Source: an uncultured delta proteobacterium (GTDB lineage: Bacteria; Desulfobacterota; Desulfobaccia; Desulfobaccales; 0-14-0-80-60-11). From it: a stretch of DNA of 64,000 nt. The notes below the pieces were generated by a model. That model did no database searches and was not told the origin of the DNA. It was given only the letters and a program-made list of their open reading frames with translations. Shown here piece after piece: positions 1 through 64,000 of this stretch. The stretch covers positions 127,032 to 191,031 of the forward strand of contig CAWCKU010000001.1 in the NCBI GenBank assembly GCA_963796215.1, written 5' to 3'. Position numbers and translations under genes: made by a program. Each line of letters begins with the position of its first letter. Within the stretch, counting starts at the first letter, position 1.

Positions 1-786
1 GGGCCGGACGAAGTCAAGGCCCTGAGCCGCCGGGTGCACAGCCTCATCGAGAACGTGGACCAGGCCCAGAGCGAATTGGAGCGCAGCCAGGAGCATTTGC
101 TGCAGTCGGGCAAGTGGGCCATGGTGGGCAAGCTGGCCGCCGGGGTGGCGCACAGCATCCGGAACCCCTTAACCTCAGTGAACATGCGGCTCTTTTCCTT
201 GAAGCGCTCCCTGGCCATGTCCCCCTCCCAGAAGGAAGATTTCGAGGTGATCTCCGAAGAGATCCGTCACCTGGACGCCATTGTGCGGAATTTTTTGGAA
301 TTTTCCCGGCCGCCCAAGCTGAAGATGCAGCGGATCAGCCCCTCGGACGTGGTGGACGGGGCCGTGGAACTGTTGCGCTACCGTCTGGAGTCCTACGGGG
401 TGGCAGTGAAGCTGCTGCGGGACGCAAAGCTGCCGGAAATCCTGGCCGACCCGGACCAGCTCAAGGAAGTCCTGGCCAACCTGCTGGTCAACGCTTATGA
501 GGTCATGGTGAGCGGTGGGGTTATCACCATCCGGGAAGAGCAAAGTCTGGACCCGGCCCTGGGGCAGACGGTGGTCATCCGGGTGAGTGACACCGGGCCG
601 GGTATTTCCGAGTCCGTCCGGGACCAGGTGTTCCAGCCCTTTTTCAGCACCAAGGAGGAGGGCACCGGCCTGGGCCTGAGCATTGCCACCCGCATCATCG
701 AGGACCACGGCGGGCGGCTGGATCTGGAAGCCAACGAGGATGAGGGGGCGACCTTTGTCATCACGCTGCCCCTCAGGGAAGACTAA
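1..786 (+). CDS. Sensor histidine kinase, C-terminal part (5' end lies outside the window)
   Basis: Frame 1 is open from base 1. H-box [11 protein letters not shown] is followed by HATPase_c boxes ([22 protein letters not shown]). The stop lies 2 nt before the next start. Confidence 0.9.
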
Positions 787-788
787 CC

Positions 789-2226
<1,438 letters not shown>

Positions 2227-2271
2227 GAGTCAGAGACGAAGTGAGCAGTTTTGAAAGTGAAACTGAGGTGT

Positions 2272-2301
2272 AGGGCGGCTGGCGGGTCGCCCTCGATTTT
2301 T
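2272..2301 (+). terminator. Hairpin plus T-run after the NtrC-like gene
   Basis: AGGGCG (2272-2277) pairs with CGCCCT (2288-2293), followed by CGATTTTTCCCCTTTT. It resembles the degenerate GTAGGGCGG palindromes seen elsewhere in the window. Confidence 0.5.
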
Positions 2302-2408
2302 CCCCTTTTGGCTTTCAGCAAAAACCGATATTGAGGTTGCGCTCACCTTCTCGACAACTTCTTCAGCCAGTCGCGTAAATTAACAATAATCCTCATTTAC
2401 CCCGCCGC

Positions 2409-2427
2409 TTTTTACAAACTGTAAAAA
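2409..2427. promoter_or_regulatory. Perfect 8-bp inverted repeat, candidate enhancer (UAS) for a bacterial enhancer-binding protein
   Basis: TTTTTACA-aac-TGTAAAAA, centred about 116 bp upstream of the sigma-54 -24 element at 2534. Confidence 0.35.
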
Positions 2428-2532
2428 ATAGCGACAGGTGCCACGGTGATGGGGCGCGGCCGGGTGAGGTCTTACCCAATAAAAACTGTAATATATTCAG
2501 TTAGTTGTCTTAATAGGCCTTTCTTCGGCGTT

Positions 2533-2548
2533 TGGCACGGCCATTGCT
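2533..2548 (+). promoter_or_regulatory. Sigma-54 (-24/-12) promoter
   Basis: TGGCACGgccaTTGCt. GG is at 2534-2535 and GC at 2546-2547, giving the canonical 12-nt register. It lies 26 nt upstream of the GTG at 2574, with an AGGGAAG Shine-Dalgarno sequence in between. Confidence 0.7.
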
Positions 2549-2573
2549 CATCTTGAAGCAAGGGAAGATTTCC

Positions 2574-2978
2574 GTGGCTAATCACTGCAAAATCTTGATT
2601 GCGGATCGCAACCGTCACGTCCGGGAATTCTTGCGGCGGGAGTTGGGGGCGGAGGGTTATCAGGTGGAGGTGGCCAGGGATGGCCGTGAGTTATTGGATC
2701 GCCTGGACGGTGATGACCCGCCGCACCTCTTGATCCTGGACCTGGAGATCCCCTATCTGGACGAGTTGGAAATCTGGGCCCGGCTCAAGGACCGCCAACC
2801 GCCCCTGCCGGTGGTAATCCACACCTTTTTGCCGGAATATCCCACCCAGCTGACGGTTCCCCTGGCCGCGGCTTTCCTGGAAAAGAAAGGCGACACCGAT
2901 GAGTTGAAGGCCGTGGTGGCCGAAGTCATCGGCAAACATTACCCACGGCAATTCAGGCGGGTCAGGAAAGGGCTTTAA
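2574..2978 (+). CDS. Stand-alone response-regulator receiver (CheY-like)
   Basis: KILIADRNRHVREFLRRELGAEGYQVEVARDGRELL..HLLILDLEIPYLDE..PVVIHTF is a REC-domain pattern. I prefer the GTG at 2574 with its SD over the track start at 2532, because 2532 lies inside the sigma-54 promoter. Confidence 0.85.
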   Translation: MANHCKILIADRNRHVREFLRRELGAEGYQVEVARDGRELLDRLDGDDPPHLLILDLEIPYLDELEIWARLKDRQPPLPVVIHTFLPEYPTQLTVPLAAAFLEKKGDTDELKAVVAEVIGKHYPRQFRRVRKGL

Positions 2979-3209
2979 TTATGGGTCGAAGCAAAGATAG
3001 AGCCGGTTTCAGAACGGGATTTCAGCAGAGCTCGGCCATGGTCCAGCAGTGGCAGGGACGTTTTGTGAGCTGGCGTCTCTGGTCTCCCAGAATAGGTTTC
3101 CTGGGCCGAACCCCATTGCCTCACGCCCGGATATTGGGCCCGCCTCGGGGAAAGAGCCCGTTAAAGTAGACTGGGATCCGGAGAAAGGTTAATCGGGCTC
3201 CACCACGTT

Positions 3210-5896
3210 ATGGCCAACCTGTTCCAGAGGCTGAAGAGCATCTTTTCCGGGGGTGAGCCGGTGACGGCGCTCTCTATGGAGGAGATGCGTTCAGTCTTTA
3301 AGACCAGGTACCATGCCTTCAAGCTTCTCCTGGCGGCCAACAACACCGCCCTGCAACTCATGACGGACATGGAGGCCGCCCTCCACGGCAGCCACAGCTT
3401 CGGCATGTCCTTCATCCGGTCGCACGCCACCGCCACTTGCGTCAATGTCTTTGCCATCATCCGGAACCTCAACGAACTCTCAGGCAACCGGTATCAGGCC
3501 CTGGAAGGCGTCTTTGCCGCCATCAAAGAGAAAATCGACGACGCCTTGACGAGCCGTCAGGTCCCCGCCATTCAGGACCTGGTATTGCCCCTGGAGCAGG
3601 TTCACCGGGAAATGGCCGATGGGGTGGGCAGCAAGATGGCGAACCTGGGGGAGATCACCACCCGGCTGCCCGAGCTGACCGTACCCGCCGGTTTTGCCAT
3701 CACCGCGGCGGCCTACGAGCTCTTCCTGTCCCACAATCAGCTCCAGGATGAGATCAACCGGCGCCTGCAATCTTCGGGGGCGGAGGACATCTCGGACCTC
3801 TACCGGATAAGCTCTGAGGTCCAGATGCTCATCATCGGCGCCGAAATGCCGCCGGCCCTGGAGGAGGCCATCGCCGCCGCCTATGACCGGTTGGAGCAAA
3901 GCTGCCCCGGCCCCTTGCGGGTGGCCTTGCGTTCCAGCGCCATCGGCGAGGATGCCGCGGAGACTTCTTTTGCCGGGCAATACCGGTCGGAGCTCAATGT
4001 CAGCCGGCAGAACATCTTCACCGTCTATAAGGAAATTCTCGCCAGCAAGTATGCCCTGACCGCGGTGAGCTACCGGCTGCACAAGGGGCTGCGTGATGAA
4101 GACGTGGCCATGTGCGTGGGCTGCATGGCCATGGTGGATTCGCTGAGGCGGCGGGGTCATGTACTCCCGGGACCCCAACGACCTCCGCGGCGACGCCATC
4201 TTCATCAACGCGGTGCACGGCCTGGCCAAAGCCGTGGTGGACGGCAGCGTCACCCCCGACCTCTATGTCATTTCCCGGCAAATGCCCCTGACCGTGATCA
4301 AGAAAGAGATCCGGGATAAAGAGCTCAAAGTCGTTTGCCTGCCGGAAGAAGGGGTGCTGCTGCAGGAGGATGAGGAAGGGCAGGCGCCGGTCCTGACCGA
4401 GGCCCAGGCCCTGGAGCTGGCCGCCATCGCCCTGGCCCTGGAAGAGCATTTTCAGGCGCCCCAGGACATCGAGTGGTGTATGGCAGGAGATGGCCGCATC
4501 CATATCCTGCAAAGCCGGCCTTTGAAACAAATGACCGCAGCCAGCCGGGAAGCTGAGCCTTCGACTTCGGGACTTGACCACCCAATCATGCTCCGGGGAG
4601 GGGAGATGGCCAGCCCCGGCGTGGCCGCGGGCCCTGTTTACCTGGTGCGGAACAACCTGGACCTCTTGCAGTTTCCCGAGGGCGCCGTCCTGGTGACCGC
4701 CTTTCCCCATCCCAGTTGGGCCACCCTCTTGAGCCGGGCGGCGGCCGTGGTCACTGACCGGGGCGGGATTACCGGGCATTTGGCCAATGTGGCCCGGGAA
4801 TTCGGCCTGCCGGCCTTGTTCAACACCATGGAGGCCACGGCGCGGCTGACTCCCGGTGAAATCGATCACCGTGGACGCGGACGGCCGCCGCATCTACCTG
4901 GGCCGGGTGGAGGAGCTGCTCAAATCGGCCGCCGTCAAGCGGGGCGTTATGCTGGGCACCCCGGTGGGAGAGACTCTTAAAGAGGTCATGACCTTCATCA
5001 CCCCCCTATATCTCACCAACCCGGAGGCTCCGGACTTCAGGCCGGGCGGCTGCAAGAGCTTGCACGACATTACCCGGTTTGCCCACGAAGTGGCGGTCAA
5101 GGAGATGTTCGCCTTCGACAAACACCGGGCCTTCTCCAAATATTTCATCAAGCGCCTGGTCACCGACGTGGCCATGGAGTGGTGGGTTCTGGACCTGGAA
5201 GACGGCTTCAAGGAGGAAGTGGCGGGCAACACCGTAGAACTGGCCAACATCGCCTCCATCCCCATGCTGGCCCTGTGGCAGGGGATCACCGCGGTGCCCT
5301 GGGAAGGGCCGCCGCCGGTGGACACCCGGGGCTTCATGTCCATCGTCATGGGCGCCGCCGCCGACCCCAACCTGGCCGCGGCCGGGGGCACCATTTTCGG
5401 CAACCAGAATTACTTCATGATTTCGAAGGATTTTTGTAACCTGACCTCCCGCCTGGGCTTTCATTTCTCCACGGTGGAGGCCCTGGTGGGGGAGCAGCCG
5501 TTTGAAAACTATATCCGCTTCGCCTTCAAAGGCGGGGCCGCGGACTATCCCCGGCGGGTGCGCCGGGCCAAATTCGTGGCGGAGATCCTGGAGCAGCACC
5601 ATTTCAAGGTGGACGTCAAGGAGGACTCCCTCTTCGCCCGCCTGGAGGGCGAGGCCAAGGACTACATGCTGAGCCGCCTGCGCATCCTCGGTTATATCAC
5701 CATCCACACCCGCCAACTGGACATGATCATGCTCAATGAGGCGGACGTGCAGTATTACGCCGAGAAAATCAACGCCGACCTGGAAAAGATCAGTGGCCAG
5801 TGGCCAGTGGCCAGTGGCAGTAAAGGCGTGCTCCCACCTCCACTTATTTTGCCTCCACCCCAGATTATCGATAAGCCGCCTCTGGAATTGTCTTGA
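3210..5896 (+). CDS. PEP-utilising enzyme (PpsA-like pyruvate, water dikinase family), two frame disruptions
   Basis: Pieces 3210-4319, 4159-4980 and 4856-5896 (three frames) read through as about 890 aa. Order: PPDK_N ATP-grasp (GSKMANLGEI, PAGFAITAAAY), swivel phosphohistidine domain (VVTDRGGITGHLANVAREFGLP), then a roughly 340-aa C-terminal region I do not recognise as the canonical PEP/pyruvate barrel. Frame changes lie near 4145-4160 and 4856-4868. Confidence 0.85.
5791..5818 (+). repeat. Tandem heptanucleotide repeat (CAGTGGC) x4 inside the 3' end of the PpsA-like CDS
   Basis: Four exact copies occupy 5791-5797, 5798-5804, 5805-5811 and 5812-5818. The unit length is not a multiple of 3. 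Confidence 0.9.
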
Positions 5897-6111
5897 GGGT
5901 TGTATTAAAGTCTTAATGGGCGGCCGGGTCCGCCTCGGCTCATTATCGGGAGCCGCTTGGATAAGCTGGCGGCAGCTGTTGGGCCGCGGCAATTAAGGGG
6001 AGAGATCATGTTAGAAGCCAATTTTTACGGCAAGCTGGCATTGACGGGCTTATTGATGCTGGCCTTAATTATCACCACCGGGGCACGGCCCGGGCCGAAA
6101 GGAGTAATCCC

Positions 6112-6609
6112 TTGGTAAAACTGGAAACGAGTATGGGCGAAATCACCCTGGAGTTGTACCCCGACAAGGCCCCGGCCACGGTGGCCAATTTCCTGCAATA
6201 CGTCAAAGACGGCTCTTATGACGGCACCATCTTTCACCGGGTCATCCCCACCTTCATGATCCAGGGAGGCGGCTTCGACGCCCAGATGAATCAGAAGCCC
6301 ACCAAGGCCCCCATTAAGAACGAGGCCGACAACGGCCTGAAGAACGAGGCTTATACCGTCGCCATGGCCCGGACCAATGACCCCCATTCGGCCACGGCCC
6401 AGTTTTTCATCAACGTGGCGGACAACCAGTTCCTCAACCACACCGCCAAGACCCCCCAGGGCTGGGGCTACGCGGTCTTCGGCAAGGTGGTCAAGGGCCA
6501 GGACGTGGTGGACAAGATCAAGGCGGTGCCCACCGGCAATAAGGGCATGCACCAGAATGTGCCGGTGGAGCCGGTGACCATCATCAAGGCCACGGTGGTG
6601 GAGAAATAG
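6112..6609 (+). CDS. ppiB: Peptidyl-prolyl cis-trans isomerase, cyclophilin type (PpiB-like, cytoplasmic)
   Basis: [65 protein letters not shown] aligns colinearly with my recollection of E. coli PpiB. An AAAGGAG SD lies 7 nt before the TTG start. Confidence 0.9.
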
Positions 6610-6621
6610 TAGAACGCTCCT

Positions 6622-6646
6622 GTAGGGCGGCGCGTCCGCCGCCTCA
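6622..6646. repeat. REP-like palindrome (degenerate family 1 member)
   Basis: GTAGGGCGGCG-cgtc-CGCCGCCTCA lies just after the ppiB stop. Confidence 0.5.
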
Positions 6647-6701
6647 ACGATAGGGCAGAAAGCCCGCCCGTCACCAATGAGGCCTCTGGAGAGTGAAGAC
6701 T

Positions 6702-7209
6702 ATGAACGATAGGTCCTGATCCGGGAGGCCGGGACCGGGGAGTTGGAGGCCGTCGAGGCCCTGGTGAAGGGGGCCTACCGGGAATACCGGGAGTTGGTGC
6801 CGGAGGAAGGCTGGGAGCGCTGGATGGCGAGCATCACCCTGGCCGTCAACGAAGGGGCGGGGGCAGCTGCTGGTGGCCGAGGTTGACGGGCGTCATCCAG
6901 GGGGCGGTCCAGTTCTTTCCGGATGCCAGCCGTTCCGGCCAGGGGCACTGGCCGCCGGGCGCCGGGACCATCCGGCTCCTGGCGGTGCGGCCGGAGTCCC
7001 GGGGTCTGGGGTTGGGCACCCGGTTGACCCTGGAGTGCCTGCGCCGGGCCCGGGAGCTGAAGATTCCCACCATCTTTTTATACACCGGCCGCTTCATGCT
7101 GGCGGCCCAGCATATTTATGAGAAACTGGGCTTCAAGCGGGCCCCGGAGTGCGATCCGCCCCGGGAGCCAGGGCCGATTGCCTACCGCCTGGATTTGTCC
7201 AAGGGGTAG
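6702..7209 (+). CDS. GNAT family N-acetyltransferase, two frame disruptions
   Basis: MNDR / VLIREAGTGELEAVEALVKGAYREY..NEGAG / ..LLVAEVDGRVIQGAVQFF..IRLLAVRPESRGLGLGTRL (acetyl-CoA motif A). Frame changes lie near 6712-6720 and at G-runs 6854-6863. Only the last piece (6883-7209) is in the ORF track. Confidence 0.75.
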
Positions 7210-7874
7210 TGCGGCTAATTTTTCAAGGAGCATTTGGGTCTATGATGTCTTGATGACCTCTGGAAAATATTCCCGTCCCATCTGTTTCCCCGCGATGAAG
7301 ACGGTGGCGAAGATGGTCTCCAGGTTCACCAGGACGGATTCGAAGCGCACCGAGAAAAATCCTCATCGGCGTGATACGTCACTGCCAGCATACCCTTTAA
7401 CTTGAGTAGTTCGGCGCGCACGGCGTCGGGGCAGCCCACTCAGGTGAAGCCTCCCTGTTGCATCATGCCCTTGACGCGCATCCGGATTGCGGTGATCAAA
7501 GCCAGTCCTCCTCTAACGGCGCGCCCTCTCTCAGGGCGCGACTCATCCTGGTCAGCGCTTCTTGCCATTTTCTTGGGTTAAGTCTATCCTAATGTCCGCT
7601 GGTCTGCATCTGGCCCGGATAGTAACTGGAGATGGTTGATCCTGGCCAACCGTGGGATTTATTTGAAAATTGCCATTCGAGCACTTGCAATTTGGGAGCG
7701 GCATGCTAGATAATTTTGTATAAGGAGTTTTTTCCATGACCGCCCCGATTTTTGTCGGCTCTATCTGGTTATTATATCATGTATTCGTGGCCGCCAGGAC
7801 CGCTGCCCTGGAAATGTCAAGGCCGGTTAATACATTCCCAACAATTCTCAACACGCCGTGAGGAAGGAGGGGGT

Positions 7875-8487
7875 ATGATGCGTTTACTGCCGATATTCTT
7901 GGGATTTCTGCTCTTGGTTGGCAATGGCTCCACAGCCCTGGCGGCGAGCCAGAAGGCCACGGCGCTGCGGCAGGCCAACGGCCTGACCGCCTTCACCCCA
8001 CCCGAGAAGTTCCTGGCCGGAAATTTCGTGGCCGACGAGATGAACCCGGCGTTCATTTTCGGTCCGGTGAAGGCCTTTGCCGCCTCCCGCAAATGCCCCA
8101 CGGCCTGGCTCATCGAGGCGGGCGATAAAAATCGCCCGGCCGGGCCAGGCAGCCCGGACACAGCCCGCGGAGTATACCCTCTACCTGGAGGAGGACTGCC
8201 CGGACCAGGTGGTCTACTATGTCTTCATCGACCAGAGCGGCTTGACTCCCCAGCAATGGATCGAGTGGCGGGAAAAATTCCACAAGAGCAAGGCGGACAG
8301 CAGTATACCTCGACCAAATCCAAACTGGATACACGCCTGCACGGCGGGTTGCGGGGTCGGCGCCGAACTGCGTTTCATCCAGAAGAACGGGGAACTCGTG
8401 ACCAAATCTCCGGAAGAAGTCTTGCTGGGTGATCTCAAATTTGCCCCGATTTATGATCTGAATAAGCGGCAGAAAATCTCCAAGTAG
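7875..8487 (+). CDS. Secreted hypothetical protein (signal peptide), one frame disruption
   Basis: A GGAGG SD precedes ATGATG at 7875. MMRLLPIFLGFLLLVGNGSTALAAS is a signal peptide. Pieces 7752-8432 and 8077-8487 overlap in different frames (change near 8100-8160). No domain recognised. Confidence 0.6.
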
Positions 8488-8508
8488 GCTGGCCGCTTCG
8501 GAAGATTT

Positions 8509-9518
8509 ATGGCACGCAGAAAGGCAAAGGTGGGCGCCGCCCAGAGGCTGACCGGATACGGTATTCTGGCCGTGCTGGGCCTGATCACCATCGGGCTGCT
8601 GGTCCAGCAGGCCCGCTTCAACCCCGCGGTGAACGTGGCCCTGCGCGCCCCACTGCAAGGCCGGCCCCAGGCCGCTTCCGGCCAGACCCCTCGGCCACGG
8701 CCGCGCTCATCCCCGAGGTCAAGGGCTTCACTCCCCTGGCCCCCACCGAGAGCTTCGGCCCGGATAACCTCTCCGACAAGATCGACGGCAAGGCCGAGCT
8801 TTACCTGCCCGCGGGCTTTAAAGAAATGTCCTGCCGCAAATTCGGTCTGGACACCGCCGGCAAGGCGTATGTCGAAGTGTTTATTTATGATATGGGTTCA
8901 GCTCCAAATGCCTTTGCCGTATTCAGCGGCCAGCGCCGTTCGGGTTCCCCCAGCAGTTCCCTGACCGCCAACGCCTATAGCACCGCCAATGCTTTGTTCT
9001 TTACCCAGGGGCGGTTTTACGTGGAGATCGTGGCGGACCGGGCCTCGGAGGCGCTGCAAGGCTCCCTGGAGGCTTATGCCAAGGCGCTCCTGGCCAAGCT
9101 GCCCGCCGAGGGCGAAACCAAGAGACGCAAGCGCGCTCTTTCCCAAGGAGGGCCTGGCGCCGGACACGGTGCGCCTGTGCGCCGCCGACACCTTTGGTTG
9201 GAGGGTTTGAATAACGTGTTCACCGGGGAATACAGCCTGAAGAGCGGCAAGGCCACGGGCTTTATGGCGCCGCGCGACACCCCGGAGCAGGCCCAGGCGG
9301 AGGCCAAGCGTTACCTGGATTTTCTGGCCGCCAACGGTTACCAGAAGGTTCAGACTCCGGGCGCGCCGGCGGACCTGCCGGTGCTGGTCCTGGATAACTC
9401 GTTTGAAATAGTCTTTGTCCAGGATAAGACCCTGGCCGGGGTGCATGACGCCACCTCGCGGGAAGCCGCCCTGGAACTGGCCGCCAAATTGCGGAATGAA
9501 CTCAAGGGAAAGCCTTGA
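8509..9518 (+). CDS. Membrane-anchored hypothetical protein, at least three frame disruptions
   Basis: N-terminal anchor GYGILAVLGLITIGLLV. Pieces 8509-8964, 8826-9518 and 8989-9210 each carry protein-like stretches (e.g. FPKEGLAPDTVRLCAADTFGW sits in the third frame). No domain recognised. Confidence 0.55.
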
Positions 9519-10519
9519 ACGACCCACGGATGAAGAAAAGCTACGGACCGGCGAGCTGAACCGCCGGGATTTCCTCAAGCGGCTGGGGTACGCCTCGGCC
9601 TTGACTCTGGCCGCCTGCGGCCTCGGCCTGGCCCTGTATGACTCCAAAGGCCCTGCCCCGTCCGAGGGCCAGAAGGCGCTGACCGGCCTGGGGGATTACC
9701 GTCTTAAAGACCTGGCTTCGGGGCCGGGAAAGATGGCCATCGTCCGGGGCACGGACCGGGCGGTGATGGTCGAGCAGGGGGTCAAGGCCCTGGGCGGGAT
9801 GGAGTCCTTCATCCAGAAGGGCGACCGGGTGCTCATCAAGGTCAACGCCGCCTTCGCCACCCCGGCCTCCCTGGGGGCCACCACCCACCCGGAGGTGCTG
9901 GCCGCGGTGGCCGGCCTCTGTTTCAAGGCCGGGGCGGCCCAGGTGCTGGTGACGGACAACCCCATCAACAATCCCGACAGTTGCTTCGAGATCACCGGGC
10001 TGGCCGAGGCGGCCCGGGCCAGCGGGGCCCGGATCATCGCCCCCCGGGCCGCCCTGTTTGCGCCCGCTCAGCCTGCCCGGGGGCAAGCTGCTCCAGAACT
10101 GGCCGGTGATGGCCGGGGTCTTCCCGGGAGTGACCAAGGTCATCGTGGTGTCCCCGGTTAAGGACCACCAACGGGCCGGGGCCTCCATGACCCTCAAGAA
10201 TTTTTACGGCTTCCTGGGCGGGCGGCGCAACGTCTTCCACCAGGACATCAACGGCATCATCACCGAGCTGTCGCAGATGCTCAAGCCCACCCTGTGCGTC
10301 CTGGACGGCACGGTGAGCATGATGACCAACGGCCCCACCGGCGGGTCGCTCTCCGATCTGAAGGACACCGGCACCCTGGTGGTCTCCACCGACCCCGTGG
10401 CCGCCGACGCGGTGGGCGTGGAACTGTTGGGGCGCACCCTGGCCGACGTGCCCTATATCCTGATGGCCGAGAAGGCCGGGGCGGGCCAGGCCGACTATCA
10501 GCGGCTCAACCCGGTGTAA
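9496..10519 (+). CDS. DUF362 domain protein with twin-arginine (Tat) signal, one frame disruption
   Basis: ATG at 9496. NRRDFLKRLGYASALTLAA is a Tat motif. DRVLIKVNAAF and VKDHQRAGASMTLKNFYGFLG match my memory of DUF362/COG2006. Pieces 9415-10161 and 10058-10519 change frame near 10050-10080. Confidence 0.8.
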
Positions 10520-10555
10520 TCAGATACCAAAGCTTAAGTCACGGGCAACACTCTC

Positions 10556-12286
10556 ATGCGCATCGTCACCGTCCGCCGGATCAGCCAAGCCTTCTTCCTG
10601 GCGGTTTTCCTGTGGTTCTGCATCACCGCCACCCTGGGGGCGGCCTGGTGGCAGTTGCGCGGCTGGCCCATCAACTGGCTCCTGGACCTGGACCCCCTCA
10701 CCGCCCTGGCCACGGTCCTGGCCACCGGCACGCTCTATGCGACTCTTACCTGGGCCCTGGTCGCCATCGTTTTGACCCTGTTCGTGGGCCGGTTCTTCTG
10801 CGGCTTTGCCTGCCCCCTGGGCACGCTCAACCAGTTTACCGGCTGGCTGGGGCGGCGGGGTGGGCCTGGCCGACCGGGTGGAAGCCAATCGCCACCGCCG
10901 CTCTCAGGCCCTGAAATACTACCTCCTGGTCGGCCTGCTGGCCCTGGCCCTCATGGGCTCGGTGCAGACCGGGATTTTCGATCCCCTGCCCCTGCTGCAC
11001 CGCAGCGTCAACCTGGCCCTGGCCCCCCTGGCCGATAACCGCCTGGGCCTGCTCAGCGACGAGCCGCGCTTTTATGCCTCGGCCTGGCTGCTCGGGGTCG
11101 TGTTCCTGGCGGTGCTGGGCCTGAACCTGGTCCTGCCCCGGTTCTTCTGCCGCTTCCTCTGCCCTCTGGGGGCGCTTTTCGGCCTGTTGAGCCGCTTCAC
11201 CCCCTGGCGCATCGGCAAGACCTCGGACAGATGCGGCGATTGCCGCATCTGTGAGGAATACTGCGAAGGGGCCTGCCGGCCTTCGGGAACCTTCATCGGC
11301 GGCGAGTGCGTCATGTGCCTGAACTGCCTGGACCGCTGCCCGGCCGGCCGGGTCACCTTTGCCACCAAGGCCTCGGCGGCGGGCGAGGTCGGGTTGCCGG
11401 ATCTGTCCCGGCGCGGCCTGATCGTGGCCGGGGGCGGGCTGCTGCTGGCCTCCATGTGGGGCGTCGGCGGGCTGGCCGGGCCCAACCGTAACGCCGGCCT
11501 CATCCGTCCCCCCGGGGCCCTGGACGAGGAGCGCTTCCTGACCCGCTGCATCCGTTGCGGCCAGTGCATGCGCATCTGCCCCGGCAACATCATCCACCCC
11601 GCCCTGCTGGAGGCCGGGATTCAGGGCCTGTGGACCCCGGCCGTCAACTACCGCATCGGCCGCAGCGGCTGCCTGCCCAACTGCATCGCCTGCGGCCAGG
11701 TCTGCCCCACCGCGGCCATCCGGCCCCTCAGCCTCGAGGAGAAGCAAGGCGCCGGCGAGTTCGCCGCCCAGGGGCCGATCCGCCTGGGCACGGCCTTCGT
11801 GGACCGGGGCCGCTGTCTGCCCTGGGCCATGGACCGGCCCTGCCTGGTCTGTCAGGAATTGTGCCCCGTGAGCCCCAAGGCCATCTTCGTCCGCACCGTG
11901 TTCGAGACCATCCGGGACGGCCAGGCGCTGCCGGCCAAGGCCCAGGGGACAGGGGTGGTCCTGGAGGCGGCCATCCCCACTGCGGTGAACCTGGCCAGCG
12001 GCGACTACTACCTGCGTCCCACCGGGGAGCCCGAGGCCGCGCTGCGGCGCATCACCGGCCTGGCCGGCACCAGGCTGACCCTGGAGAGCCCCCTGGCCGG
12101 GAGGGCCTGCCGGCCGAGGGGGGCCGGGTGGATATCGTGGTGCGCTTGTCGCGTCCTTTCGTGGACGCCGCCAGGTGTACCGGCTGCGGCATGTGCGAGC
12201 ATGAATGCCCGGTATCGGGCCAGCGCGCCATCCGCGTATACAGCGAAAACGAATCCCGTTCACGCCGGGGGCGCCTGCTCATTTAG
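10556..12286 (+). CDS. Membrane polyferredoxin (NapH/MauN-like 4Fe-4S binding protein), two frame disruptions
   Basis: Two membrane FFCxFxCPLG motifs (FFCGFACPLG, FFCRFLCPLG) plus multiple clusters: CGDCRICEEYC, CVMCLNCLDRCP, CIRCGQCMRICP, CIACGQVCP, CLVCQELCP, CTGCGMCEHECP. Frame changes lie near 10850-10870 and 12100-12125. The end is taken from the 11555-12286 piece. Confidence 0.8.
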
Positions 12287-12321
12287 GCGGCGAAACCGGG
12301 ATCCCTAGAGAGGAGGTTATC

Positions 12322-13552
12322 ATGAGCCGGAAGACCAAAGATGCTGACCTGACCCGCCGGGAGTTCGTGACCACCGTCGGACTCGCCGGCCTGGCCGTGG
12401 CGGGGTCCGGAGTGACCGGGGCCCTCGCCGCCCCGGAGCCGCCGGCCGCGGCCGCCAAGGCCGCGACCGTACCCAAACGCAAACTGGGCAAGACCGGGGT
12501 GGAGGTCTCCAGCCTCTGCCTGGGCGGCATGTTCGACACCATCAACAACCAACTGCTCCTGAAGCAGGCCCTGAAATGGGGCGTCACCTACTGGGACACG
12601 GCCGAGGCTTACGGCAACGGCCTGAGCGAGGAGGGCTATGGCCGCTTCTTCGCCCGCAACCCCGAGGCCCGCAAGGAGATCTTCCTGGTCACCAAGCTCC
12701 AAACCAAGGGCGGCGACCTCACCGGGCGGCTGGATAAGGGCCTGAAAAGGCTGCAGACGGACCACGTGGATCTGTTCTTCATCCACAGCCTCACCGGCAT
12801 CGACGAATTGACCCCGGCCATCAAGGATTGGGCCGCGGAGATGAAGAAGGCCGGCAAGTTCAAATTCTTCGGCTTCAGCACCCACACCAACATGGAGGAC
12901 TGTCTGCTGGGCGCGGCCAAACTGGACTGGATCGACGCGGTGATGTTCACTTACAACTTCCAGGTCATGAACACCCCCAAGATGCAGGAAGCCATCGAGG
13001 CCGCGTCAAGGCCGGGGTCGGCCTGGTGGCCATGAAGTCCCAGGCCGGCCGGCCGGGGAAACATGAGGTCGGCGGCGAGGCCAAGCTGGAAATGGTCGAG
13101 CGCTTCCTGAAGCGGGGCTTCACCGACAAGCAGGCCAAGCTCAAGATCATCTGGGAGACCCCCCAAATCGCCAGCATCTGCTCCCAGATGCCCAACCTGA
13201 CCATCCTCTCGGCCAACGTGGCCGCGGCCCTGGACCAGACCAAACTGGCCCGGGAGGAGTTCGACTCCTTGCGCCGATATGCCCTGGAGACCAAGGCCGA
13301 CTACTGCGCCGGCTGCGGCAAAATCTGCCAGGAGGCCGTGGGCGGGGCCGTACCGGTGAACGAGGTCATGCGCTGCCTCATGTACCACCAGTATTATGGC
13401 GAGCCGGAACTGGCCCGGCTGACCTTTGCCGGGCTGCCCGAGGAGGTGCGGCAGCGGTTGACCGAGGTGGACTACTCCCAGGCGGAGCAGGCCTGCCCGC
13501 ACGGCCTGGCCATCGCCGCGCTCATGCGCCAGGCCCGGAGATGTTGGCCTAG
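12322..13552 (+). CDS. Aldo/keto reductase with Tat signal and C-terminal Cys cluster, two frame disruptions
   Basis: A GGAGG SD precedes ATG at 12322. TRREFVTTVGLAGLAVAG is a Tat motif. GVTYWDTAEAYGNGLSEE is the AKR signature. YCAGCGKICQ lies in the C-terminal part. Frame change near 13005-13020. Restoring one G at 13535-13538 gives ..ALMRQAREMLA* with a stop at 13550-13552, so the track's extension to 13892 looks like read-through. Confidence 0.8.
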
Positions 13553-13587
13553 AACTATGAAAAGACTGATAATGGAGAGCATAATTT

Positions 13588-13622
13588 CTCAGAGGCCGCG
13601 CCTCAGCCCGGCGGCCTCTGAG
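13588..13622 (+). terminator. 12-bp perfect hairpin downstream of the AKR gene
   Basis: CTCAGAGGCCGC ... GCGGCCTCTGAG. No clear U-tract follows. Confidence 0.4.
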
Positions 13623-13723
13623 GCCGGAATTAGGCGGCTCGCCCCCCTGATTTACGCCCCGATAAATTTCGATCATACACGGTCCAAGGGGTTCGTCACC
13701 CCAAAATCAGACGGCCCTGACGC

Positions 13724-13753
13724 GAGGAGGCCGGCAAATCAGCCGGCCTCCTC
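13724..13753 (-). terminator. 12-bp perfect hairpin downstream of the YHS-domain gene
   Basis: GAGGAGGCCGGC-aaatca-GCCGGCCTCCTC lies 29 nt after the corrected stop. A weak U-rich tail is present on the minus strand. Confidence 0.4.
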
Positions 13754-13781
13754 GATTCCCTACGGCGCCACGGGGTCAGGA

Positions 13782-14047
13782 TTATTTACCCTCGGGGCAC
13801 TTCTCCAGGGTGATTCCCTGTTCTTAATTTTTTTCAGGTACTTTTCCGGGTCCTTTTTGAACTCCGCATCGCAGCCCTTGCAGCAGAAATAGATGCGTTG
13901 CCCTTTGTAGTCAATATAAACTTTTTTATCGACATTACCGCCCAGCACCGGGCAGACGGTCTGGGGCTTGGGGTCGGCGGCCAGGGCGGTGCCGCCGGCC
14001 AAGGCCAGGACTACCAGGGAAACGAGCAGGATTTTGATTACCTTCAT
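13782..14047 (-). CDS. Secreted YHS/TRASH-type metal-binding domain protein, one frame disruption
   Basis: An AAGGAAGGAG SD is present. MKVIKILLVSLVVLALAGGTALA is a signal peptide. CPVLGGNVDKKVYIDYKGQRIYFCCKGCDAEFKKDPEKYL follows. Correcting the T7 run at 13828-13834 gives ..KKIKEQGITLEKCPEGK* instead of the track's tail. Confidence 0.75.
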
Positions 14048-14576
14048 GATCAACGCTCCTTCCTTAAAATTTGGCCATGCGACCGGCTCAGGCAGTGCCG
14101 CACCATGGCCAGCCCAGCAGACCGGTCCCAATTCTAGAAGTTATTTATATCATTGGATCGCCGGGCTTCAATGTCAAGCCCGGCGGCGGCCGGCTGGCAC
14201 CTGAAGGATGAAGGTTTCCGCGGTTTGCCGAGAGACTGCCGGTGTCTGGTCAACATTGCTAGGTATAGAAGTTCAACCTTATTGCTCCTATAACGATGCC
14301 GATGATAATTAAGACAAAAAAGCCACCTGCGGTGGTCAGGATGTATTTTTCTTCCAGGTCTGATTCCTTCAAGAGCCTCCCCTTTTAACCTTCAATAATC
14401 ATTCTTTCTTACCTAATGAACGGCATGGTTAAGCATTCCCATAAATAAGATATGAGTAAATCGGGATATCCTTGGATTTCGGCCTTCGTATTCCCCGAGA
14501 TTTGAGAAAATGAACTGGTGGGATGAGGAGAATGTGTGAAGGTTAACCAGCTGCAGGTCGGGAACTACCCCGATAA

Positions 14577-14747
14577 TTAGCCCACCCCGCCCCATTAATT
14601 TTCCCCGGAATCAATCAACAGGGCCTGGAGTGCGGGGTGACCGTCACCTGCCAGAATGGCGAGACCGCCAGTTTCGCCCAGGGCGACCTGGTGACCTTCC
14701 CGGAGGGCCTGTCCTGCACCTGGAAGATCAGCCAGGGAACTTATTGA
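14577..14747 (+). pseudogene. C-terminal fragment of a small cupin (DUF861-like)
   Basis: ..LECGVTVTCQNGETASFAQGDLVTFPEGLSCTWKISQGTY* resembles cupin_3 C-termini. No intact start exists, and upstream 14449-14576 shows only broken frames. Confidence 0.35.
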
Positions 14748-14792
14748 AATTGAAAAAATGCCGATAAGTTTAACATAAGGGGAATATTTATA

Positions 14793-15984
14793 TTGGGGGA
14801 TAAGCAAGTATCTTACGAGAGGAATGGCCAGCACCTCGTTTTCCGCCTGAACCGGATCACTATCAAAAGCAGGCTGTGGGGCGCTTCGGCCCTGATACTG
14901 CTGCTTTTCCTGGCCTTTGGGCTGTTCTCCCTTTACGAAATGCGGAAATTGGACCGCCTCACCTGGGAGCTGTACAACCACCCCTTCCAAGTCTCCAATG
15001 CAGCCCTGCGGGCCTGCATAGGGGTCAGCAACATGCAAAACAGCGTCCGACAGGCCATCATGGCCCGTTCTGACTCAGAGATAGCCGTGGCAGTCCAGGA
15101 GGTCCGGGAAGCCGAGCGCATGGCCTTTGACAACCTGGAGGTGGTCCGGGACAGAATTCTTGGCCTTGAGGGCAAGAGGCTGGAACAAGAATCCCGGGAC
15201 CTGCTGGATAGCCGGGTTAAAGTCAACAGGGAAATTGTGCAATTGCTCCAGCCGGGAAATAAAGCGGCGGTCATCGCCCTGGACCTGGGTCCTGGAGATG
15301 CATGATGCACCGCCTGGAGCAGAAGCTCCTGGAGTTGCGGGATTACGCCGGGAATAAAGCCAAGGGCTTCATGGATAACGCCGTCGAGCAACAGCAACGC
15401 ATTTTCTGGAGTACCATCATATTCATGGTAGTTGCGGCGCTGCTGGCTTTTATAGGAAACTTGAAACTCCAAGAAGCCCTGCGTCATCAGGCCATCCGGG
15501 ACCCCCTTACGGGGTTGTTCAACCGGCGCTTTATGTTGGAGACCCTGGAGCGGGAACTTTACCGGATGCAGCGCAAAGGGTCCTCCCTGTGTGTCATCAT
15601 GTTTGATATGATCATTTTAAAAGGTTTAACGACACCTTCGGCCATTCGGCCGGGGATACCTTGTTGAGCGCCTTGGGCAGGTTGTTGCTCAACCAGGTGC
15701 GCAAGGAGGATGTAGTGTGCCGGTATGGCGGTGAAGAGTTCACCCTGATCCTGCCTGAGACTTCTCTGGAGACCGCTTGTGCCCGGGCTGAAGAGTTACG
15801 CCAAATGGTCCACGGCCTGCACTTGGAACATCGAGGCCAGAGTCTGGGAGGGATCACCATTTCCCTGGGAGTGGCGGTTTATCCTAAGCAAGCGGAGAAC
15901 CCGGAATCCCTCCTGGGGGCCGCTGACAAGGCCCTCTACCAGGCCAAACACGCTGGCCGAGACCAGGTGGTGGTGAGCGGATAG
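14793..15984 (+). CDS. Diguanylate cyclase (GGDEF) with N-terminal membrane-bound helical sensor, two frame disruptions
   Basis: Pieces 14793-15305, 15302-15667 and 15661-15984. Two TM segments flank a helical periplasmic region. DPLTGLFNRR, MFD(M)DHFKRFNDTFGHSAGD (restored by 1 nt near 15610) and RKEDVVCRYGGEEFTLIL (RxxD I-site plus GGEEF) are present. Confidence 0.85.
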
Positions 15985-16130
15985 TTTTGTTAAAGCCATC
16001 CAGGATGTTTTCGGCGGTATTGGCCGCGGCGTTGACGATGCCCGGGCCGCGGCGAAGGGCGGCAATGGGATTGGCCATCATTTTGCTTCAGAATCAGCAG
16101 GCGGCCGATGCAGGTGAGGTTCGCTGCAGG

Positions 16131-17103
16131 TCAGGGTCTCCCGGGTCCAGAGGCGGTGCTGGTGTGCTCAGCCTGGCGCTCGTCACAGGGCTCATGGCCG
16201 CAGATGGGGCACTCCGGGTCCGTACAGGGGTCGGCGTGGATGAGGATGTCCGCCTCACCTTCAAAGTGGTCACTCAGGATCTTCTCCAGTTTTTTGATCT
16301 CGTCGTGGCTGGCCTCCAGGCCGAGGTCCCGGGGCAAAATCAGATGGAAGTCCATGAAGACACGATGACCGGAGCGCCGGGCCCGAAGCTGGTGGACGTC
16401 GATCCACATCTCCCGGCGATTTCGAGCGATAACTTCGCAGATCTCCTGCAATAACTCAGGGTCGGAGGTGTCCAGGAGGGCCGCGGAAGATTGATGGACC
16501 AGCCGGGCGCCGGTGAACAGGATGTTGAAACCCACCAGGTAGGCCACGGCGCCGTCCAGCCAGTTCCAGCCGGTGAACATGACCCCGATGAGGCCCAGGA
16601 CAACCCCGATGGTGGTGAAAACGTCGGTGAGGACGTGCTTGCCGTCGGCCACCAGGACAATGGAGCGGGTGCGTTTGCCCACCATCACCAGGGCCAGGCC
16701 CAAAATGAGATTGACTACGCGCCGCGCCCAGCACCAGGAGGATACCGCTGGTCAGCCGGGGAATCGCCTGGGGGTGAAAGAGCCGGGGCCAGGCCTCATA
16801 AAAGATCCCCAGGGCCGCCAGGATGATCAGGGCCCCTTCGAAACCGGCGGAAAAATATTCGATCTTGCCGTGGCCGTAAGGGTGGGACGGATCGGGGCTG
16901 CGGGCCGCGAAGATGATGCTGCCGAGGGCGAAGCCGGCGGCCACCACGTTGATGATGGACTCCAGGGCATCGGAGAGGATGGCGGCGGAGTCCGTCAGGT
17001 AAAAGGCGAGGAATTTCACGGCCATCAACCCGGCGCCGACAACCAGGGAGGTGATGATGGCAATGAGGCGGTGCTTGTGGTTGGTGGTGGCCGATGAGTT
17101 CAT
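16131..17103 (-). CDS. Cation diffusion facilitator (CDF) family transporter, one frame disruption
   Basis: Pieces 16456-17103 and 16131-16703 contain SDALESIINVVAAG, HPYGHGKIEYFSAG and LTDVFTTIGVVLGL, then a cytoplasmic domain and a Cys/His-rich tail HADPCTDPECPICGHEPC. Frame change near 16700-16740. Confidence 0.85.
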
Positions 17104-17237
17104 TCAAAAAACTTTTCAAGCTAGCCGATTAGAGCTGCTGATAAGTCAGCAAAGAATCGCACTACTGTTCATCAATTTATGAATATAATTTTCTTTCTTG
17201 GCTGTATCAAGCTGAATATCCAAATTTGAGGGGGCTA

Positions 17238-17266
17238 TTGACACCGTTTAGTACAAAAAGTACATT
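17238..17266 (+). promoter_or_regulatory. Sigma-70-like promoter with GTAC-N5-GTAC repeat (candidate operator) for the toxin-antitoxin operon
   Basis: TTGACA (17238-17243), 17-nt spacer, TACATT (17261-17266). The spacer contains AGTACaaaaAGTAC. A GGAGG SD lies before the ATG at 17287. Confidence 0.45.
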
Positions 17267-17286
17267 TAAGCAATTGGAGGTGAGCC

Positions 17287-17532
17287 ATGAGTAAGGTATC
17301 CACCGTGGAAGCCAGAGACCAATTATCGACCATCATCAACCGCGCCGCTTTTGGGAAGGAACGGGTGGTTCTCACCCGCCGTGGCAAGGAATTGGCGGCG
17401 GTAGTGCCCATTGAGGACGTGAAGTTGCTGGAAGATTTGGAAGATCGCCTGGATTTGGAGGCAGCTCGGGAAGCTCTAAAAGAAGAGGGGACCATACCTT
17501 GGGAAAAAGTCAAAGCCGAATTGGGGTTATAA
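17287..17532 (+). CDS. Type II antitoxin, Phd/YefM family
   Basis: MSKVSTVEARDQLSTIINRAAFGKERVVLTRRGKELAAVVPIEDVKLLEDLEDRLD is the typical Phd/YefM N-terminus. The toxin gene starts 4 nt downstream. Confidence 0.85.
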   Translation: MSKVSTVEARDQLSTIINRAAFGKERVVLTRRGKELAAVVPIEDVKLLEDLEDRLDLEAAREALKEEGTIPWEKVKAELGL

Positions 17533-17535
17533 ACG

Positions 17536-17797
17536 GTGCCCTCTTACAGAATTGAGTTAAAACCGGCGGCAGCGGCGCGGACTGAGCAAGTTACCCCAAG
17601 TAGTGCAGAAACGCATCGCCCGCAAGATCGGGGTTCTCGCCCGGAATCCCCGCCCGCCCGGAGTGGAAAAACTCAAGGGCCTATCCGACCTGTATCGCTT
17701 GCGAGTCGGCGATTACCGCATTCTGTATCAAATTCAAGAGAAGATTCTCTTGGTGTTGGTGGTGCAAGTGGGGCACCGAAGAGAAATCTATGAATAA
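17536..17797 (+). CDS. Type II toxin, RelE/ParE family, one frame disruption
   Basis: GTG 17536 gives VPSYRIELKPAAA.., joining 17603-17797 ..QKRIARKIGVLARNPRPPGVEKLKGLSDLYRLRVGDYRILYQIQEKILLVLVVQVGHRREIY. Frame change near 17575-17605. Confidence 0.8.
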
Positions 17798-17812
17798 AAT
17801 AGTTGCCGGTTG

Positions 17813-18145
17813 TTATTCATACTGTTTCCGTAGGTGAATAAAAAAGGTCTCCCGCAGGAACTTACTCATCAAGATCATCCCGCCATCGCCCTGGGAAGCA
17901 AAGAGCTGCAAGTCAAACTCTTCATCCGGAAACCAATCGGTGGTGAAGACCAAGCCGGTATCGGTTAAGCGGATGGTGATCTGCGCGTCGTCCGCCACCT
18001 CCTGGGGCCAGGCCAGATAGGCGCTAAAGCTCAAGGACTCCGAACTGGAAACGATACTGATTTTCTTGGACTCCCAAATTTCATACTGGTTTTCGGCAAA
18101 GCCGGACAGCCAGTAGAGGGTGATGTAGAGTAGGTCCTCAAACAT
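17813..18145 (-). CDS. Hypothetical protein, 110 aa, no recognisable domain
   Basis: The ORF is intact. Sampled lines look lower in G+C than the neighbours. TTGACT-17-TAAATT lies about 50-80 nt upstream on the minus strand. The SD is weak. Confidence 0.5.
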   Translation of the reverse strand: MFEDLLYITLYWLSGFAENQYEIWESKKISIVSSSESLSFSAYLAWPQEVADDAQITIRLTDTGLVFTTDWFPDEEFDLQLFASQGDGGMILMSKFLRETFFIHLRKQYE

Positions 18146-18266
18146 AGTTACCCGGATATTTGTGAAAAATGGTGCAAGTCCAGGCTTAAAATTTATGGGA
18201 GCCCTGGAAATAAGTCAAGGAATTTTGGCACTAACGGGGTGGCGACGAGTAGGACGGATGCTCGGG

Positions 18267-18297
18267 AAAAAAAGGGGCGCCGGTGGAGGCCGGCGCC
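18267..18297 (-). terminator. Intrinsic terminator (second of two in tandem)
   Basis: Minus strand reads GGCGCCGG-cctcca-CCGGCGCC, then CC, then U7. Confidence 0.6.
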
Positions 18298-18363
18298 GTT
18301 AAGGGTTTATGGTACACTTGGAGGGTTATTCGTTATGGGCGGCAACGCTTCAGGCGGCCGCAC

Positions 18364-18473
18364 AAAAAAGCCGGATTGCCCTGATTCCAGGCAACCCGGC
18401 TGTCTCATCGGCAAGATGGGCGAGACCCGTGGCTTTCCGTCCCCACCTCACGATGGGTTTGGCTTTTGCTTGG
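18364..18473 (-). ncRNA. Candidate GEMM-I cyclic-dinucleotide riboswitch (c-di-GMP-I class) with overlapping intrinsic terminator
   Basis: Minus strand reads CCAAGCAAAAGCCAAACCCAUC-GUGA-GGUGGGGACGGAAAGCCACGGGUCUCGCCCAUCUUGCCGAUGAGACAGCCGGGUUGCCUGG. It shows a GNRA-capped hairpin, the ACG(C/G)AAAGCC junction, a second hairpin and an AGCCGGGUUGCC closing strand. This parallels the remembered Vc2 aptamer (GGGCAAACCAUUCGAAAGAGUGGGACGCAAAGCCUCCGG...GGUAGCGGGGUUACC). The terminator is AGCCGGGUUGCC / GGCAAUCCGGCU + U6 at 18364-18401. Confidence 0.6.
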
Positions 18474-18478
18474 GACGC

Positions 18479-18508
18479 AGTCTACCTGAAAGTTTAATAA
18501 GTTGTCAA
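18479..18508 (-). promoter_or_regulatory. Sigma-70-like promoter for the riboswitch transcript
   Basis: Minus strand has TTGACA (18508-18503), an 18-nt spacer and TAGACT (18484-18479). It lies about 40 nt after the uppP stop. Confidence 0.4.
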
Positions 18509-18548
18509 GCAGATTTTGATCTTGATCGAAGGTATTTGCTTCCGGAAT

Positions 18549-19379
18549 TTAGGCGGAAGGGTAAAAAAAGGCCAGGGCCAGGATGAGGGCGGCTAGGATC
18601 AGCCGATATACCGCGAAGGGAATGAAGGTGTGGCGTTGCAGGAAGCGCAGCAGGTATTTGATGGTCAGGTAGCTGGAGATCACCGCGGCCAGGAAGCCCA
18701 CCACGGCGGGCAGCAGCGTCAGTTCACCACTGGCGCTTTCCTTGAGCCACTGGGGGATATGATGCAGGCCGGCGCCGGCGATGATGGGGGTGGCCAGGAG
18801 GAAGGAAAAGTGGGCGGCGGAACGGCGGTTGAAGCCCAGGAAAAGGCCCGTGGTCATGGTGATGCCGCTTCTGGAGACCCCGGGCATGATGGCCAGGGCC
18901 TGGGAGAGGCCGATGAGAAAGGCGTCCTTCAAGGTGATTTGGTCCAGGCGGCGGAGGTGCCGGGCGAGTTTTTCCGCCAGGATCAGGAGGAGCCCGACGC
19001 TGCCCAGGAGGATGGCGATGCGGACCGGCTCCCGGAAGATGGTTTCGGCCCTTTTCTCCAGGAGCACTCCGGCGATGGCTCCGGGAATGACGGCAATGAT
19101 AAGAAAGAAGAGCAGACGGCGCTCCGGGCGGTTATAGCGGGAAGGTGAGATGAAGGCGTGGGCCATATCCAGCCACTCCCGGTAGAAGTAGCCGATGAGG
19201 GCCGCCAGGGTGCCCACATGCAGGAGGATATCGAAGCTCAAGCCGCCACCGGTCACGTGAAAGTAATGTTCCAGGAGGGCCAGATGGGCGGAACTGGAGA
19301 TGGGCAGAAATTCGCTGATGCCCTGGACTAGGCCGAGTAAGAGAGCCGTTAGGGGATGCATGGTGGCAAAATGTATCAC
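18549..19379 (-). CDS. uppP: Undecaprenyl-diphosphate phosphatase
   Basis: MHPLTALLLGLVQGISEFLPISSSAHLALL.., eight TM segments, GVSRSGITMT motif. The true start may be the ATG at 19361. Confidence 0.9.
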   Translation of the reverse strand: MIHFATMHPLTALLLGLVQGISEFLPISSSAHLALLEHYFHVTGGGLSFDILLHVGTLAALIGYFYREWLDMAHAFISPSRYNRPERRLLFFLIIAVIPGAIAGVLLEKRAETIFREPVRIAILLGSVGLLLILAEKLARHLRRLDQITLKDAFLIGLSQALAIMPGVSRSGITMTTGLFLGFNRRSAAHFSFLLATPIIAGAGLHHIPQWLKESASGELTLLPAVVGFLAAVISSYLTIKYLLRFLQRHTFIPFAVYRLILAALILALAFFYPSA

Positions 19380-19492
19380 AGCGGCAAGAGAGCGGCAACC
19401 TGAAACTACTGGTTGATCCTCTATAAGTCATCTTTTCTAAGTATCGGAAGGTTAAGGCGAAAGGAGGGCGAACCAGCGGGTCCGATGGGAAC

Positions 19493-20410
19493 TCAGGGGG
19501 TCTTTTCCTTGGAGGCGCTGACCCAGCCGGGTTGGACCCGCACCAGGCTGACTCCCTGGGGCAGGCTGACAGAGATGGTGAGGCGGGCGCGCCCACGGCC
19601 CAGGTTCCTGGTATCCACCGCAGCCTTGACATCCGCGGGCTTCAAGTCCTTCACCCGGGGCCAGGGGCCCTGGACGGTGACGGCCACCTGGGCCGGCTGC
19701 AGCCGGGCCGGGCCGGGCTCCGGGAGCACGGGAACCCCGGAAAGGGTGCGAATCAGGGTCTTGGGCTGGATGTCCAATTCCGCCAGGATGGGAATCTGAT
19801 CCTTCAGGGTGAGGTGGAGGTTTTTGAAATCCAGGTCGGTGGCCGTGATGGTCAGTTCGGTGAGGCGGCGCAGGTCGATGGGATGGGTGGGAATGAATTT
19901 GAGGTCGGAGAGCTCCGGCAGGGGACCGCTGACCGTGACCTGGTCCGGCCGCGTCTTGGCGTTGACTAATTCGTAGCCTTCCGGAGGATTGCCGGCCAGC
20001 ACCGGTTTAATGGGCAGGGTGGCGCTGATGGTGGGCGACAGATTAAGAGTAAGGGGATTGGGCTGAATCCGGGTCACCACCACGCCGCGGGGGAACGAGA
20101 AGCTGTTGGGCCCCAGATAAAAGGTATGGGGGCCGCTCTTATAATTGGCCAGATCGATGGTCTGGGTCAGGCGGGTTTGGGACAGTTTGTTGACTATGGA
20201 CCGGGGGCCGATGACCCGGACCTGCAACTCCGCCGGGATTTCGCCGGTAATGACCATCTTGGCCGGCAGGTTGACGAACTCCAGGGCCATATGCAGGCTG
20301 GTTTCGGTGCGTTCTTCACCGCTGACGGCAAACCACAGGGCCAGCGCCAGGAGCAGTGACAGGAGTTTGAGGGCTTTATGACGCCCTAAAGAAGCGAGCC
20401 ACTTTTGCAA
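19493..20410 (-). CDS. cdaR: YbbR-domain protein (CdaR-type regulator of diadenylate cyclase)
   Basis: An N-terminal TM is followed by repeated YbbR-like beta modules. It overlaps the cdaA 3' end by 35 nt, matching the conserved cdaA-cdaR arrangement. Confidence 0.8.
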   Translation of the reverse strand: MQKWLASLGRHKALKLLSLLLALALWFAVSGEERTETSLHMALEFVNLPAKMVITGEIPAELQVRVIGPRSIVNKLSQTRLTQTIDLANYKSGPHTFYLGPNSFSFPRGVVVTRIQPNPLTLNLSPTISATLPIKPVLAGNPPEGYELVNAKTRPDQVTVSGPLPELSDLKFIPTHPIDLRRLTELTITATDLDFKNLHLTLKDQIPILAELDIQPKTLIRTLSGVPVLPEPGPARLQPAQVAVTVQGPWPRVKDLKPADVKAAVDTRNLGRGRARLTISVSLPQGVSLVRVQPGWVSASKEKTP

Positions 20411-21176
20411 ACCAGGTTCCTTTCCCTTCGTTGGGAGTTTCCATCAGGTCTCGCAGACTGCGGCGCAACTGGTCAGGACTGAGATTCTGGCGCAGACCAC
20501 CGCTCCGGGCCAGGGAGATTTGGCCGGTGGTTTCGGAGACCACCAGGACCACGGCATCGGTATTCTCGGTGAGACCCACCGCGGCCCGATGCCGGGTGCC
20601 CAGGGTGGGGTCCAAATTGGGATTTTTGGACAGGGGCAGCAGGCAGCCGGCGCCTCCCACCCGTTCGCCCTGGATGATGACCGCGCCGTCGTGGGTGGGG
20701 GTGTGCGGCCAGAACAGGGAGATGAGCAATTCTTTGGTGACCAGGGCGTCCAGCTTGATGGCGCCGTCCAGGTACTCGGAGAGGCCGATGTAGCGCTCCA
20801 GGGCGAACAGGGCCCCGAAGTGGCGGCTGGCCAGGGTCTCGGCGGCCTCGCAGATTTCTTCCGTCGCCAACAGGGGCTGGACCCCGCCCGGGGCCAGGGC
20901 CTTTTTCCCCACCCGGCTCAACACCCGGCGGATGTCGGCCTGGAAGAGGATGATGACGATGAGGACAAAGCTCTTGACGATGAGGTCCAGGAGCCATTCC
21001 AGGGTGAAGAACTCCAACTGGCGGGCCACCAGGTAGGCCAGGAAAAGGAGAAAGAGCCCGGCCAGGACCTGGATGGCCTGGGTGCCCTTGAGGACCAGCA
21101 CCACCTGGTAAATGATGATGGCCACCAGGAGGATGTCCACCAGGTCTTGCCAGCGCAGATTCAGGAAAAAGTGCAT
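20376..21176 (-). CDS. cdaA: Diadenylate cyclase CdaA (c-di-AMP synthase)
   Basis: Three N-terminal TM segments are followed by a DAC domain: DGAVIIQGERV, LGTRHRAAVGLTENTDAVVLVVSETTGQISL. Confidence 0.9.
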   Translation of the reverse strand: MHFFLNLRWQDLVDILLVAIIIYQVVLVLKGTQAIQVLAGLFLLFLAYLVARQLEFFTLEWLLDLIVKSFVLIVIILFQADIRRVLSRVGKKALAPGGVQPLLATEEICEAAETLASRHFGALFALERYIGLSEYLDGAIKLDALVTKELLISLFWPHTPTHDGAVIIQGERVGGAGCLLPLSKNPNLDPTLGTRHRAAVGLTENTDAVVLVVSETTGQISLARSGGLRQNLSPDQLRRSLRDLMETPNEGKGTWFAKVARFFRAS

Positions 21177-21180
21177 TTTA

Positions 21181-21208
21181 AGTTTCGAGTTTCGAGTTTT
21201 GAGTTTTG
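21181..21208. repeat. Four tandem heptamers immediately upstream of the cdaA start codon
   Basis: Plus strand reads AGTTTCG AGTTTCG AGTTTTG AGTTTTG. Minus strand reads CAAAACT CAAAACT CGAAACT CGAAACT TAAAATG, ending in the start codon. No purine-rich SD is present. Confidence 0.9.
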
Positions 21209-21226
21209 AGAAAAATCAAGACCTAC

Positions 21227-22022
21227 TTAACAAACACAATCAGCCTGAAAAATCGCCGCCCACACCGCCAAAAACTGGCGGGCATAGGCGACGTTATGGG
21301 TGCGGACGATCCTGGCGCCGTGTTGGACCGCGGCCAACACCGCGGCCAGGGTGCCCACGTCCCGCTCCGGGCCGGCCGGCTGGCCGGTAAGATGGCCGAT
21401 GAAGCCTTTGCGTGAAGGGCCCACCAGCAGGGGACAGCCCAGCTCCAGCAAGGTCTCCAGGCGGCGCAGGATCTCCAGGTTGTGCTCCCAGGTTTTGCCG
21501 AAGCCGAGGCCAGGGTCCAGGACGATGAGGTCCCGGTCGATGCCCTGGGCCAGGGCGAAATCCAGGCGCTCCCGGAAAAAGGCGGCGATCTCCCCCATGA
21601 GGTCGTCGTAGTGGGGGGCCAGCTGCATGTCCCGGGGGGTGCCCTGCATGTGCATCAGCACTACCGGCGCCCGGGCGGCGGCGGCCAGCGTGGCCATCTC
21701 CGGGTCGAAACGCAAGGCGCTGATATCGTTGATGATGGCGGCCCCGGCGGCCAAGGCGGCCCGGGCCACCGCGGCCTTGTAGGTATCGATGGAGATGGGG
21801 ATGGGAATTTCCGGGGCAATGGTTTCGATGACGGGGATGACCCGGCGCAGTTCTTCTTCCAGGGGCACGGGTTCGGCAAAGGGCCGGGTGGACTCGCCGC
21901 CGACGTCCAGGATATCGGCGCCCGGCGGCCACCAGGGCCCGGGCGTGGGCCAGGGCGGCGGCGTGGTCGAAGTGGCAGCCGTGGTCGGCGAAGGAATCCG
22001 GGGTGACGTTGAGGATGCCCAT
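21227..22022 (-). CDS. folP: Dihydropteroate synthase, one frame disruption
   Basis: Pieces 21294-22022 (MGILNVTPDSFADHG..) and 21227-21868 (..SIDTYKAAVA..IINDISALR..LDPGLGFGKT..GPSRKGFIG). Frame change near 21870-21900. Confidence 0.9.
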
Positions 22023-22533
22023 GATGAGGGGCCGGGGGTTATCAGCGGCCAGGAGGGCCAGGCAGCTGAGATTGCAGGAGGGTAATTTATTGATTATCTT
22101 TCATAATTGAATTATAGGCGTTTTCAAATCTGATTTAGGTCGATAATTACTAATTTTACCTGATTATTTTGGCAAACATGAGACAAATGGGAGTCCCGCG
22201 TGTTTCTCAGCCTCGAAAAATGCGGCAATGTGCCGCTTTAACGCCGCCAGCGCCGGAGGCGTTTGACCGGCAAGCCCCTTTATTCCAGGAAATTCACTGA
22301 GAGCCGGGGCGTTGCGGAACAAATCATCTCCGGCGCTGGTTTTTGGAAAACGCGGCGTACCACTCTCCTATTATATAGATCGGAGAAAATTCCAGAGAAG
22401 AAGTTATGGTTGACTACTTTCCCAGTGCGAAGCCTGAGGCTTGGGAGCATGTCCCGTCAACTTGACAGAGAACAGTGCTAGGCAAGGCGGAAGCGCGCTA
22501 TGGCCCTAGCTGAAGCCTGGCACCAAAACCAAT

Positions 22534-22556
22534 GGCGGGCGGGACGCCCGCCCTAC
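22534..22556. repeat. REP-like palindrome (family 1 variant)
   Basis: GGCGGGC-gggac-GCCCGCC followed by CTAC. Confidence 0.6.
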
Positions 22557-22565
22557 CAGAGCTGC

Positions 22566-22596
22566 AAAAAAATAAGGGCAGGCTTGAGGCCTGCCC
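22566..22596 (-). terminator. Intrinsic terminator of ftsH
   Basis: Minus strand reads GGGCAGGC-cucaa-GCCUGCCC, then UUAUUUUUUU. It lies 25 nt after the ftsH stop. Confidence 0.7.
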
Positions 22597-22620
22597 CAGG
22601 TTAGCAGATTTACCCGTGGA

Positions 22621-24501
22621 TTACCACAGCCTCAAGCCTGCTGCAGGCCCATTAACTGGTCGGCGTCCTGGGGTTCCGGGGCTGTCTTCCGGGGTCTCGC
22701 AAGAAGCCATAATCTTATCGATCTCTTTGCTGTCCAGGGTCTCTATTTCCAGGAGGCCATGGGCCAGGGCCTCGAGTTGGGGCCGGTGCCTGGTGAGCAA
22801 GTCCACGGCGCTGACTGGAGGCGCTGAGCACCAGGTTCTTGATGGCGGCGTCGATGAGGCGGGCGGTTTCTTCGCTGAAATCCTTGGAATGGGCGAACTC
22901 CCGGCCCAGGAAGATGTGCTCTTCCCGTTTGCCGAAGGTGACGGGGCCCAGTTCTTCGCTCATGCCCCAGTTGCACACCATCTTCCGGGCCAGCTCGGTG
23001 GCCCGCTCCAGGTCATTGCCGGCCCCGGTGGTGAATTGGTTGAAGACCAATTCTTCGGCGGCCCGGCCACCCAGGAGCACGGTGAGGGTGGACATCAGAT
23101 AATCTTTGGGGTAGGTGTGGCGCTCGTCGATGGGCAACTGCTGGGTGAGGCCCAGGGCCCGGCCCCGGGGGATGATGGTGACCTTGTGGATGGGATCGGT
23201 GCCGGGGGTGAGCCTGGCCACCAGGGTATGGCCGGCCTCGTGGTAGGCGGTGTTGCGGCGTTCCCGCTCGGTCAGGATCAGGCTCTTGCGTTCGGTGCCC
23301 ATGAGGACCTTGTCCTTGGCCTGCTCAAAGTCGTCCATTTGCACCAGATCGCTGCCCCGCCGGGCGGCAAACAAGGCGGCCTCGTTGGCCAGGTTCTCCA
23401 GGTCGGCTCCGGAAAATCCGGGGGTGCCCCGGGCCAGGATGGAGAGGTCCACGGATTCGGCCAGTGGGGTGCGCCGGGTATGAACCTTGAGGATGGCCTC
23501 CCGGCCTTTGAGGTCCGGGACCGGGACCACCACCTGGCGGTCGAAGCGGCCGGGGCGCAGCAGGGCCGGGTCCAGGACGTCGGGACGGTTGGTGGCGGCG
23601 ATGAGGATGACCCCTTCGTTGGCCTCAAAGCCGTCCATCTCCACCAGGAGTTGGTTCAGGGTCTGCTCCCGCTCATCATGGCCGCCGCCCAAGCCGGCGC
23701 CCCGGTGGCGGCCCACCGCGTCGATCTCATCGATGAAGATGATGCAGGGGGCGCTTTTCTTGGCCTGGATGAAGAGGTCCCGCACCCGGGCGGCGCCCAC
23801 GCCGACGAACATCTCCACGAAGTCGGAGCCGCTGATGCTGAAGAAGGGGACCCCCGCTTCTCCGGCGATGGCCCGGGCCAGCAGGGTCTTGCCGGTGCCC
23901 GGGGCGCCCACCAGGAGCACGCCCTTGGGGATGCGGCCCCCCAGGCGGGTAAACTTCTTGGGGTCCTTGAGGAAGTCGATGATCTCCGACACCTCTTCCT
24001 TGGCTTCTTCGATGCCGGCCACGTCACTGAAGGTGATCTTGACGGTGTTTTCCGTCATCAGGCGGGCCCGGCTCTTGCCGAAGGACATGGCCTTGCCGCC
24101 GCCGGCCTGCATCTGGCGCATGAAGAAGATCCAGATGCCCACCAGAATCAGCATGGGAAGCCACGAAACCAGGAAGGTGGTATACCAGGCGTTTTCGTCT
24201 TTGGGCTTGGCGGTGATCTCCACCTTCTTGGACTGGAGGAGCTTCACCAGTTCCGGATCGGCCGGAGAGTAACTCTTGAAACCTTTGCCGTCGGAGAGTT
24301 CGCCGCTGATATCATCGCCCTGGAGGTGACCTTGGTCACCTTGTCAGCCTTCACCAGATCAACGAACTTGCTGTAATTGAGGGTGGTTTTGCCCTTGGTA
24401 TGCTCCACCGTATTGAAGTAAGTGAACAGGACAATCATTACCAGGGTGATGAGCAACCACAGGGCGATGTTTTTATAGAAAGGGCTTAAGCGGTTATTCA
24501 T
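22621..24501 (-). CDS. ftsH: ATP-dependent zinc metalloprotease FtsH (copy 1), two frame disruptions
   Basis: Pieces 24244-24501, 22715-24247 and 22621-22806. Motifs: Walker [20 protein letters not shown] region, HEAGH zinc site. Frame changes near 24245-24320 and 22805-22815. Confidence 0.9.
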
Positions 24502-24694
24502 TATGGTCCTTATGGTCCGGGCAGCGGACGGATTTCTGCCCGATACCAGTTATCAGTCAGATATTATTTTAAAGATAATCTGGGGATTAATGCAAGGGAA
24601 TCTTGCCGTTGGCACCGGCGCCGGCGAGAGCAAGGCGGCTGGCGGCCGGTCCGGGGGCGGGCCGCGCACCCGCCTCCCACAAGCCATGGTTTTA

Positions 24695-24907
24695 TTAAGG
24701 ATTAAGGTGTACCTGCCAAGGGCCGGTCTCCTCTGGAAAGAGGCCGGCCAGGCTTTCCCGGGGGATGCGCCAGGGGCCGGAGCCCCACTTCACCCCGTGG
24801 AGGCGGCCATCCCGGATCATGCGGTAGATGGTGCGGCGGGACAGGTCCAGGATGGCGGCCACCTCGTCGGGCCGGAAAAACCGCTTATTTTGCAGTAAGT
24901 CCATCAT
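24695..24907 (-). CDS. Excisionase-family (MerR-superfamily) helix-turn-helix protein, 70 aa
   Basis: RFFRPDEVAAILDLSRRTIYRMIRDGRLHGVKWGSGPWRIPRESL is the typical excisionase-type HTH DNA-binding domain. Confidence 0.7.
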   Translation of the reverse strand: MMDLLQNKRFFRPDEVAAILDLSRRTIYRMIRDGRLHGVKWGSGPWRIPRESLAGLFPEETGPWQVHLNP

Positions 24908-25060
24908 TCTTACCTCCTCATCGGCTCAAATTGTTCTACCCGCCTCTCGCGGCGGGAGATACCGCCCATGGTTTAGCGATGCAAGGCCAGGGCCAAATCT
25001 CTCTAGATATAACTAACCGAATTAATAGCTAAATATATCTACCTCCATTAATCCCCGGCT

Positions 25061-25117
25061 AATCTTGGGGGGTGTAGGGCCAGCAAATCTAGAGGTTAGG
25101 TAAAACCCCCCAAGATT
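25061..25117. repeat. 12-bp perfect inverted repeat with 33-nt spacer
   Basis: AATCTTGGGGGG (25061-25072) pairs with CCCCCCAAGATT (25106-25117). Confidence 0.85.
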
Positions 25118-25146
25118 GTCCGACCTTTCTTACCATTCCCGGCCTG

Positions 25147-25174
25147 GTAGGGGCGGCTCGCGAGCCGCCCCTAC
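25147..25174. repeat. REP-like palindrome, family 1 consensus copy
   Basis: GTAGGGGCGGCTCGCGAGCCGCCCCTAC is a perfect 28-nt palindrome. Confidence 0.9.
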
Positions 25175-25178
25175 AGGT

Positions 25179-25217
25179 CAATCAAATCCTAATCGCATCC
25201 AATCAAATCCCAATCGC
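25179..25217. repeat. Two 18-nt direct repeats with 21-nt period (candidate protein-binding iterons)
   Basis: CAATCAAATCCTAATCGC (25179-25196) and CAATCAAATCCCAATCGC (25200-25217) match at 17 of 18 positions. Confidence 0.85.
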
Positions 25218-25307
25218 TCCGGGTTTTGGGACAGAGGGGGACAAATGTCTTCCCGGGAGACACGGTTCTTGAAAGGGACGAAGGAAAGTTGAAAGGAGGT
25301 GGCGGAG

Positions 25308-25481
25308 ATGGGCCGAGAGCGATTGGTCAGACCCCGGGAGGTGGCCCGGCAACTGGCGGTATCCAGGTCCACCGTATATCGCTGGTTTTGGGAGGGCAGG
25401 CTCAAGGGGGTCAAGCTCAACGGCGGCACCCTGAGGATCCTGGAAAGCGCGGTGCTGGAGAAACTGGCCGAGGCGGATTGA
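25308..25481 (+). CDS. Excisionase-family helix-turn-helix protein, about 57 aa
   Basis: A GGAGG SD lies 8 nt before ATG at 25308. LVRPREVARQLAVSRSTVYRWFWEGRLKGVKLNGGTLRILESAV. It is divergent from the HTH gene at 24695-24907. Confidence 0.7.
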   Translation: MGRERLVRPREVARQLAVSRSTVYRWFWEGRLKGVKLNGGTLRILESAVLEKLAEAD

Positions 25482-25486
25482 GAGAC

Positions 25487-26284
25487 GTGACTGACATTGG
25501 GACCCCGGTTACCCTGAACCTTCCCACTACCGGGAGTCTCTGGGGCAGCGCCAAGACCTCGCAATGGTATTGCGTTTACGCTTTGGCGGGGGCTAACGAC
25601 AACATCTTTGCTCTCAAGGCCATGCCGGTGTTGCGGGTGGCGTCCCAAGACGGGCAAACCGTCGGCCTGCGCAACACCGGCAACACCGCCAACATCGGCT
25701 ACGGCTTTGCCGCGGGCGAACTCACCGACGGGCAGATCCTGGGGCTCAGCGGCGGCTCCCGGGGGCTGGCCCGCCCCCTCACCGGCCACAACACCGACAA
25801 CGGCACCGGGGGCACGGTAACTTACGGCGGTAACGCCTTGAGCCTGGCCCAGGGGGATTGGTTCGTGGTGCTGCCCCCCAACACCAACTTCCGTTATCTC
25901 GGCATGGTCTTTAATGATGCTGCCGGCAACCTGGCTCCTTTTTACCGGGAGAGGGGCCTCACCACCTGGCGCACCCCGGCGCTGCTGGCCTCGGGAGCCA
26001 TCAACGGCTACACCCTGGTGGATTTGGGGCTGGTGGCGCCGCCCACGGCCCGGCAGCTCATGGGATTTGCCGCGGCGGTTACAGGCTATGACCTGAAGCT
26101 GGCCGTCTCCTATGATGGGAGCTCGCCGGCGCTTCTTCTCCATGGGACCCCGCCCGCCAATGACTTTCAAGGGGTGCGGGGAGCCATGCCCTTTGCCTGC
26201 CGGGTGCTGGAGGGCCACAAGCTCTATTTGAATAACGACAATACCGCCAATCAGGCGGTGAAGATCACGGGTTGGAGGGAGTAA
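25487..26284 (+). CDS. Hypothetical beta-rich protein, about 265 aa (phage structural-like, unassigned)
   Basis: GTG at 25487 lies 5 nt after the HTH stop, in the frame of track ORF 25226-26284. The product is Gly/Asn/Thr-rich with no signal peptide or TM. The upstream part of the track ORF overlaps the HTH gene and is discounted. Confidence 0.55.
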   Translation: MTDIGTPVTLNLPTTGSLWGSAKTSQWYCVYALAGANDNIFALKAMPVLRVASQDGQTVGLRNTGNTANIGYGFAAGELTDGQILGLSGGSRGLARPLTGHNTDNGTGGTVTYGGNALSLAQGDWFVVLPPNTNFRYLGMVFNDAAGNLAPFYRERGLTTWRTPALLASGAINGYTLVDLGLVAPPTARQLMGFAAAVTGYDLKLAVSYDGSSPALLLHGTPPANDFQGVRGAMPFACRVLEGHKLYLNNDNTANQAVKITGWRE

Positions 26285-26286
26285 CG

Positions 26287-26448
26287 ATGCTGGAAGGGAA
26301 AAAGACCTATATCTCTGCCGCGGTCCTGGCCCTGGCGACCTGCATCCGGGGCCTGGGCTGGGTCACCCAGGAGCAGTATGAACTCATTTTGGGGCTGGCC
26401 AGCTCCCTGGGCCTGGCGGCCCTGCGGGCCGGGGTGGATAAGTCCTGA
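26287..26448 (+). CDS. Small membrane protein, 53 aa (below the ORF-track cutoff)
   Basis: ATG 26287 lies 2 nt after the previous stop. MLEGKKTYISAAVLALATCIRGLGWVTQEQYELILGLASSLGLAALRAGVDKS* has two hydrophobic segments and a holin-like layout. This is my own translation. Confidence 0.45.
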   Translation: MLEGKKTYISAAVLALATCIRGLGWVTQEQYELILGLASSLGLAALRAGVDKS

Positions 26449-26457
26449 AAAAGGAAT

Positions 26458-26550
26458 TTGGGAGAGGGGGCCAGGGCCGACGGCCCTGCCCCCTCTCCCA
26501 ACCCGGGTAGAAGGCTGGGGAAGCGGGCCTGCGGCCCACCTTCCCCAGCC
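26458..26550 (+). terminator. Two consecutive long GC-rich hairpins after the 53-aa ORF
   Basis: The first is 26458-26501 (TTGGGAGAGGGGGCCAGGGCC / GGCCCTGCCCCCTCTCCCAA, one bulge). The second is 26513-26550 (GGCTGGGGAAG / CTTCCCCAGCC with an inner GGGCC/GGCCC stem). Confidence 0.5.
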
Positions 26551-26561
26551 CAAAAAGATTC

Positions 26562-26587
26562 AGGGGCGGCTCGCGAGCCGCCCCTAC
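26562..26587. repeat. REP-like palindrome, family 1
   Basis: AGGGGCGGCTCGCGAGCCGCCCCTAC. Confidence 0.9.
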
Positions 26588-26668
26588 GCCGCCAAGCTGG
26601 CAGCCTCCGGCGACTAATAACCGAAAATCGAACACTGAAAAACGAAAATGGTATTAAATGGTATTAAT

Positions 26669-26932
26669 ATGAACTACCAAGACCTGGGAGAACACGCCAC
26701 GGCCCTGGTCACCCTGGTGGGGGTGTTTGCCGGGGTGAGCGGCCTGCTGCTCTGGCGCATGCTGGTGCGCCTGGAAAAGAAGATTGACGAGATGTCCCAG
26801 CACTTTTGCGCCTGCCGGGAGGAACTGCCGGAGCGCTTCGTGGCCCGCTTCGAACACGAAGTGGAGCATCAGGGCCTCTGGGAGGCCCTCAATTACCACC
26901 AGCACAACCTCAGGGGCCGGGTGGTGCGCTGA
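26669..26932 (+). CDS. Hypothetical single-pass membrane protein, about 87 aa
   Basis: ATG at 26669 (MNYQDLGEH..), TM segment ALVTLVGVFAGVSGLLLW, charged His-rich tail. It is preceded by the tandem ATGGTATTAA x2. Confidence 0.5.
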   Translation: MNYQDLGEHATALVTLVGVFAGVSGLLLWRMLVRLEKKIDEMSQHFCACREELPERFVARFEHEVEHQGLWEALNYHQHNLRGRVVR

Positions 26933-26941
26933 ACAACCGGG

Positions 26942-26968
26942 CCGGGGCGGGTTAGCAACCCGCCCCGG
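26942..26968 (+). terminator. 12-bp perfect hairpin after the 87-aa ORF
   Basis: CCGGGGCGGGTT-agc-AACCCGCCCCGG. No U-tract follows. Confidence 0.4.
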
Positions 26969-27117
26969 CGGCGCCGGCGAGACCCAGGTTTGGTTACTTA
27001 AATACTTTTTTCCTCAGGGAATTATCAGTTGTCGCCCCCGCCCCCCACAAACCACGCTAGATTGACTGTTGCCGCTTTTTTTGATAGGCATGTCGTAATC
27101 AAGGAACGGCGGCGTCC

Positions 27118-27726
27118 ATGAACCTGTTAGACCTGGGGATTTTAATCCTGCTCGGTTTGGTAACCGTGCGAGGATATTTTCGGGGCCTGTTTCAAGAACT
27201 GGCGGTTTTGGTGGGGCTGGTGGGGGGAGTGGTGGTCGCGGCCCATACCTACCTGCGGGGTGCGGAACTCCTGGCGCCCTGGATTACCGATCCCCAGTAC
27301 GCCCGGATTGTCGCCTTTGCCGTGGTCCTGGTGGCCGTCTACTGGCTCGTCCGCCTGGTGGCCCATTTTCTCCAGCGGCTCCTCTACCACCTCTACCTCG
27401 ATTTTTTCGATAGGCTGCTGGGGGGGGCTTTTGCCTTGGCCAAGGGGGCGCTACTGGTCGGCTTCGGCCTGATGTTACTCGGCCAGGTCCTGCCGAAAGA
27501 TTCCCGCCTCATTAAAGAATCCCACACCGCCCCGCAGCTCACCTATCTCGCCCGCCAATCTCTGGAACTACTGCCCCCGGACTTTAAACAACGGTTAAAC
27601 GATTATCTACAGAAATGGCAGAAGCGGGACACCCAGAAAAAAGCCCAGGACCGGGAGGCGCCAGGAGGAGTCCGGCAGGAGTTCGAGAACCTCGGTCGCA
27701 GCCTGAATAGCCTTGGTCGAAAATAG
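27118..27726 (+). CDS. cvpA: CvpA family membrane protein (colicin V production protein)
   Basis: MNLLDLGILILLGLVTVRGYFRGLFQEL.. with four TM segments is the typical CvpA N-terminus. Confidence 0.85.
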   Translation: MNLLDLGILILLGLVTVRGYFRGLFQELAVLVGLVGGVVVAAHTYLRGAELLAPWITDPQYARIVAFAVVLVAVYWLVRLVAHFLQRLLYHLYLDFFDRLLGGAFALAKGALLVGFGLMLLGQVLPKDSRLIKESHTAPQLTYLARQSLELLPPDFKQRLNDYLQKWQKRDTQKKAQDREAPGGVRQEFENLGRSLNSLGRK

Positions 27727-27833
27727 GCCGGGTGGTGCGCCCGCTTTATCAGCCATTTTTGAAAATTCGGCGCCGTCCCGCGGGCAGTGCCCCGAGAATT
27801 TAACTTAGCTAAACAATCGGAGGGTTTCTCCAG

Positions 27834-28637
27834 ATGCACCAAGACAGTGGCGACCCGGGAGCGAGGCTCAATGAATTCGCCGCCATCGTCCGGCGCTTGC
27901 GCGGCCCCGGCGGTTGTCCCTGGGATGCCAAGCAGACCCCGGAGACTTTAAAGACTTACGTTTTGGAAGAGACCTATGAACTGGTCGAGGCCCTGGACGG
28001 CGGCGACCCAGAGAAAATCAAAGAGGAATTGGGCGACCTGCTGCTGCACCTGGTGTTCTTAAGCGACCTCTATGAGGAGCGGGGTCATTTTTCTCTGGTC
28101 GAGGTGGTGGCCGGCATCGCCGCCAAGATGATCCACCGGCACCCCCATGTCTTTGACGGGGAGGAGGCTCGGACCCAAGAGGATTTGCGGCGCCTCTGGC
28201 AACAGGCCAAGGCCCGGGAGGGGAAAGCCCCGGCCGGCGCCTTGGGCAAGGTCTCGCCGGCGCTGCCCGCCCTGGTCCAGGCCCAGCGCCTGGGTGAGGC
28301 CGCCGCCCGTTTGGGCTTCGACTGGCCCCATGTCCAGGGGGCCCTGGACAAGGTGGAGGAAGAGTGGCACGAGTTCCGCCAGGCCCTGGAGGCCCCGCCT
28401 AATCCGGCCCGGGAGGAGGAACTGGGGGACCTCCTCTTTGCCCTGGTGAACGTGGGACGCTTCCTGAACATCGATTCCGAGGGGGCCCTCCGACGCACCA
28501 TCTATAAATTCATCAAACGCTTCAACGTGGTGGAGCGCACCCTGGCCAAACAGGGCAAAACCCCGGAGACCTCCACCCTGGAAGAGATGGAGGCCATCTG
28601 GGTGGCCAGTAAAAAAACCAAGGCCGCCTCCACTTAA
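27834..28637 (+). CDS. mazG: Nucleoside triphosphate pyrophosphohydrolase MazG
   Basis: LRGPGGCPWDAKQTPETLKTYVLEETYELVEA..EELGDLLLHLVF..HRHPHVF, plus the second MazG repeat EELGDLLFALVN. Confidence 0.9.
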   Translation: MHQDSGDPGARLNEFAAIVRRLRGPGGCPWDAKQTPETLKTYVLEETYELVEALDGGDPEKIKEELGDLLLHLVFLSDLYEERGHFSLVEVVAGIAAKMIHRHPHVFDGEEARTQEDLRRLWQQAKAREGKAPAGALGKVSPALPALVQAQRLGEAAARLGFDWPHVQGALDKVEEEWHEFRQALEAPPNPAREEELGDLLFALVNVGRFLNIDSEGALRRTIYKFIKRFNVVERTLAKQGKTPETSTLEEMEAIWVASKKTKAAST

Positions 28638-28710
28638 TGAGAGCCCGCCGTTCCCGCCCGTACCCTGAGCCCTTTTAACCGCAGTCGATGCTTGCCAAGG
28701 CCCCGAAAGG

Positions 28711-30564
28711 ATGATAAATACAAATGGATTAAGGGGTTATGCCAAGATGAGACCAAGCCGGATGCGGGGAGCTGTGCCCCTGCCATTGATTATTGCCTTA
28801 ATCCTGGCCGGCGCCATGGTTATTTCCCTTCTCTTCTATTCCTTCTGGCAGAAGCTCAATCATAACGTCGAAGTCATCCTGAAGGACCAGTTCAATCAGC
28901 AGCAGTTGATGCTGGCCCGGAAGATCGGCGACAATGTCGAATCCTATTTCGACTTTCTGGAAAATGCCCTCATGGGTTATGCCGGGTTGTTTCAAACCGC
29001 TGCGCCCCAGGAGCGGGAACTGGACGCGGCCCTGGCGGAGAGGTTTGCCCGGCACAAGCGCTTCGGCGTCCTGGCCATTGTGCGCTATAATCCGGCCGGA
29101 ACCGGGGTGCAGGTCTTCAGCACCGGGGCCGCGTCGCCGCCGGTCCGCAGCCTGACCCTACCGGCTCCCTATCTCCAGTGGGCCCGGGATCCGGCCCATC
29201 GCGGCCGCCTGTTTTTGAGCAAGACCTTCGATTACCCCGATGCCCCCTGGCAGGGACGCCGGCTCATGCGCTTTCTCACTCCGCTTTATTGGGGTGCGGA
29301 CCAGGTGTTTTCCGGGGTGGTGGAATTTCTCGTCGACCCCTTCTTCATCTGCGCCAAGGTCACCGACGGCGTGCGCTCCGGCCAGACGGGCTATGCCTGG
29401 ATCATCGACCAGGACGAAATCATGCTGGCCCATTATGAGAAGGACTTCGTGGGCCATAAGGCCCTGGAAATCCGCATCGCCCGCAACCCCCAGATTGTCT
29501 TCCGGGGATTAAAGGAACTCCATGTCTCCTTGTTGGCGGGCCAAGAGGGGATGACGGAGTACAACTCCGGCTGGCACCGGCAAAAATTGGGGCAGATGCC
29601 CAAGCTGGCGGCCTTCACCCCCATCTCGTTTAGCAAAGGCCTGATCACCGGGGTGACCGACCTGGAAGCCCCGGCCCACAATCTCTGGGGCGTCGCCGTC
29701 GTGGCCCCCGTGGAGGAAGTCTCCGGCCAGGTCAGGGGAGTCTTGCATCAGGAGTTATTTCTGGCCGGGCTCTTCTTTGCAGTGGTGGTGGTGGCCAGCA
29801 TCGCTTTGATTGTCACCGCCCTGGCCTTTAACAAAACCCTGGCGCGCCAGGTGGAACTCAAGACCAGGGAACTATTGGACTCACAGGAACGCCTGCTGCA
29901 TTCGGAACGTTTCGCCGCGGTGGGCGAGGCTGCGGCTTACGTCAGCCATGAGATCAAGAATCCCCTCATGGTTATCGGCGGCCTGGCCGGCCAGGTGGAA
30001 CGACATCTTGCCAGCGATCCGGCGGCGCAGGAAAAACTCCGCATCATCCAGGGGGAAGTCAAGCGCCTGGAGTCGTTCCTGGGCGATCTGCGGGATTTTC
30101 TACGGCCGGTGCATCCCAACAAGCAAGAGATCGATCTGAATGACATTATCTTGGAAGTCGAGACCTTGATGGCCCCGGCCGTTGAAGAGAAAGGCATCTT
30201 CCTGGAAGATCAGCTGGATCCCGGCCTGCCGCGGCTGCCGGCCGACCCTAACCAGCTCAACCAGGTGCTGGTCAACCTCCTCAAGAACGCCATGGAGGCC
30301 ACCGAAGCCGGTGACCGCATTATCCTGGCCAGCGGCTCCGAGGACAACCAGGTGTGGTTTTCCATCCAGGACACCGGCCGGGGGATGACTCCGGAGGTCA
30401 GGGAAAAGATCTTCCACCCCTTTTTCACCACCAAGGAAAAAGGCACCGGTCTGGGACTGGCGGTGATCCACAAGATTATCACCGACCACCAAGGCACCAT
30501 CGATTTAGATACCACCCCTGGGGGAGGCAGCACCTTCACCATAAGGCTACCGCTGAAAGGCTGA
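28711..30564 (+). CDS. Sensor histidine kinase with periplasmic Cache-like domain
   Basis: Two TM segments flank a roughly 300-aa extracytoplasmic region. The H-box is SHEIKNPLMVI. HATPase boxes NLLKNAMEA, DTGRGM and GTGLGLAV follow. The start could instead be the ATG at 28747. Confidence 0.85.
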   Translation: MINTNGLRGYAKMRPSRMRGAVPLPLIIALILAGAMVISLLFYSFWQKLNHNVEVILKDQFNQQQLMLARKIGDNVESYFDFLENALMGYAGLFQTAAPQERELDAALAERFARHKRFGVLAIVRYNPAGTGVQVFSTGAASPPVRSLTLPAPYLQWARDPAHRGRLFLSKTFDYPDAPWQGRRLMRFLTPLYWGADQVFSGVVEFLVDPFFICAKVTDGVRSGQTGYAWIIDQDEIMLAHYEKDFVGHKALEIRIARNPQIVFRGLKELHVSLLAGQEGMTEYNSGWHRQKLGQMPKLAAFTPISFSKGLITGVTDLEAPAHNLWGVAVVAPVEEVSGQVRGVLHQELFLAGLFFAVVVVASIALIVTALAFNKTLARQVELKTRELLDSQERLLHSERFAAVGEAAAYVSHEIKNPLMVIGGLAGQVERHLASDPAAQEKLRIIQGEVKRLESFLGDLRDFLRPVHPNKQEIDLNDIILEVETLMAPAVEEKGIFLEDQLDPGLPRLPADPNQLNQVLVNLLKNAMEATEAGDRIILASGSEDNQVWFSIQDTGRGMTPEVREKIFHPFFTTKEKGTGLGLAVIHKIITDHQGTIDLDTTPGGGSTFTIRLPLKG

Positions 30565-32810
30565 TGCAAGCAAACCGCCCTGAGACGCAGGAACAACTCA
30601 AGGAGCAGCGGAAGCGCCGCCGGGAACGCGCCCTCATCGCCATCACCCTGGTGCTGGTGGTGGCTATCACCTCCCTGGAAGTACGCCTGGTGCACCAGGG
30701 CGGCCAGCCGTTGACCGGCAGCCTCCTGGCCTTCGGGCTCTTGAATATCAACACCTTCCTGCTACTGCTCTTCACCTTCCTCATCTTCCGTCATCTGTCC
30801 AAACTCTTCCTGGAGCGGCGCCGCAAGGTCTTCGGTTCCCGGCTGCGCACCCGTCTGGTCCTCACCTTCATTAGCCTGACCCTGCTGCCCACCCTGTTCC
30901 TCTTTTTCATGGCCTGGCAGTTGATCGGCAGCAGAGTAGACCATTCCTGGGACCGGCAGGTGGAGGAATCCCTGGACAAGGCCATTGACCTGACCCGCAC
31001 CTTCTCCCTGGACCTGGAGGATAACCTCAGGGCCTATGGCCGCATGTTCGGCCAGGAGTTGCAGGAACAGGACAACTGGACCACGGGCGACCGGGATTTT
31101 TTCCAGTCCTTTGCCGACCGCAATCGCTCGGCTTATCACCTCAGCGGCCTGGAGGTCTTCGATGTCCACCAGACGCCCCTGGCCGCCAGCTACGATCCCC
31201 GCTTGGGGCAGCTGCCGGGACTGCCGGCACCGGAGCCCGGGGCGGCTGTGCCACCGGATACGGTGATCCGGCAGAAGGTCGGCGCCGATGAGGTTTTGAG
31301 CCTCCAGGTGCCGGTGACCGACGCCGCCGGCGACCTCAAGGGTTACCTGCTGGTGCGCAAGAGCCTCCCCAAGACCCACCTGCTGCGCATCGCCGAGGCC
31401 ACCCGTAACCTCCAGGAGTTGCGCCAGCGCCAGCTCCAGCTTAGCCCCGTCAAGGTGAGCCATTACCTGGCCCTGATCATCGTCACCCTCATTGCCATGA
31501 TGGCCGCCATCTGGCTGGGGTTTTACATGGCCCGGGAGATCACCACCCCGATCCGGCAGTTGGCCGAGGGCACGGTTAAGGTGGCGGGGGGCAACTACGA
31601 TATCCACATCGACCAGGAAGGGCGGGACGAAATCGGTTTCCTGGTACAGTCCTTCAACAAAATGACCCAGGACCTGCAGCAAAGCCAGGCCCAGCTGGCC
31701 GCAGCCTACCGGCAGTTGAGCCAGTCCCACGAACTCATTTCCACCCAGAAGCGGGACATGGAGATCCTGTTGAAGAACGTGGCCGCCGGGGTCATCGGCC
31801 TGGACGCCGCCGGCCGGGTCACCCTCATCAACGACTCCGCCGCCCAGATGCTGCACCTCAACCGGGAGGAAGTGTTGGGCCGGGAGGCTAAGGTTTTGCT
31901 GCCCCCGGCGGAATATAGCCGCATGGCCGAAGTGGTGGCCGCGGCCCGCCGTGCGTCCAGGGGTACGGTGGAGAGGCCCCTGCACCTGGTCCTGCCCAAT
32001 CAGACCCTCTATCTGTTGCTCAAAACCACGGTGCTCAAGGATGAAGCCGGAGGCGACCTGGGCGTGGTCATCGTCTTTGAAGACCTGACCGAGCTGGAGC
32101 GAGCCCAGCGCCTGGCGGCCTGGCGGGAGGTGGCCCGGCGGATCGCCCATGAAGTGAAAAATCCCCTGACGCCCATCAAGTTGGCGGCCCAGCGGCTGCA
32201 GCGGCGTTACGCCGAACGCCTGGGCGAGGACGATCAGGTTTTCCAGGAATGCACCCAGATCATCGTCAATCAGGTGGATGAACTCAAAAACCTGGTGAAT
32301 GCCTTCTCCCGATTCGCCAAGCTGCCCCAGCTCACGCTGATGCCCCAGGACCTCAACGCCCTGGTCCAGGAGACGGTGCTCCTGTACCAGGAACTCCAAC
32401 CCCGGGTGGCGCTGGAGTTTCACCCCGATCCCCAGTTGCCGCTCCTGCTTCTGGACCGGGAGCAGGTGAAGCGGCTGCTCCTCAATTTGCTGGACAACGC
32501 CCTGGCCTCCATTGACGGGGCCGGCAAGGTTACGGTTTCTCTGCGGCGACATCCGGCCGACGGCAGAGTGGAACTCACCGTGGCCGACACCGGCCGCGGC
32601 GTCCCGGACCGGGACAAGGTGCGGATCTTTGAGCCCTATTTCTCCACCAAGCGGGGCGGCACCGGCCTGGGCCTGGCCATCGTCAATTCCATTGTGGCGG
32701 AGCATCAGGGCCATATCCGGGTGGAAAACAACCTTCCCCGGGGGGCCAAATTTATTATCGACCTTCCCATGCACAGGGCTGAATATGCCGGGAACATTGC
32801 TGGTAGTTGA
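30564..32810 (+). CDS. ntrY: NtrY-like sensor histidine kinase (TM-HAMP-PAS-HisKA-HATPase)
   Basis: ATG 30564 overlaps the upstream TGA (cTGATG). AWREVARRIAHEVKNPLTPIKLAAQRLQRRY is the NtrY-type H-box. HAMP and PAS segments lie upstream. The track ORF start at 30354 lies inside the previous gene. Confidence 0.8.
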   Translation: MQANRPETQEQLKEQRKRRRERALIAITLVLVVAITSLEVRLVHQGGQPLTGSLLAFGLLNINTFLLLLFTFLIFRHLSKLFLERRRKVFGSRLRTRLVLTFISLTLLPTLFLFFMAWQLIGSRVDHSWDRQVEESLDKAIDLTRTFSLDLEDNLRAYGRMFGQELQEQDNWTTGDRDFFQSFADRNRSAYHLSGLEVFDVHQTPLAASYDPRLGQLPGLPAPEPGAAVPPDTVIRQKVGADEVLSLQVPVTDAAGDLKGYLLVRKSLPKTHLLRIAEATRNLQELRQRQLQLSPVKVSHYLALIIVTLIAMMAAIWLGFYMAREITTPIRQLAEGTVKVAGGNYDIHIDQEGRDEIGFLVQSFNKMTQDLQQSQAQLAAAYRQLSQSHELISTQKRDMEILLKNVAAGVIGLDAAGRVTLINDSAAQMLHLNREEVLGREAKVLLPPAEYSRMAEVVAAARRASRGTVERPLHLVLPNQTLYLLLKTTVLKDEAGGDLGVVIVFEDLTELERAQRLAAWREVARRIAHEVKNPLTPIKLAAQRLQRRYAERLGEDDQVFQECTQIIVNQVDELKNLVNAFSRFAKLPQLTLMPQDLNALVQETVLLYQELQPRVALEFHPDPQLPLLLLDREQVKRLLLNLLDNALASIDGAGKVTVSLRRHPADGRVELTVADTGRGVPDRDKVRIFEPYFSTKRGGTGLGLAIVNSIVAEHQGHIRVENNLPRGAKFIIDLPMHRAEYAGNIAGS

Positions 32811-34217
32811 CGACGAGCCCCAGATTCTCCAGGTGGTGGCGGGCATCCTCCAGGACGAGGGCTTTGAGGTGCTCACCGCCCCGGATGGCGAGACCGCCCT
32901 TAAAATGGTGGCGGGAGCGGCCCCGGAACTGGTGCTCCTGGACATTTCCCTGCCGGGTCTGGACGGCCTGGAGGTGCTCACCGAACTGAAGCGCCAGTAC
33001 CCCTTCCTGCCGGTGATTATCATCTCCGCCTACGGCTCGGTGGAGAACGCCATCAAGGCCACCCGCCTGGGGGCCTACGATTTCATCGAAAAGCCCCCCA
33101 ACGCCGACAAGATCCTGCTGTCGGTGCGCAATGCCCTGGAACTGGCCCGGCTCTCCGAAGAGAACCGGCGCCTCCGGCAGCAGACCGCCCCGGTCAAGGA
33201 GATCATCGGCGTAAGCTCCGCCATCCAGCCGTCTGCGAGAGAAATTGGACCTGGTCGCCCCCACCAACGCCTCGGTGCTCATCACCGGGGAGAACGGCAC
33301 CGGCAAGGAATTGGTGGCCCGGGCCCTGCACGCCCAGAGCCGCCGGGCGAACTACCCCTTCGTGGAGGTGAATTGCGCCGCCATCCCGGAAGACCTCATC
33401 GAAAGCGAGCTCTTCGGCCATGAAAAGGGCGCCTTCACCGGGGCCTCCGCCCGGCACCGGGGCAAATTCGACCTGGCCCACGAAGGCACCCTGTTCCTGG
33501 ATGAGATCGGCGACATGAGCCTCAAGACCCAGGCCAAGATCCTGCGCATCCTGGAGGAACAGCGCTTCGAGCGGGTGGGGGGCAGCCGCCCCATCCAGGT
33601 GGACGTGCGGGTGGTGGCCGCCACCAATAAGAACCTGGAGGAGGAGATCATTCGGGGGACCTTCCGGGAAGATCTCTATCACCGCATCAACGTCATCCCC
33701 CTTACCGTCCCGCCCCTCCGGGAGCGCCGGGAGGACATCCCCCTGCTGGCGGCCTATTTCCTCCGGGAGCTCTCCCAGGCGGGCGACGCCCCGGTCAAGA
33801 CCTTCTCGGCCGCGGCCCTCAAGGCCCTGGCCACGATGCCCTGGCCGGGGAACGTCCGGGAACTGAAAAATTTCGTCTTCCGCCTGGCCATCCTCAGCCC
33901 CGGCTCCGTCATTGACGTGGCCGAGCTGCCCCTGGCCGCCTCGGCCCAGGAACGCGGCTGCGGCCCTGGCCGAGGCCGCCGCCGGCGCGGAGGGCGCGCC
34001 CGACTTGGACATCGACCCCTTCCTGCAGGTGCCGTCCTTCCGTGAGGCCCGGGCCCTGTTTGAAAAACAATTCCTGCGGCGCAAACTGACGGAATGCCGG
34101 GGCAACGTCAGCCTCCTGGCCGAGCAGGTCGGCCTGGACCGCTCTAACCTTTACAAGAAGCTAAGGCCTATGGCTTGGAGCCGGGAAAGGAAGAGGGGTA
34201 AAAGGGGAAAAGGTTAA
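32785..34217 (+). CDS. ntrX: Sigma-54-dependent response regulator NtrX-like, three frame disruptions
   Basis: [15 protein letters not shown].. REC domain, AAA+ [15 protein letters not shown] and [39 protein letters not shown]. Pieces 32512-33423, 33245-34045 and 33912-34217. A 1-nt repair near 34160 would end the protein at 34201 (..[12 protein letters not shown]). Confidence 0.85.
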
Positions 34218-34235
34218 GAGGGGAAGGGGAAAAAT
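34184..34235. repeat. Purine tract, left arm of an imperfect inverted repeat
   Basis: GGAAAGGAAGAGGGGTAAAAGGGGAAAAGGTTAAGAGGGGAAGGGGAAAAATC. It is partially complementary to the pyrimidine tract at 34818-34853. Confidence 0.6.
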
Positions 34236-34237
34236 CA

Positions 34238-34263
34238 GTAGGCGGGCGAGACGCCCGCCCTAC
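34238..34263. repeat. REP-like palindrome (family 1 variant)
   Basis: GTAGGCGGGCGAGACGCCCGCCCTAC, followed by CATACTTTTCATTC. It may also terminate ntrX. Confidence 0.8.
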
Positions 34264-34360
34264 CATACTTTTCATTCGGTCCGCGTAGGCCGGAAAGCCT
34301 GGGCCACCAATTGGCACCTTCGGAACAGAAATAACCCCAGCGTCACGATGAAATAAAGAA

Positions 34361-34418
34361 AGCCGGGGCTTCCAGCTCCTCTTCTCGGAGAGGAGGGGTT
34401 TCTGGAAGGTCCCCGGCT
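34361..34418 (-). terminator. 58-nt, roughly 22-bp composite hairpin followed on the minus strand by a U-rich tract
   Basis: Three stems pair: AGCCGGGG/CCCCGGCT, CTTCCAG/CTGGAAG and CTCCTCT/AGAGGAG. The minus-strand 3' flank is UUUCUUUAUUU. Confidence 0.5.
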
Positions 34419-34748
34419 TCCCTAAGGCCACGACGCCGCGTCCTGTGCTCCTTCGGGAGCAAACGCCTCGGAAACGTCCGAGATGGCGCGGCCTTTGATA
34501 ACTACTTGGCCGGTAGAGCGGGCCTTTGCCGCCGCGTCCGGCAGCAACGCCCAGGCGCCCGTACTGCTTGCTAATCTAAAAGGGCTGCCTTTGCCCGGCG
34601 GCCAAAGCAGTTATCCGGCAGATCCGCCTGGAGGATCATCCTCAAAACGTCCGGCACCAAGGACTTTTCTCCAGCCGGCCGCTATTCAGGCTGACCCGTC
34701 AATTATCAAATAATCACTCCCGAGGCAAAAAGCAAGGTTGCTCTAATC

Positions 34749-34804
34749 CCCAAGCAGAACTTGGGTCAAATAAAAATGCGTTCCCAAGCTGGAGCTTGGG
34801 AACG
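34749..34804. repeat. REP-like palindromes, family 2 (two copies)
   Basis: CCCAAG-cagaa-CTTGGG (34749-34765) and CGTTCCCAAGC-tgga-GCTTGGGAACG (34779-34804). Confidence 0.85.
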
Positions 34805-34817
34805 AGTAAGTGACTAG

Positions 34818-34853
34818 TTTTTTTCGCCTTTTCCCCTCTTCCCCTTTTCCCCC
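34818..34853. repeat. Pyrimidine tract, right arm of an imperfect inverted repeat
   Basis: TTTTTTTCGCCTTTTCCCCTCTTCCCCTTTTCCCCC lies directly after the radical SAM stop codon (34859-34861 on the minus strand). Confidence 0.6.
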
Positions 34854-34858
34854 TGCTC

Positions 34859-36712
34859 TTAAATCTGCCCGCCCACCTCCGCCAGGGTCTTGAAATAGAT
34901 GCGGCGGATGCGTTTCAGGCGCTTCTTGAAGCACAGCCCCAGTTCCATGCAGGCGGTGTAAAAGGAGACGGGGCTGAATTCGAGGGCCATGAGCCGGGCC
35001 ATGGTCTCCTGGGCCAACTCCTGGGGCAGGTCCTTGATCTTTTGGGCCGCGTCCCCCAATCCCTGCCACAAAGGCAGCAGCACCAGGTCGGCCTTTTCCT
35101 GGAGTTTGGCGATTTCGCCCTTCACCGCGGCCAGGGGACCGGCGTCGCACTTCACATCGCAGCCTTCCTGCACCACCTCCACCCCCAGGCGTCTCAGGAA
35201 ACGCAGCAGGAATTCCCGGGGAGCGTTTTCCCAGGGTCCCAGCTTCCAGATATCCGCCGGGATTCCCACCCGGGGCACTTCGTTGCCGCCCGGCAGATGC
35301 TGGCGCAGTCGCCGGGCCTGGACGAAGAGCCGTTCTTTGAGCTGGCGGAAGTACTGGTTTTTCCTGGAGTTGGACTTCCACAAGAGGATGCGGGCGTAGG
35401 CCTTGATATAGGCGTAAAACAGGTCCCGGGCCAGGAGACGCTTGACCACCGAGGGCCAGGAGTAAAACTTTTTCATGGCCCGGTTGGTTTCCATCTGCAG
35501 TTCAAAAGGGGTGAACTGGCGGGGCTGGAAGACCGTGTGGTGGCCGTCGTACTGGCTCCAGTCCCGGCAGATGATGCGGTTTTGGGCCTCCATTTCCTGG
35601 TAGGACGGGGTGCCCGGCAACGGCGTCAGGATCAGATATTGCAGGGAGTCCAGGTCCAACTGGCGCGAAACCTTGACGGTGTCCCGGATCACCTGGTAGT
35701 GGTCCTCTTCGGCGCCGAAGACGAACATGCCGTGGACCTTGATGCCGTGACGGTGGAAATTGACCACGCCCTCCTTGATGCCTTCCACCGTTTGGGACTT
35801 ATTGTAGGCCTTCAGAGTGGCCGGGTTGATGGATTCCAGGCCCACGAAGACCGCAAAGCAGCCGCTCTTGGCCATCAGGTCCAGGAGTTCCGGGTCCTTG
35901 GCAGCCTCCACCCGCACCTGGGCGCTCCATTCGATCTTCAAGCCTGCCCCGATGATACGTTCGCATAATTCCTTGGTACGGGCCCGGTTGGCCGTAAAGT
36001 TGTCGTCGCAGAAGAAGATGTGGTTGGCTTGGAGGCCGTTTTGGCGAATCTCCGCCATGACGCGGTCCACCGAGTTGACGCGGTGTTTGCGCCCGAACAG
36101 GATGATCACCGAACAGAAGCTGCAATTGAAGGGGCAGCCTCGGGAGGTGGCAATGGAGACGACGCCTTTGCCCCGCTTGGCCTTCCAGCCGTGGATCAGG
36201 CCATAATTGGGGATGGGCAGGACATCCAGGTCCTCCACCAAAGGGCGCCAGGGATTTTGTTGGATGGTGTCTCCCCGGCGAAAACAGAGGTTCTGGATGC
36301 CGCTGACGTCGCCGCCGCTTTCCAGGGCGCTCACCAGCTCCGGCAAGGCCCCTTCGCCTTCGCCGCAGATGACGTAGTCGGCGTGCTCCAGGCCTTCCCG
36401 GGGCAGAAAACTGGCATGGGCGCCGCCCAACACCACCGGGAGGCCCTGGTCCCGATAGAAATCCGCCAACTCATAGGCCCGGGGGGCCGTGGAAGAGATG
36501 CTGGAGATGCAGACCAGGTCCGGTTTAAAATCCAGGGAAGCATAGTCCGGGGCGAACATCTCTTCGATGATCACCTTGACCTCCAGCCCCTGGTGTTGCA
36601 GGATGGTGCCCAGCAGGAGCGACCCCAGGCGCGGAATGGCCACCCGGCTGAAAATATGCTCCTGGGGGGCCCGAGGTTCGATGAATAGAATCTTGTTCAT
36701 GGGTCGCGCCAT
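34859..36712 (-). CDS. B12-binding domain radical SAM protein with roughly 190-aa C-terminal extension
   Basis: An N-terminal cobalamin-binding-like domain (KILFIEP.., DLVCISSISS) is followed by CPFNCSFC (CxxxCxxC). The ORF is an intact 617 aa. Confidence 0.85.
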   Translation of the reverse strand: MARPMNKILFIEPRAPQEHIFSRVAIPRLGSLLLGTILQHQGLEVKVIIEEMFAPDYASLDFKPDLVCISSISSTAPRAYELADFYRDQGLPVVLGGAHASFLPREGLEHADYVICGEGEGALPELVSALESGGDVSGIQNLCFRRGDTIQQNPWRPLVEDLDVLPIPNYGLIHGWKAKRGKGVVSIATSRGCPFNCSFCSVIILFGRKHRVNSVDRVMAEIRQNGLQANHIFFCDDNFTANRARTKELCERIIGAGLKIEWSAQVRVEAAKDPELLDLMAKSGCFAVFVGLESINPATLKAYNKSQTVEGIKEGVVNFHRHGIKVHGMFVFGAEEDHYQVIRDTVKVSRQLDLDSLQYLILTPLPGTPSYQEMEAQNRIICRDWSQYDGHHTVFQPRQFTPFELQMETNRAMKKFYSWPSVVKRLLARDLFYAYIKAYARILLWKSNSRKNQYFRQLKERLFVQARRLRQHLPGGNEVPRVGIPADIWKLGPWENAPREFLLRFLRRLGVEVVQEGCDVKCDAGPLAAVKGEIAKLQEKADLVLLPLWQGLGDAAQKIKDLPQELAQETMARLMALEFSPVSFYTACMELGLCFKKRLKRIRRIYFKTLAEVGGQI

Positions 36713-36903
36713 GGGTCTAACTCCTTAGGTTGAATCATTCTGAGGCCGGCCGGAAGATCAAGGGCTCAAGCCACTCCGGCAGTCTTCTCCGGACCGCTGG
36801 CGTGACCATCTGGTGCGCTAGAAAGGGGTGATCCTATTGTGGCAATGTAACGGCAAGAAGGGAAAAAGTCAAATGAATCTTTTGGTCTAACAATACCTTA
36901 ACA

Positions 36904-36943
36904 CATAGAGCAGATTCCCCTGGCACAGGGAATCTGCTCTATG
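36904..36943 (-). terminator. 16-bp perfect hairpin downstream of dsrC
   Basis: CATAGAGCAGATTCCC-ctggcaca-GGGAATCTGCTCTATG lies 35 nt after the dsrC stop. Confidence 0.6.
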
Positions 36944-36977
36944 GTCATTGCCTCTTATGTAAAAAGGAGGAACGGGT

Positions 36978-37295
36978 TTAGACGCAACCGGTGGGTTTGG
37001 CCAATCCTGCCATTTTGCAGGCGCCTTTCCCCGGTCCGGAGGGAAATAGCTCGTAAATGTGTTTCAGCTTGAAGCCCGTCACCTTGGAGAGGATTCGCAC
37101 CATGGGGGCGATGCCGTTCTTCTTGTAGTAATCCTGGAGCATGTGGATGACTTTCCAATGCTCTTCAGAAAGCTCCGTGATGCCTTCGGACTCCTTTACA
37201 TAATCCACCCATTCGTTGTTCCACTGGTCCAGATTCTCCAGGAAGCCGTCTTCGTCTACCGTGAAAGTTTTGCCTTTGAATTCTACAGTGGCCAT
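36978..37295 (-). CDS. dsrC: DsrC (TusE/DsrC/DsvC family sulfur-relay protein)
   Basis: 105 aa. The C-terminal arm CKMAGLAKPTGCV carries both conserved cysteines. A GAAGGAGG SD is present. Confidence 0.95.
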   Translation of the reverse strand: MATVEFKGKTFTVDEDGFLENLDQWNNEWVDYVKESEGITELSEEHWKVIHMLQDYYKKNGIAPMVRILSKVTGFKLKHIYELFPSGPGKGACKMAGLAKPTGCV

Positions 37296-37461
37296 GCCGC
37301 AATATCCTCCTTCAATATTTGGTCCACGGGGTTTTTGATTTCAACGTATTAAAACGTAAGCGATTGTGAAAATTTTGTCAAGCATTAAAAATTTCTAAAC
37401 CTGCCCGTTTTGTTTCATTATACCCCAAAATAAACCGAGATGCCAGGAAATCCGGCCTCCT

Positions 37462-38853
37462 TCATCTGGCCCGGAGACCGGGGAAGATCTTCCCGGGATT
37501 CATGATCCGGTTGGGGTCGAAGGCCCGCTTCAGGCGCTGCTGCAAGGCCATGGCCGCCTCGGAGAGCTCCATCTTCAGGTACGGGGCCTTGGTGAGGCCG
37601 ATGCCGTGCTCCCCCGACAGGGTGCCGCGCAGCTCCCGGGTCAAGGCAAAGATATCCACCACGGTGGGGTTCACCGCCTCCCGTTCGGCGTCGACCTTGC
37701 GGTCATATAAAACATTGACGTGGATGTTGCCGTCCCCGGCGTGGCCGTAACAGGGGATGATCAGGCCCCGGCGGCGGGAGATTGCTTGCAGGCCGTCAAT
37801 CAAGGCAGGAATTTCCCCCAGCGGCACCACCACGTCTTCGCTCACTTTGTTGGGCTTCACCTTGAGCAGGGCCGGCGAAATGACCTTGCGGGCCTTCCAG
37901 AGGTTGTCCGTCTCACCCGCGGTCCGGGCCCGGAGAACGGGTTTAGCCCCCTGCTCCCGGCAGAAGCGGGCGATACCCGCGGCCCTTTCCTCCACATCCC
38001 GGGGATGGCCGTCCACCGCCACCAGCAGCAGGGCCGCGGCCGCTTCGGGCACCTTAAAGGGCAGCAGCTCCCGGACGCAGCCCAAGGTGACCCGGTCCAT
38101 GAATTCCAGGGCAGTGGGGGCGAGGCCCGCGGTGAGGATTTGGCCCACCGCCTGCGCCGCGGCCGCGAGCGTCCCGAAGCCTGCCGCCAGGGTCTGCCGG
38201 GCCGCGGGCTTGGGCGCCAGCTTCAGGATAATGCGGGTGATCACCCCCAGGGTGCCCTCCGACCCCAGAAACAGCCGGGTGAGGTCGTAGCCCACCACCC
38301 CCTTCATGGTGCGGCTGCCGGCGTCGATGATTTCGCCGGTGGGCAAGACCACGGTGAGCCCCAGGACGTAGTCCCGGGTGACGCCGTATTGCACCGCCAC
38401 CGCGCCGCCGGCGCACTCGGCCACGTTGCCGCCGATGGTGCAGAACTCGGCGCTGGCCGGGTCCGGCGGATAGTACAGGCCCTGGTCTTCCACCGCTCTT
38501 TTCAACCGGCCCAGGATGACTCCCGGCTCCACCACCGCCACCAGGTCGGCGGGGTTGATTTCCAGGATGCGGTTCATCCTGGTCAACACCAGGACCACCC
38601 CACCCTCAATGGGCACGGCGCCGCCGCTGCGGCCGGTGCCCGCCCCCCGCGGGGTGACGGGGAAGCGGTGCTCATTGGCCAGCCGCACAATCCGGGCAAT
38701 TTCCTCCGCCGAACCCGGAAAAACCACCGCCTCCGGCGCGTGCGCCTGGTCGGTGGCATCATAGGCATAGGTCCAGCATTCCTCCGGCGAGGTAAGGACC
38801 TGCTCCGGGCCGACAATAGCCTCAATTTGACGAATGACGTTTTCGGGAATCAT
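37462..38853 (-). CDS. FAD-linked oxidase (GlcD / D-lactate dehydrogenase family)
   Basis: MIPENVIRQIEAIVG.. and FAD_binding_4 signature VTPRGAGTGRSGGAVP. The C-terminal oxidase domain ends ..RAFDPNRIMNPGKIF. ATG at 38853 is preferred, because the track's upstream extension runs through REP palindromes. Confidence 0.85.
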   Translation of the reverse strand: MIPENVIRQIEAIVGPEQVLTSPEECWTYAYDATDQAHAPEAVVFPGSAEEIARIVRLANEHRFPVTPRGAGTGRSGGAVPIEGGVVLVLTRMNRILEINPADLVAVVEPGVILGRLKRAVEDQGLYYPPDPASAEFCTIGGNVAECAGGAVAVQYGVTRDYVLGLTVVLPTGEIIDAGSRTMKGVVGYDLTRLFLGSEGTLGVITRIILKLAPKPAARQTLAAGFGTLAAAAQAVGQILTAGLAPTALEFMDRVTLGCVRELLPFKVPEAAAALLLVAVDGHPRDVEERAAGIARFCREQGAKPVLRARTAGETDNLWKARKVISPALLKVKPNKVSEDVVVPLGEIPALIDGLQAISRRRGLIIPCYGHAGDGNIHVNVLYDRKVDAEREAVNPTVVDIFALTRELRGTLSGEHGIGLTKAPYLKMELSEAAMALQQRLKRAFDPNRIMNPGKIFPGLRAR

Positions 38854-38883
38854 GAAGACAAATTGACTGATGCTTCTTCTTCT

Positions 38884-39026
38884 GGTTCCCAAGCTGTGCT
38901 TGGGAACCCCCAATTGATTGCAAAGCTTTGCTTTGCCAAGCATATCTATATATTAGCGGGTAAGCTCCAGGAAAGCCCAAGCGCAGCTTGGGCAATAATG
39001 GCGTTCCCAAGTGCAACTTGGGAACG
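38884..39026. repeat. REP-like palindromes, family 2 (three copies)
   Basis: GGTTCCCAAGC-tgt-GCTTGGGAACC (38884-38908), GCCCAAGC-gca-GCTTGGGC (38975-38993) and CGTTCCCAAGT-gca-ACTTGGGAACG (39002-39026). Confidence 0.85.
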
Positions 39027-39051
39027 AGATAAGGAACTCTGACCTCTCAGG

Positions 39052-39944
39052 TCATCTTTTGATTACTTCCGCGCCACTCGACGCGCCGCCCGGCGAGCCG
39101 CCCATCTTGCCCAATTCGATGAAGGGGATGGCTCCTCCAGAGACTTGCGGTACAATCCCGTTCCATTTCTCAATACCCTTGTACTGCACCAGGATCGGGG
39201 TGATCGACTTTGACAGGGCATCATTGGCTTGGGCCTGTCCCTGAGCCACCACCAGAATGGATTGAGCCTCGCCTTTGGCCGTGGCCACCTTTTGCTGAGC
39301 TTCAATCTCGCGTTGGGCCAAAACCTGTTTCTGGGTTTCGACCTGCTGCTGGGCCACCTGCTTGGCCTCGATGGCCCCTTCATATTCGGGAGAGAAGCGG
39401 ATATTGGCAAAGTAGATGTCATCGACGATGATGTGATACCTCTCCAGATTATCTCCCAGTTTCTTCATCGCCCGCTGCCGGATCTCCTCCCGTTTGGGAA
39501 GAATCTCCCCGATCGGGTAGGTCGGCACCACTTCCTTGACGAAGTCGTTGAAAGCCGGGTCGATCACCTTGTCGGCAAAATCGAGCCCCACTTTCTGGTA
39601 AAGGTCATTGACATAAGCGGATCGATGTGGAAGTTCATCATGCCCGTCATCTTCACATTCTGGTATTCCTTGGAAGAGGCATCGATCTCCCGGAACGGAT
39701 GGGGTTGCACCTTGACATCCACCTTGATGACTCTTTCGGCAATGGGCACCATGAAGTTGAGCCCCTCCCCCAGGATTCTCTTCTCTACACTCCCCCACCA
39801 GAGGGCGACCCCCCGGTGGCCGGCCGGGACGATGACAAAGGTGCTCCAGGCAATGATCAGGACGACGATGAGCCCAACGATAATTACCACATTGCGTGGA
39901 TTCGGCTTTTTGAAATCAGCTAGGTTTATTACTCTTTCCGGCAT
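39052..39944 (-). CDS. SPFH/band 7 (prohibitin-like) membrane protein, one frame disruption
   Basis: A GGGAGGGG SD precedes ATG at 39944. An N-terminal TM is followed by VIVPAGHRGVALWWGSV.., then a coiled AEAKQVAQQQVE.. region. Pieces 39564-39974 and 39052-39798 change frame near 39600-39640. Confidence 0.85.
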
Positions 39945-40144
39945 TGTTTCACCCCTCCCGGGTGTCTTAACCAAGATTATTTGCTACCTATCTGCGTCTG
40001 TCCCCCAGCGGGGCCCCGAAGCTGTTTACCCGAACCTAAACCCGCCAACGACCCGCTGCTCGGGGCAACCCTGCTCCTGGAAAGTATAATAGCATAAGTC
40101 TCTGAAAAAAAATCAATTTTCACGCTCGAGATTCGGCAGACCCG

Positions 40145-41277
40145 TCACAGCAAGCAGGCCCACCGGGCTCTCTCGGCACTTTCGATACGCAAAGCGCTAT
40201 CTGACTGGTTGTGCCTTTCAATGATCGCGACTGCATCTGAGGTGAATCGTCCGGATGTCGCGATTACATGCACGTCTACACGTGGCGGCTCCCAGATCTC
40301 ATCTGTTCTCGAAGCAAAGCGATTTCTGTCGGACCGACACTCTTGCTTAACCAGTGCCTGCATTGGATGATAACTCGTTGTCGTGATTGTTCCACCGAGA
40401 GGATCTGCATAAACTCGATAAACTGACTAAATCTCTGCCTCGGTCGGGGGCGTTGTCTCATCAACCACTCAGGATTCTCGTAACCATGTTCAGAAGTTAT
40501 CAATGCAAATAGGAGTCGCTCGAAGTCCTCAGGGATTAGGGTTTCAAGAAGCTTTGTAGCGACCGGACCTCGAGGTCTGTCTTATGAGGAGTGACCCTAG
40601 GTCCTCGACTTCAACAGGTATAGGTTCTCTTTCACCATAAAGTGACTTCCTTAATCCGGCTTTGACACTCGGCCAATCGAATTCGATTATATCGTGCAAG
40701 TCATTGAGCATTCCGAAGTGCATGTGACGCTGCAGGTCGGACCATCTTGGGGGCTTTGATACGCTGCTGCCAAGCAAGGTATTTATCTGGGCCACGTTGT
40801 TCTTCAATTCATCGAAAGTAGAGCTATCGACGGTCTTATATGGATTGAGTTTCCTGCTGAAGAATTTGCGACAGCTCTCTCAAGTTACCGTTGATTGTGT
40901 CTATCAGTTCAGTGAGCGCGTTCGCGAATCAACTCGCGGCGCTTTTGGTTGAAGCGATAGCGATACTCCCGAAGAAGCCTTGCTGGTTCGCTAATCCGAC
41001 GCTCTACCGAAACTATGCATTCGAATTCCCCAACCTCTTGTGCATCGAAGCGATTCTGAGCAATTTCATCCAGATCCATCAATACGATTTTTGGCTTCCA
41101 TTTATCTATTTTCGGCAGTGATGCAAGCAATGAATTGAATCTCCGACAATTGTCTTCATACTCGTAGTTTTCGCTGAAGGCAATACCTTCGGGAATTGCA
41201 GATTCAATCTCAGCCAACACCTTCTCAATCTTAATCAGGTTGGCTTCTGCGGATCTCAAAGTGCCGTAATGCTGCAT
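40145..41277 (-). pseudogene. Mrr-like (PD-(D/E)XK restriction-endonuclease domain) gene, multiply frame-disrupted
   Basis: Four track ORFs alternate between two frames, and a third frame carries ..APDRGRDLVS... Joined fragments read ..LIPEDFERLLFALITSEHGYENPEW..APDRGRDLV..RVIIQCRHWLSKSVGPTEI..PPRVDVHVIATSGRFTSDAVAIIERHN. Sampled lines give about 42-47% G+C. Confidence 0.5.
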
Positions 41278-41351
41278 TTAGAGGACTGTCAATCATTCAT
41301 AGCCTCGATCTATACTAGATAGCATATTAATGATAAAGCAAGCCATTATAT

Positions 41352-41413
41352 CTACAACATATTCTTCTTCGCCAGACTGAAGTACCGTGACGGCTGATGA
41401 TCAGGTGGTCGTG
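41352..41413 (-). repeat. Orphan copy of the radC 3' end (direct repeat of 44204-44266)
   Basis: 59 of 63 aligned positions are identical to the last 20 codons plus stop of radC (3 substitutions, 1 indel). It translates as ..HDHLIISRHG... Confidence 0.9.
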
Positions 41414-41438
41414 CCCCGTCGCAGCCGCTGACGACCGA

Positions 41439-44105
41439 TCAGAACGCCCAGCGCAGGCCGGCGTTGATGGCATGGGCGGTGGTGGTGCTCCGCCCCACCT
41501 CGGCGTTATAATCCAAATAGAGTGAATAATTCTGCTTGAGCAGGGTGACGCTGGTCCCCACCACCGCAAAGTCGCGTTGGGGCTTGTCGGTCTGAAAATT
41601 AAAGGTGCTGCCCGACTGGCTGAGGCGGGCGTCCAGGCCCCGGGCGTCGTTGGAGAACTCGTGCTGGTAGGTGGCGTAGACTTGGGGCACCACCTTGACC
41701 GGGCCCCGCTGGAGGGGGACGGCGACCTTGGCGCCCACCCCGGTTTGCAGTGATTCGGCGTTCTGGGGGGAGACCTTCAGGTCCAGGGCACCGGCCCCGC
41801 TCTCCGTAAAACCGTCCACCCAGAGGCGGGAGTAGGCCAGGGAAGCCACCGGGGTCAGTACCAGCCCGCCGGCCTTCAGGTCGTAGCCCGTCTCGCCGTA
41901 AGCGTTGAACTGGTTGCCGGTGGGCGAGCTCTTGGCATTACGGTTAAGGCTGCCGAAGGTAAGATCTCGCCCCAGGTCGTAGAGATTCAGGGCATAGCCC
42001 AGGGAGCCGAAGGCGTAAAAGGACTCGGGCAGGTAGGCGGCGTAGGCCGTGAGGGGCCAGGTGTTAGCTTCAACATTGCCTCCGGAGCCGTGAAAAGCGG
42101 CCCCGGTGTGGCTATAGCCGGTGGCCAGGCCCACCAGAAGGTGGTCCCGCACCCGGTAGTCAGCCCCGGCGGTGAAGCCCGCCAGGGTGAAGTCAAAGCC
42201 CGTCTGGTTCAGCGAGGACTTCTGGGACCCGAGGATGAGGCCCGGGTCGAGATAAAGGCCCCAGCGGGTTTCGGGCGCTGCCTCTTTCTTGGCGGCGATC
42301 AGCCCGGTAAGGCTGGCGGAGTTGTAGGCCAGCATCAGCCCCGCGGTCCGGGAGTAACTGGGGTTGAAGGAGCCGGGCAGGCCTCCCGCGCTGTCCATTT
42401 CCGGGGCGCCGAACCGGAGGTTGGTGATCCGGCGGGAAAGGTTGCGCATTTGCAGGTTGGCCCCGGCCAAGGCCAGGGCGGGGAGGGCGGTCGCCTTATC
42501 CGGGGAGATCTGCTGGAAGGCGTTGGCCACCAAGCCGCCGCTGGAGAGACCGTCGATGGCATTTAAAGCGGTATTCAGATCCCCGGCGGCACTGGTGGCC
42601 ACGCTGTTGAGCCTGGCGCCCACGTTCGCCTGGTTGCGGGTCAGGGTAAGCGCCGGGTTGGTGTAGCTGCGCAGCACCAGGAGATCGAAGGTATTGGGGG
42701 TGTATAGCGGCTGCCAGTACAGCGTGGGGGTAATAAACCGGTTGGCCATGGTGGCGAAAGTGCCGTTGACGCCCTGCGCCGCGCTGATGACCCCATGAAA
42801 AAGCTGGTTGCCGAGAGGCAGGTAACCGCCTTGCAGCACCGGGATGAAGGCGCCATTGAGGCTGGCGGTCCCCCCGACCTCGATCTTGGGGAAATTTGCC
42901 GAGGAGGAGAACCCTACGGCCAGGGTGCCGCCGGCGGTCTGGGTGTAGTTGCCACCCATGGAGAGGCTGCCCCCCAATAACGCTAAAGTGCCCTGGCTGC
43001 CGGGATTGGCCGCCAGCGTGAGGTCATGGGTAATGGTGTGGGTGCCGCCAGTCTGGATGAAGGTGCCGTTGCCGATAGCGCCGATAACTTCATCCTCGAC
43101 TGAGAGGTTGCCGCCGCTCAGGTTATAAGTGCCGTTACTGTTGCGCCCATCACCCAGACTGAGGCCGCCGTTTATTTTATTAACGCCGTTGCTCTGGTTG
43201 AAGACGCCGGTCCCGAAGACGCCGACGATCTCAAAGGGGGCCGTGAGACTGCCGTTGCTCAGGTTATAGGCGCCACTGCTATCACCCCAATAGCCCAGAT
43301 AGAGTCCGGAGTAAATATCGGTTTTTATCACCGTATTGCTGCCACCGCTTTGATTGAAAACGCCGCTGCCGTGTAAGCCCACATATTGACGGACCTGAGA
43401 GAGGCTGCCAGCGCTCAGGTTATAGGTGCCGCTGCTGCCGGCATACAATCCCAGATAGGAGTAGCTGCTAACGCTAGTGGTACCGCCGCTCTGGTTATAA
43501 GTGCCGATAGAGCCTGGGAGGAGGCCGATATTTAAGACGACCATGGAAAAGGCACCGCCACTCAGGTTATAGACGCCACTGCCGCCGGCAGAGTAACCCA
43601 GATTAAGGTTGCCGGTATTGGTACCGCCTGTTTGGGTGAAGACGCCGCTGCCGCTGTCGCCGATAACTTCATTGCCGCCAGAGAGGTTGCCGCCACTCAG
43701 GTAATAGACGCCACTGCTGCCGGCAGAGTAACCCAGAGTGAGGTTGCAGGTATTGTTGCCGCCTGTTTGGGTGAAGACCCCGCTGCCGCTGGCGCCGATA
43801 ATTTCATTGCCGGCTGAGAGGTTGCCACCGCTCAGGTTATAGGTGCCGCTGCTGCCGGGAGAAAAGCCCAGATACAGGTTGCCGGTCAAGGTATTGGTGA
43901 AGCCGCTCTGGTTCAAGTTGCCGGTAGATAAGTTACCGACATAGATATTATTAAAGGTAACGTCGTGGCTGACTGAATAAGTGTCGCCGCCGTCGACGAC
44001 GAGATCCGCGCCCCGTGACCAACACGTGGTCAGCAAGACCGTCAGCACCAGGGCCGTCCCCATTAACCACCAATGTTGGCCGTTAGGTCTTTCTATTCGG
44101 CTCAT
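41439..44105 (-). CDS. Autotransporter (type Va secretion): repeat-rich passenger plus C-terminal beta-barrel
   Basis: Intact 888 aa with a signal peptide. About 9 degenerate roughly 40-aa units carry GSSGTYNLSGGNLS..IG.SGSGVFTQTGGTNT. The C-terminal barrel ends ..INAGLRWAF. Confidence 0.85.
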   Translation of the reverse strand: MSRIERPNGQHWWLMGTALVLTVLLTTCWSRGADLVVDGGDTYSVSHDVTFNNIYVGNLSTGNLNQSGFTNTLTGNLYLGFSPGSSGTYNLSGGNLSAGNEIIGASGSGVFTQTGGNNTCNLTLGYSAGSSGVYYLSGGNLSGGNEVIGDSGSGVFTQTGGTNTGNLNLGYSAGGSGVYNLSGGAFSMVVLNIGLLPGSIGTYNQSGGTTSVSSYSYLGLYAGSSGTYNLSAGSLSQVRQYVGLHGSGVFNQSGGSNTVIKTDIYSGLYLGYWGDSSGAYNLSNGSLTAPFEIVGVFGTGVFNQSNGVNKINGGLSLGDGRNSNGTYNLSGGNLSVEDEVIGAIGNGTFIQTGGTHTITHDLTLAANPGSQGTLALLGGSLSMGGNYTQTAGGTLAVGFSSSANFPKIEVGGTASLNGAFIPVLQGGYLPLGNQLFHGVISAAQGVNGTFATMANRFITPTLYWQPLYTPNTFDLLVLRSYTNPALTLTRNQANVGARLNSVATSAAGDLNTALNAIDGLSSGGLVANAFQQISPDKATALPALALAGANLQMRNLSRRITNLRFGAPEMDSAGGLPGSFNPSYSRTAGLMLAYNSASLTGLIAAKKEAAPETRWGLYLDPGLILGSQKSSLNQTGFDFTLAGFTAGADYRVRDHLLVGLATGYSHTGAAFHGSGGNVEANTWPLTAYAAYLPESFYAFGSLGYALNLYDLGRDLTFGSLNRNAKSSPTGNQFNAYGETGYDLKAGGLVLTPVASLAYSRLWVDGFTESGAGALDLKVSPQNAESLQTGVGAKVAVPLQRGPVKVVPQVYATYQHEFSNDARGLDARLSQSGSTFNFQTDKPQRDFAVVGTSVTLLKQNYSLYLDYNAEVGRSTTTAHAINAGLRWAF

Positions 44106-44203
44106 AACTCATCTCGTTCGGTAAGAAGTCGGCGCATGAATGTCAGCCCTCCGTCTAAGAAGATCTGGGTCCATGATAAAAACTTTCCGAAAAGTTGCTA
44201 GAC

Positions 44204-44893
44204 CTACAACAGATTCTTCTCCGCCAGGCTGAAGTAGCCGTGACGGCTGATGATCAGGTGGTCGTGGACCGTCAGGTTGAGGGCGTGGGAGGCCTTCACC
44301 AGGGAGCGGGTCAGTTCCAGGTCGGCAGTCGAGGGGGTGAGGTTGCCGCTCGGGTGGTTGTGCACCAGGATCAGCCCGGTGGCCTTGTGCTTCAGGGCCA
44401 GTTCCAGGACCTTGCGGGGGTAGACCACCGTCTGGTTGACCGTGCCCTCCTGGACGATCTCTTCGGCCATGATTTCGTTCTGGCTGTTGAGGAAGACCAC
44501 CCGGAACTGCTCATCGGCCAGGCCCCCCATGCTCGTGCGGCAGTAATCCACCAGGGCGCTCAGGGATCCGATCTTTTCCCGAGCCAGGATCCCGTCCTTC
44601 AAATAGTATTCGGCGCAGGCCTTCACCAGGCGGATGAGCACCGCGGAGTATTCCCGGATGCCGGGAACTTCCAGCAAGGCCTCGGGAGTGGCGTCCAAGA
44701 CCCGGGGAAAGGAGCCGAAGTGGGCGATCAGCTGCTTGGCCAGGGGCTTGACGTCGGAGTAGGGAATGGCAAAGGTAAGCAGCAGCTCCAGCAGCTCGTA
44801 GTCTTGCAAGGCTCCGGGCCCGCCCTGGAGGAAGCGCTGCCGGAGGCGGGCGCGGTGGCCGTGGTAATGCGGCTTCTCAGGCTTGGGTGGCAT
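44204..44893 (-). CDS. radC: RadC-family JAB/MPN domain protein
   Basis: HhH region then ILVHNHPSGNLTPSTADLELT (JAMM motif). The ORF is an intact 229 aa. Confidence 0.9.
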   Translation of the reverse strand: MPPKPEKPHYHGHRARLRQRFLQGGPGALQDYELLELLLTFAIPYSDVKPLAKQLIAHFGSFPRVLDATPEALLEVPGIREYSAVLIRLVKACAEYYLKDGILAREKIGSLSALVDYCRTSMGGLADEQFRVVFLNSQNEIMAEEIVQEGTVNQTVVYPRKVLELALKHKATGLILVHNHPSGNLTPSTADLELTRSLVKASHALNLTVHDHLIISRHGYFSLAEKNLL

Positions 44894-45112
44894 GGTGTGA
44901 GGCCTCAGCGGATCAATTCAAGCTATCTTCTTGTTAAATCATTTTACCAATAATTTCAAATTATTTATCTTCATGGGAGCCTTCGGATTTCCAACCGGCC
45001 AGCGGGGTAATTAACCGCGAGTCCTTACTTCGATAAATCTTGCCTTTTTAGAATCATCGCTTTATTCTTATTTGAGAAATCATTTAACAGCCGCCCGACC
45101 TGTTTAATTAGC

Positions 45113-45907
45113 ATGGAGAGGAGGACAAGTATGTATCGACGTTTAAGGCTGATACCTCTGATTGCTGCTGCAGTAACCTTGCTCATGTGGGTTCAAGCGG
45201 CCGGGGCCGCAGCTCTCCTTTTCAACCGGGGGATGCCGATCTACAATAATAACCTGAGTCCTCCAAGTAACTTAAACGGCACCACTAATTCAAACCGTTC
45301 TAATTTCTCCAGCAGCAATACCTATTCATCCCAACCGACCACCTATCAGGTTACAGGGGATGATTTCAGCATCGGCAAAACGGGTCAAAAATTCCAAATT
45401 AACACGGTGCGCGTCTGGATGATATATGGCGTGCCGTCTGGTCAATATGACACCAACCCCCTTACTCCTCCGACTTTTGCGCTGACTTTATGGGTGGGCC
45501 CGGCCGGCGGCACTATACAGCCCTTGGCGGCAGCGCCTGTGCTCACTCGGATTTGGTATTCCGACGGAGAGAACTATCAGCGTACTGCTGACGGCGCCTG
45601 GCGAGGCGTTTGGCAGCTTGATTTCCCGGTGAACCTGAATATTGCCGGCGGCCAAAAATATCAATTTTTCCTGGACGGCATGTTCCACAATGCTTCCGGC
45701 GTGTGGCAATCTCCCAGCCTGTGTCTTGCCAAGGAATCTCTGAGCAATAATCCCCACCAGGACGGTGCGGACAATCAATACCTGGCATTGACTCTGGCCA
45801 ATGGGACTCCCACCGGTTCACCGAGTTACGTTACACCATTCGACGCCAATGTCCAAATTTTTGGAAGCGTTAATGTTGCCCCCTTGGAGCTCCTTTTGTC
45901 AGATTGA
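45113..45907 (+). CDS. Secreted hypothetical protein, 264 aa
   Basis: Signal peptide LRLIPLIAAAVTLLMWVQAAGAAA, then an Asn/Ser-rich linker. No domain recognised. The start may be the ATG at 45131. Confidence 0.6.
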   Translation: MERRTSMYRRLRLIPLIAAAVTLLMWVQAAGAAALLFNRGMPIYNNNLSPPSNLNGTTNSNRSNFSSSNTYSSQPTTYQVTGDDFSIGKTGQKFQINTVRVWMIYGVPSGQYDTNPLTPPTFALTLWVGPAGGTIQPLAAAPVLTRIWYSDGENYQRTADGAWRGVWQLDFPVNLNIAGGQKYQFFLDGMFHNASGVWQSPSLCLAKESLSNNPHQDGADNQYLALTLANGTPTGSPSYVTPFDANVQIFGSVNVAPLELLLSD

Positions 45908-45914
45908 GTCGCTG

Positions 45915-45949
45915 AAAAAAAGCCGGAGGCTGAGGCCTCCGGCTTTTTT
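45915..45949. terminator. Bidirectional intrinsic terminator between the 264-aa gene and cooS
   Basis: AAAAAAA-AGCCGGAGGC-tgag-GCCTCCGGCT-TTTTTT. Confidence 0.8.
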
Positions 45950-45983
45950 ATTTATTTATCCGGTTGAAGTGATTCCGGCGTGC

Positions 45984-48002
45984 TTAATGCTCTTCGCCGG
46001 CCGCGGCGGCGTCCATGGTGCGGCGCATCTCCATATCCATGAGCACCCGCTCCCGGGCCTTGTCGATGCCCAGCGCCTTCCGTTTCAGGTCGATGTGGGC
46101 GATCATCTTCTTGGCCATGAGCTCCGGATCCTGCTCGAAGTCCCACTTGCCGCCCAGCTCTTCTTCGATCCCCTTGAACAGGTAGTCGGTGAGGATCTCG
46201 GACCCGGTAGTGGGCCAGGTGACGCCGAACAGGGTGTAGACGCCGGAGGCCACGAAGTACTGGCCGATGGCGATGGCCTTCTCACTCATCCACTCCGGCG
46301 CGGCGCCCGCCGCGGGGAGGTCACTGATGTCAGTGCCCAGGCCGCCGGCCTTGACACAGGCGGTGGCCGCCATCAGGATGCGGGAGTTGTCCACGCAGGC
46401 CCCCATGTGCAGGACCGGCGGGATGCCCACGGTCTCGCAGACCTCGGCCAGGCCCGCGCCGCAGTACTTGGAGGCCGCTTCCGGGGTCATGAGGCCATAT
46501 TTGCCCGCCGCCATGGCGGCGCAGCCCGTGGACAGGACGATGACGTCGTTCTTAATCAGTTCCTTGATCAACACCATGTGGGAGGTGTCCTGGGCGGTGC
46601 GGCAGTTGTTGCAGCCCACCACGCCGGCCACGCCCCGGATGCGCCCGTTGATGATGTTGTCGTTCAGGGTGTAGTACGAACCCCGGATGGAGCCGCCCAG
46701 CAGGTACTGGATGGTCTCGTACGAGAAGCCCACCACGGTGGGGGAGCTATGCGACGGGATCAGCACCGGCGCCTTGCGGTTGGGATAGTTGTCGATGGCC
46801 ATCATGATGATCTTCTTGGCCACGTCCAGGGCATGGTGCTCGTCGAAGGCGACGTGCTCCGCCAGCGGCATCTTGGCCCGGTCGTCGGTGGTGATCAACT
46901 TGGTGTGGTAGCACTTGACCACATTTTCCAGGGCCTGCATCTCGCACTGCACGTCCACCACCAAGGCGTCCACCGCGCCGGTGATCACCGCCAGTTCCTG
47001 GTGCAGGTAGTTGCCCACCACCGGCACGCCGTGGCGCATCAGGACTTCGTTGGCCGAGCAGCACATGCCGCCCAGCTGGATGCCCTTGGCGCCCTTGCTT
47101 TGGGCCGCCTTGATGAGCTCCGGGTCCATGGAGGCGACGTAGAGCATCTCGGGCAGCAGCGGCTCATGGCCGTGCATCACGATGTTGACATGGTCTTCTT
47201 TCAGCACGCCCAGGTTGATCTCGCCGGCCACCGGGGTGGGGCAGCCGAACATGATGTCCTGCAGGTCGGTGGAGATCATGGAGCCGGCCCAGCCGTCCGC
47301 CAGGGCGCAGCGGGAGGACTGCTTCATCAGGTTGTGGTAGTCCTGGTCCACGCCCATGTGGGTGCGGTGCATCAGCTCCACCACCTCGATGTCGACGCCC
47401 CGGGGCACGATGCCCAGTTTCCGCCAGATTTCCTGGCGCTTCTTGGGGGCCCGACGGACATAGTTGATCTCGCCTTCCTGCTTGCCGAACTCGGCCAGGA
47501 CCTTGGGGCCCAGATCTATGGCGATGGCTTCGGGCGAACGGGGCTTGGCGTCGTCGCCTTCACCCTCGGTGATGGGAATATCCCAATCCCGGGCCACTCG
47601 TTTCAGCTTGGTCACGTCCTTGATCTTGTAACCCTGGGTCCGGCCATTGGCCACTTCGATGAACAGCTTGGCTACGCCCCGGGCGTGGTCGCTGTGGGCC
47701 GCGGTGCCGGCGCAGACCATGCGGGCGAAGTTCCGGGCCACGATGGTCTCGGCGGTGGCGCCGCACAGACCCATGCGCTGTTTCTTCTCTTCCCCGGTCT
47801 CCCCTTCCTTCTTCTTGGGCGGCGGCACCCGGCAGGGACCCTGAGCGCAAATCCGGCAGCAGGCGCCTTCCGCTCCGATGGGGCAGGGCTTCATGGTTTT
47901 GGCGCGGTCAAAAATCGTCTCAACGCCCTCGGCCGCCGCCTTCTTAATCAGCTCCTGAGCCGCCGGGTCCATGGATAGTTTTTCAATGTCGGTCTCGGCC
48001 AT
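45984..48002 (-). CDS. cooS: Anaerobic carbon-monoxide dehydrogenase catalytic subunit
   Basis: Intact 672 aa. N-terminal Cys motifs are CPIGAEGACCRICAQGPCRV and GLCGATAETIVARN. HSDHARG and the overall prismane/CODH family layout are present. Confidence 0.85.
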   Translation of the reverse strand: MAETDIEKLSMDPAAQELIKKAAAEGVETIFDRAKTMKPCPIGAEGACCRICAQGPCRVPPPKKKEGETGEEKKQRMGLCGATAETIVARNFARMVCAGTAAHSDHARGVAKLFIEVANGRTQGYKIKDVTKLKRVARDWDIPITEGEGDDAKPRSPEAIAIDLGPKVLAEFGKQEGEINYVRRAPKKRQEIWRKLGIVPRGVDIEVVELMHRTHMGVDQDYHNLMKQSSRCALADGWAGSMISTDLQDIMFGCPTPVAGEINLGVLKEDHVNIVMHGHEPLLPEMLYVASMDPELIKAAQSKGAKGIQLGGMCCSANEVLMRHGVPVVGNYLHQELAVITGAVDALVVDVQCEMQALENVVKCYHTKLITTDDRAKMPLAEHVAFDEHHALDVAKKIIMMAIDNYPNRKAPVLIPSHSSPTVVGFSYETIQYLLGGSIRGSYYTLNDNIINGRIRGVAGVVGCNNCRTAQDTSHMVLIKELIKNDVIVLSTGCAAMAAGKYGLMTPEAASKYCGAGLAEVCETVGIPPVLHMGACVDNSRILMAATACVKAGGLGTDISDLPAAGAAPEWMSEKAIAIGQYFVASGVYTLFGVTWPTTGSEILTDYLFKGIEEELGGKWDFEQDPELMAKKMIAHIDLKRKALGIDKARERVLMDMEMRRTMDAAAAGEEH

Positions 48003-48061
48003 TTTATACTCCTTATTTCAATAGGTTATCGCCAAAGAAATTGCCACGCTTCTATTTGTCC

Positions 48062-48090
48062 TTATTATCATCTATACATTATCATGTCAA
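48062..48090 (-). promoter_or_regulatory. Sigma-70-like promoter upstream of cooS
   Basis: Minus strand has TTGACA (48090-48085), a 17-nt spacer and TAATAA (48067-48062). It lies about 60 nt before the start codon. Confidence 0.45.
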
Positions 48091-48118
48091 GAAAAAATAA
48101 GAGATTGAAAATCCCTTA

Positions 48119-48159
48119 TAGGGGCGGCTCTGTAGGGGCGGCTCGCGAGCCGCCCCGAC
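48119..48159. repeat. REP-like palindrome family 1: half copy plus full copy
   Basis: TAGGGGCGGCTC (half copy) is followed by GTAGGGGCGGCTCGCGAGCCGCCCCGAC. Confidence 0.85.
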
Positions 48160-48182
48160 GCCGGATTATCACGCTAAAAAGA

Positions 48183-49055
48183 TTACTGGGCAGAATTCGC
48201 CTGGCGTACCACCCGGAAGCCGATATAGCCGTCGGCATAGCCGGGCGGGGCGGATTGGCGGGCGGCACTCCTAAGGTCCCGGGCCAAGGAGAACCAGGAG
48301 CCGCCTTTCAGCAGGCGCAGCAACCCCGGTTTGAAAGGGCCGGAGCCTGTCGGCACATACTGGTCCAGGCACCATTCCGAGACGTTGCCGGCCAGATCGA
48401 ACAGGCCGAAGCCATTGGCGGCAAATGAACCCACGGCCGCGGTAAAGAGATAACCATCCTTGGCTGTCCGGTCATGGCGCAGATTGGCGCGGTAAACCCC
48501 GCCGGCGTCCGGGGCCTCCGCCCCCCAGGGGTAGGGCTGGCCGGTGAGGCCGCCCCGGGCTGCGGCCTCCCACTGGGCCTCGCTGGGCAACTGGTGGACC
48601 GCCCCGGTCACCTGGGTGAGCCAGCGGCAGCAGGCCACGGCGTCATCCCAGGTCACCCCCACCACCGGCTGGTTGGGGGCATTGAGGTTTTTGTCCTGCC
48701 AATACAGGGGCGGCTGCTGGCCGGTGGCCTTGAGAAAGCGCCCGTACTGGGCGTTGGTGGTCTCGGTCACGGCGATATAAAAGCTATCCACCCGCACCCG
48801 GTGGGGCGTGTCTTCGTCGGCGTAGCGCCCCGGCTCGCTGACCGGCGAACCCAGCAGATAATAGCCGGCCGGGATGAGGCGGAAATGGAGGCCCTGGGAC
48901 TCCAGGGTGTCTTGGGCCTGGGCGGAGCAGACGAGCGCGAGTAGCCAGCCCAGCGACAGGAACAGGAGTCCCAAGGTGCGGCGGTCAGTTTTCCGGTGGC
49001 CGGCCCTGGCTTTGTTCCGCCACATTTTTTTGACGTTTCGCTGGGCTCGATCCAT
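48183..49055 (-). CDS. Formylglycine-generating-enzyme (FGE-sulfatase/SUMF1) domain protein, secreted
   Basis: A signal peptide is followed by PVVGVTWDDAVACCRWL, LPSEAQWEAAARGG, DLAGNVSEWCLD, LKGGSW and GFRVV. Confidence 0.85.
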   Translation of the reverse strand: MDRAQRNVKKMWRNKARAGHRKTDRRTLGLLFLSLGWLLALVCSAQAQDTLESQGLHFRLIPAGYYLLGSPVSEPGRYADEDTPHRVRVDSFYIAVTETTNAQYGRFLKATGQQPPLYWQDKNLNAPNQPVVGVTWDDAVACCRWLTQVTGAVHQLPSEAQWEAAARGGLTGQPYPWGAEAPDAGGVYRANLRHDRTAKDGYLFTAAVGSFAANGFGLFDLAGNVSEWCLDQYVPTGSGPFKPGLLRLLKGGSWFSLARDLRSAARQSAPPGYADGYIGFRVVRQANSAQ

Positions 49056-49063
49056 ATGGGGCT

Positions 49064-51238
49064 CTACTTAGTGGTCATTTTCGAAGTTCCGTCCCAGCCG
49101 TCTGCCGGTGGGGACTTACGGTATGCCTCGCACCTCTCCCGCAGTAATTGTACCGCCAGGTCCGGTCCGAACTCCGACTCAAAACCCTGCAGCGCTTGCA
49201 GCGCCTGGTGAAAATCCCCCGACCGGTACTGGTCCCAGGCCGCTTCATAGCTCCTGGCGGCGGCCAGCACCTTTTCGGCCACCGTCCCCGCCCTACCCAG
49301 AACTTCGAAAATCTCGCTGGGCTCCGTTTTGCCCACGACAATAATACGGTCCAGGTGGCGCCACTCGTAGTGGTCACCACCGGCCTGGCGAGTTGCCTCG
49401 TCCACCAAGATCGACGAGCCGTACATCTTATTCAGGCCTTCCAGGCGGCTGGCCAGATTCACCGGGTCCCCAAGGACCGTGTAAGCCAGTCGCGTGCGAG
49501 CCCCAATATTGCCAACGACCACGGGTCCGGTGGCCAGGCCAAACCGGGTGGGCAAGGGGGGCAGACCTCTGGCCCGCCATTCCTCATTCAAGGCTTTCAG
49601 CCGGGACTGGCATTCGAGCACGGCTTGAATCGCCTGGTCCGCCGGTTCTGCCACGGGCGTGGGCGCCCCCCAGAAGGCCACAATGGCGTCACCGACAATC
49701 TTGTCCACGGTGGCCGAGTGTTGGTGCAGGGTGTCGATCATCGCTTGGAAGTATTCGGCCATGTGATTCGTCAAGGCTTCCGGCGACATGGACTCAGAAA
49801 TCTTGGTAAAACCGGCAATATCGGTAAACAGGACCGGCAGCGTTTCCATCCGGCCGCCGATACGGGCCACTTCGCCCTTACGCACCAACTCCTTCACCAC
49901 TTCTATGGGCACATAGTGCGCAAATGATTGCAGGGCCGCCAGGGATTGCGCCTGGGCCTCCGCCAATTGCTTAAACTCACGAAGTTTTGCTTCGATCTTT
50001 TGGTCGGCGCGAAAATCCAGATCGCGAATGGCCCGGCTCTGGGCCGCCAGGGCCTCCAGGGGTTTGCTGTAAGATCGGGCCAGGAGAATGGCATAGGCCA
50101 GAGCCGCCGCCAGGGCCACTAGAGTCGCAGCCAGCAGATAGACGCGTAGTTGAGTGATCCCTTCCAGCAGATCATTATTGGGTACGAGGATGCCGACCCA
50201 CAGGTGGCGCATTTTCCCCAAGGGATATGAAGTTACTCCGGCCCACCAGGTTTCATCCCGGCTCTCGTAACTGAACCTGGCTTGGCCCGATTCTTTTATC
50301 TTCTTGCCAATCGCCTCATTGTCACGCGCCTCGTGCACTGCGGCCAGCAATTCCGGAATCTGAATTTCATCGACGGTGAGGAGAAAAGATCGGCGTATCG
50401 CCTCCGGGTTCTGAAACTTCGGATAACGAGGCAATCCCACCGCCCGCCAGTCCTGGGTATAGACCGCGGTCTGAGAATGTTTGGTAAGCTGGGTGCTATC
50501 CCGCTGGGTAAAGTCCGTGATGGCCGCCAGCAGGATATCCGCGGCAAAGACATAATCGCTGCCCCGATCCTTCCACTTGACCGAGGCGGTAATCCCCAGG
50601 TCTTTGGTGGTGAAGAAGAGATAAGGGTCAGTCCAAAAGACCTCCAAATCCGGTAGCGATTGCAGCCCGACATACCAGGCCCGATTCCTGGGTTCGTAGT
50701 CCACCTCTTGCCATTCCGGGGATTTCGGCCGGCCCGCTGGGTCGATGTCAAACCAGAGGGTCTGGGTTCCCCATCGTTCCCGGGACACCACGCGGTTCTT
50801 CAGGCGGCCGTGTTCCAGACGGATAATGAGAAAACCATCCCCCCGGGCATTGGCCACCTGGAGAGAAGACATATCAGGGAAAAGCTGCATGACCGGCGCC
50901 AAGAGCAAATCGATTTGGGTAGCGGCCTTGAGTTGGCCCTGGGTGAGCTTCCCCGGTGCGCCGGCAACGACTTCATCCAGATTAAGCTTGCCTCCGAGTC
51001 CCCAGGCAGCCGCCAACAGGACATTCTTCTGTACCGGCTGAAAGAAATTGTTCAACTCCTGGTCAGCTTGCACCATTCCTTTACTGATTAGCTGTTCGGA
51101 CAATTCAACTTCGGTCTTATGGGCCCGGATGCTCATCAGGATCAGGACGGTTAAGGAACTGATGAGGATGAGGACCATAAAGCTGCGCAGCAGACTGAAG
51201 CGAATGGAAACGGCTTTTTTGGTTGGAGACCTTCTCAT
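49064..51238 (-). CDS. Class III adenylate/guanylate cyclase with extracytoplasmic sensor and HAMP
   Basis: Intact 724 aa. Two TM segments flank a roughly 330-aa periplasmic region. The cyclase core has VLFTDIAGFTKISE and VDKIVGDAIVAFWGAP. A TPR-like helical tail follows. Confidence 0.85.
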   Translation of the reverse strand: MRRSPTKKAVSIRFSLLRSFMVLILISSLTVLILMSIRAHKTEVELSEQLISKGMVQADQELNNFFQPVQKNVLLAAAWGLGGKLNLDEVVAGAPGKLTQGQLKAATQIDLLLAPVMQLFPDMSSLQVANARGDGFLIIRLEHGRLKNRVVSRERWGTQTLWFDIDPAGRPKSPEWQEVDYEPRNRAWYVGLQSLPDLEVFWTDPYLFFTTKDLGITASVKWKDRGSDYVFAADILLAAITDFTQRDSTQLTKHSQTAVYTQDWRAVGLPRYPKFQNPEAIRRSFLLTVDEIQIPELLAAVHEARDNEAIGKKIKESGQARFSYESRDETWWAGVTSYPLGKMRHLWVGILVPNNDLLEGITQLRVYLLAATLVALAAALAYAILLARSYSKPLEALAAQSRAIRDLDFRADQKIEAKLREFKQLAEAQAQSLAALQSFAHYVPIEVVKELVRKGEVARIGGRMETLPVLFTDIAGFTKISESMSPEALTNHMAEYFQAMIDTLHQHSATVDKIVGDAIVAFWGAPTPVAEPADQAIQAVLECQSRLKALNEEWRARGLPPLPTRFGLATGPVVVGNIGARTRLAYTVLGDPVNLASRLEGLNKMYGSSILVDEATRQAGGDHYEWRHLDRIIVVGKTEPSEIFEVLGRAGTVAEKVLAAARSYEAAWDQYRSGDFHQALQALQGFESEFGPDLAVQLLRERCEAYRKSPPADGWDGTSKMTTK

Positions 51239-51396
51239 TTCTGCAGCTAGTTCCGTCCGAGTGCAAGATGGAGAGGAACCTGGCCGCCTTTCAATGGCGC
51301 CAGCCTGAGAGCAAGATATAAGTTTGGGGAAAGAAAGGCAATCAATTCCCTAAGGCCTGTCCTTATTCAGACTCTCCCTTAATTTTACGAAAAACT

Positions 51397-54300
51397 TCAA
51401 ATCTCCCCCACCTTCTGGCAGGCGGTGAAATAAAGCGCCAGCCGAATATCCTCCGGCCGCAGCCCTTTGGCCTTGGCCGCCATCTCCCGGTAGGCCAGGA
51501 GCTGGGGCCGGTACTTCTCGGTTTCCCGATTGATGAAATCCTCCCAATCCTCCGGCTTCCCGGGCCGGGAGGTCTTGTAATCCAAAATCCACCAGCTTTC
51601 GCCGTCGAATACCACCCGGTCTATCTTTCCCCGGCGCCAGGTGTCCGGCGCGGCCAGGTCTTCCAGGAGCCACTCGCTCACCGCGCCGGGCCGATCAGGG
51701 TCAAGGAGGCGCATCAACCAGGGGTCGCGGCGGCAGGCCTCCAGTTCCTCCAGAAGGTCCGGGGCTAACTTCTGCGCGGTCTCCGGGTCCAGGCCCGCGG
51801 CGCGCAGGGCCGCGGCCAGGCCGGCCACCCCCGGGAGCTCGCCCCCTCGGGCCAGGGTCTCCAGGCCTCGATGGATGATCTCCCCCCGGAGCCGGGGGAG
51901 ATCCCCGTCCGCGGCGGCCGACGCGGCTGCGGCCATTATTTCGGCCTCCGCCAGTTGGGAGGGAGAGATTTTCCGATAGGGCGCGGCCTCCGGGGCAAAG
52001 CTCAGCGGCGCCGGCAGGTCCGGGATTATCCTGGCCCAAGGGGTGGGGGGCGGCAGTTCCGCCAGCAGTTCCACCCGGAGTTCCGGCCCCGGCCAGGTTA
52101 CTGTGGTCCCGGGCGGGGGCAGTTCGGCCCGGTAATGCTCCCGGAGCCAGGCCAGGGGGCTTTCCTGGGGAATGGTCCATTCCCCCCGGCTGTTTCGTTT
52201 CACCGCGGCGCTGAGGGTCAGTTGCTGCCGGGCCCGGGTCACCGCCACGTAGAAGACCCGCCGGGCCTCCTCCAGGAGGCGGCGGTCTTGCAAATCTTTT
52301 AATAACAGGTAAAGGGAACTCTGCTTTTCCTGCACGTAGGGCCGGGCCAGGGCCAGGCCCTGGACCCGGGTCTCGGGGATCTCCTCCAGTAAGAAGGGAG
52401 GGATTTTGTCCTCGCCCGTCAAAGGCTGCCAATCCAGGCAGGGCAGAAAGACTCTAGTGAACTCGAGGCCCTTGGCGCCATGCACCGTCAGTATTTCCAC
52501 CGGCGAATCCTGGGCCCTGGGGTCCGGGGGCTGAAAGGCCTCCGGCAAGTTGAAGTCGGCCTGGGAAAAAGTGGCCTCCGGCAGGCCGGACTCCGCCTGG
52601 GCCAGGAGTTCCAGGTAAGCCCGGGCGCAGGCCACCCCCAGAGGGCCTTCCCAGGCGGCTATTCCCGTCCAGGCCTCCGTCTCAGCTAACCATTGTCCGA
52701 CTATTTCCCTTAGGGGCCGGCGCCCCACCCGGGCCCGGGCCGCCAACAGGCTTTTAGTCAGGCTCGCTAAATCCCCCGGGCACCCCTCACTTTCGGCAAA
52801 ATGCCGCAGCTTCTCCGGCCAAAGCTCTCCCGGCGCCGCGGCCACCTGGGTAAGGACGCCTAAAGGCTGGGGAGCCCAGGGCCCCCGGAGCAGGGCGGCC
52901 CAGGCCAACTCGTCCTGGGGCCGGGTGAGGGCCCGGGCCAGATTGTGGAGATGCAGCACCACCCGGCTGTCGGCCAGCTTCAAACCTTCCCGGACCTTAG
53001 GCGTCAGGCCGGCCGCCGCCAGGGCCTGGAGGTAGACCCGTAAATGCGTGCGTGTGAACAGCAGGATGCCGATGGTCTCGTCTTTTTTGAGATCAGGCAA
53101 GGCCTCGGCCACCTGCCGGGCCAGCCAGCGGGCCTCGGCCTCCCGGGGAGAGAGCTGTTCATTGCCGGGAAACAGCGTCAGCTTGGGAACGGGTCCAGCC
53201 GTGGCCCCGGGGCGGGGGGCCGCGGCATGGAAGCTCAAACTCGGGACCCGATCCAGGACGTCGGCAAAGACGGCGTTGGCCCAGTCGATCAAGGTCCGGG
53301 TGGCCCGGAAGTTGGTGGTGAGCAGCAGGGAATCCAGGAGAAAGCGCGCCTCCGGGCAGGGGAGGCCCTGGGAAGATGCCGCAAAAAGCCGCGGTTTGGC
53401 CTGGCGCCAGCCGTAAATGGACTGCTTGGGATCCCCCACCACCATCAGGCTGCGCCCCTCTCCGGCCTGCCAGCCAGCCATGAGGCGGCACAGCAACTCC
53501 ATCTGGTTCTGGCTGGTATCCTGGAATTCGTCCACCAACAGGTGCTGCAGCTTGAGGTCCAAACGCAGCAGGATCTCGCCGGGATCTTCCTGGGAGAGCA
53601 ACCGCAGGGTAGCCTGCTCCAGGGCGATGAAGTCCAGGGCCTGACGCTGGGCGCAGAGTCTTTCGTAAGTGCCCAGCGACTCTCCCAGGAGAATCACCAA
53701 ATCCTGCAGGGCCTGGGCTTCCTCCGGCTGGACGCCGAAAGACTGCAACTGCCGGCATCGTTTCAGCGGCTGCACCAGAGAGTCGGGCAGTTCCTGGATC
53801 ATAAAGGCCCAGGGGCCTTTATTGAAGCCGGCCGGGAATCCCACCTTCTCGCTCAGTTGCTTGCGGCGCTCCCCGCCCTTGGTCAGCAGCACCTGGGAGA
53901 TGGCCTGCCAGTGCGGCACGTCCAGGGGGGCGCTCCCGGGGATTTCCGGGGGCAGGGGCGCGTCCAGAAAAACTCCGCCCAATTCCCCCCAAAGGCGGGG
54001 CCACTCCCGGCCCAGTTCGGTCGCCCCGAGGCCGTCCACCAGGCTTTGCAGGACCGGGGCCAGCAACAGCCGGAAACGCTCCTCCAATAACCGGTGGTAG
54101 GCCGCCGGTTCCCGGCTATGGCGGGCCAGGTCCAGAAAATCTCCCAGGCTGTCCCGGCGGGAGAGCAGGGTGCGCAGTTCTCCGGCCAGCCGGCCCCAGT
54201 CGTTGTTGAGGCGCACCAGACGCCGCACCAGGGCCCGGCGCACCGGGTCCTGGGCGGGCCGGGCCGCAAGGCGCCGGCGCAGATCTTCCAGGGCCTCCTC

Positions 54301-54786
54301 CTTCAGGCGGCGGGCCTCGTCCTCCTCCAAGAGGCGAAATTCCAGGGGCGCCTCCGCCTCCTGGGGCGCCAGCCTCAGGAGTTGGGCGCAAAAGCTGTGA
54401 AAGGTCATGACCGGCAGGCGTTCCGCCGCCAGCAAATCCTGGAGGGCGCCCGACTGGCGGCCGAAGTGCCGCAGGACTTCCTGGGCCAGTTCCGCCAGGC
54501 GCTGTTCCCAGGGGTGTTCAAAGGAAGGCTCGGCCCGGGGCCAGAGGAGTTCCATGATCCGGGTGCGCAGCTCACCCGCGGCCTTGCGGGTAAAGGTCAG
54601 GGCCAGGAGTTCTTCCGGCGCCGTAACATTGGCCAGCAGGGTAAGAAAGCGGGCCAGGAGCACCGAAGTCTTGCCGGAGCCCGCCGGGGCTTCCAGGTGA
54701 AAGCTCCCCCGGGGGCTTAAGGCCCGGTCCCGGGCGTCTTGATCGGCGGGCAGGGCGGCTGCCTCGAATTTCCGGTCACTGGTCAT
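51397..54786 (-). CDS. addA: UvrD/PcrA-type helicase with C-terminal PD-(D/E)XK nuclease (AddA-like)
   Basis: Intact 1129 aa. Motifs: Walker A APAGSGKTSVL, LLVDEFQDTS, C-terminal nuclease motif IDRVVFDGESWWILDYKT. Confidence 0.8.
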   Translation of the reverse strand: MTSDRKFEAAALPADQDARDRALSPRGSFHLEAPAGSGKTSVLLARFLTLLANVTAPEELLALTFTRKAAGELRTRIMELLWPRAEPSFEHPWEQRLAELAQEVLRHFGRQSGALQDLLAAERLPVMTFHSFCAQLLRLAPQEAEAPLEFRLLEEDEARRLKEEALEDLRRRLAARPAQDPVRRALVRRLVRLNNDWGRLAGELRTLLSRRDSLGDFLDLARHSREPAAYHRLLEERFRLLLAPVLQSLVDGLGATELGREWPRLWGELGGVFLDAPLPPEIPGSAPLDVPHWQAISQVLLTKGGERRKQLSEKVGFPAGFNKGPWAFMIQELPDSLVQPLKRCRQLQSFGVQPEEAQALQDLVILLGESLGTYERLCAQRQALDFIALEQATLRLLSQEDPGEILLRLDLKLQHLLVDEFQDTSQNQMELLCRLMAGWQAGEGRSLMVVGDPKQSIYGWRQAKPRLFAASSQGLPCPEARFLLDSLLLTTNFRATRTLIDWANAVFADVLDRVPSLSFHAAAPRPGATAGPVPKLTLFPGNEQLSPREAEARWLARQVAEALPDLKKDETIGILLFTRTHLRVYLQALAAAGLTPKVREGLKLADSRVVLHLHNLARALTRPQDELAWAALLRGPWAPQPLGVLTQVAAAPGELWPEKLRHFAESEGCPGDLASLTKSLLAARARVGRRPLREIVGQWLAETEAWTGIAAWEGPLGVACARAYLELLAQAESGLPEATFSQADFNLPEAFQPPDPRAQDSPVEILTVHGAKGLEFTRVFLPCLDWQPLTGEDKIPPFLLEEIPETRVQGLALARPYVQEKQSSLYLLLKDLQDRRLLEEARRVFYVAVTRARQQLTLSAAVKRNSRGEWTIPQESPLAWLREHYRAELPPPGTTVTWPGPELRVELLAELPPPTPWARIIPDLPAPLSFAPEAAPYRKISPSQLAEAEIMAAAASAAADGDLPRLRGEIIHRGLETLARGGELPGVAGLAAALRAAGLDPETAQKLAPDLLEELEACRRDPWLMRLLDPDRPGAVSEWLLEDLAAPDTWRRGKIDRVVFDGESWWILDYKTSRPGKPEDWEDFINRETEKYRPQLLAYREMAAKAKGLRPEDIRLALYFTACQKVGEI

Positions 54787-54819
54787 GGATAATAATAACC
54801 GCCATTCTGAAAGTGCTTT

Positions 54820-54847
54820 GTAGGGGCGGCTCTCGAGCCGCCCCTAG
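54820..54847. repeat. REP-like palindrome family 1
   Basis: GTAGGGGCGGCTCTCGAGCCGCCCCTAG. Confidence 0.85.
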
Positions 54848-54947
54848 AACCGGAAAGCTGGGTGACCACGCTCACCATTTTCATAGGGCGTGCCGTGCGC
54901 GCTACATTTCGGCGGCCACGGGTTACGCGATCTGACCCCGCGTTGGC

Positions 54948-54971
54948 GGGCGGTTCGAGAACCGCCCCTAC
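54948..54971. repeat. REP-like palindrome family 1 variant
   Basis: GGGCGGTTC-ga-GAACCGCCC followed by CTAC. Confidence 0.7.
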
Positions 54972-54984
54972 ACAAACTGAAACC

Positions 54985-57713
54985 CTAATCCCCCTCTCCT
55001 TCTTCCACTTCCGCAGTCGCCGCGCCAGTAAACCCGCAAAGCAAGGAGTACGGGCAATACTTACAGGCTCCCAAATTTTTCCCCTCCGGCGCCGGGGTGG
55101 GGTCCGGCCGAAAATCACCGGCTGCCAGACGCCGCCCCAGGTCTTGCAGTTTGGCCACCAGGGCCGCGGCCACCTGGGGCCATTCCCCGGCGCGGGCGGC
55201 AAAATCCTCATGCTTCAGATGCTTTTCCCGGCGATTGATTTGAGGCCGATAAACCCGGCCCGGAGACCTTGCCGCTCCTGTGGCGCGTCAGTGAGGCCGC
55301 GCTCCACCGCCAGTAGATAGCAGGGGAGCTGGAATTCCTGCAGCTCGTCAAATACCTGTTTGGCGCCGGGAACCTCGCCGCTCTTATAGTCCCAGACCAT
55401 GGCCTGCCGGTCTTCCGGGTGATAGTCCAGGCGGTCGAGGCGGCCTTTCAAGGCAAAGGGCCAACCCGCCTCCTTGAGCCCGGCAAATTCCGCTTCCATG
55501 AGCTGCCAGCGCCAGCCCTGTCCATAACGCTCCCGCTCCAGGCGCAGCCAATCCAGGAGCAGACTCCGCCCGGTTTCCGTCTCCCCCAGCCAGCGCTCCA
55601 GTTCCGCCTGCCAGTGCAGATCTTCCAGGAGATCTCCCAGGACCTGGCGGGCGGCGGCTGCAAGCCTGGCCTGGGCCTGCTCGTGGTCCCAGCCGTGCTC
55701 CTCCAGAAATCCTTTAAAGTCGGAGGTGAACCGGGCCAGAACCTTATGGAGACGGTCGCCCCGTTCCCGGGGGTCCAAACCGGCCTCGATCTCCGGCAGT
55801 TCCTTGAGCTTCAGGAGGATCTCGAGCAGAAACCGGCAAGGGCAGCCCAGGGCGGTGGCGGCCTTGCTCAGGGAGAGCTGGGGGTCAAGATTTATGGGCC
55901 GCGGACTGTCGGGGTAACCTGAAAAGCTGGTCCCGCCGCCGGCAAAGGCCGCCCGGATGGCCGGACTCCGCAACCAGGCCGGGTGGGGCCGGCTCAGCAC
56001 CGCCAGCTCCTGCGGCTCCCAAGGACCCAGGTACATGGGGCTGCCCACCCGCTCTTCGTCTTCGGTTACCTTGGGCCGGGTGAGGACCAGGTCCGGGGCG
56101 GCGCCCAACAGGGTATCGTAAAGTTCCCGGGAAAATTGGTGCTGGCTCTGGTAAGTGCCCCCCAGGACGGCGCGCCTTTCGGCGGCGGTGAGCAGGGGCA
56201 GGGAGCGGGGCGGCGGGGGGAAGGACCCGGAGTTCATTCCCAGGCAAAAGACCCGGGAAAATTCCAGGCCTCGCATCTCCAAGGGTCCCAAGATTTGGAG
56301 GCCGGCTTCCTGGACCCCGGGTCCGGGCAATCGCACCTTTCCGGCCCCATGCTCCAGCCAGGCCAGGAATTCCCCGGCCTCCAGGGGTTCAGACGACAGG
56401 CCGGCGCCCAGGTCTTGTAACAGGGCCTGGAGGCGGCCCCACTGAGTCATTTCCGCCTCAGAAGCCGGCGCAAATTCCAGCTCTTGCCAGGCCCGCGCCA
56501 ACCGCTGGCGCCATTGCTCCCCGGTGCCGGGAGTCTTTAGCGAGGCCCAGAGTCGCTCCAGCCGCGACAACAGCTGTAGCCCCCGGTCCCCCCTGGAGAA
56601 CCGGGCTACCGCCTGCTGAAAGAAATGCCAGCCCTGGTCAAGGCGGCGCTCCCGGAAGATCCGGTCCCACAGAGCCGTCTGGTCCCGGTCCCGGCTGAGG
56701 CCGCGATAAAAGGGCGACAGCAGGAGCGACATCAGGTCGCACCTATGCTCCCCGGCGGCGACGAACTTCAGGGGCAGGGTGGCGGCCAGGAAGAGCGGGG
56801 TTTCCTTAAGGCGCGGCCCCTGGGAAAAGTTGTAGGCCCAGCCGCCGGCGGCCTGCGGCGGCCCCAGTAATTCTGCCAAAACCGCCTGCAAACGCGGGCC
56901 ATATTGTTCCATATCCATGGCGGTCACCGCCAGCCGGTGCAAAGGGATGCCGGCAGCCGCCGACTCCAGCAGCCGGGCGGCGACCCAGGCCCCTTCCTGG
57001 CTCCGATCGGGCAGGACCACCGCGGCCTTCACCGACTGGGGATCGCCCCGCACCTGGAGGTGCAGCAGTCCGGTACGCCGGGCCACGGCCATAAGGAAGG
57101 CGTTCTCCGCCGGGGCGGCGCTCTCCAGGCCCACCACCATGATCTTCCCGGGCACGGAGAGCTTCCCATCAGCCAAGCGGGACGAGAGATAGGCCGGCAG
57201 CTCTCCCGGGGCCAGCCAGCCGCCTGCCGCCAGCAGTCGCCTGAAAGTCCGGGTAACCTGGCGCCGCCAGGCGATCAGGGGCCCATCGTCCGTGGGGCGG
57301 GCGTCCCCGGTGGGGCGGGCGTCCCCGCCCGCCAGCAAGTGGCGGCAGAGGATATTGTGGGTCTCGTCCAGGCCCTGGGCCCAGGGGAGATCAGCCTTGG
57401 TGCCGGACAACACCGGCGTGGCCTTGATGGCCTGGAGCCACAGGGACAGGCGCCGCAAGTCGGGAGCTAAGACAAGCTCGGACCAGAGGGATTGGTGCAG
57501 GTCGTGCAACCAGCCCTGCAAGGTGACCAGGGGCAGGGGTTCCCAGGCGGGCCGGCCGGCCTGGAGTTGACCCTGGCGCTGCCGCTGCCAGAGCTGCTGC
57601 GCCAGCCGCTGGTGCGGCACCACCACCAGGGTGCCGGGGCCGGCCTCCTTCAGGAGAAAATCTTGGAGGGCCGCGGCAGTGGAGAACAACTTAAGTGGCA
57701 AACCGCCAGGCAT
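54985..57713 (-). CDS. addB: PD-(D/E)XK nuclease with C-terminal Fe-S cysteines (AddB-like), one frame disruption
   Basis: The 55215-57713 piece carries GRLDRLDYHPEDRQAMVWDYKSG. The 54985-55173 piece supplies ..GACKYCPYSLLCG. Frame change at the T4/C3 runs near 55223-55229. Confidence 0.75.
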
Positions 57714-57786
57714 GGTCAGATCTCTTGGAGATTAATGGCCGATTCTCGTGGAGATACATCAGCTACGCCTTTTTGAGGAAGCTATT

Positions 57787-59685
57787 TTAAGCCTTTTCCT
57801 GCGGCGCGGTGGAATTCAAAATCTCCCGCAGCTCCTCCCCCTCCAGGACCTCTTTTTCCAGGAGAATCTTGGCCGCCTTTTCCAGGATGGGCCGCTGCGC
57901 CTCCAGCACCTCCTTGGCCCGCTGGTGGGCCCGGTTCATCAGCTCCGCCACCTCCTGGTCGATCTCCTGGGCCGTGGCCTCGCTGTAATCTTTAGTGCCC
58001 TGCGGCATGAGGCCTTCCAGAAACATGGCTCGGCGTTCCCGTTCGAAGGTCATGGGACCCAGCTTCTCGCTCATGCCGTACTCCCGGATCATGGAGCGGG
58101 CGATATCCGTGGCCCGATAGAGATCGTTCTGGGCCCCGGTGGAAATCTCCTGGAAGACCAGCTCTTCGGCCGCCCGGCCGCCCATCATCACGGCCATGCG
58201 GTCTTCCAGCTCGCTTTTGGTCATCAAGTAGCGGTCCTCGGTGGGCAGTTGCATGGTGTAGCCCAGGGCGCCGATGCCCCGGGGGATGATGGAGACCCGG
58301 TGCACCTTGTCGGTGGTGGGCAGGGCCTCGGCCACCAGGGCGTGGCCGGTTTCATGATAGGCGACGATTTCCTTCTCCCGGGGGTTCATGACCCGGTTGC
58401 GTTTCTCCAGCCCGGCCACCACCCGGTCGATGGCCTCCTCGAAATCGTCCATCTCCACGGCGCTCTTATTCTTCCGGGCCGCCAGCAGGGCCGCTTCGTT
58501 GACGATGTTGGCCAGGTCCGACCCCACCATGCCGGGGGTGCGGGCCGCCAGGGTTTTCAGGTTGACCTCAGGTGAGAGCTTGATCTGCAAGGAATGAATC
58601 CGTAAAATCTCTTCCCGTCCATGGAGGGACGGACGGTCCACCAGGATATGCCGGTCGAAACGCCCCGGGCGGATCAGGGCCGGGTCCAGGATCTCCGGGC
58701 GGTTGGTGGCCGCCATGATGATCACGCCCTTGCGGGTGTCGAAACCGTCCATCTCCGAAAGGAGCTGGTTCAGGGTGTTTTCCCGTTCTTCGGGGCCGGC
58801 CATGGGACTCATGCCCCGGGCCTTGCCGATGGCGTCCAGTTCGTCGATGAAGATGATGCAGGGGGCCTTCTCCTGGGCGGTGGCGAACAGGTCCCGCACC
58901 CGGGCGGCCCCCACCCCGACGAACATCTCCACGAAGTCGGAGCCGGTGAGGCTCATGAAAGGCACCCCCGCCTCCCCGGCCACGGCCCGGGCCAGCAGGG
59001 TCTTGCCGGTCCCCGGCGGGCCCACCAGCAGCACCCCTTTGGGGATCTTGCCCCCCAGCGTCTGGAATTTGGCGGGATTTCTCAAAAATTCAATGATCTC
59101 CTTGAGTTCCTCGATGGCTTCATCCACCCCGGCCACGTCCTGAAAGGTAACCTTGGTTTCGTCCTGGACGTAAACCTTGGCCTTGCTTTTGCCCACGGTC
59201 ATCAGGCCGCCGGCGCCGCCGCCGATCTTCCGGAAGAAGTAAATCCAGATGCCCACCAGCAGCACCATCGGCAGGACCCAGGAAATCAGCGAGTTAAGCA
59301 GGGTCTTTTCCGGGATGGCCTTATACTTGATGCCATGCGTGGCCAGTAATTGCACCAGGTCCTTGTCTTCCATCTTGACCGCGGTAAAGGTGGGTTCCTT
59401 TTTCTCAAACATCTGGGCCAACTTCTTGGGCAGATCCGGTTCTTTGCGCTCCTTGGCCAGTTCCTCGACGCCTTTGGGCAACAGCGTGCCGGTGATGGTC
59501 TCGGGACCGATGGTCAGGTCGTTGACCCCTTTGGTTTCGATCAGATGGCGAAGTTCACTGTAGCCGATCTCCGGGATCTGTTTGGCGGCGCTATAAAATT
59601 GAAAAACCAGTAAGCCCAGGAGGATGGCCAGCACGTACCAGATGGAATAACGGGCCGGGGAGCTGGCTTTGGGTTCATCGGCCAT
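57787..59685 (-). CDS. ftsH: ATP-dependent zinc metalloprotease FtsH (copy 2)
   Basis: Intact 632 aa with GPPGTGKT, DELDAIGK and HETGH motifs. Confidence 0.9.
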   Translation of the reverse strand: MADEPKASSPARYSIWYVLAILLGLLVFQFYSAAKQIPEIGYSELRHLIETKGVNDLTIGPETITGTLLPKGVEELAKERKEPDLPKKLAQMFEKKEPTFTAVKMEDKDLVQLLATHGIKYKAIPEKTLLNSLISWVLPMVLLVGIWIYFFRKIGGGAGGLMTVGKSKAKVYVQDETKVTFQDVAGVDEAIEELKEIIEFLRNPAKFQTLGGKIPKGVLLVGPPGTGKTLLARAVAGEAGVPFMSLTGSDFVEMFVGVGAARVRDLFATAQEKAPCIIFIDELDAIGKARGMSPMAGPEERENTLNQLLSEMDGFDTRKGVIIMAATNRPEILDPALIRPGRFDRHILVDRPSLHGREEILRIHSLQIKLSPEVNLKTLAARTPGMVGSDLANIVNEAALLAARKNKSAVEMDDFEEAIDRVVAGLEKRNRVMNPREKEIVAYHETGHALVAEALPTTDKVHRVSIIPRGIGALGYTMQLPTEDRYLMTKSELEDRMAVMMGGRAAEELVFQEISTGAQNDLYRATDIARSMIREYGMSEKLGPMTFERERRAMFLEGLMPQGTKDYSEATAQEIDQEVAELMNRAHQRAKEVLEAQRPILEKAAKILLEKEVLEGEELREILNSTAPQEKA

Positions 59686-59803
59686 GATTGCCTCGAAAAG
59701 ACGGATTTGCCAAAAGTCTTAACATGAATAATAATATAATGATTAAGCGGGTATTGGCAACCATTCAACCTTTGGGGATCGGCGCCGACGCCGGGGAGGA
59801 ACA

Positions 59804-60521
59804 ATGAGACGACCTCTGCCCAGCCACCTGCTGCTGTTGGCCGTATGGTTTAGCTGCCTGGGTGCCACCGGGCAAACCGCCGAACCGCCCGCCACTGCCC
59901 CCACCATCGCGGTGGAGGCCGAAGGCAAGGTAACCGCCGTGCCGGACCTGGCCCTGCTGACCCTGGAGGTGGCGAACAAGGCGCCCCAGGCCGCGGCCGC
60001 GGCCCAGGAGAACAGCCGCCGGGCCGACGGCCTCCTGAAGGCTCTCAAGCAGGGGTTCTCCCGAGGATCAGGTGAAGACCCTGGGCTACCGCCTCTCGCC
60101 GGTTTACGCGGCCAATGACAAATCCAGCCCCCCGGAAATCAAAGGCTATCAAGCGGTGCACCGTTTTCAGGTCAAGGTCAAGGGACCGGACCGGCTGGGC
60201 GCGATCATCGACCTCGCCCTGAAAAACGGCGCCTCCGGGGTTAGCGGCCCTGTTTGGGCTCACTCCCGCCTGGAGGACTTGCAGCGGGAAGCTGCGGTGG
60301 CGGCCCTGGAACGGGCCCGGCGCCTGGCCGAAGCCCTGGCCCAGGCCCAGGGCCTCAAGATCAAAGGGGTGGAAAAGATCTCCACCGGCCTGCAGTATCA
60401 TCCTTACCGGGGCCAGGGAGAGGCTCTGCGGATGGGCGCTGCCGCGCCTACCACTCCCATCGAGGTGGGGGAAGAGGAGATCAAGGCCAGCGTTCAGGTG
60501 GTATTCCAGTTGAAACCGTAA
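59804..60521 (+). CDS. SIMPL (DUF541) domain periplasmic protein, one frame disruption
   Basis: A signal peptide is followed by TIAVEAEGKVTAVPDLALLTLEV. Pieces 59804-60118 and 60072-60521 (..GYQAVHRFQVKV..IEVGEEEIKASVQVVFQL) change frame near 60050-60075. Confidence 0.8.
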
Positions 60522-60611
60522 CCCTCCCGGCCCGCGGTCTATTGGAGCCGTCCTTTACAACCGACCGCGGCGGGGTTATTATTAATGGATATTACGTAAT
60601 GGAGGACGTCC

Positions 60612-60839
60612 GTGGAAGATCTGAAGAAATCGGTGGAACAAGCCCTGGCCAAGATCCGCCCCATGCTGCAACGGGACGGCGGGGATATTGAACTCGTCGA
60701 AGTGACCGACGGCATCGTCAAGGTCCGGCTCACCGGCGCCTGCAAGGGCTGCCCCATGTCCCAGATGACCCTGAAGCAGGGGGTGGAAAAGCTCCTGTTG
60801 AAGGAAGTTCCGGGACTCAAGGAAGTCCAGGCCGTGTAA
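60612..60839 (+). CDS. NifU-like C-terminal domain (Nfu-type Fe-S scaffold) protein
   Basis: IRPMLQRDGGDIELVEVTDGIVKVRLTGACKGCPMSQMTLK. An out-of-frame ATG at 60599 may be the true start if another indel is present. Confidence 0.8.
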   Translation: MEDLKKSVEQALAKIRPMLQRDGGDIELVEVTDGIVKVRLTGACKGCPMSQMTLKQGVEKLLLKEVPGLKEVQAV

Positions 60840-60982
60840 GTTGGCAGGGGAGAGGGTTTGGCGATCCCTGGGTCGCTAACCCCGCTCTCCAGAAATCGGC
60901 CGGCCGCGGTCGGCTCCGGGCAACATTTTGGGCTCCGGCCGATCTGGACTTCCTGGGCCCCAGGCCGCCGGCGCAATTCTGC

Positions 60983-61012
60983 TTGACATCACTCGTTAAG
61001 CCGACATAATAA
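60983..61012 (+). promoter_or_regulatory. Sigma-70-like promoter of tRNA-Ala
   Basis: TTGACA (60983-60988), an 18-nt spacer and TAATAA (61007-61012). It lies 8 nt before the mature tRNA 5' end. Confidence 0.5.
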
Positions 61013-61020
61013 CAGCACGT

Positions 61021-61096
61021 GGGGATGTAGCTCAGCTGGAAGAGCGCCTGCTTCGCATGCAGGAGGTCAGGGGTTCAAGTCCCCTCATCTCCACCA
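61021..61096 (+). tRNA. tRNA-Ala (anticodon CGC), CCA encoded
   Basis: Acceptor GGGGATG/CATCTCC includes the G3:U70 Ala identity pair. D arm is GCTCAGCTGGAAGAGC. Anticodon stem-loop is CCTGC-TTCGCAT-GCAGG. T arm is AGGGGTTCAAGTCCCCT. The 3' end is ACCA. Confidence 0.95.
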
Positions 61097-61111
61097 ACAG
61101 ATTTCAGCTAG

Positions 61112-61780
61112 TTATGGCCTATGGATTCTCATAGGCCTTTCTTTTGTGTGTGACTCCATGTGAGACTTTTCTTCCAGGCTCGCCATCACATCCCGTAGTT
61201 GCGGATCGATCACCTGTAGGTATCTCTCGGTCGTGGCCTTGCTCTGGTGCCTGAGCAGGCGGCTGACCTGGGTTATCGAAAACTTCTGTTTGTCGGCCAG
61301 GTAGCTGGCCACATAGTGCCGGATCGCATGGAAACCGAAATGCCTGACGCCGGCCTGCTTGCATATGGTACCCATGAGTTTTGGCCGGTGCATGTACCTG
61401 GTGCCGGTTTTTGGGTTCAGGAACACCCATTCATTTTGGCTGCGCTTTTGCCATAGCTGCTGGAGAGTCTCGTAAAGAACCTCATTCATCGGCAGCTTAT
61501 CCCAGGCCCAGGAGCCATCCCGGCGTTTGCGGGTCCAGAGCCGGACCGTTCGCTCCTGGAAGTTCACATCTTCCCACTTCAGCCGCAGGATTTCATCAAC
61601 CCGGGCCATGGTGTGGTAGATGACCAAGAGTAATGGCCTTTCCGGACCAGCCGCCAGGATTATCTTGGCCATCTCTTCAGGCGTGGGTATCTGCCTTTGG
61701 AACCTTGGCTCCGGCATTCTCTCCAGGAAATGACATGGGTTTTCACTTATGAGCCGCCGCCGATAAGCCCAGGTAAACAA
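61112..61780 (-). pseudogene. Tyrosine recombinase/integrase, catalytic domain only (N-terminally truncated)
   Basis: 222 aa carrying the catalytic R (MARVDEILRLKWEDV), HAIRH and ..TTERYL (Tyr nucleophile). No arm-binding or core-binding N-terminal domain is present. Its 3' end lies 16 nt from the tRNA-Ala 3' end. Confidence 0.75.
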
Positions 61781-61862
61781 CGCACCGGATTACCGCGGCC
61801 GTGGGCCGATACCCCGACTTCATCGATGGTTGAGGTGACGATCGTATTGCCGATGACATCGC

Positions 61863-62493
61863 TCAGATGATAGAAATATTACGTTGACCATTTACAATTG
61901 CAATATCGCTCACCGTATTGCCGCTGATCAATCCGCCGCCATAAATACCGGTTGGACAATTGGTAACGCCACAACCGCTGACCGTTCCAGACAAAACCAG
62001 TATACCGATGTTGCAGGAATCGGCGATGCACCCCTTGACCTGGTTGCCGCCGCCACTGGCCAATGAGATGCCGGTTAGACTACAATTTTCCACGCGTAGA
62101 TTCAGGGCACGGTTGTTCCGGGCATTTGCCGCGGTGCCATCTAAAAGGCCATACTGCCAGCCGGTCAGGTTGCCGTTGCGCACCTCCACGTTTTTATGCC
62201 CGGTCGTGCCGTCGTAGAGATAAATCCCAAAACCGCCACTGCCAGAGCCGCTGATGCGAAACCCCATCAGGTCGAGGGTGACATCGTCGCTGGCCACCGT
62301 GATCGCGGTGCCCATGCCGGAGTAGGAAAGGTTGCCGGTGAGATAATAAAAGCCGGATTGGAGATAGTGTAAGGGAGGCTGGTGATCCTGGTACCCACTC
62401 GCCCCCGGCGATCACGTAAAAATCCTGCGTCCAGGCCGGCTGGCCCCACAGTACCGCCCCCACCAAAGCCAACAACCAGATTTTTTTATTCAT
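61863..62493 (-). CDS. Secreted right-handed parallel beta-helix repeat protein, frame-disrupted
   Basis: Signal peptide MNKKIWLLALVGAVLWGQPAWTQ (62194-62493 piece). The 61863-62315 piece reads AITVASDDVTLDLMGFRISG..NVEVRNGNLTGW... A further beta-helix-like frame continues to about 61745. Confidence 0.6.
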
Positions 62494-62827
62494 GAAACCA
62501 ACCCTCCTTGTGATTTAAAATAATGATTATTTACAATATAGATAACTGCTTTAGGGAGGGAATCAATGCGCTAAAGGGCGTGGCCGCAACGACCCCAGGG
62601 GCCAAGCATCAGGCCAGGGGTAGGAACCGGGGGCAGAGGGCGGTAGTCCAGGCGTTCCACCGTAGGAAGGATTACCGGCGCGCGAGAGGATATCTTGCCA
62701 AAAGGGTAACTTATCGCTGGGGTGGTAAAAATGATAGATATGATCAGAATAGGTTGAATTTTTAGCCAGTTGATAAGTCGCTAAGAAGGTCTCAGACGGT
62801 CCTCAAGACGTCTGCTCCCACGATTTG

Positions 62828-63795
62828 TTAGGCAGATTCTTGCTCCATGCCAACCAGAGGCCTACGGACTTTTCCTTTGAGCGTAGCGGGTCCATAGACT
62901 AGTGTCACCACAATCGCGATTATTGCCAGCCACACGAATTGATAAGTCTTGAGGTCTCCGGGCAGACGCAGAAACTCAAGGGTGAAGTTCATCATGAAGT
63001 GAAATAGGATCGCAGCAAGTGTGCTACATTGCGTGTTGTTGTAGATCCATGTCATGACCACGGCTGTTGCCAAGATGCCCGGTCCCATTGATACCCAGAA
63101 CTGCGTTGACCACAGTGGGAGTACTTCCGACAGCAATGAGCCACGCATGAAGAATATCGGCATGTGCCAAGCTGCCCAAATCACCCCCAAGACAAGACTG
63201 GAGGCTAGTGCATTCCATTTTCTTTGGAGACGGTCTAAGGCGTAGCCACGCCAGCCAAGTTCTTCGGGGATCGGTCGATATATCATTGTCACTATTGCGA
63301 ACGGTATCATGGTCAATGGGTGGGTTACATATCTGACCGCGGTATCAACCGCAGGTATGTTCCCCTTGATCACAAGTCCCGTCAGAATAGCCAGGACGCT
63401 GCAGACAGGCGCTATCAATATGATGATTGCGTACCATCTTGGTCCTATTCGCTTGAAGTTAGTCAGTCGGCTCCAATACTCCCGCCGTTCTTGTTGGTCA
63501 CCTGTGAGACAGGTTAAAAGTATCGCCGAGACTGCCGGCCCAAAAATGCCGATGATAAACAAGACTATTCCGGAGTCACGGAAATGTCCATTCCTGTCAA
63601 CACGACTGGGATCCAGAACAGCCAAGACCATCCGAGAGCCAGTATGAAGTAAGGCCATGGGCTTGTCTTCCAGTCCGGTGCAGACGTTGTTCTCAAGTCA
63701 TCACCTTTCTCACCAGCTTCGCCAGTTCTCGTTTGGATAAGAGAAATGCCAGTTATGATCCGGCATGTTGTCCACCCAGGAGTTGGGATCACCAA
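62828..63795 (-). CDS. CPBP family intramembrane glutamic endopeptidase (CAAX protease-like), one frame disruption
   Basis: EELGWRGYALDRLQ and VIWAAWHMPIFF motifs with multiple TM segments. The N-terminal piece 63565-63795 joins 62828-63658 near 63590-63660. The exact start is uncertain. Confidence 0.7.
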
Positions 63796-64000
63796 TTCTT
63801 TTCGGCAGTGGACGGCGCGACGGCGAATTTTTTATAGAGCTCGGGAGCCAGGGCCTGAAAGGCTTGATCGGCCTGTTCCGCCGATGTTGGTGACGAGAAC
63901 CGTGGCGAAGTCGCGTTGGGGGTCGAGCCAGATTTGGGCTAGGTTTTTGGTATTGGAGCCGCTGTGGGTTATAAGGCGGTTGGGTGTCCAGGCAACCGTA
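63789..64000 (-). CDS. Serine hydrolase (beta-lactamase family), C-terminal end only, one frame disruption
   Basis: My own translation of the minus strand gives ..TPNRLITHSGSNTKNLAQIWLDPQRDFATVLVTNIGG / EQADQAFQALAPELYKKFAVAPSTAEKNW*. Frame change near 63880. The gene continues beyond the window. Confidence 0.55.

What the first reader, a model, noticed from the sequence alone, without database searches (positions are those of the whole stretch)
17813..18508. Candidate GEMM-I cyclic-dinucleotide riboswitch sharing a strand with a terminator, ahead of an unknown 110-aa gene
About 40 nt after the uppP stop on the minus strand, TTGACA-18-TAGACT precedes an RNA that follows my recollection of the GEMM-I fold segment for segment. 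It has a GNRA(GUGA)-capped hairpin CCCAUC/GGUGGG, the junction GACGGAAAGCC (consensus ACGCAAAGCC), a second hairpin GUCU..CAUC-uugcc-GAUG-AGAC, and the closing strand CAGCCGGGUUGCC. That closing strand is also the left arm of an intrinsic terminator (AGCCGGGUUGCC/GGCAAUCCGGCU + U6). Aptamer and terminator therefore look mutually exclusive, which suggests ligand-dependent antitermination. Downstream lie a second terminator (18267-18297), a promoter-like TTGACT-17-TAAATT, and a 110-aa ORF with no domain I recognise. The regulated target is therefore unclear and could be an undescribed effector. The 5' junction is A-rich (AAAAGCC versus GGGC in Vc2). As I recall, that is the region separating cGAMP-selective GEMM-Ib from c-di-GMP aptamers in Geobacter relatives. 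The window also encodes a GGDEF cyclase, CdaA and a class III cyclase.
Basis: partly seen in the sequence, partly recalled or inferred. Interest (0 to 1): 0.7.

Follow-up and report, generated by a model that had tools for sequence, protein, structure and literature searches.

The report
Cyclic-di-GMP riboswitch with unclear output
This is a real RNA switch of a well-known class that senses the bacterial signal c-di-GMP, but it opens onto a short conserved non-coding stretch closed by a second stop signal, so it probably does not control the neighbouring 110-aa gene.

Summary
Window 18386-18472 (-) is a GEMM-I / c-di-GMP-I aptamer (Rfam 73 bits, E 2e-15). It has its own promoter-like site (18508-18479). 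A 13-bp/U6 terminator, T1 (18401-18364), has its 5' arm entirely inside the aptamer. That is the anatomy of a ligand-dependent antitermination (ON) switch.

The best Rfam label is the 'GGC' variant (RF03167), but the defining G47 is an A here. The pocket reads G20/A47/C92, the canonical c-di-GMP pocket. The cGAMP idea (A20) is not supported.

The target is the weak point.
- ORF110 belongs to a conserved family (151 homologues, lipocalin-like beta-barrel, usually paired with a cation-efflux gene).
- It has its own strongly conserved promoter.
- None of 29 genome loci carries the riboswitch, nor do several metagenome loci.
- The module (promoter, aptamer, T1, 64-nt spacer, T2) occurs only in a narrow Desulfobaccales-related clade: the window, five further loci, and one contig that starts inside it.

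Within that clade the aptamer core is invariant. The spacer keeps a 22-nt, predicted single-stranded core with an invariant AACCCUCCAAGUG. T2 is always retained.

Most likely reading: c-di-GMP gates a short non-coding RNA extension. Control of ORF110 by read-through of T2 is the main rival. This is a new member of a known kind.

The parts
18479..18508 (-). Promoter-like site P1 (TTGACA-18-TAGACT). It would start transcription at about 18473-18471, the first bases of the aptamer.
   Evidence: 10 of 12 consensus positions. The -35 box, the -10 box (TAGATT) and the spacing are conserved in L034 and L159.
18386..18472 (-). GEMM-I / c-di-GMP-I aptamer. Pocket residues: G20 equivalent at 18463, A47 equivalent at 18436, C92 equivalent at 18391. 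GUGA tetraloop at 18451-18448.
   Evidence: RF03167, 73 bits, E 2.2e-15, full-length match. (orthologue L038 hits RF01051 at 52.9 bits, gathering score 35). Aptamer identity is 76/77 to both L034 and L038. The core columns are invariant in 6 loci.
18364..18401 (-). Intrinsic terminator T1, the expression platform: 13-bp stem, 7-nt loop, U6. Its 5' arm (18401-18389) lies wholly inside the aptamer, covering the 3' strand of P2, the junction that includes C92, and the 3' strand of P1.
   Evidence: -24.2 kcal/mol; leader minimum free energy with T1 -46.2, against -25.4 when the aptamer pairs are enforced. Intact in L034, L159, L161 and L160; weakened in L038.
18298..18363 (-). Conserved non-coding spacer between T1 and T2. 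It has a small hairpin (18361-18339), then a predicted single-stranded stretch holding a 22-nt conserved core AUAACGAAUAACCCUCCAAGUG (18336-18315). The 13-mer AACCCUCCAAGUG (18327-18315) is invariant in 7 loci.
   Evidence: No conserved ORF: a 1-nt deletion in L160 and different stop codons. No Rfam family. Found only in orthologous loci.
18267..18297 (-). Intrinsic terminator T2: 8 G-C pairs, 6-nt loop, then CC and U7.
   Evidence: -18.3 kcal/mol. The stem is invariant in all 7 module-bearing loci. It is also present in L035, which lacks the riboswitch and has a different upstream gene.
18190..18218 (-). ORF110's own promoter-like site P2 (TTGACT-17-TAAATT), with a conserved A-rich block just upstream.
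   Evidence: Nearly invariant in all ORF110 loci aligned, with or without the riboswitch.
17813..18145 (-). ORF110, a conserved 110-aa protein of unknown function. The predicted fold is an 8-stranded lipocalin-like beta-barrel. It is probably not the dedicated target of the switch.
   Evidence: 151 homologues. (no family hit). (pLDDT 87, pTM 0.80). (best PDB matches are lipocalins, E 8e-3, TM 0.52). (usually followed by a cation-efflux gene).
18549..19379 (-). uppP (undecaprenyl-diphosphatase), the last gene of the cdaA-ybbR-uppP cluster. No terminator separates it from the riboswitch, so operon read-through would also end at T1 or T2.

Best explanation
This is a genuine class-I c-di-GMP riboswitch working as a transcriptional ON switch.

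Shown by the sequence and tools:
- A sigma-70-like promoter sits about 7 nt before the aptamer.
- The aptamer carries the canonical G20/A47/C92 pocket, a GNRA tetraloop and the nucleotides of the C44-G83 interhelical pair.
- All 13 nt of the 5' arm of terminator T1 lie inside the aptamer.

Inferred mechanism: without ligand, the more stable T1 hairpin plus U6 forms and the transcript ends after about 108 nt. With c-di-GMP bound, the aptamer holds that strand, T1 cannot form, and the polymerase continues.

Inferred output: read-through adds a 64-nt conserved non-coding segment and then meets a second, conserved intrinsic terminator, T2. The main ligand-dependent product would therefore be an RNA of about 205 nt, built as aptamer, T1 region, small hairpin, single-stranded core with a CCCUCC motif, and terminator hairpin with U-tail. 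This looks like a riboswitch-gated small RNA rather than ORF110 mRNA. ORF110 is expressed from its own conserved promoter downstream of T2.

The module was gained in one narrow Desulfobaccales-related lineage, between uppP and the T2-ORF110 unit.
For: Identity:
- Rfam 73 bits, E 2.2e-15.
- Orthologues score 72 bits (L034) and 52.9 bits against RF01051 (L038).
- The same 20-nt core occurs in at least 120 metagenome contigs. Among 98 distinct 5' halves, position 20 is G in 91, 90 have GNRA loops, and each P1b pair is canonical in 92-98% with 4-6 pair types.

Pocket:
- In the alignment, model position 10 is G, position 37 is A, and the junction reads GC before the 3' strand of P1.
- The G-to-A spacing of 27 nt matches Vc2 G20/A47, Vc1 G12/A39 and Bc1 G11/A38.
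- The roles of G20, A47 and C92 are taken from PMC5888326 and PMC6140456.

Switch:
- Coordinates and energies of T1.
- L105 is a typical relative with the same overlapped terminator, followed directly by a Shine-Dalgarno site and ATG.

Output:
- T2 is kept in all 7 module-bearing loci.
- Fraction of variable alignment columns: aptamer core 0-8%, spacer core 19% (13-mer invariant), against 42-46% in the flanking non-coding DNA.
- The spacer core is unpaired in the single-sequence and consensus folds.
- There is no conserved ORF in the spacer.

ORF110 independence:
- Its promoter is conserved in loci with and without the riboswitch.
- None of 29 genome loci carrying ORF110 homologues has a GEMM-I hit.
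- L030, L031, L035, L036 and L162 lack it.

The window also encodes a GGDEF protein with GGEEF and FNDTFGH motifs, the canonical c-di-GMP cyclase type by my own knowledge.
Against: - There is no expression data. TSS, termination efficiencies and ligand binding are all inferred.
- Conservation of the spacer rests on 7 closely related sequences with no covariation. Its excess conservation is only suggestive: roughly P about 6e-4 for the 22-mer before correction for multiple windows, by my own estimate.
- In T2 the U-tract starts 1-3 nt after the stem in every orthologue (2 nt in the window), and in L160 it is only U5. T2 may therefore be leaky and some transcripts could reach ORF110.
- T2 also exists in L035 without the riboswitch. 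It may simply be an insulator in front of ORF110's promoter rather than the 3' end of a dedicated RNA.
- No target of the putative small RNA was found in the 64-kb window.
- In L038 the 3' arm of T1 has decayed (-19.6 against -26.3 kcal/mol).
Confidence: 0.5

Rival explanations
1. This is a dual-terminator leader of ORF110 (and, in relatives, the ORF110-CDF pair). c-di-GMP opens T1, a fraction of polymerases read through the imperfect T2, and this adds a c-di-GMP-dependent input to a gene that also has its own promoter. The comparison is the Bc1 riboswitch of Bacillus thuringiensis, which has two terminators in a long expression platform.
For: - ORF110 is the next gene on the same strand, 219 nt after T1.
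- Precedent exists for a GEMM-I switch with two rho-independent terminators and about 220 nt between the aptamer domain and the downstream start codon (PMC11218506).
- The U-tract of T2 is offset 1-3 nt from the stem, and is short in L160.
- The module always sits in front of ORF110 in the clade that has it.
Against: - T2 is a strong 8-G-C hairpin whose stem is invariant in all module-bearing loci. Selection for control of ORF110 would be expected to erode it.
- ORF110's own promoter is conserved everywhere.
- The riboswitch is absent from 29 genome loci and from L030, L031, L035, L036 and L162.
- No antiterminator pairing with the 5' arm of T2 is evident in the spacer.
- In Bc1 the second terminator masked the c-di-GMP response (abstract).
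Confidence: 0.28
2. The aptamer senses something other than c-di-GMP: either 3'3'-cGAMP, or the unknown or altered ligand of the 'c-di-GMP-I-GGC' variant that gives the best Rfam score.
For: - The best-scoring model is RF03167.
- The scaffold (C-G flipped pair, ACGGAAAGCC) is the deltaproteobacterial flavour that, from my recollection of the Gs1761 sequence, also hosts the Geobacter cGAMP switches.
- Some natural GEMM-I and GEMM-Ib RNAs are bispecific (PMC6140456).
Against: - Position 20 is G, not A.
- Position 47 is A, not the G that distinguishes the RF03167 consensus (ACGC-G-AAgCc) from the RF01051 consensus (ACGC-A-AAgCc).
- Aptamers with the identical A47 core are assigned to RF03167, RF03168 or RF01051 almost interchangeably, so the clan label does not read out the pocket.
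- Wild-type Vc2, which has G20, binds cGAMP with a KD of only 10 uM, against a picomolar KD for c-di-GMP (PMC6140456).
- The window's GGDEF carries FNDTFGH, not the Ser of Hypr GGDEF cGAMP synthases (own knowledge).
Confidence: 0.12
3. The module has no dedicated downstream output. Either it is a stranded copy of a riboswitch whose original gene was lost, with the spacer as a leftover leader, or it acts only as the conditional 3' end of the cdaA-ybbR-uppP transcript, choosing between T1 and T2 as the 3'-UTR end.
For: - uppP has no terminator of its own before T1.
- The module is lineage-specific and sits between two independently functional units.
- T1 is decaying in L038.
- Riboswitches that bind ligand but do not change downstream expression are discussed in PMC11218506.
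Against: - Aptamer identity is 76/77 to L034 and L038, while flanking non-coding DNA differs by about 10-15% and ORF110 by about 5-6% at the nucleotide level.
- The aptamer core is invariant out to the locus whose ORF110 is 83% identical (L160).
- A well-placed promoter is conserved in front of it. These points indicate continued selection on a transcribed, ligand-binding RNA.
Confidence: 0.1

Closest known systems
c-di-GMP-I (GEMM-I) riboswitch, Rfam RF01051; reference Vc2 of Vibrio cholerae
   Same: Same fold by covariance model, the G20/A47/C92 pocket, a GNRA tetraloop, and a three-helix junction. A terminator-overlap expression platform is the usual design in relatives such as L105.
   Different: The base pair next to G20 is flipped (C-G instead of G-C), a flavour shared by at least 120 metagenome contigs. 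No ORF follows the expression platform; a conserved non-coding spacer and a second terminator follow instead.
c-di-GMP-I-GGC variant, Rfam RF03167 (from Weinberg et al. 2017, PNAS; paper not held, cited from memory)
   Same: It is the highest-scoring model (73 bits, above the gathering score of 59), with a very similar scaffold and a short P2.
   Different: The residue that defines the variant, G at the A47 position (model position 37), is A in the window and in all orthologues. It should not be filed as this variant.
GEMM-Ib / c-AMP-GMP (3'3'-cGAMP) riboswitches of Geobacter, e.g. Gs1761
   Same: Same overall fold and the same deltaproteobacterial-type scaffold. These are also ON switches built on terminators.
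   Different: They have A at the G20-equivalent position (A14 in Gs1761; PMC6140456). The window has G. Only 5 of 98 related aptamers recovered here have A there.
Bc1 c-di-GMP-I riboswitch of Bacillus thuringiensis, with a dual terminator (PMC11218506)
   Same: A GEMM-I aptamer followed by two rho-independent terminators, with a long distance to the next start codon (about 220 nt there, 241 nt here from the aptamer end).
   Different: In Bc1 the terminators are 28 bp apart inside one expression platform, with no promoter in between. Here they are about 66 nt apart (T1 U-tract end to T2 stem start) around a conserved single-stranded core, and the downstream gene has its own conserved promoter after T2.
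Riboswitch-linked small RNAs: the Vc2-dependent upstream sRNA in V. cholerae (bioRxiv 10.1101/617340); the AdoCbl-gated EutX/Rli55 and the SAM riboswitch sRNAs SreA/SreB (own knowledge)
   Same: A ligand-binding aptamer decides the form or abundance of a non-coding RNA rather than of an mRNA.
   Different: For Vc2, the paper's title says the riboswitch regulates an upstream small RNA by controlling RNA stability; only the title and the start of the abstract were read here. In the present case c-di-GMP would extend the transcript into a downstream seed-like segment, more like EutX, which to my knowledge has not been described for c-di-GMP. The small-RNA function here is unproven.

Membership tests
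c-di-GMP-I riboswitch (GEMM-I, RF01051 / clan CL00126) | Covariance-model score at or above the curated gathering score | tested here: met
   RF03167 scores 73.0 bits (gathering score 59). One further clan member also passed its own gathering score, but the tool hides which one. The orthologue L038, 76/77 identical over the shared part, scores 52.9 bits on RF01051 (gathering score 35).
c-di-GMP-I riboswitch (GEMM-I, RF01051 / clan CL00126) | Ligand-contacting G20 (pairs with G-alpha) | tested here: met
   G at model position 10 (window 18463), immediately 5' of the two-pair stem. It lies 27 nt before the A47 equivalent, as in Vc2, Vc1 and Bc1.
c-di-GMP-I riboswitch (GEMM-I, RF01051 / clan CL00126) | A47 (stacks between the two bases of the ligand) and C92 (Watson-Crick pair with G-beta) | tested here: met
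   A at model position 37 (18436). C sits in the two-nucleotide junction GC between the 3' strands of P2 and P1 (18391). Mapping C92 to that junction rests on my knowledge of the Vc2 structure.
c-di-GMP-I riboswitch (GEMM-I, RF01051 / clan CL00126) | GNRA tetraloop on the first hairpin, and the interhelical C44-G83 pair | tested here: met
   GUGA loop at 18451-18448. The C of GGGGAC and the G of the unpaired AG before the 3' strand of P2 are both present. The pair is described as universally conserved in PMC4744006. Formation of the tertiary contact itself cannot be tested.
c-di-GMP-I riboswitch (GEMM-I, RF01051 / clan CL00126) | Selective, high-affinity binding of c-di-GMP | not testable with these tools
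   Needs in-line probing, ITC or DRaCALA.
c-di-GMP-I-GGC variant (RF03167) | G in place of A47 (consensus ACGC-G-AAgCc) | tested here: not met
   The window reads ACGG-A-AAGCC. Model position 37 is a mismatch in the alignment. The same holds in L034 and in all orthologues.
c-AMP-GMP riboswitch (GEMM-Ib) | A at the position equivalent to Vc2 G20 (A14 of Gs1761) | tested here: not met
   G in the window and in the orthologues that cover the position: L034, L159 and L160. The criterion is taken from PMC6140456.
Transcriptional ON riboswitch (ligand-dependent antitermination) | An intrinsic terminator whose 5' arm is also an essential aptamer strand | tested here: met
   The 5' arm of T1 (18401-18389) lies inside the aptamer (18472-18386). 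T1 is -24.2 kcal/mol, and the terminator state is the minimum-free-energy fold of the leader.
Transcriptional ON riboswitch (ligand-dependent antitermination) | A regulated coding gene directly downstream of the expression platform | tested here: not met
   Between T1 and ORF110 lie a non-coding spacer, the strong terminator T2 and a separate conserved promoter. The association with ORF110 is absent in most genomes.
Riboswitch-gated small RNA | A conserved non-coding segment with its own terminator and a single-stranded conserved core | tested here: inconclusive
   The core 18336-18315 is conserved (13-mer invariant in 7 loci), unpaired in the folds, and T2 is conserved. However, there are only 7 close relatives, no covariation, and no Rfam family.
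Riboswitch-gated small RNA | Detected transcript and trans targets | not testable with these tools
   No expression data are available. The complementarity scan of the 64-kb window gave only a chance-level hit.

The most novel reading that the evidence does not exclude
c-di-GMP controls, by antitermination, the synthesis of a trans-acting small RNA. Only when the ligand is bound does the transcript acquire the conserved single-stranded segment AUAACGAAUAACCCUCCAAGUG, which resembles an anti-Shine-Dalgarno sequence, together with a terminator and U-tail. That segment could then pair with ribosome-binding sites of other mRNAs. It would be a second-messenger-to-sRNA relay not described for GEMM-I riboswitches, and it would be independent of ORF110.
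Probability: 0.22. Interest if true: 0.6.

Novelty: new member of a known kind. Interest (0 to 1): 0.35.

Why it matters
As a riboswitch it is ordinary: GEMM-I is among the commonest classes, and this flavour is abundant in sediment and soil metagenomes. Three points have some value.

1. It is a clean example showing that the Rfam clan label (GGC, UAU or canonical) cannot be read as a ligand call. The pocket nucleotides must be inspected.

2. It shows a riboswitch module gained recently between two autonomous transcription units. This warns against annotating the next ORF as the regulated 'effector'.

3. If the T1-T2 segment is a functional RNA, it would link c-di-GMP directly to small-RNA regulation in uncultured Thermodesulfobacteriota. 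This can be tested with a short in vitro transcription template and metatranscriptomes.

Tried and rejected
- The Weinberg et al. 2017 paper that defines the GGC variant is not held. The definition of 'GGC' therefore rests on comparing the two Rfam consensus lines and on memory.
- I tried to expose the hidden RF01051 score for the window by searching a 5'-truncated stretch. RF03167 still won, at 57.2 bits. L038 serves as a proxy.
- The exact window protein (P0001) is not on record for a contig look-up, so the source genome could not be searched for paralogous aptamers.
- Small ORFs in the spacer are rejected. None has a Shine-Dalgarno site, the frame is broken by a 1-nt deletion in L160, and the stop codons differ.
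- An Rfam E-value search of 18100-18385 gave only chance matches: ncS025 at 19.6 bits against a gathering score of 46, and suhB/mmgR at 15.7 against 41.
- BLAST of the spacer against all 160 or so loci found it only in orthologues, so there is no sign of a mobile or repeated element.
- The scan for complementarity to the spacer core in the window gave one 3-mismatch hit, which is chance level.
- My crude script for distance to the next ORF and for counting terminators missed ORF110 because of its weak Shine-Dalgarno site, and it requires perfect stems. It is used only for the position-20 tally, which was redone properly.
- A first regex register for the P1b covariation count was wrong and was corrected.
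- A profile of ORF110 against PDB sequences gave nothing significant (E 0.22). The structure search gives only a fold-level resemblance to lipocalins.
Full report
OBSERVATION

- uppP (18549-19379) is identified by Pfam BacA at 4.7e-78.
- The consensus scan finds TTGACA-18-TAGACT at 18508-18479 and TTGACT-17-TAAATT at 18218-18190.
- It also finds two intrinsic-terminator-like sites. T1 has its stem at 18401-18369 (13 bp) followed by U6. T2 has its stem at 18297-18276 (8 G-C pairs) followed by CC and U7.
- These scans alone are not above chance: 2 found against about 1 expected for each.
- The Rfam scan of the whole window gives a full-length hit at 18472-18386 (-) to clan CL00126: 73.0 bits, gathering score 59, E 2.2e-15. 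A second clan member also passes its own gathering score.

WHICH GEMM-I, AND WHICH LIGAND

The best-scoring model is RF03167 ('c-di-GMP-I-GGC'), not RF01051. The two consensus lines printed differ at one pocket position. RF01051 reads GACGC-A-AAgCc and RF03167 reads GACGC-G-AAgCc. The window reads GACGG-A-AAGCC.
- The pair next to the pocket is flipped from G-C to C-G, with compensation on the 5' side (AAAG-CC-AAACC).
- The following nucleotide is A. It is scored as a mismatch to RF03167 position 37.
- The G just 5' of the two-pair stem (18463) lies 27 nt before that A (18436). This is the spacing of G20/A47 in Vc2, G12/A39 in Vc1 and G11/A38 in Bc1.
- The junction between the 3' strands of P2 and P1 is GC, which supplies the C92 equivalent (18391).

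The pocket is therefore G20/A47/C92, the canonical c-di-GMP pocket. In the literature, G20 pairs with G-alpha, C92 pairs with G-beta, and cGAMP-selective GEMM-Ib RNAs carry A at position 20 (PMC5888326 and PMC6140456).

The Rfam label is not a reliable read-out of the pocket. Aptamers that all contain the identical core GGGACGGAAAGCC, and hence A47, are assigned to RF03167, RF03168 or RF01051 almost interchangeably. The orthologue L038, which is cut at its 5' end, is assigned to RF01051 at 52.9 bits against a gathering score of 35.

This flavour of the aptamer is very common. Among 98 distinct 5' halves:
- position 20 is G in 91 and A in 5;
- the flipped CC partner is present in 96;
- 90 have GNRA loops;
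- each of the four variable P1b pairs is canonical in 92-98% of sequences, with 4-6 pair types.

The window also encodes a GGDEF protein with GGEEF and FNDTFGH motifs. By my own knowledge this is the canonical diguanylate-cyclase type.

EXPRESSION PLATFORM

The 5' arm of T1 (18401-18389) lies entirely within the aptamer. It covers the 3' strand of P2, the junction containing C92, and the 3' strand of P1.
- T1 alone folds at -24.2 kcal/mol.
- The Rfam-consistent aptamer fold is -22.7 kcal/mol.
- The leader's minimum-free-energy fold contains T1 (-46.2), against -25.4 when the aptamer pairs are enforced.

The default state is therefore termination, and a ligand-stabilised aptamer would prevent it. 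This is an ON switch. A close relative of the aptamer, L105, shows the ordinary version of the design: promoter, aptamer, overlapped terminator, about 90 nt, AAGGAGG, ATG.

WHAT IS DOWNSTREAM

Here the design departs from the ordinary. After T1 come three things: a 64-nt spacer, then the strong terminator T2, then a second promoter, and only then ORF110.

ORF110 is a real, conserved protein.
- It has 151 homologues at E <= 0.01, all from Desulfobaccales, Thermodesulfobacteriota or 'delta proteobacterium' MAGs where a name is given.
- It has no Pfam or NCBIfam family.
- AlphaFold2 with 59 sequences gives a confident all-beta model of 8 strands, pLDDT 87 and pTM 0.80.
- The best PDB neighbours are lipocalins, at fold level only: apoM at E 8e-3, TM 0.52.
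- Its most constant neighbour is a cation-diffusion-facilitator (CDF) gene immediately downstream. uppP is directly upstream in only some genomes.

The riboswitch is not a conserved partner of ORF110.
- None of 29 genome loci with ORF110 homologues has any GEMM-I hit within 4 kb. L001 has too little upstream sequence to count.
- Metagenome contigs L030, L031 and L036 (80-81% protein identity) have uppP followed by a short intergenic region with no aptamer, no T1 and no spacer.
- L162 (83%) has only 29 nt between ORF110 and the upstream gene.
- L035 (93%) has a different upstream gene and lacks the aptamer, T1 and the spacer. It keeps T2 and the ORF110 promoter.
- The ORF110 promoter block (GCCAAAA-TCCTTGACTTATT...CTCCCATAAATTT...TTGCAC..TTTTTCACAAA) is nearly invariant in every locus aligned, with or without the riboswitch.

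ORF110 is therefore an autonomous transcription unit, and T2 behaves as a terminator or insulator in front of it.

The complete module (P1, aptamer, T1, spacer, T2) is present in the window and in L034, L159, L161, L038 and L160, whose ORF110 is 83-94% identical to the window's. L161 and L038 are cut at the 5' end. Contig L001 (95%) begins just after T1 and carries the spacer and T2. The spacer is found nowhere else among the roughly 160 loci fetched. Parsimony favours gain of the module in one narrow lineage, with loss by rearrangement in L035.

SELECTION WITHIN THE MODULE

Pairwise against the window:
- aptamer: 76/77 identical in both L034 and L038;
- P1 region: 71/80;
- T2-to-P2 stretch: 85-89%;
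- ORF110 DNA: 94-95%.

Across the 6-7 module-bearing loci, the fraction of variable alignment columns is as follows:

| Segment | Variable columns |
|---|---|
| Aptamer core segments | 0-8% |
| Variable inner P2 hairpin | 30% |
| T1 3' arm | 33% (mostly L038, where T1 is weakened to -19.6 kcal/mol) |
| Spacer core | 19% |
| Spacer 3' end, T2-to-P2 stretch, ORF110 5' UTR | 42-46% |

Within the spacer, the 22-mer AUAACGAAUAACCCUCCAAGUG (18336-18315) varies at two columns, and the 13-mer AACCCUCCAAGUG is invariant in 7 loci.
- Single-sequence and consensus folds place a small hairpin (18361-18339) before it and leave the core unpaired between that hairpin and T2.
- There is no covariation, because there are too few and too similar sequences.
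- The spacer has no conserved reading frame and no Rfam match.
- The T2 stem is invariant. Its U-tract starts 1-3 nt after the stem (2 nt in the window) and is only U5 in L160.

MOST LIKELY MECHANISM

Shown:
- a canonical c-di-GMP-I aptamer;
- its overlap with T1;
- the conservation pattern;
- the autonomy of ORF110.

Inferred:
- P1 starts transcription at about 18472.
- Without c-di-GMP the RNA ends at T1 (about 108 nt).
- With c-di-GMP it extends through the conserved spacer and ends at T2 (about 205 nt).

The ligand-dependent product would then be a non-coding RNA with the layout of a small RNA: structured 5' part, single-stranded conserved core with a CCCUCC motif, and a terminator with U-tail. 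I put about 0.5 on this overall picture. Within it, aptamer identity is about 0.95, c-di-GMP as ligand about 0.8, and the ON switch about 0.8. The weakest link is 'output is an ncRNA rather than ORF110'.

Rivals:
- A dual-terminator leader that feeds some transcription into ORF110 and the CDF gene, as in Bc1 (PMC11218506; in Bc1 the second terminator masked the c-di-GMP response). Confidence 0.28.
- A different ligand. Confidence 0.12. This question is independent of the output question.
- No dedicated output: a stranded riboswitch, or merely the conditional 3' end of the uppP operon, which has no terminator of its own before T1. Confidence 0.1. This is disfavoured by the strong conservation of the aptamer and of P1.

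COMPARISON AND NOVELTY

By every sequence criterion I could test, this is a member of the c-di-GMP-I class. It fails the defining residue of the GGC variant and of GEMM-Ib.

The closest architectural precedents are three:
- Bc1, with two terminators;
- the Vc2-dependent upstream small RNA (bioRxiv 10.1101/617340);
- from my own knowledge, the AdoCbl-gated EutX/Rli55 non-coding RNA.

A c-di-GMP ON switch that gates a downstream small RNA would be a new variant, but the evidence here is only suggestive. I therefore file the finding as a new member of a known kind, with interest 0.35.

Noticed in passing
L065 (558-1022, -), L107 (1026-1359, -), L110 (3809-4124, -), L143 (106-495, +): Back-to-back arrays of GEMM-I aptamers spaced only 75-150 nt apart, with no terminator between copies. 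At least 4 copies are visible in L065, L107 and L110 (core 20-mer matches plus Rfam hits), and the contigs end inside the arrays. The tandem-riboswitch survey PMC9481103 reports 347 doublets and 12 triplets of c-di-GMP-I and nothing larger.
   Followed up: partly
window 15302-15984 (+), 16131-17103 (-), 17536-17797 (+): Three neighbouring genes each appear split by a frameshift: a GGDEF cyclase (VIMFD | YDHFKRFNDTFGH...GGEEF), a cation-efflux CDF gene and a ParE toxin. L161 carries an intact 86-aa ParE at the same place. This suggests indel errors in the assembly, perhaps from long reads, or recent pseudogenisation. The riboswitch sequence itself is corroborated by independent contigs L034 and L159.
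   Followed up: partly
L039-L158 (subset: L065, L077, L087, L105, L107, L110, L143): Rfam clan competition assigns aptamers with the identical A47-containing core variously to RF03167 (GGC), RF03168 (UAU) and RF01051. The variant labels are therefore not a dependable guide to pocket identity or ligand.
   Followed up: yes
L098, L099, L145, L149, one copy in L110: Aptamers with the same core but A at the G20-equivalent position (xACCAAACC). They are candidate cGAMP-type or bispecific GEMM-Ib members in metagenomes.
   Followed up: no
window 18146-18230 (-) and the equivalent region in L001, L030-L038, L159-L161: The ORF110 promoter region is unusually conserved beyond the -35 and -10 boxes. It has an invariant GCCAAAA block upstream and TTGCACC.TTTTTCACAAA downstream of the -10 box, even at 80% protein identity. 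This could be an operator or a 5'-UTR element for the ORF110-CDF unit.
   Followed up: no
window 17813-18145 (-) and L002-L038: ORF110, predicted as a lipocalin-like 8-stranded beta-barrel with no signal peptide evident, is followed directly by a cation-diffusion-facilitator gene in at least 20 loci. This suggests a functional link to metal efflux. In the window and in L161, a Phd/ParE toxin-antitoxin pair is inserted between the two genes on the opposite strand.
   Followed up: partly
L011 3684-3827 (-): A c-di-AMP riboswitch (RF00379, 85 bits) lies divergent from the ORF110 homologue and leads an amino-acid-permease-family transporter. It is an ordinary c-di-AMP target and is not linked to ORF110.
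   Followed up: yes
L077 6434-7103 (+): Three GEMM-I riboswitch-plus-terminator units lie at intervals of about 290-300 nt; the last two are near-identical. This looks like a recent local duplication of whole riboswitch units.
   Followed up: no
window 61021-61093 (+): A tRNA gene (Rfam 69.8 bits), the only other Rfam hit in the window.
   Followed up: no

Follow-up and report, generated by a model that had tools for sequence, protein, structure and literature searches.

A probable structured RNA gene of about 350 nt amid dispersed repeats in an uncultured Desulfobaccales genome

Introduction

Orphan large RNAs, including OLE, raiA, ROOL and GOLLD as well as the Rfam motifs Bacteroidales-1 and Acido-1, are stand-alone, lineage-restricted RNAs of several hundred nucleotides. 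They contain many covarying helices and multi-helix junctions, carry their own promoter and terminator and have no conserved protein-coding partner, their genomic context giving no function. The RNA family described here, found in an uncultured delta proteobacterium of the order Desulfobaccales and in its relatives, resembles them in these respects. It differs in having no Rfam 15 match, in being found in one Desulfobaccales family and in being commonly multi-copy or tandem. Further, it shows no linkage to prophages or tRNA clusters, and no copy was found on viral contigs sharing its 16-mer.

The CsrB/CsrC and RsmX/Y/Z RNAs share several traits with this family, namely a CsrB-like size (~350 nt), an own promoter and intrinsic terminator and multiple paralogues in one genome, at times arranged in tandem. 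The host genome encodes four CsrA-family proteins. A role as a CsrA sponge was considered and found no support: GGA is not enriched (11.2 per RNA versus 10.2 in dinucleotide shuffles), and only six GGA positions reach a conservation of 60% or more among members, located in or at stems and not in hairpin loops. Unlike the CsrB/Rsm RNAs with their string of short GGA-loop hairpins, the present RNA consists of few long multi-helix domains.

Similar to 6S- and Ms1-type RNAs, the present RNA is likely abundant, has a conserved promoter following A/T tracts and is probably trans-acting and protein-binding. The Rfam 6S model (RF00013) finds no match across the 69 family genomes, which leaves the 6S role unassigned in this family. 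An identity with 6S RNA itself nevertheless found no support. The core gives no hit to the 6S model either, and the RNA is organized into four side-by-side domains and has no long rod with a central open-promoter-like bubble. It is absent from 8 of the 14 family genera, which are equally without a detectable 6S RNA, and therefore fills no 6S gap.

REP- and BIME-type repeats are short G+C-rich palindromes dispersed over many intergenic sites, often directly after stop codons. Three hairpins at the edges of the locus analyzed here are of this type, whereas its 350-nt core is not a dispersed repeat.

Results

Layout of the intergenic gap

The window, a 64,000-nucleotide stretch of contig CAWCKU010000001.1 (assembly GCA_963796215.1), contains an intergenic gap flanked by convergent ntrX and radical-SAM genes. 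The original prediction had described this gap as rich in hairpins and bracketed by complementary tracts; these features are present, with corrections to the limits of the gap and to the size of the unit inside it. Mapping the end of ntrX by tblastn against the orthologue of a genus relative (G011) placed its stop codon at 34199-34201, within the purine tract, whose first bases encode the ntrX C-terminus. The true gap therefore begins at 34202 and extends to 34858, where the pyrimidine tract abuts the minus-strand stop codon of the radical-SAM gene (34859-34861). The gap is a mosaic in which dispersed repeats at the edges surround a single RNA gene at the core (Table 1). Five genus relatives have no RNA at this site, ntrX and the radical-SAM gene being separated by only 78-150 nt.

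Table 1 Features of the ntrX/radical-SAM gap and of the probable RNA gene.
Feature	Position	Strand	Basis
Purine tract, (GGGGAAAA)-like, ~8-nt period	34184-34235	+	Dispersed repeat family; copies elsewhere in the genome and in relatives
REP family-1 hairpin, just 3' of the ntrX stop	34238-34265		Many near-identical genome copies
Probable structured RNA gene, ~350 nt, diverged a-type paralogue	34351-34700	-	Covariance model R1, 224.9 bits, full length
Domain 4, long composite terminator hairpin with U-rich run (34355-34345)	34356-34423	-	MFE fold; terminator-like call; helices 17-20
Domain 3, closing helix and two inner hairpins	34424-34495	-	MFE fold; helices 11-16
Domain 2, long irregular branched hairpin	34497-34615	-	MFE fold; helices 6-10 with covariation
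Domain 1, 5' multi-helix junction closed by helix P1	34617-34700	-	MFE fold; consensus helices 1-5
Promoter-like region: -35-like TTGCTT (34735-34730), 17-nt spacer, -10-like TATTTG (34712-34707)	34707-34735	-	Aligns with the family promoter motif
Two REP family-2 hairpins	34749-34804		Short form 34749-34765; full 12-bp palindrome 34779-34804
Pyrimidine tract, purine-tract family in opposite orientation	34818-34856	+	Inverted repeat with the left tract

The two tracts are complementary over a 32-nt inverted repeat (81%; 34194-34225 with 34823-34854). A genome-wide search returned about 22 strict tracts of this repeat family, mostly single, and an equivalent tract precedes the radical-SAM stop codon in G011. 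The one REP family-1 and two family-2 copies noticed in the original prediction are genuine dispersed repeats, with 16 and 32 genome copies, respectively, at up to 4 mismatches, and REP2 matches are also present in most relatives. The REP1 hairpin includes a terminator-like call (34260-34240) with a T-run on the minus strand; on the plus strand it plausibly serves as the ntrX terminator. The full REP2 copy is a perfect 12-nt inverted repeat, likewise called terminator-like and followed by a T-run on the minus strand (34804-34779), and probably terminates the radical-SAM gene.

Fold of the core

The minus strand is far more stably folded than expected by chance and also surpasses the plus strand, with -183.7 kcal/mol (z -7.1) against -159.7 kcal/mol (z -3.7). 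G-U alternates are frequent at paired columns, which fits the minus strand only. The composite hairpin that had been recognized at 34361-34418 is present and followed by a U-run on the minus strand, with the full helix of Domain 4 extending it on both sides. The remaining stems of the original prediction (34446-34461, 34467-34482, 34575-34612 and 34630-34645) all fall within the minus-strand fold, the first two being the inner hairpins of Domain 3. Internal motif recurrences had also been proposed; they do exist (families D5 and D6) but are not shared by the wider-family consensus. Similarly, the suggested minus-strand structured RNA of roughly 400 nt is both structured and on that strand, but measures ~350 nt.

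In the family consensus, Domain 1 is a four-way junction; the a-type window copy has a remodelled version, as seen from non-canonical marks against the model. Domain 2 is absent from a short, c-type paralogue, the alignment of which skips 120 model positions. The stem sequence of Domain 4 is unusually conserved between genera, with several nearly invariant pairs and a covarying inner helix. A helix closing the gap from tract to tract had been suggested as well; because the RNA unit stops well short of both tracts, ending ~120 nt before the left one, such a helix is not part of it.

Distribution, copies and genomic contexts

Using the covariance model, full-length copies were identified in 44 of the 69 genomes of the host's GTDB family, all carriers being uncultured MAGs. 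Matches were found in 13 of 14 genomes of the host's own genus, in 17 of 18 of genus g3 and in all 9 of genus g9. Among 14 genomes of the sister family the model gave a single weak match, and a sample of 146 further genomes from the phylum yielded no match. By these searches, the RNA family is confined to six genera of one uncultured Desulfobaccales family. Carrier genomes have 1-5 copies, often in tandem and each with its own promoter. The host genome holds three, namely the window copy, a second full-length paralogue (b copy, G000:C6:46750-47097) and the shorter c-type paralogue (G000:C16:63278-63531).

The search of relatives for a homologous region recovered the core in G011 (95% identity) and in a second genus relative, G010 (78%). 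In both alignments the ends are sharp, the flanks are unalignable and indels are not multiples of three. Flanking genes vary among genera. The commonest neighbour is a Metallophos gene that genera devoid of the RNA possess as well. The RNA holds no constant position upstream of a related same-strand gene, as would be expected of a leader or riboswitch; downstream genes differ among genera, at distances from 57 to ~1000 nt, and the window copy has no same-strand gene downstream because ntrX converges on it.

The RNA family has no sequence or structure match among the 4227 models of Rfam 15. Specifically, nothing meaningful was returned at E≤10 for the core or for a typical b-type copy, nothing at E≤1 for positions 33000-36000 and no gathering-level match in 20 copy-bearing loci. 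Three known RNAs were rejected as candidates for the core, their genes being located elsewhere in the genome: RNase P RNA (G000:C2:77580-77943), tmRNA (found by ARAGORN) and SRP RNA (G000:C15:310110-310204).

Covariation

Across 69 distinct sequences, the 109 consensus pairs are 89.9% paired, compared with 35-48% when partners are slid. Changes on both sides were counted in 57 pairs, against 37.5 ± 3.3 in shuffles, with none of 500 shuffles reaching the observed value, and the covariation score is 0.218 versus 0.05-0.08 in slid controls; these counts come from model-fitted alignments from which the structure itself was derived, and the controls ignore kinship. A separate covariation run gave similar figures and MAFFT-only alignments showed the same trend. 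The compensatory changes that mark a structured non-coding RNA gene are thus present.

Promoter-like motif, terminator and reading frames

An upstream alignment of 44 copies, together with an anchored consensus, revealed a motif (CCCTTG.., then ..TGnTTAata..) about 40 nt 5' of the RNA start, present in ~40 copies in unrelated contexts. This promoter-like motif and the terminator hairpin with its U-run are conserved in the RNA family. A/T tracts usually precede the motif but are missing upstream of the window copy. Each of the two hexamers of this copy agrees with the consensus in just 3 of 6 bases, and scanning for a strict sigma-70 consensus gave no promoter call there. No ORF is conserved on either strand, ORF lengths and positions being inconsistent among members, in line with the earlier view that the gap contains no credible ORF. 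From these signals we infer transcription of 34351-34700, which would probably start near 34700 from an own sigma-70-type promoter and would end at the intrinsic terminator formed by Domain 4 and its U-run.

Discussion

In our assessment, the minus strand of 34351-34700 is quite probably an independent non-coding RNA gene of ~350 nt set amid ordinary repeats. The analysis directly supports a discrete, conserved unit with a defined strand, a covarying structure, a promoter motif and terminator, no conserved frame and a delimited taxonomic range. Together with the many unrelated contexts in which copies are found, this bears out the independent minus-strand transcript that was one of several readings put forward in the original prediction.

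The other readings fare less well. The position of the RNA directly downstream of the radical-SAM gene and on the same strand would suit a cis-acting part of that mRNA, such as a long 3' UTR. However, the REP2 hairpin and its T-run separate the radical-SAM stop codon from the RNA promoter, and a promoter motif precedes the unit here as in ~40 other copies. The RNA lies beside other genes in most genomes: the a-type copy of G010 adjoins a histidine-kinase gene, other copies come after pirin, MCP or methyltransferase genes, and in the five genus relatives with closely spaced ntrX and radical-SAM genes no copy lies between the two. We thus consider a UTR very unlikely. About equally small is the chance that the whole gap is a MITE-like, non-autonomous element with the inverted tracts as its ends and the RNA as cargo. 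Such an element would explain why the tracts bracket the gap, why the gap is a hot spot for insertions and why the a-type copy is located differently in G010; in G011, moreover, a small 23S-IVP gene beside the RNA sits between an R-tract and a Y-tract. Yet the tracts are dispersed, occurring mostly singly in this genome and also in relatives. The left one overlaps the coding end of ntrX and in G011 lies 2.1 kb away from the RNA, and the 70-nt stretches read 5' of other RNA copies show no evident tract. Only pieces of the 677-bp unit recur in the genome, with no second whole unit, and neither a target-site duplication nor a transposase was seen. Stacked REP-type repeats, with hairpins that G+C-rich DNA forms by chance, do describe the gap edges, where four features are dispersed repeats, but as an account of the core they are barely credible: within its own genome the core matches only one full-length paralogue, and that partially, and a 350-nt unit is conserved over six genera with compensatory changes.

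A different issue is whether the window copy is still functional. It is the least typical member in score, pairing, branch length and rarity, and could therefore be a decaying duplicate, an RNA pseudogene, with the b-type and c-type loci as the functional copies. Its score of ~225 bits lies below the typical range of 283-368 bits, the genome's b copy reaching 283, and it keeps 81 of the 109 consensus pairs where the b copy keeps 91. Domain 1 is remodelled with loss of the P4 loop motif, the branch is long (0.49), and the promoter lacks the upstream A/T tract and has weak hexamers. The window copy lies at a hot spot for insertions, and its type is limited to 3 of 15 genus genomes (the window's, G010 and G011). 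Under the family consensus structure, the window copy and G010 differ at 30 pairs, 18 of which are broken. On the other hand, the copy spans the whole length of the RNA, its terminator is intact, it keeps the -35 and TGnTTA promoter motifs, and its fold z-score (-6.8) is the strongest of the copies tested. Its identity to G010 is maintained throughout the unit at about the level of neighbouring coding genes (82%), whereas the flanks cannot be aligned. Divergence is lower in paired (18%) than in unpaired columns (31%), and of 37 changed pairs, 25 are still canonical when the consensus fold is specific to the a-type. Decay of the window copy is consequently rather improbable in our judgement. 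As a diverged paralogue, this copy lies inserted in a variable intergenic hot spot.

The mechanism of the RNA gene is approached here from indirect arguments. Tandem or clustered paralogues are kept across species, which we count in favour of dosage-dependent action in trans. The conserved positions cluster in helices and junctions and extend even to the terminator stem, which we count in favour of protein binding or a tertiary fold over seed pairing; the RNA family has no long invariant single-stranded stretch, and no Hfq or ProQ gene was found. On this basis we tentatively propose, at somewhat less than even confidence, that it may be a trans-acting RNA that works stoichiometrically, binding protein or serving as a scaffold. 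Some other mechanism is a lesser prospect, a base-pairing regulator seems unlikely, and a ligand-sensing or catalytic RNA would be more doubtful still. A more far-reaching idea, in our view also unlikely, is that the family would represent a new class of large multi-domain RNAs with a biochemical function of its own, such as ligand sensing, catalysis or forming the core of a dedicated ribonucleoprotein, as opposed to an ordinary regulatory sRNA. If this were true, an uncultured Desulfobaccales family without a detected Hfq or ProQ gene would possess an RNA class specific to it.

A probable structured RNA gene and dispersed repeats fill the ntrX/radical-SAM gap

The gap lies between ntrX on the plus strand, whose stop codon at 34199-34201 was placed by comparison with the orthologue of relative G011, and a B12-binding radical-SAM gene on the minus strand ending at 34859-34861; the true gap thus covers 34202-34858. 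All features that the original prediction had listed here could be located in the sequence. The purine and pyrimidine tracts form an inverted repeat of 32 nt with 81% complementarity, the composite hairpin at 34361-34418 is followed by a U-run on the minus strand as described, and the smaller stems all belong to a single minus-strand fold. It should be noted that ntrX itself (32512-34201), when compared with the G011 orthologue to which it is 97% identical, shows two single-base insertions and one single-base deletion (33227, 33953 and 34163, all outside long homopolymers), leaving the reading frame split over three frames. The split gene represents either a pseudogene or assembly errors; the assembly consists of 27 contigs and is 84.6% complete.

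The sole block matching other genomes is 34355-34737, with 95% identity in G011 and 78% in relative G010, sharp boundaries and unalignable flanks. An exact-pattern scan of genome contigs returned only these two genomes, plus chance matches. Indels within the block are 1 or 2 nt long, which fits non-coding sequence. No reading frame is conserved in the RNA family on either strand and the 76-aa plus-strand ORF has no Pfam match, and a coding gene in the gap was rejected on these grounds. A weak partial match elsewhere in the window's own genome (G000) is a full-length, diverged paralogue with identical ends, referred to as the b copy. Comparative sequence analysis identifies the window unit as a conserved, highly structured, multi-copy non-coding unit with its own promoter motif and terminator.

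The edges of the gap consist of dispersed repeats. When the 677-bp stretch was used as query against the whole genome, only pieces were recovered (the purine tract, 34238-34265 and 34733-34813). A genome search for further tract copies, as originally suggested, returned about 22 (GGGGAAAA)-like purine or pyrimidine tracts in a strict scan of contigs, mostly solitary, 32-50 nt long with an 8-nt period and present in relatives too. The tracts therefore form a dispersed family, and the proposal that they bound a discrete element or close a long-range helix was not borne out. One pair among the tracts of the genome is a close inverted repeat, and in G011 such tracts flank inserted genes. With up to 4 mismatches allowed, REP family 1 and REP family 2, two short dispersed hairpins, have 16 and 32 copies in the genome, respectively, and both occur in most relatives, as does the purine tract. 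Two gap hairpins are terminator-like on the minus strand: the REP2 hairpin at 34804-34779, which with its adjacent T-run would terminate the radical-SAM transcript, and the REP1 hairpin at 34260-34240, which also has a minus-strand T-run and, read on the plus strand, lies directly past the ntrX stop. The puzzling 640-bp gap is thereby broken down into annotated parts: a putative terminator for each of the two genes, dispersed repeats and a single RNA gene.

Coordinates of gap features, RNA copies and related loci (window positions unless a G000 or other genome contig is named)
Feature	Position	Strand	Remarks
Purine tract	34184-34235		Inverted-repeat partner of pyrimidine tract
REP family 1 hairpin	34238-34265
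Domain 4	34423-34356	minus	Terminator hairpin
Domain 3	34495-34424	minus
Domain 2	34615-34497	minus	Long branched hairpin
Domain 1	34700-34617	minus	Multi-helix junction
-10 region	34712-34707	minus	TATTTG, TGnTTA-type; putative
-35-like element	34735-34730	minus	TTGCTT; putative
REP family 2 region	34733-34813
Pyrimidine tract	34818-34856		Inverted-repeat partner of purine tract
Other tracts (examples)	G000:C3:48638-48678 with 48713-48746; G000:C21:123856-123892; G000:C24:39995-40033
a-type window copy	34351-34700	minus	224.9 bits (R1)
b copy, canonical b-type	G000:C6:46750-47097 (locus L008 1502-1849)	minus	283 bits
c-type copy	G000:C16:63278-63531 (locus L100 1779-2032)	minus	254 nt; domain 2 absent
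Clusters of two or three RNA paralogues	G076:C115:3952-9558; G075:C11:27787-32978; G077:C164:34657-35579
CsrA-family genes	G000:C12:81801-81950; C3:231206-231337; C12:57893-58027; C13:185908-186042

Secondary structure and transcription signals

The minus strand of the unit folds at -183.7 kcal/mol (z -7.1) compared with -159.7 kcal/mol (z -3.7) for the plus strand, and is organized into four domains. A consensus structure of 109 pairs was obtained with RNAalifold from 77 model matches, of which 69 are distinct; sequences on 31 metagenome contigs contributed to this set. Covariation was examined through pairing and shuffle tests, and compensatory change exceeded the controls. In alignments that were partly model-fitted and from which the structure itself was derived, and using statistics that are not phylogeny-aware, 89.9% of cells in the 69 distinct sequences form standard pairs versus 35-48% with partners slid, 57 pairs changed on both sides versus 37.5 +/- 3.3 in shuffles (0 of 500 reaching 57), 286 cells changed on both sides versus 97 in shuffles, and the covariation score was 0.218 versus 0.05-0.08 with partners slid. 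A smaller sequence set gave the same picture, and MAFFT-only alignments contained compensatory change in 23 of 117 and 21 of 60 pairs. G-U alternates are frequent at paired columns, which places the RNA on the minus strand of the window. The sequence of the terminator stem is near-invariant across genera, and the inner helix covaries.

The 70 nt upstream of about 40 RNA copies found in unrelated contexts share a common motif consisting of A/T-rich tracts, CCCTTGttTT, a spacer of about 12 nt and aTGnTTAata, with the RNA starting about 40 nt past the C of CTTG. This arrangement resembles a sigma-70-type promoter preceded by an A/T element. In the window copy, the -35-like TTGCTT and the TGnTTA-type -10 region are retained; the A/T tract has been lost, REP2 copies being found in its place, and the putative promoter was not called by a strict consensus scan.

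Distribution and paralogues of the RNA family

Using the b copy as query, relatives were detected in 28 of the 69 genomes of the host GTDB family, while the covariance model R1, built from 30 sequences, matched 44. These matches are spread over the window's own genus (13/14 genomes) and five others (g3, 17/18; g9, 9/9; g17, 1/1; g11, 2/4; g10, 1/2), with none in the remaining eight genera of the family. Beyond the family, R1 gave one weak match among 14 sister-family genomes and none among 146 other sampled genomes of the phylum. A first metagenome pattern search with fixed spacing returned no contigs and one allowing a variable gap returned 31. Phage or mobile carriage was rejected because none of the 15 viral contigs with a shared 16-mer contained a copy.

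Genomes encode one to five copies, commonly in tandem or clustered: three copies are found inside 8 kb in both G075 and G076, and pairs are spaced 100-200 nt apart in G050, G077, G081 and G082. Each of the clustered paralogues has its own promoter, and in g9 a chemoreceptor gene and a spermidine-synthase-like gene are interspersed among them. As the clustered paralogues are orthologous between species, these clusters are old and have been maintained. G000 carries three copies, namely the a-type copy of the window, the b copy and a c-type copy. An ADP-forming acetyl-CoA-synthetase-like gene lies downstream of the b copy, whose position is syntenic in the relatives G011, G012 and G013. The c-type copy retains domains 1, 3 and the terminator, and at least six further genomes of the genus have short copies resembling it, which makes the RNA family modular.

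The RNA keeps no fixed gene neighbourhood across the genera. In g3, it has a divergent pirin gene on one side and a Metallophos gene downstream. An orthologue of the latter occurs in 12 of the 14 genera, among them the RNA-less g19 (8/8 genomes), and the four RNA-less genera examined have no RNA upstream of it. A functional partnership was rejected because the gene also exists in RNA-less genera.

Origin of the window copy

The spacing between ntrX and the radical-SAM gene is 78-150 nt in five relatives of the genus (e.g. G008:C1:3292241-3292340), 296 nt in G012, 500 nt in G009, about 640 nt in the window, 2183 nt in G007 and 2960 nt in G011. The G011 gap (G011:C254:12722-15683) contains Vsr and Mrr-type nuclease genes, the RNA and a gene for a 23S-rRNA-intervening-sequence protein (23S-IVP), the last bracketed by tracts of the family seen in the window. 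These genome comparisons mark the convergent gap as a hot spot for insertions. Within the genus clade, the a-type copies group as a clade of their own on a long branch (0.49) and, together with the variable gap, this indicates that the window copy is a genus-internal duplicate that landed in the hot spot. That this duplicate is now decaying seems improbable: it fits only 81 of the 109 consensus pairs and its domain 1 is remodelled, but it is full length and 78% conserved with G010, its paired columns vary less than its unpaired ones, and its fold z-score is the strongest among those tested.

Possible functions

Neither the window, a typical copy nor 20 loci matched any Rfam family, at gathering or permissive thresholds; this was the scan that the original prediction had suggested. 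RNase P RNA, tmRNA and SRP RNA were rejected as identities, each being located elsewhere. G000 has four CsrA genes, yet the RNA family differs from CsrB-like sponges in that it shows no GGA enrichment and has its conserved GGAs in stems, not loops, and a CsrA sponge was rejected accordingly. A 6S-like RNA was also rejected, as there is no model match and the fold is not rod-like. The Rfam 6S model RF00013 is silent in all 69 family genomes and detects only 5 of 14 control genomes. Its silence extends to RNA-less genera, so there is no complementary pattern with the RNA family, and the 6S RNA of this lineage, if existing, is too diverged for the model. Searching the literature for non-coding RNAs of Desulfobacca and Desulfobaccales brought up no relevant work.

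The retention of tandem paralogues across species suggests that the RNA may act in trans in a dosage-sensitive, stoichiometric manner. Most of the conservation falls in helices, junctions and the terminator stem, and no long single strand is invariant, a pattern that favors protein binding or a tertiary fold over base pairing of the seed type. G000, the single genome searched (84.6% complete), yielded neither an Hfq nor a ProQ gene. Based on the tandem paralogues, the helix-centered conservation and these undetected base-pairing chaperones, we tentatively favor a protein-binding or scaffold RNA. A base-pairing regulator appears unlikely, and a ligand-sensing or catalytic RNA more unlikely still.

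Bacterial RNAs of several hundred nucleotides with comparable conserved structure are uncommon, and those that have been studied often proved to be ribozymes, ribonucleoprotein cores or global regulators. The family described here has no Rfam counterpart, and its one to five copies per genome, all with a promoter of their own, are spread over six genera of an uncultured lineage. Its inclusion in RNA family databases could end the annotation of such gaps as empty, and the family offers a concrete, testable entry to the RNA-based biology of a group known only from metagenomes.

Follow-up and report, generated by a model that had tools for sequence, protein, structure and literature searches.

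The window, a stretch of 64,000 nucleotides from a MAG of 27 contigs (G000; 84.6% complete, 4.8% contamination), carries on its minus strand an intact radC gene (44204-44893), an autotransporter gene downstream of it (41439-44105) and, behind that, a second copy of the radC 3' end. The 229-amino-acid RadC protein (PF04002, E=9.9e-42; PF20582; NF000642, 205 bits) has orthologues of 80-90% identity in every member of the genus. The last 20 radC codons plus stop (44204-44266, minus strand, 63 nt), which read HDHLIISRHGYFSLAEKNLL*, align in direct orientation with the 62 nt at 41352-41413, likewise on the minus strand, at 59 of 63 positions. The two copies differ by three substitutions and a 1-nt deletion that shifts the shorter one out of frame, and a block of 29 nt (41385-41413) is identical between them. 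Directly past the two stop codons the sequences are unrelated. In a search of the whole genome (3.70 Mb) these two copies were the only ones found, the second with E=2.2e-21; the repeat is therefore not a product of chance.

The autotransporter consists of 888 amino acids with a signal-peptide-like N-terminus, a repeat-rich passenger and a C-terminal beta-barrel (PF03797, E=1.9e-56, residues 626-867; TIGR01414 also matched), and a recombinase domain is absent. Its open reading frame is the sole credible gene between the repeat copies, and no other autotransporter is encoded in the genome. A spacer of 98 nt (44106-44203) lies between the radC stop and the autotransporter start, and a short junction (41414-41438) between the autotransporter stop and the radC remnant. 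A scan of positions 40000-45200 for promoters and terminators gave nothing beyond the shuffled expectation. Up to this point our alignment, genome search and domain searches agree with the sequence-only reading, which had described a direct 63-nt repeat with 59 identities, had recognised one copy as the 3' end of an intact radC, and had placed between the copies only an autotransporter gene with undisrupted frame, without integrase or transposase. Its view of the autotransporter as an unexpected cargo was not supported. PF03797 is present in 42 of the 69 genomes of the family, and the codon and k-mer usage of 41439-44105 looks native (GC 0.615, GC3 0.78 and a tetranucleotide distance at the 94th percentile, where cooS also lies).

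The radC remnant in the sister species

The same order of radC, autotransporter and remnant is found at 90-92% identity in G011 (JAPLJC010000234.1), an independently assembled MAG of the sister species. There the remnant measures 99 nt and has an open frame ending ...LAEKNML*. The insertion is thus older than the split between G000 and G011, and the length of 62 nt in G000 is secondary, since the sister species has 99 nt. Relative to G000, the G011 junction has 37 extra nt of radC homology and about 47 nt of spacer; the 84-nt deletion that shortened the junction in G000 sits between the microhomologies GGTCGTG and AGTGGTG. The G011 remnant is about equally near to radC of another genome, G024 (90/102), and to its own radC (89/102). 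The autotransporter orthologue of G011, 91-92% identical at the DNA level, has an in-frame stop at codon 529 and a deletion of a 47-amino-acid repeat. The 98-nt spacer, nearly identical in both species, travels together with the autotransporter gene; it has no match among the spacers that follow radC in relatives whose gap is short and unfilled.

The probability that the duplication arose during assembly is very low. G000 is a MAG, in which such an error can be imagined, but the copies have diverged, the junctions are unique sequence and the same structure recurs in the independent assembly of a different species. When metagenome contigs were screened for occupied and empty alleles with an exact 30-nt probe from the remnant flank, nothing matched. 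All genus members other than G011 lack an orthologue of the autotransporter. In 185k species genomes and the JGI metagenomes, the best homologues outside G011 were ~52-69% identical and none of them adjoined radC; a donor genome with radC and autotransporter and without the remnant was not found in the same searches.

The variable slot between radC and GlcD

The insert is larger than the stretch between the repeat copies. Downstream, the next conserved gene encodes a GlcD-like FAD-linked oxidase (37462-38853, minus strand; PF02913, PF01565), and homology to most relatives stops at 38814-38870. The left border of the slot (38871-39034) contains two REP-like palindromes (38885-38907 and 39003-39025) of the form GTTCCCAAG-N5-6-CTTGGGAAC, of which about 40 copies are spread across the genome. 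It is followed by a module with an SPFH/Band-7 gene (39035-40165, minus strand; ORF 39052-39798; PF01145), present once in G000 and located at unrelated loci, with 89-91% identity, in G007, G003 and G002. Between this module and the remnant lies a low-GC block (40166-41351; GC 0.47, tetranucleotide distance at the 99.5th percentile) with short decayed ORFs, which is older foreign cargo downstream of the remnant. These ORFs had no match in Pfam, NCBIfam or PADLOC, and an Mrr-like reading of the block was rejected, as PF04471 did not match at E<=1. The autotransporter, taken by the sequence-only reading as the sole cargo, therefore shares an insert of 5.3 kb (38871-44203, relative to the ancestral radC-GlcD layout) with the SPFH gene and the decayed block.

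The pair of radC and the GlcD-like gene is conserved throughout the family: in 14 genera the two lie on one contig, between 84 nt and 6.5 kb apart. The ancestral layout comprises radC, a spacer of 0.2-0.7 kb and GlcD; the gaps of the other genus members range from 0.23 to 6.5 kb and are of unrelated content. Some relatives have short unfilled gaps, in support of an insertion at the radC 3' end. Among the cargo in relatives are DarTG, TIR, AAA ATPases, restriction-modification genes and glycosyltransferases, and almost all of it is oriented in the same way as radC. Several cargos recur in non-sister genomes, namely PMT_2 (G019, G079, G080), MscS with SH3 (G053, G055), Exo_endo_phos (G047, G049) and GT2 (G001, G044). 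Recombinase, integrase and transposase genes are absent from the G000 cassette, from the cassettes of four other independent events that left a radC tail, and from ~25 filled slots, with the sole exception of a weak Y1_Tnp-like match (24 bits) in G070. The slots searched include those of G011, G058, G053, G051, G080 and G079 and ~18 further ones. With its constant flanks, its lack of mobility genes and cargo that recurs across non-sisters, the radC-GlcD slot is an MGE-free hotspot.

What drives such hotspots of horizontal gene transfer is recombination in the core genes on either side (Oliveira et al. 2017, PMC5635113), and the minimal mobile elements of Neisseria are a related case (Saunders & Snyder 2002, Snyder 2007, as cited in PMC3787668). 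In both, as here, two constant flanks enclose content that differs in close relatives and recurs in distant ones. The slot further resembles MGE-free hotspots in that mobility genes are missing, defence and envelope genes are abundant and one flank, radC, is annotated as repair-related. In contrast to classic hotspots, where a double homologous crossover leaves no scar, several duplicated gene ends are left at the radC slot; hence one end of the insertion was non-homologous. A scar of the same kind is found on the other side of the slot in G011, which at the position of the G000 low-GC block has a PAS-histidine kinase, a LuxR-type response regulator and a 144-nt GlcD 5' fragment. A single event was considered for this double scar of radC tail and GlcD 5' fragment and was rejected: the G011 gene order cannot be obtained by one crossover, whether of a circle or of a linear fragment, and two events are thus needed.

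Displaced radC tails in other genomes

Remnants of the radC tail behind an intact radC go back to at least five independent events, with lengths of 66-287 nt. Besides the autotransporter in G000/G011, the cargo is an amidohydrolase with a patatin in G058 (287 nt, 97%), MscS with SH3 in G053 and G051 (108 and 78 nt), a PMT_2 glycosyltransferase in G080 (157 nt) and WG-repeat genes in G079 (66 nt). The junctions fall at varied positions of radC (-99, -108, -157, -287) and have no motif in common.

Between the remnants and the corresponding intact tails, 50 differences are synonymous and 23 non-synonymous (P about 8e-13 against 28% expected), and four remnants retain an open RadC frame with its stop. 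Given this synonymous bias and the open frames, the copies are alleles of functional genes from different genomes. A duplication within the genome, in which all or only the end of radC was copied locally in tandem and the copy then underwent deletion and neutral decay, with the autotransporter already resident, is highly improbable. The lineage-specific His codon (CAC/CAT) common to the remnant and to radC of G000 and G011 would fit it, but mainly synonymous differences and open frames are unexpected under neutral decay of a dead copy, and the origin from copies identical at birth was dropped on this count. Unrelated sequence past both stops, the absence of the autotransporter orthologue from other genus members and donor-type layouts such as that of G055 also argue against it.

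These donor-type and reciprocal layouts come from two pairs of genomes. The remnant of G079 and the PMT_2 gene behind it are collinear with the intact tail and PMT_2 of G080, and the remnant of G080 with its downstream DNA is in turn collinear with the intact tail and downstream DNA of G079. In G055, radC, MscS and SH3 stand without a remnant; in G053 a remnant and one more ORF come after the same genes. Both pairs show directly that the resident tail was pushed downstream.

The genome of G000 holds ~40 short direct-repeat pairs, for which a classification by longest ORF was too noisy in view of the GC-rich sequence, and three pairs were checked by hand. Like scars were found at other genes, namely at an APH-kinase 3' end flanking a DEAD-box helicase (C10) and at a lepA 5' end (C23). 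At the slot itself, five events on the radC side stand against one on the GlcD side (binomial P about 0.11, not significant), an excess that could hint at some radC specificity.

The sequence-only reading had seen in the repeat the pattern of site-specific integration into the radC 3' end. What stands of this is the insertion scar, with the gene left whole and its tail displaced. The att site of a site-specific element does not stand, as no integrase is found and the junctions vary. We consider it decidedly unlikely that an integrase-less or decayed element (CIME-like or cassette-like), bringing its own radC tail and served by a recombinase encoded elsewhere, is responsible. The G000 locus does show att-type features, namely direct repeats around the insert, a restored target gene and empty sites in relatives. 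The 29-nt identical block, the tail being struck in at least five events and the many tyrosine recombinases of G000 (28 PF00589 matches) point in the same direction, and the synonymous bias is also compatible with a functional tail borne by an element. However, ~25 filled slots have no recombinase in or beside them, the nearest in the window being ~17 kb off (61211-61642). The repeat boundaries differ (99, 108, 157 and 287 nt) without a common core or motif, the units of tail and cargo are ordinary radC-downstream layouts elsewhere, one of them without a remnant, identical scars occur at unrelated genes and the composition of the autotransporter gene is native.

Among known site-specific systems, e14 and phage 21 integrate into the 3' end of icd and restore the gene, with the integrase located beside the att site and one fixed core. 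As at icd, the incoming DNA at radC would supply the tail, the gene is intact and the displaced tail is a direct-orientation pseudo-fragment; unlike icd, the radC slot has no integrase by an att site and no fixed crossover core. That radC is a known target of the Tn554 family could likewise favour a site-specific element. Tn554-family unit transposons use att554 in staphylococcal radC, where 3' radC remnants have been reported, and the elements carry tnpA/B/C, have one insertion site and truncate radC (10.1101/2020.09.30.320143). The 3' part of radC is the target in both cases, whereas here transposase genes are missing and radC is intact (229 amino acids), and the hosts of Tn554 belong to an unrelated phylum.

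A proposed one-sided insertion and alternative mechanisms

With moderate confidence, we propose that the autotransporter entered an integrase-free hotspot by an insertion that was anchored by homology on one side and illegitimate on the other, in the manner of sequential displacement by homology-facilitated illegitimate recombination (HFIR). DNA of a related genome, carrying the 3' part of radC and the adjoining autotransporter, would have been spliced in behind radC, and the 62-nt copy would be the original radC 3' end, displaced and left behind. The left join would have been made by homologous recombination within radC, which would explain why radC is seamless and intact. The right join would have been illegitimate, landing ~99 nt ahead of the resident radC stop. 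The event took place in the common ancestor of G000 and G011, inside the family-wide radC-GlcD turnover slot, and G000 lost the 84 nt at the junction afterwards. An intact radC on the anchor side, motif-free, position-variable joints on the other side and a displaced resident tail that is allelic to the new one are features of the HFIR type; the mechanism, the identity of the donor and the route by which the DNA entered are what we infer. DprA is present in G000 and the ComEC match has three in-frame stops, so that the competence of this organism is uncertain.

An unlikely, though credible, course is a Campbell-type insertion, in which a donor fragment with the last ~100-290 nt of radC and the cargo was circularised and entered by one RecA-dependent crossover with the resident radC tail. 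The tail would then be duplicated on both sides of the cargo, and homology alone would suffice for the unit to be looped out and inserted again. The final structure is identical for HFIR and for this insertion of a circular fragment. A Campbell-type event predicts the observed order of intact radC, cargo and 5'-truncated tail and fits the variable remnant lengths, the motif-free junctions, the absence of recombinases and the arrangement of GlcD 5' fragment and SPFH gene in G011. However, random linear fragments must circularise for it, and linear HFIR accounts equally well for the reciprocal layouts of G079/G080 and G053/G055.

The HFIR displacement model has been described previously (PMC5361080, PMC6382021), with experimental HFIR reported by de Vries & Wackernagel 2002 and Prudhomme et al. 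2002, as cited in PMC6382021. Sequential displacement arrays in V. cholerae T6SS effector-immunity clusters and Rhs/CDI orphan arrays are attributed to it (PMC5361080). The radC slot is similar to these arrays in that a conserved upstream gene serves as anchor, cargo enters behind it and the resident 3' part is orphaned downstream, and in being integrase-free and stackable (WG genes, remnant and PMT_2 in G079). In contrast to the T6SS and Rhs arrays, the anchor is the housekeeping-type radC, the cargo is functionally unrelated to it, the orphan is only a gene tail of 62-287 nt instead of a whole immunity gene, and HFIR would be deduced from the layouts.

Rather than a new mobile element, the radC-tail copy is a recombination scar of an ordinary kind, such as the horizontal acquisition of genes routinely leaves behind, and the autotransporter with its remnant is immobile today. 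The annotation of the locus is corrected accordingly: neither an island nor an att site is present, and the 5.3-kb slot was filled by several separate acquisitions, of which the autotransporter is one. One-sided homology-anchored insertion is known mostly from laboratory transformation and from toxin-immunity loci. The radC slot adds a clean natural example, with at least five events at one gene end, allelic copies and preserved reciprocal layouts.

A more far-reaching interpretation would see in the radC 3' end of this family a dedicated port for the cassettes of a hitherto unrecognised system that works without its own integrase. Each cassette would bring a functional radC tail, and either a recombinase acting in trans or RecA-dependent loop-out and re-insertion would insert, stack and shuffle the cassettes. 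We regard this as very unlikely; its sole hints are the 5:1 bias of scars to the radC side and the co-orientation of the cargo with radC. If true, the system would be a chromosomal analogue of the integron platform on a housekeeping gene. The slot is also of interest through its content: in uncultured Desulfobaccales-like sulfate reducers, the interval between radC and GlcD is a place to seek strain-specific defence genes (DarTG, TIR, AAA ATPases, restriction-modification) and cell-envelope genes.

The radC repeat in the source genome and its sister species

The repeat described in the sequence-only reading, with one autotransporter gene between its copies, was confirmed as written. The copies at 41352-41413 and 44204-44266 align in direct orientation with 59 of 63 positions identical (three substitutions and one 1-nt deletion), and the second comprises the last 20 codons and the stop of an intact radC on the minus strand (44204-44893, 229 aa; PF04002, E = 9.9e-42; NF000642, 205 bits). 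The only credible gene between them, also on the minus strand, encodes an 888-aa autotransporter (41439-44105) with a signal-peptide-like N-terminus and a beta-barrel at residues 626-867 (PF03797, E = 1.9e-56). A whole-genome search, likewise proposed earlier, returned just these two copies in the 3.70 Mb of the source genome G000, a MAG of 27 contigs that is 84.6% complete, the second copy at E = 2.2e-21. The view that an autotransporter is unexpected cargo is rejected: it is not odd for this lineage, because the gene is native-like in composition (GC 0.615, GC3 0.78, and a tetranucleotide distance that equals that of cooS, at the 94th percentile) and 42 of the 69 genomes of the family encode autotransporter barrels. 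A donor cassette for the gene was not found; its other homologues are at most ~52-69% identical and none adjoins radC.

The sister species G011, a Lac Pavin MAG of the same genus (JAPLJC010000234.1), has the same order of radC, autotransporter gene and partial radC copy (the remnant) at 90-92% DNA identity. The structure is common to two independent assemblies, both genomes being MAGs, and the insertion is older than the split of the two species. In G011 the radC homology of the remnant is 99 nt long. Compared with it, the junction in G000 lacks 84 nt, namely 37 nt of radC homology and ~47 nt of spacer, and this loss is bounded by GGTCGTG and AGTGGTG microhomologies. Because these 84 nt were shed, the 62-nt boundary in G000 is secondary and not a crossover point. 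The autotransporter is evolving under relaxed or diversifying constraint, according to its identities between the two species at codon positions 1/2/3 (0.937/0.945/0.910, versus 0.978/0.991/0.922 for radC) and to the in-frame stop at codon 529 and the loss of one 47-aa passenger repeat in G011.

A variable slot between radC and a GlcD-like gene

In all 14 genera of the family, radC and a gene for a GlcD-like FAD-linked oxidase (37462-38853 in the window) lie on one contig, 84 nt to 6.5 kb apart. Comparison of relatives at this locus, suggested in the sequence-only reading, revealed short gaps beside filled slots with unrelated content: in other members of the genus the GlcD-like gene follows radC by 232-734 bp, and longer gaps consist of 1.9-3.7 kb of unrelated DNA. 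The 5.3-kb gap of G000 (38871-44203) contains a single-copy SPFH/Band-7 gene module beside the GlcD-like gene (39035-40165), a low-GC block directly downstream of the remnant, with short decayed ORFs that alternate in frame (40166-41351; GC 0.47, 99.5th percentile of tetranucleotide distance), the remnant and the autotransporter gene. The low-GC block gave no match to PF04471 or in any library searched, and in its place G011 has genes for a two-component system (histidine kinase and LuxR-type response regulator) together with 144 nt repeated from the GlcD 5' end.

Across ~25 filled slots the cargo includes defence-type genes (DarT-DarG, a TIR protein, AAA_21 and AAA_14/DUF4143 ATPases, a methylase with a HARE-HTH protein), an Exo_endo_phos nuclease, glycosyltransferases (GT2, GT87-like, PMT_2), MscS with an SH3 protein, WG-repeat proteins, an AMP-binding enzyme, an RCC1-repeat protein and an amidohydrolase with a patatin. 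No tyrosine or serine recombinase was found in these slots, and the sole mobility-like match is a weak Y1_Tnp (24 bits) in G070. The slot behaves like a small hotspot for defence and envelope genes.

Anti-phage-type genes in the slot are DarT-DarG in G009 (L024 5449-7153), a double-TIR protein in G047 (L054) and an AAA_21 ATPase in G042 (L057). The SPFH gene, whose ORF is shorter in G000 (248 aa) than in G011 (303 aa), occurs at three unrelated loci in G007, G003 and G002 (L019, L021, L023) with 89-91% identity, above the 82-86% of surrounding core genes, and behaves like a relocating module. A REP-like palindrome, GTTCCCAAG-N5-6-CTTGGGAAC, has ~40 copies in the G000 genome; two (38885-38907, 39003-39025) coincide with the left border of the slot, and a similar palindrome stands behind radC in G004. 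Between radC and cooS, an ORF of 264 aa with an evident signal peptide (45113-45907, plus strand; GC 0.52) has no Pfam, NCBIfam or PADLOC match. G011 has only ~220 nt at this position and no other genus member matches the ORF, which is therefore a second, G000-specific insertion on the opposite side of radC.

Recurrent remnants and other gene-end scars

When the family was searched at the DNA and peptide level, more remnants came to light downstream of intact radC, all in direct orientation. The cargo is an amidohydrolase and a patatin in G058 (remnant of 287 nt, 97% identity), MscS and SH3 in G053 (108 nt), SH3 in G051 (~78 nt; same event as G053), PMT_2 in G080 (157 nt) and two WG-repeat genes in G079 (~66-85 nt, then PMT_2). 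Counting G000/G011, the independent events number at least five. On the cargo side, the junctions lie at differing radC positions (-99, -108, -157, -287) and no shared motif was found in their flanks. In every remnant, radC homology ends no more than a few bases past the stop codon.

Scars of this type also occur at genes other than radC. In G000, an APH-family kinase gene on contig C10 has its last ~165 nt repeated 1.9 kb downstream (17817-17986 and 19716-19890; L031 2818-2987 and 4717-4891) with a DEAD-box helicase gene between the copies, the same architecture as at radC. On C23, the first ~180 nt of lepA are repeated 3.2 kb upstream, 97% identical (160759-160944 and 163955-164141; L032), and enclose an IS1595-family transposase gene. 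The GlcD 5'-end copy of G011 (L015 6846-6989), 87% identical to the intact gene, has the SPFH gene on one side and the two-component system on the other, and gives the slot a second, independent scar of a gene end. When the family was searched with the GlcD N-terminus, this scar turned up in G011 only and not in G000; the resulting 5:1 ratio of radC-side to GlcD-side scars is suggestive of a bias, although not significant.

Origin of the copies and mode of insertion

Across the five pairs, remnant and intact tail differ by 50 synonymous and 23 non-synonymous changes, whereas ~28% synonymous changes are expected without constraint (binomial P ~8e-13), and the remnants of G011, G058, G053 and G080 still encode the RadC C-terminus in an open frame up to a stop codon. 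Given this synonymous excess and the open frames, the divergence accrued mostly while both copies sat in functional radC genes; the same data rule out that the radC end was simply duplicated in place and then decayed. The copies are alleles of different genomes, one tail being resident and the other having arrived with the cargo, the remnants being too short for lineage assignment.

DISPLACEMENT is observable in related genomes of genera g9 (G079/G080) and g3 (G053/G055). In g9, the intact radC tail and PMT_2 of G080 are collinear with the remnant and PMT_2 of G079, and the intact tail of G079 with the DNA that lies before its WG genes is collinear with the remnant of G080 and its downstream DNA. 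In g3, G055 has the order radC-MscS-SH3-GlcD without remnant, a donor-type layout, and in G053 these genes precede a remnant and an extra 403-aa ORF. In both genera, a donor radC 3' part with its downstream DNA has joined the body of the recipient's radC, and the tail that was there before, with the DNA behind it, has been shifted further along.

The loci combine one seamless homologous junction with a motif-free junction of variable position, lack a recombinase, and keep a resident radC tail that has been displaced downstream. Because these features match the product of homology-facilitated illegitimate recombination (background in PMC6382021), we favor this mechanism. Campbell-type insertion of a circularised fragment of tail and cargo may have occurred instead, as it yields the same product. 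A recombinase acting in trans on the radC tail is possible, given 28 PF00589 matches in G000 (the nearest at 61211-61642) and the use of staphylococcal radC as target by Tn554 (10.1101/2020.09.30.320143). It is disfavoured by the variable junction positions, by donor-type layouts that have no remnant and by the scars at unrelated genes. Of the att-like scar claimed earlier, the repeat is real, but it records an old insertion, brought about by recombination, at an integrase-free hotspot and does not mark the att site of any mobile island. DprA is present in G000, and the sole ComEC match (PF03772, C24:42229-43092) has three in-frame stops (two TGA, one TAA), reflecting either a broken gene or local assembly errors.

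The logic of homology-facilitated displacement has been proposed for the V. cholerae T6SS and Rhs/CDI orphan arrays (PMC5361080). It agrees with the general view that hotspots free of mobile genetic elements persist through recombination at the core genes beside them (PMC5635113), as well as with that of the minimal mobile elements of Neisseria (PMC3787668).
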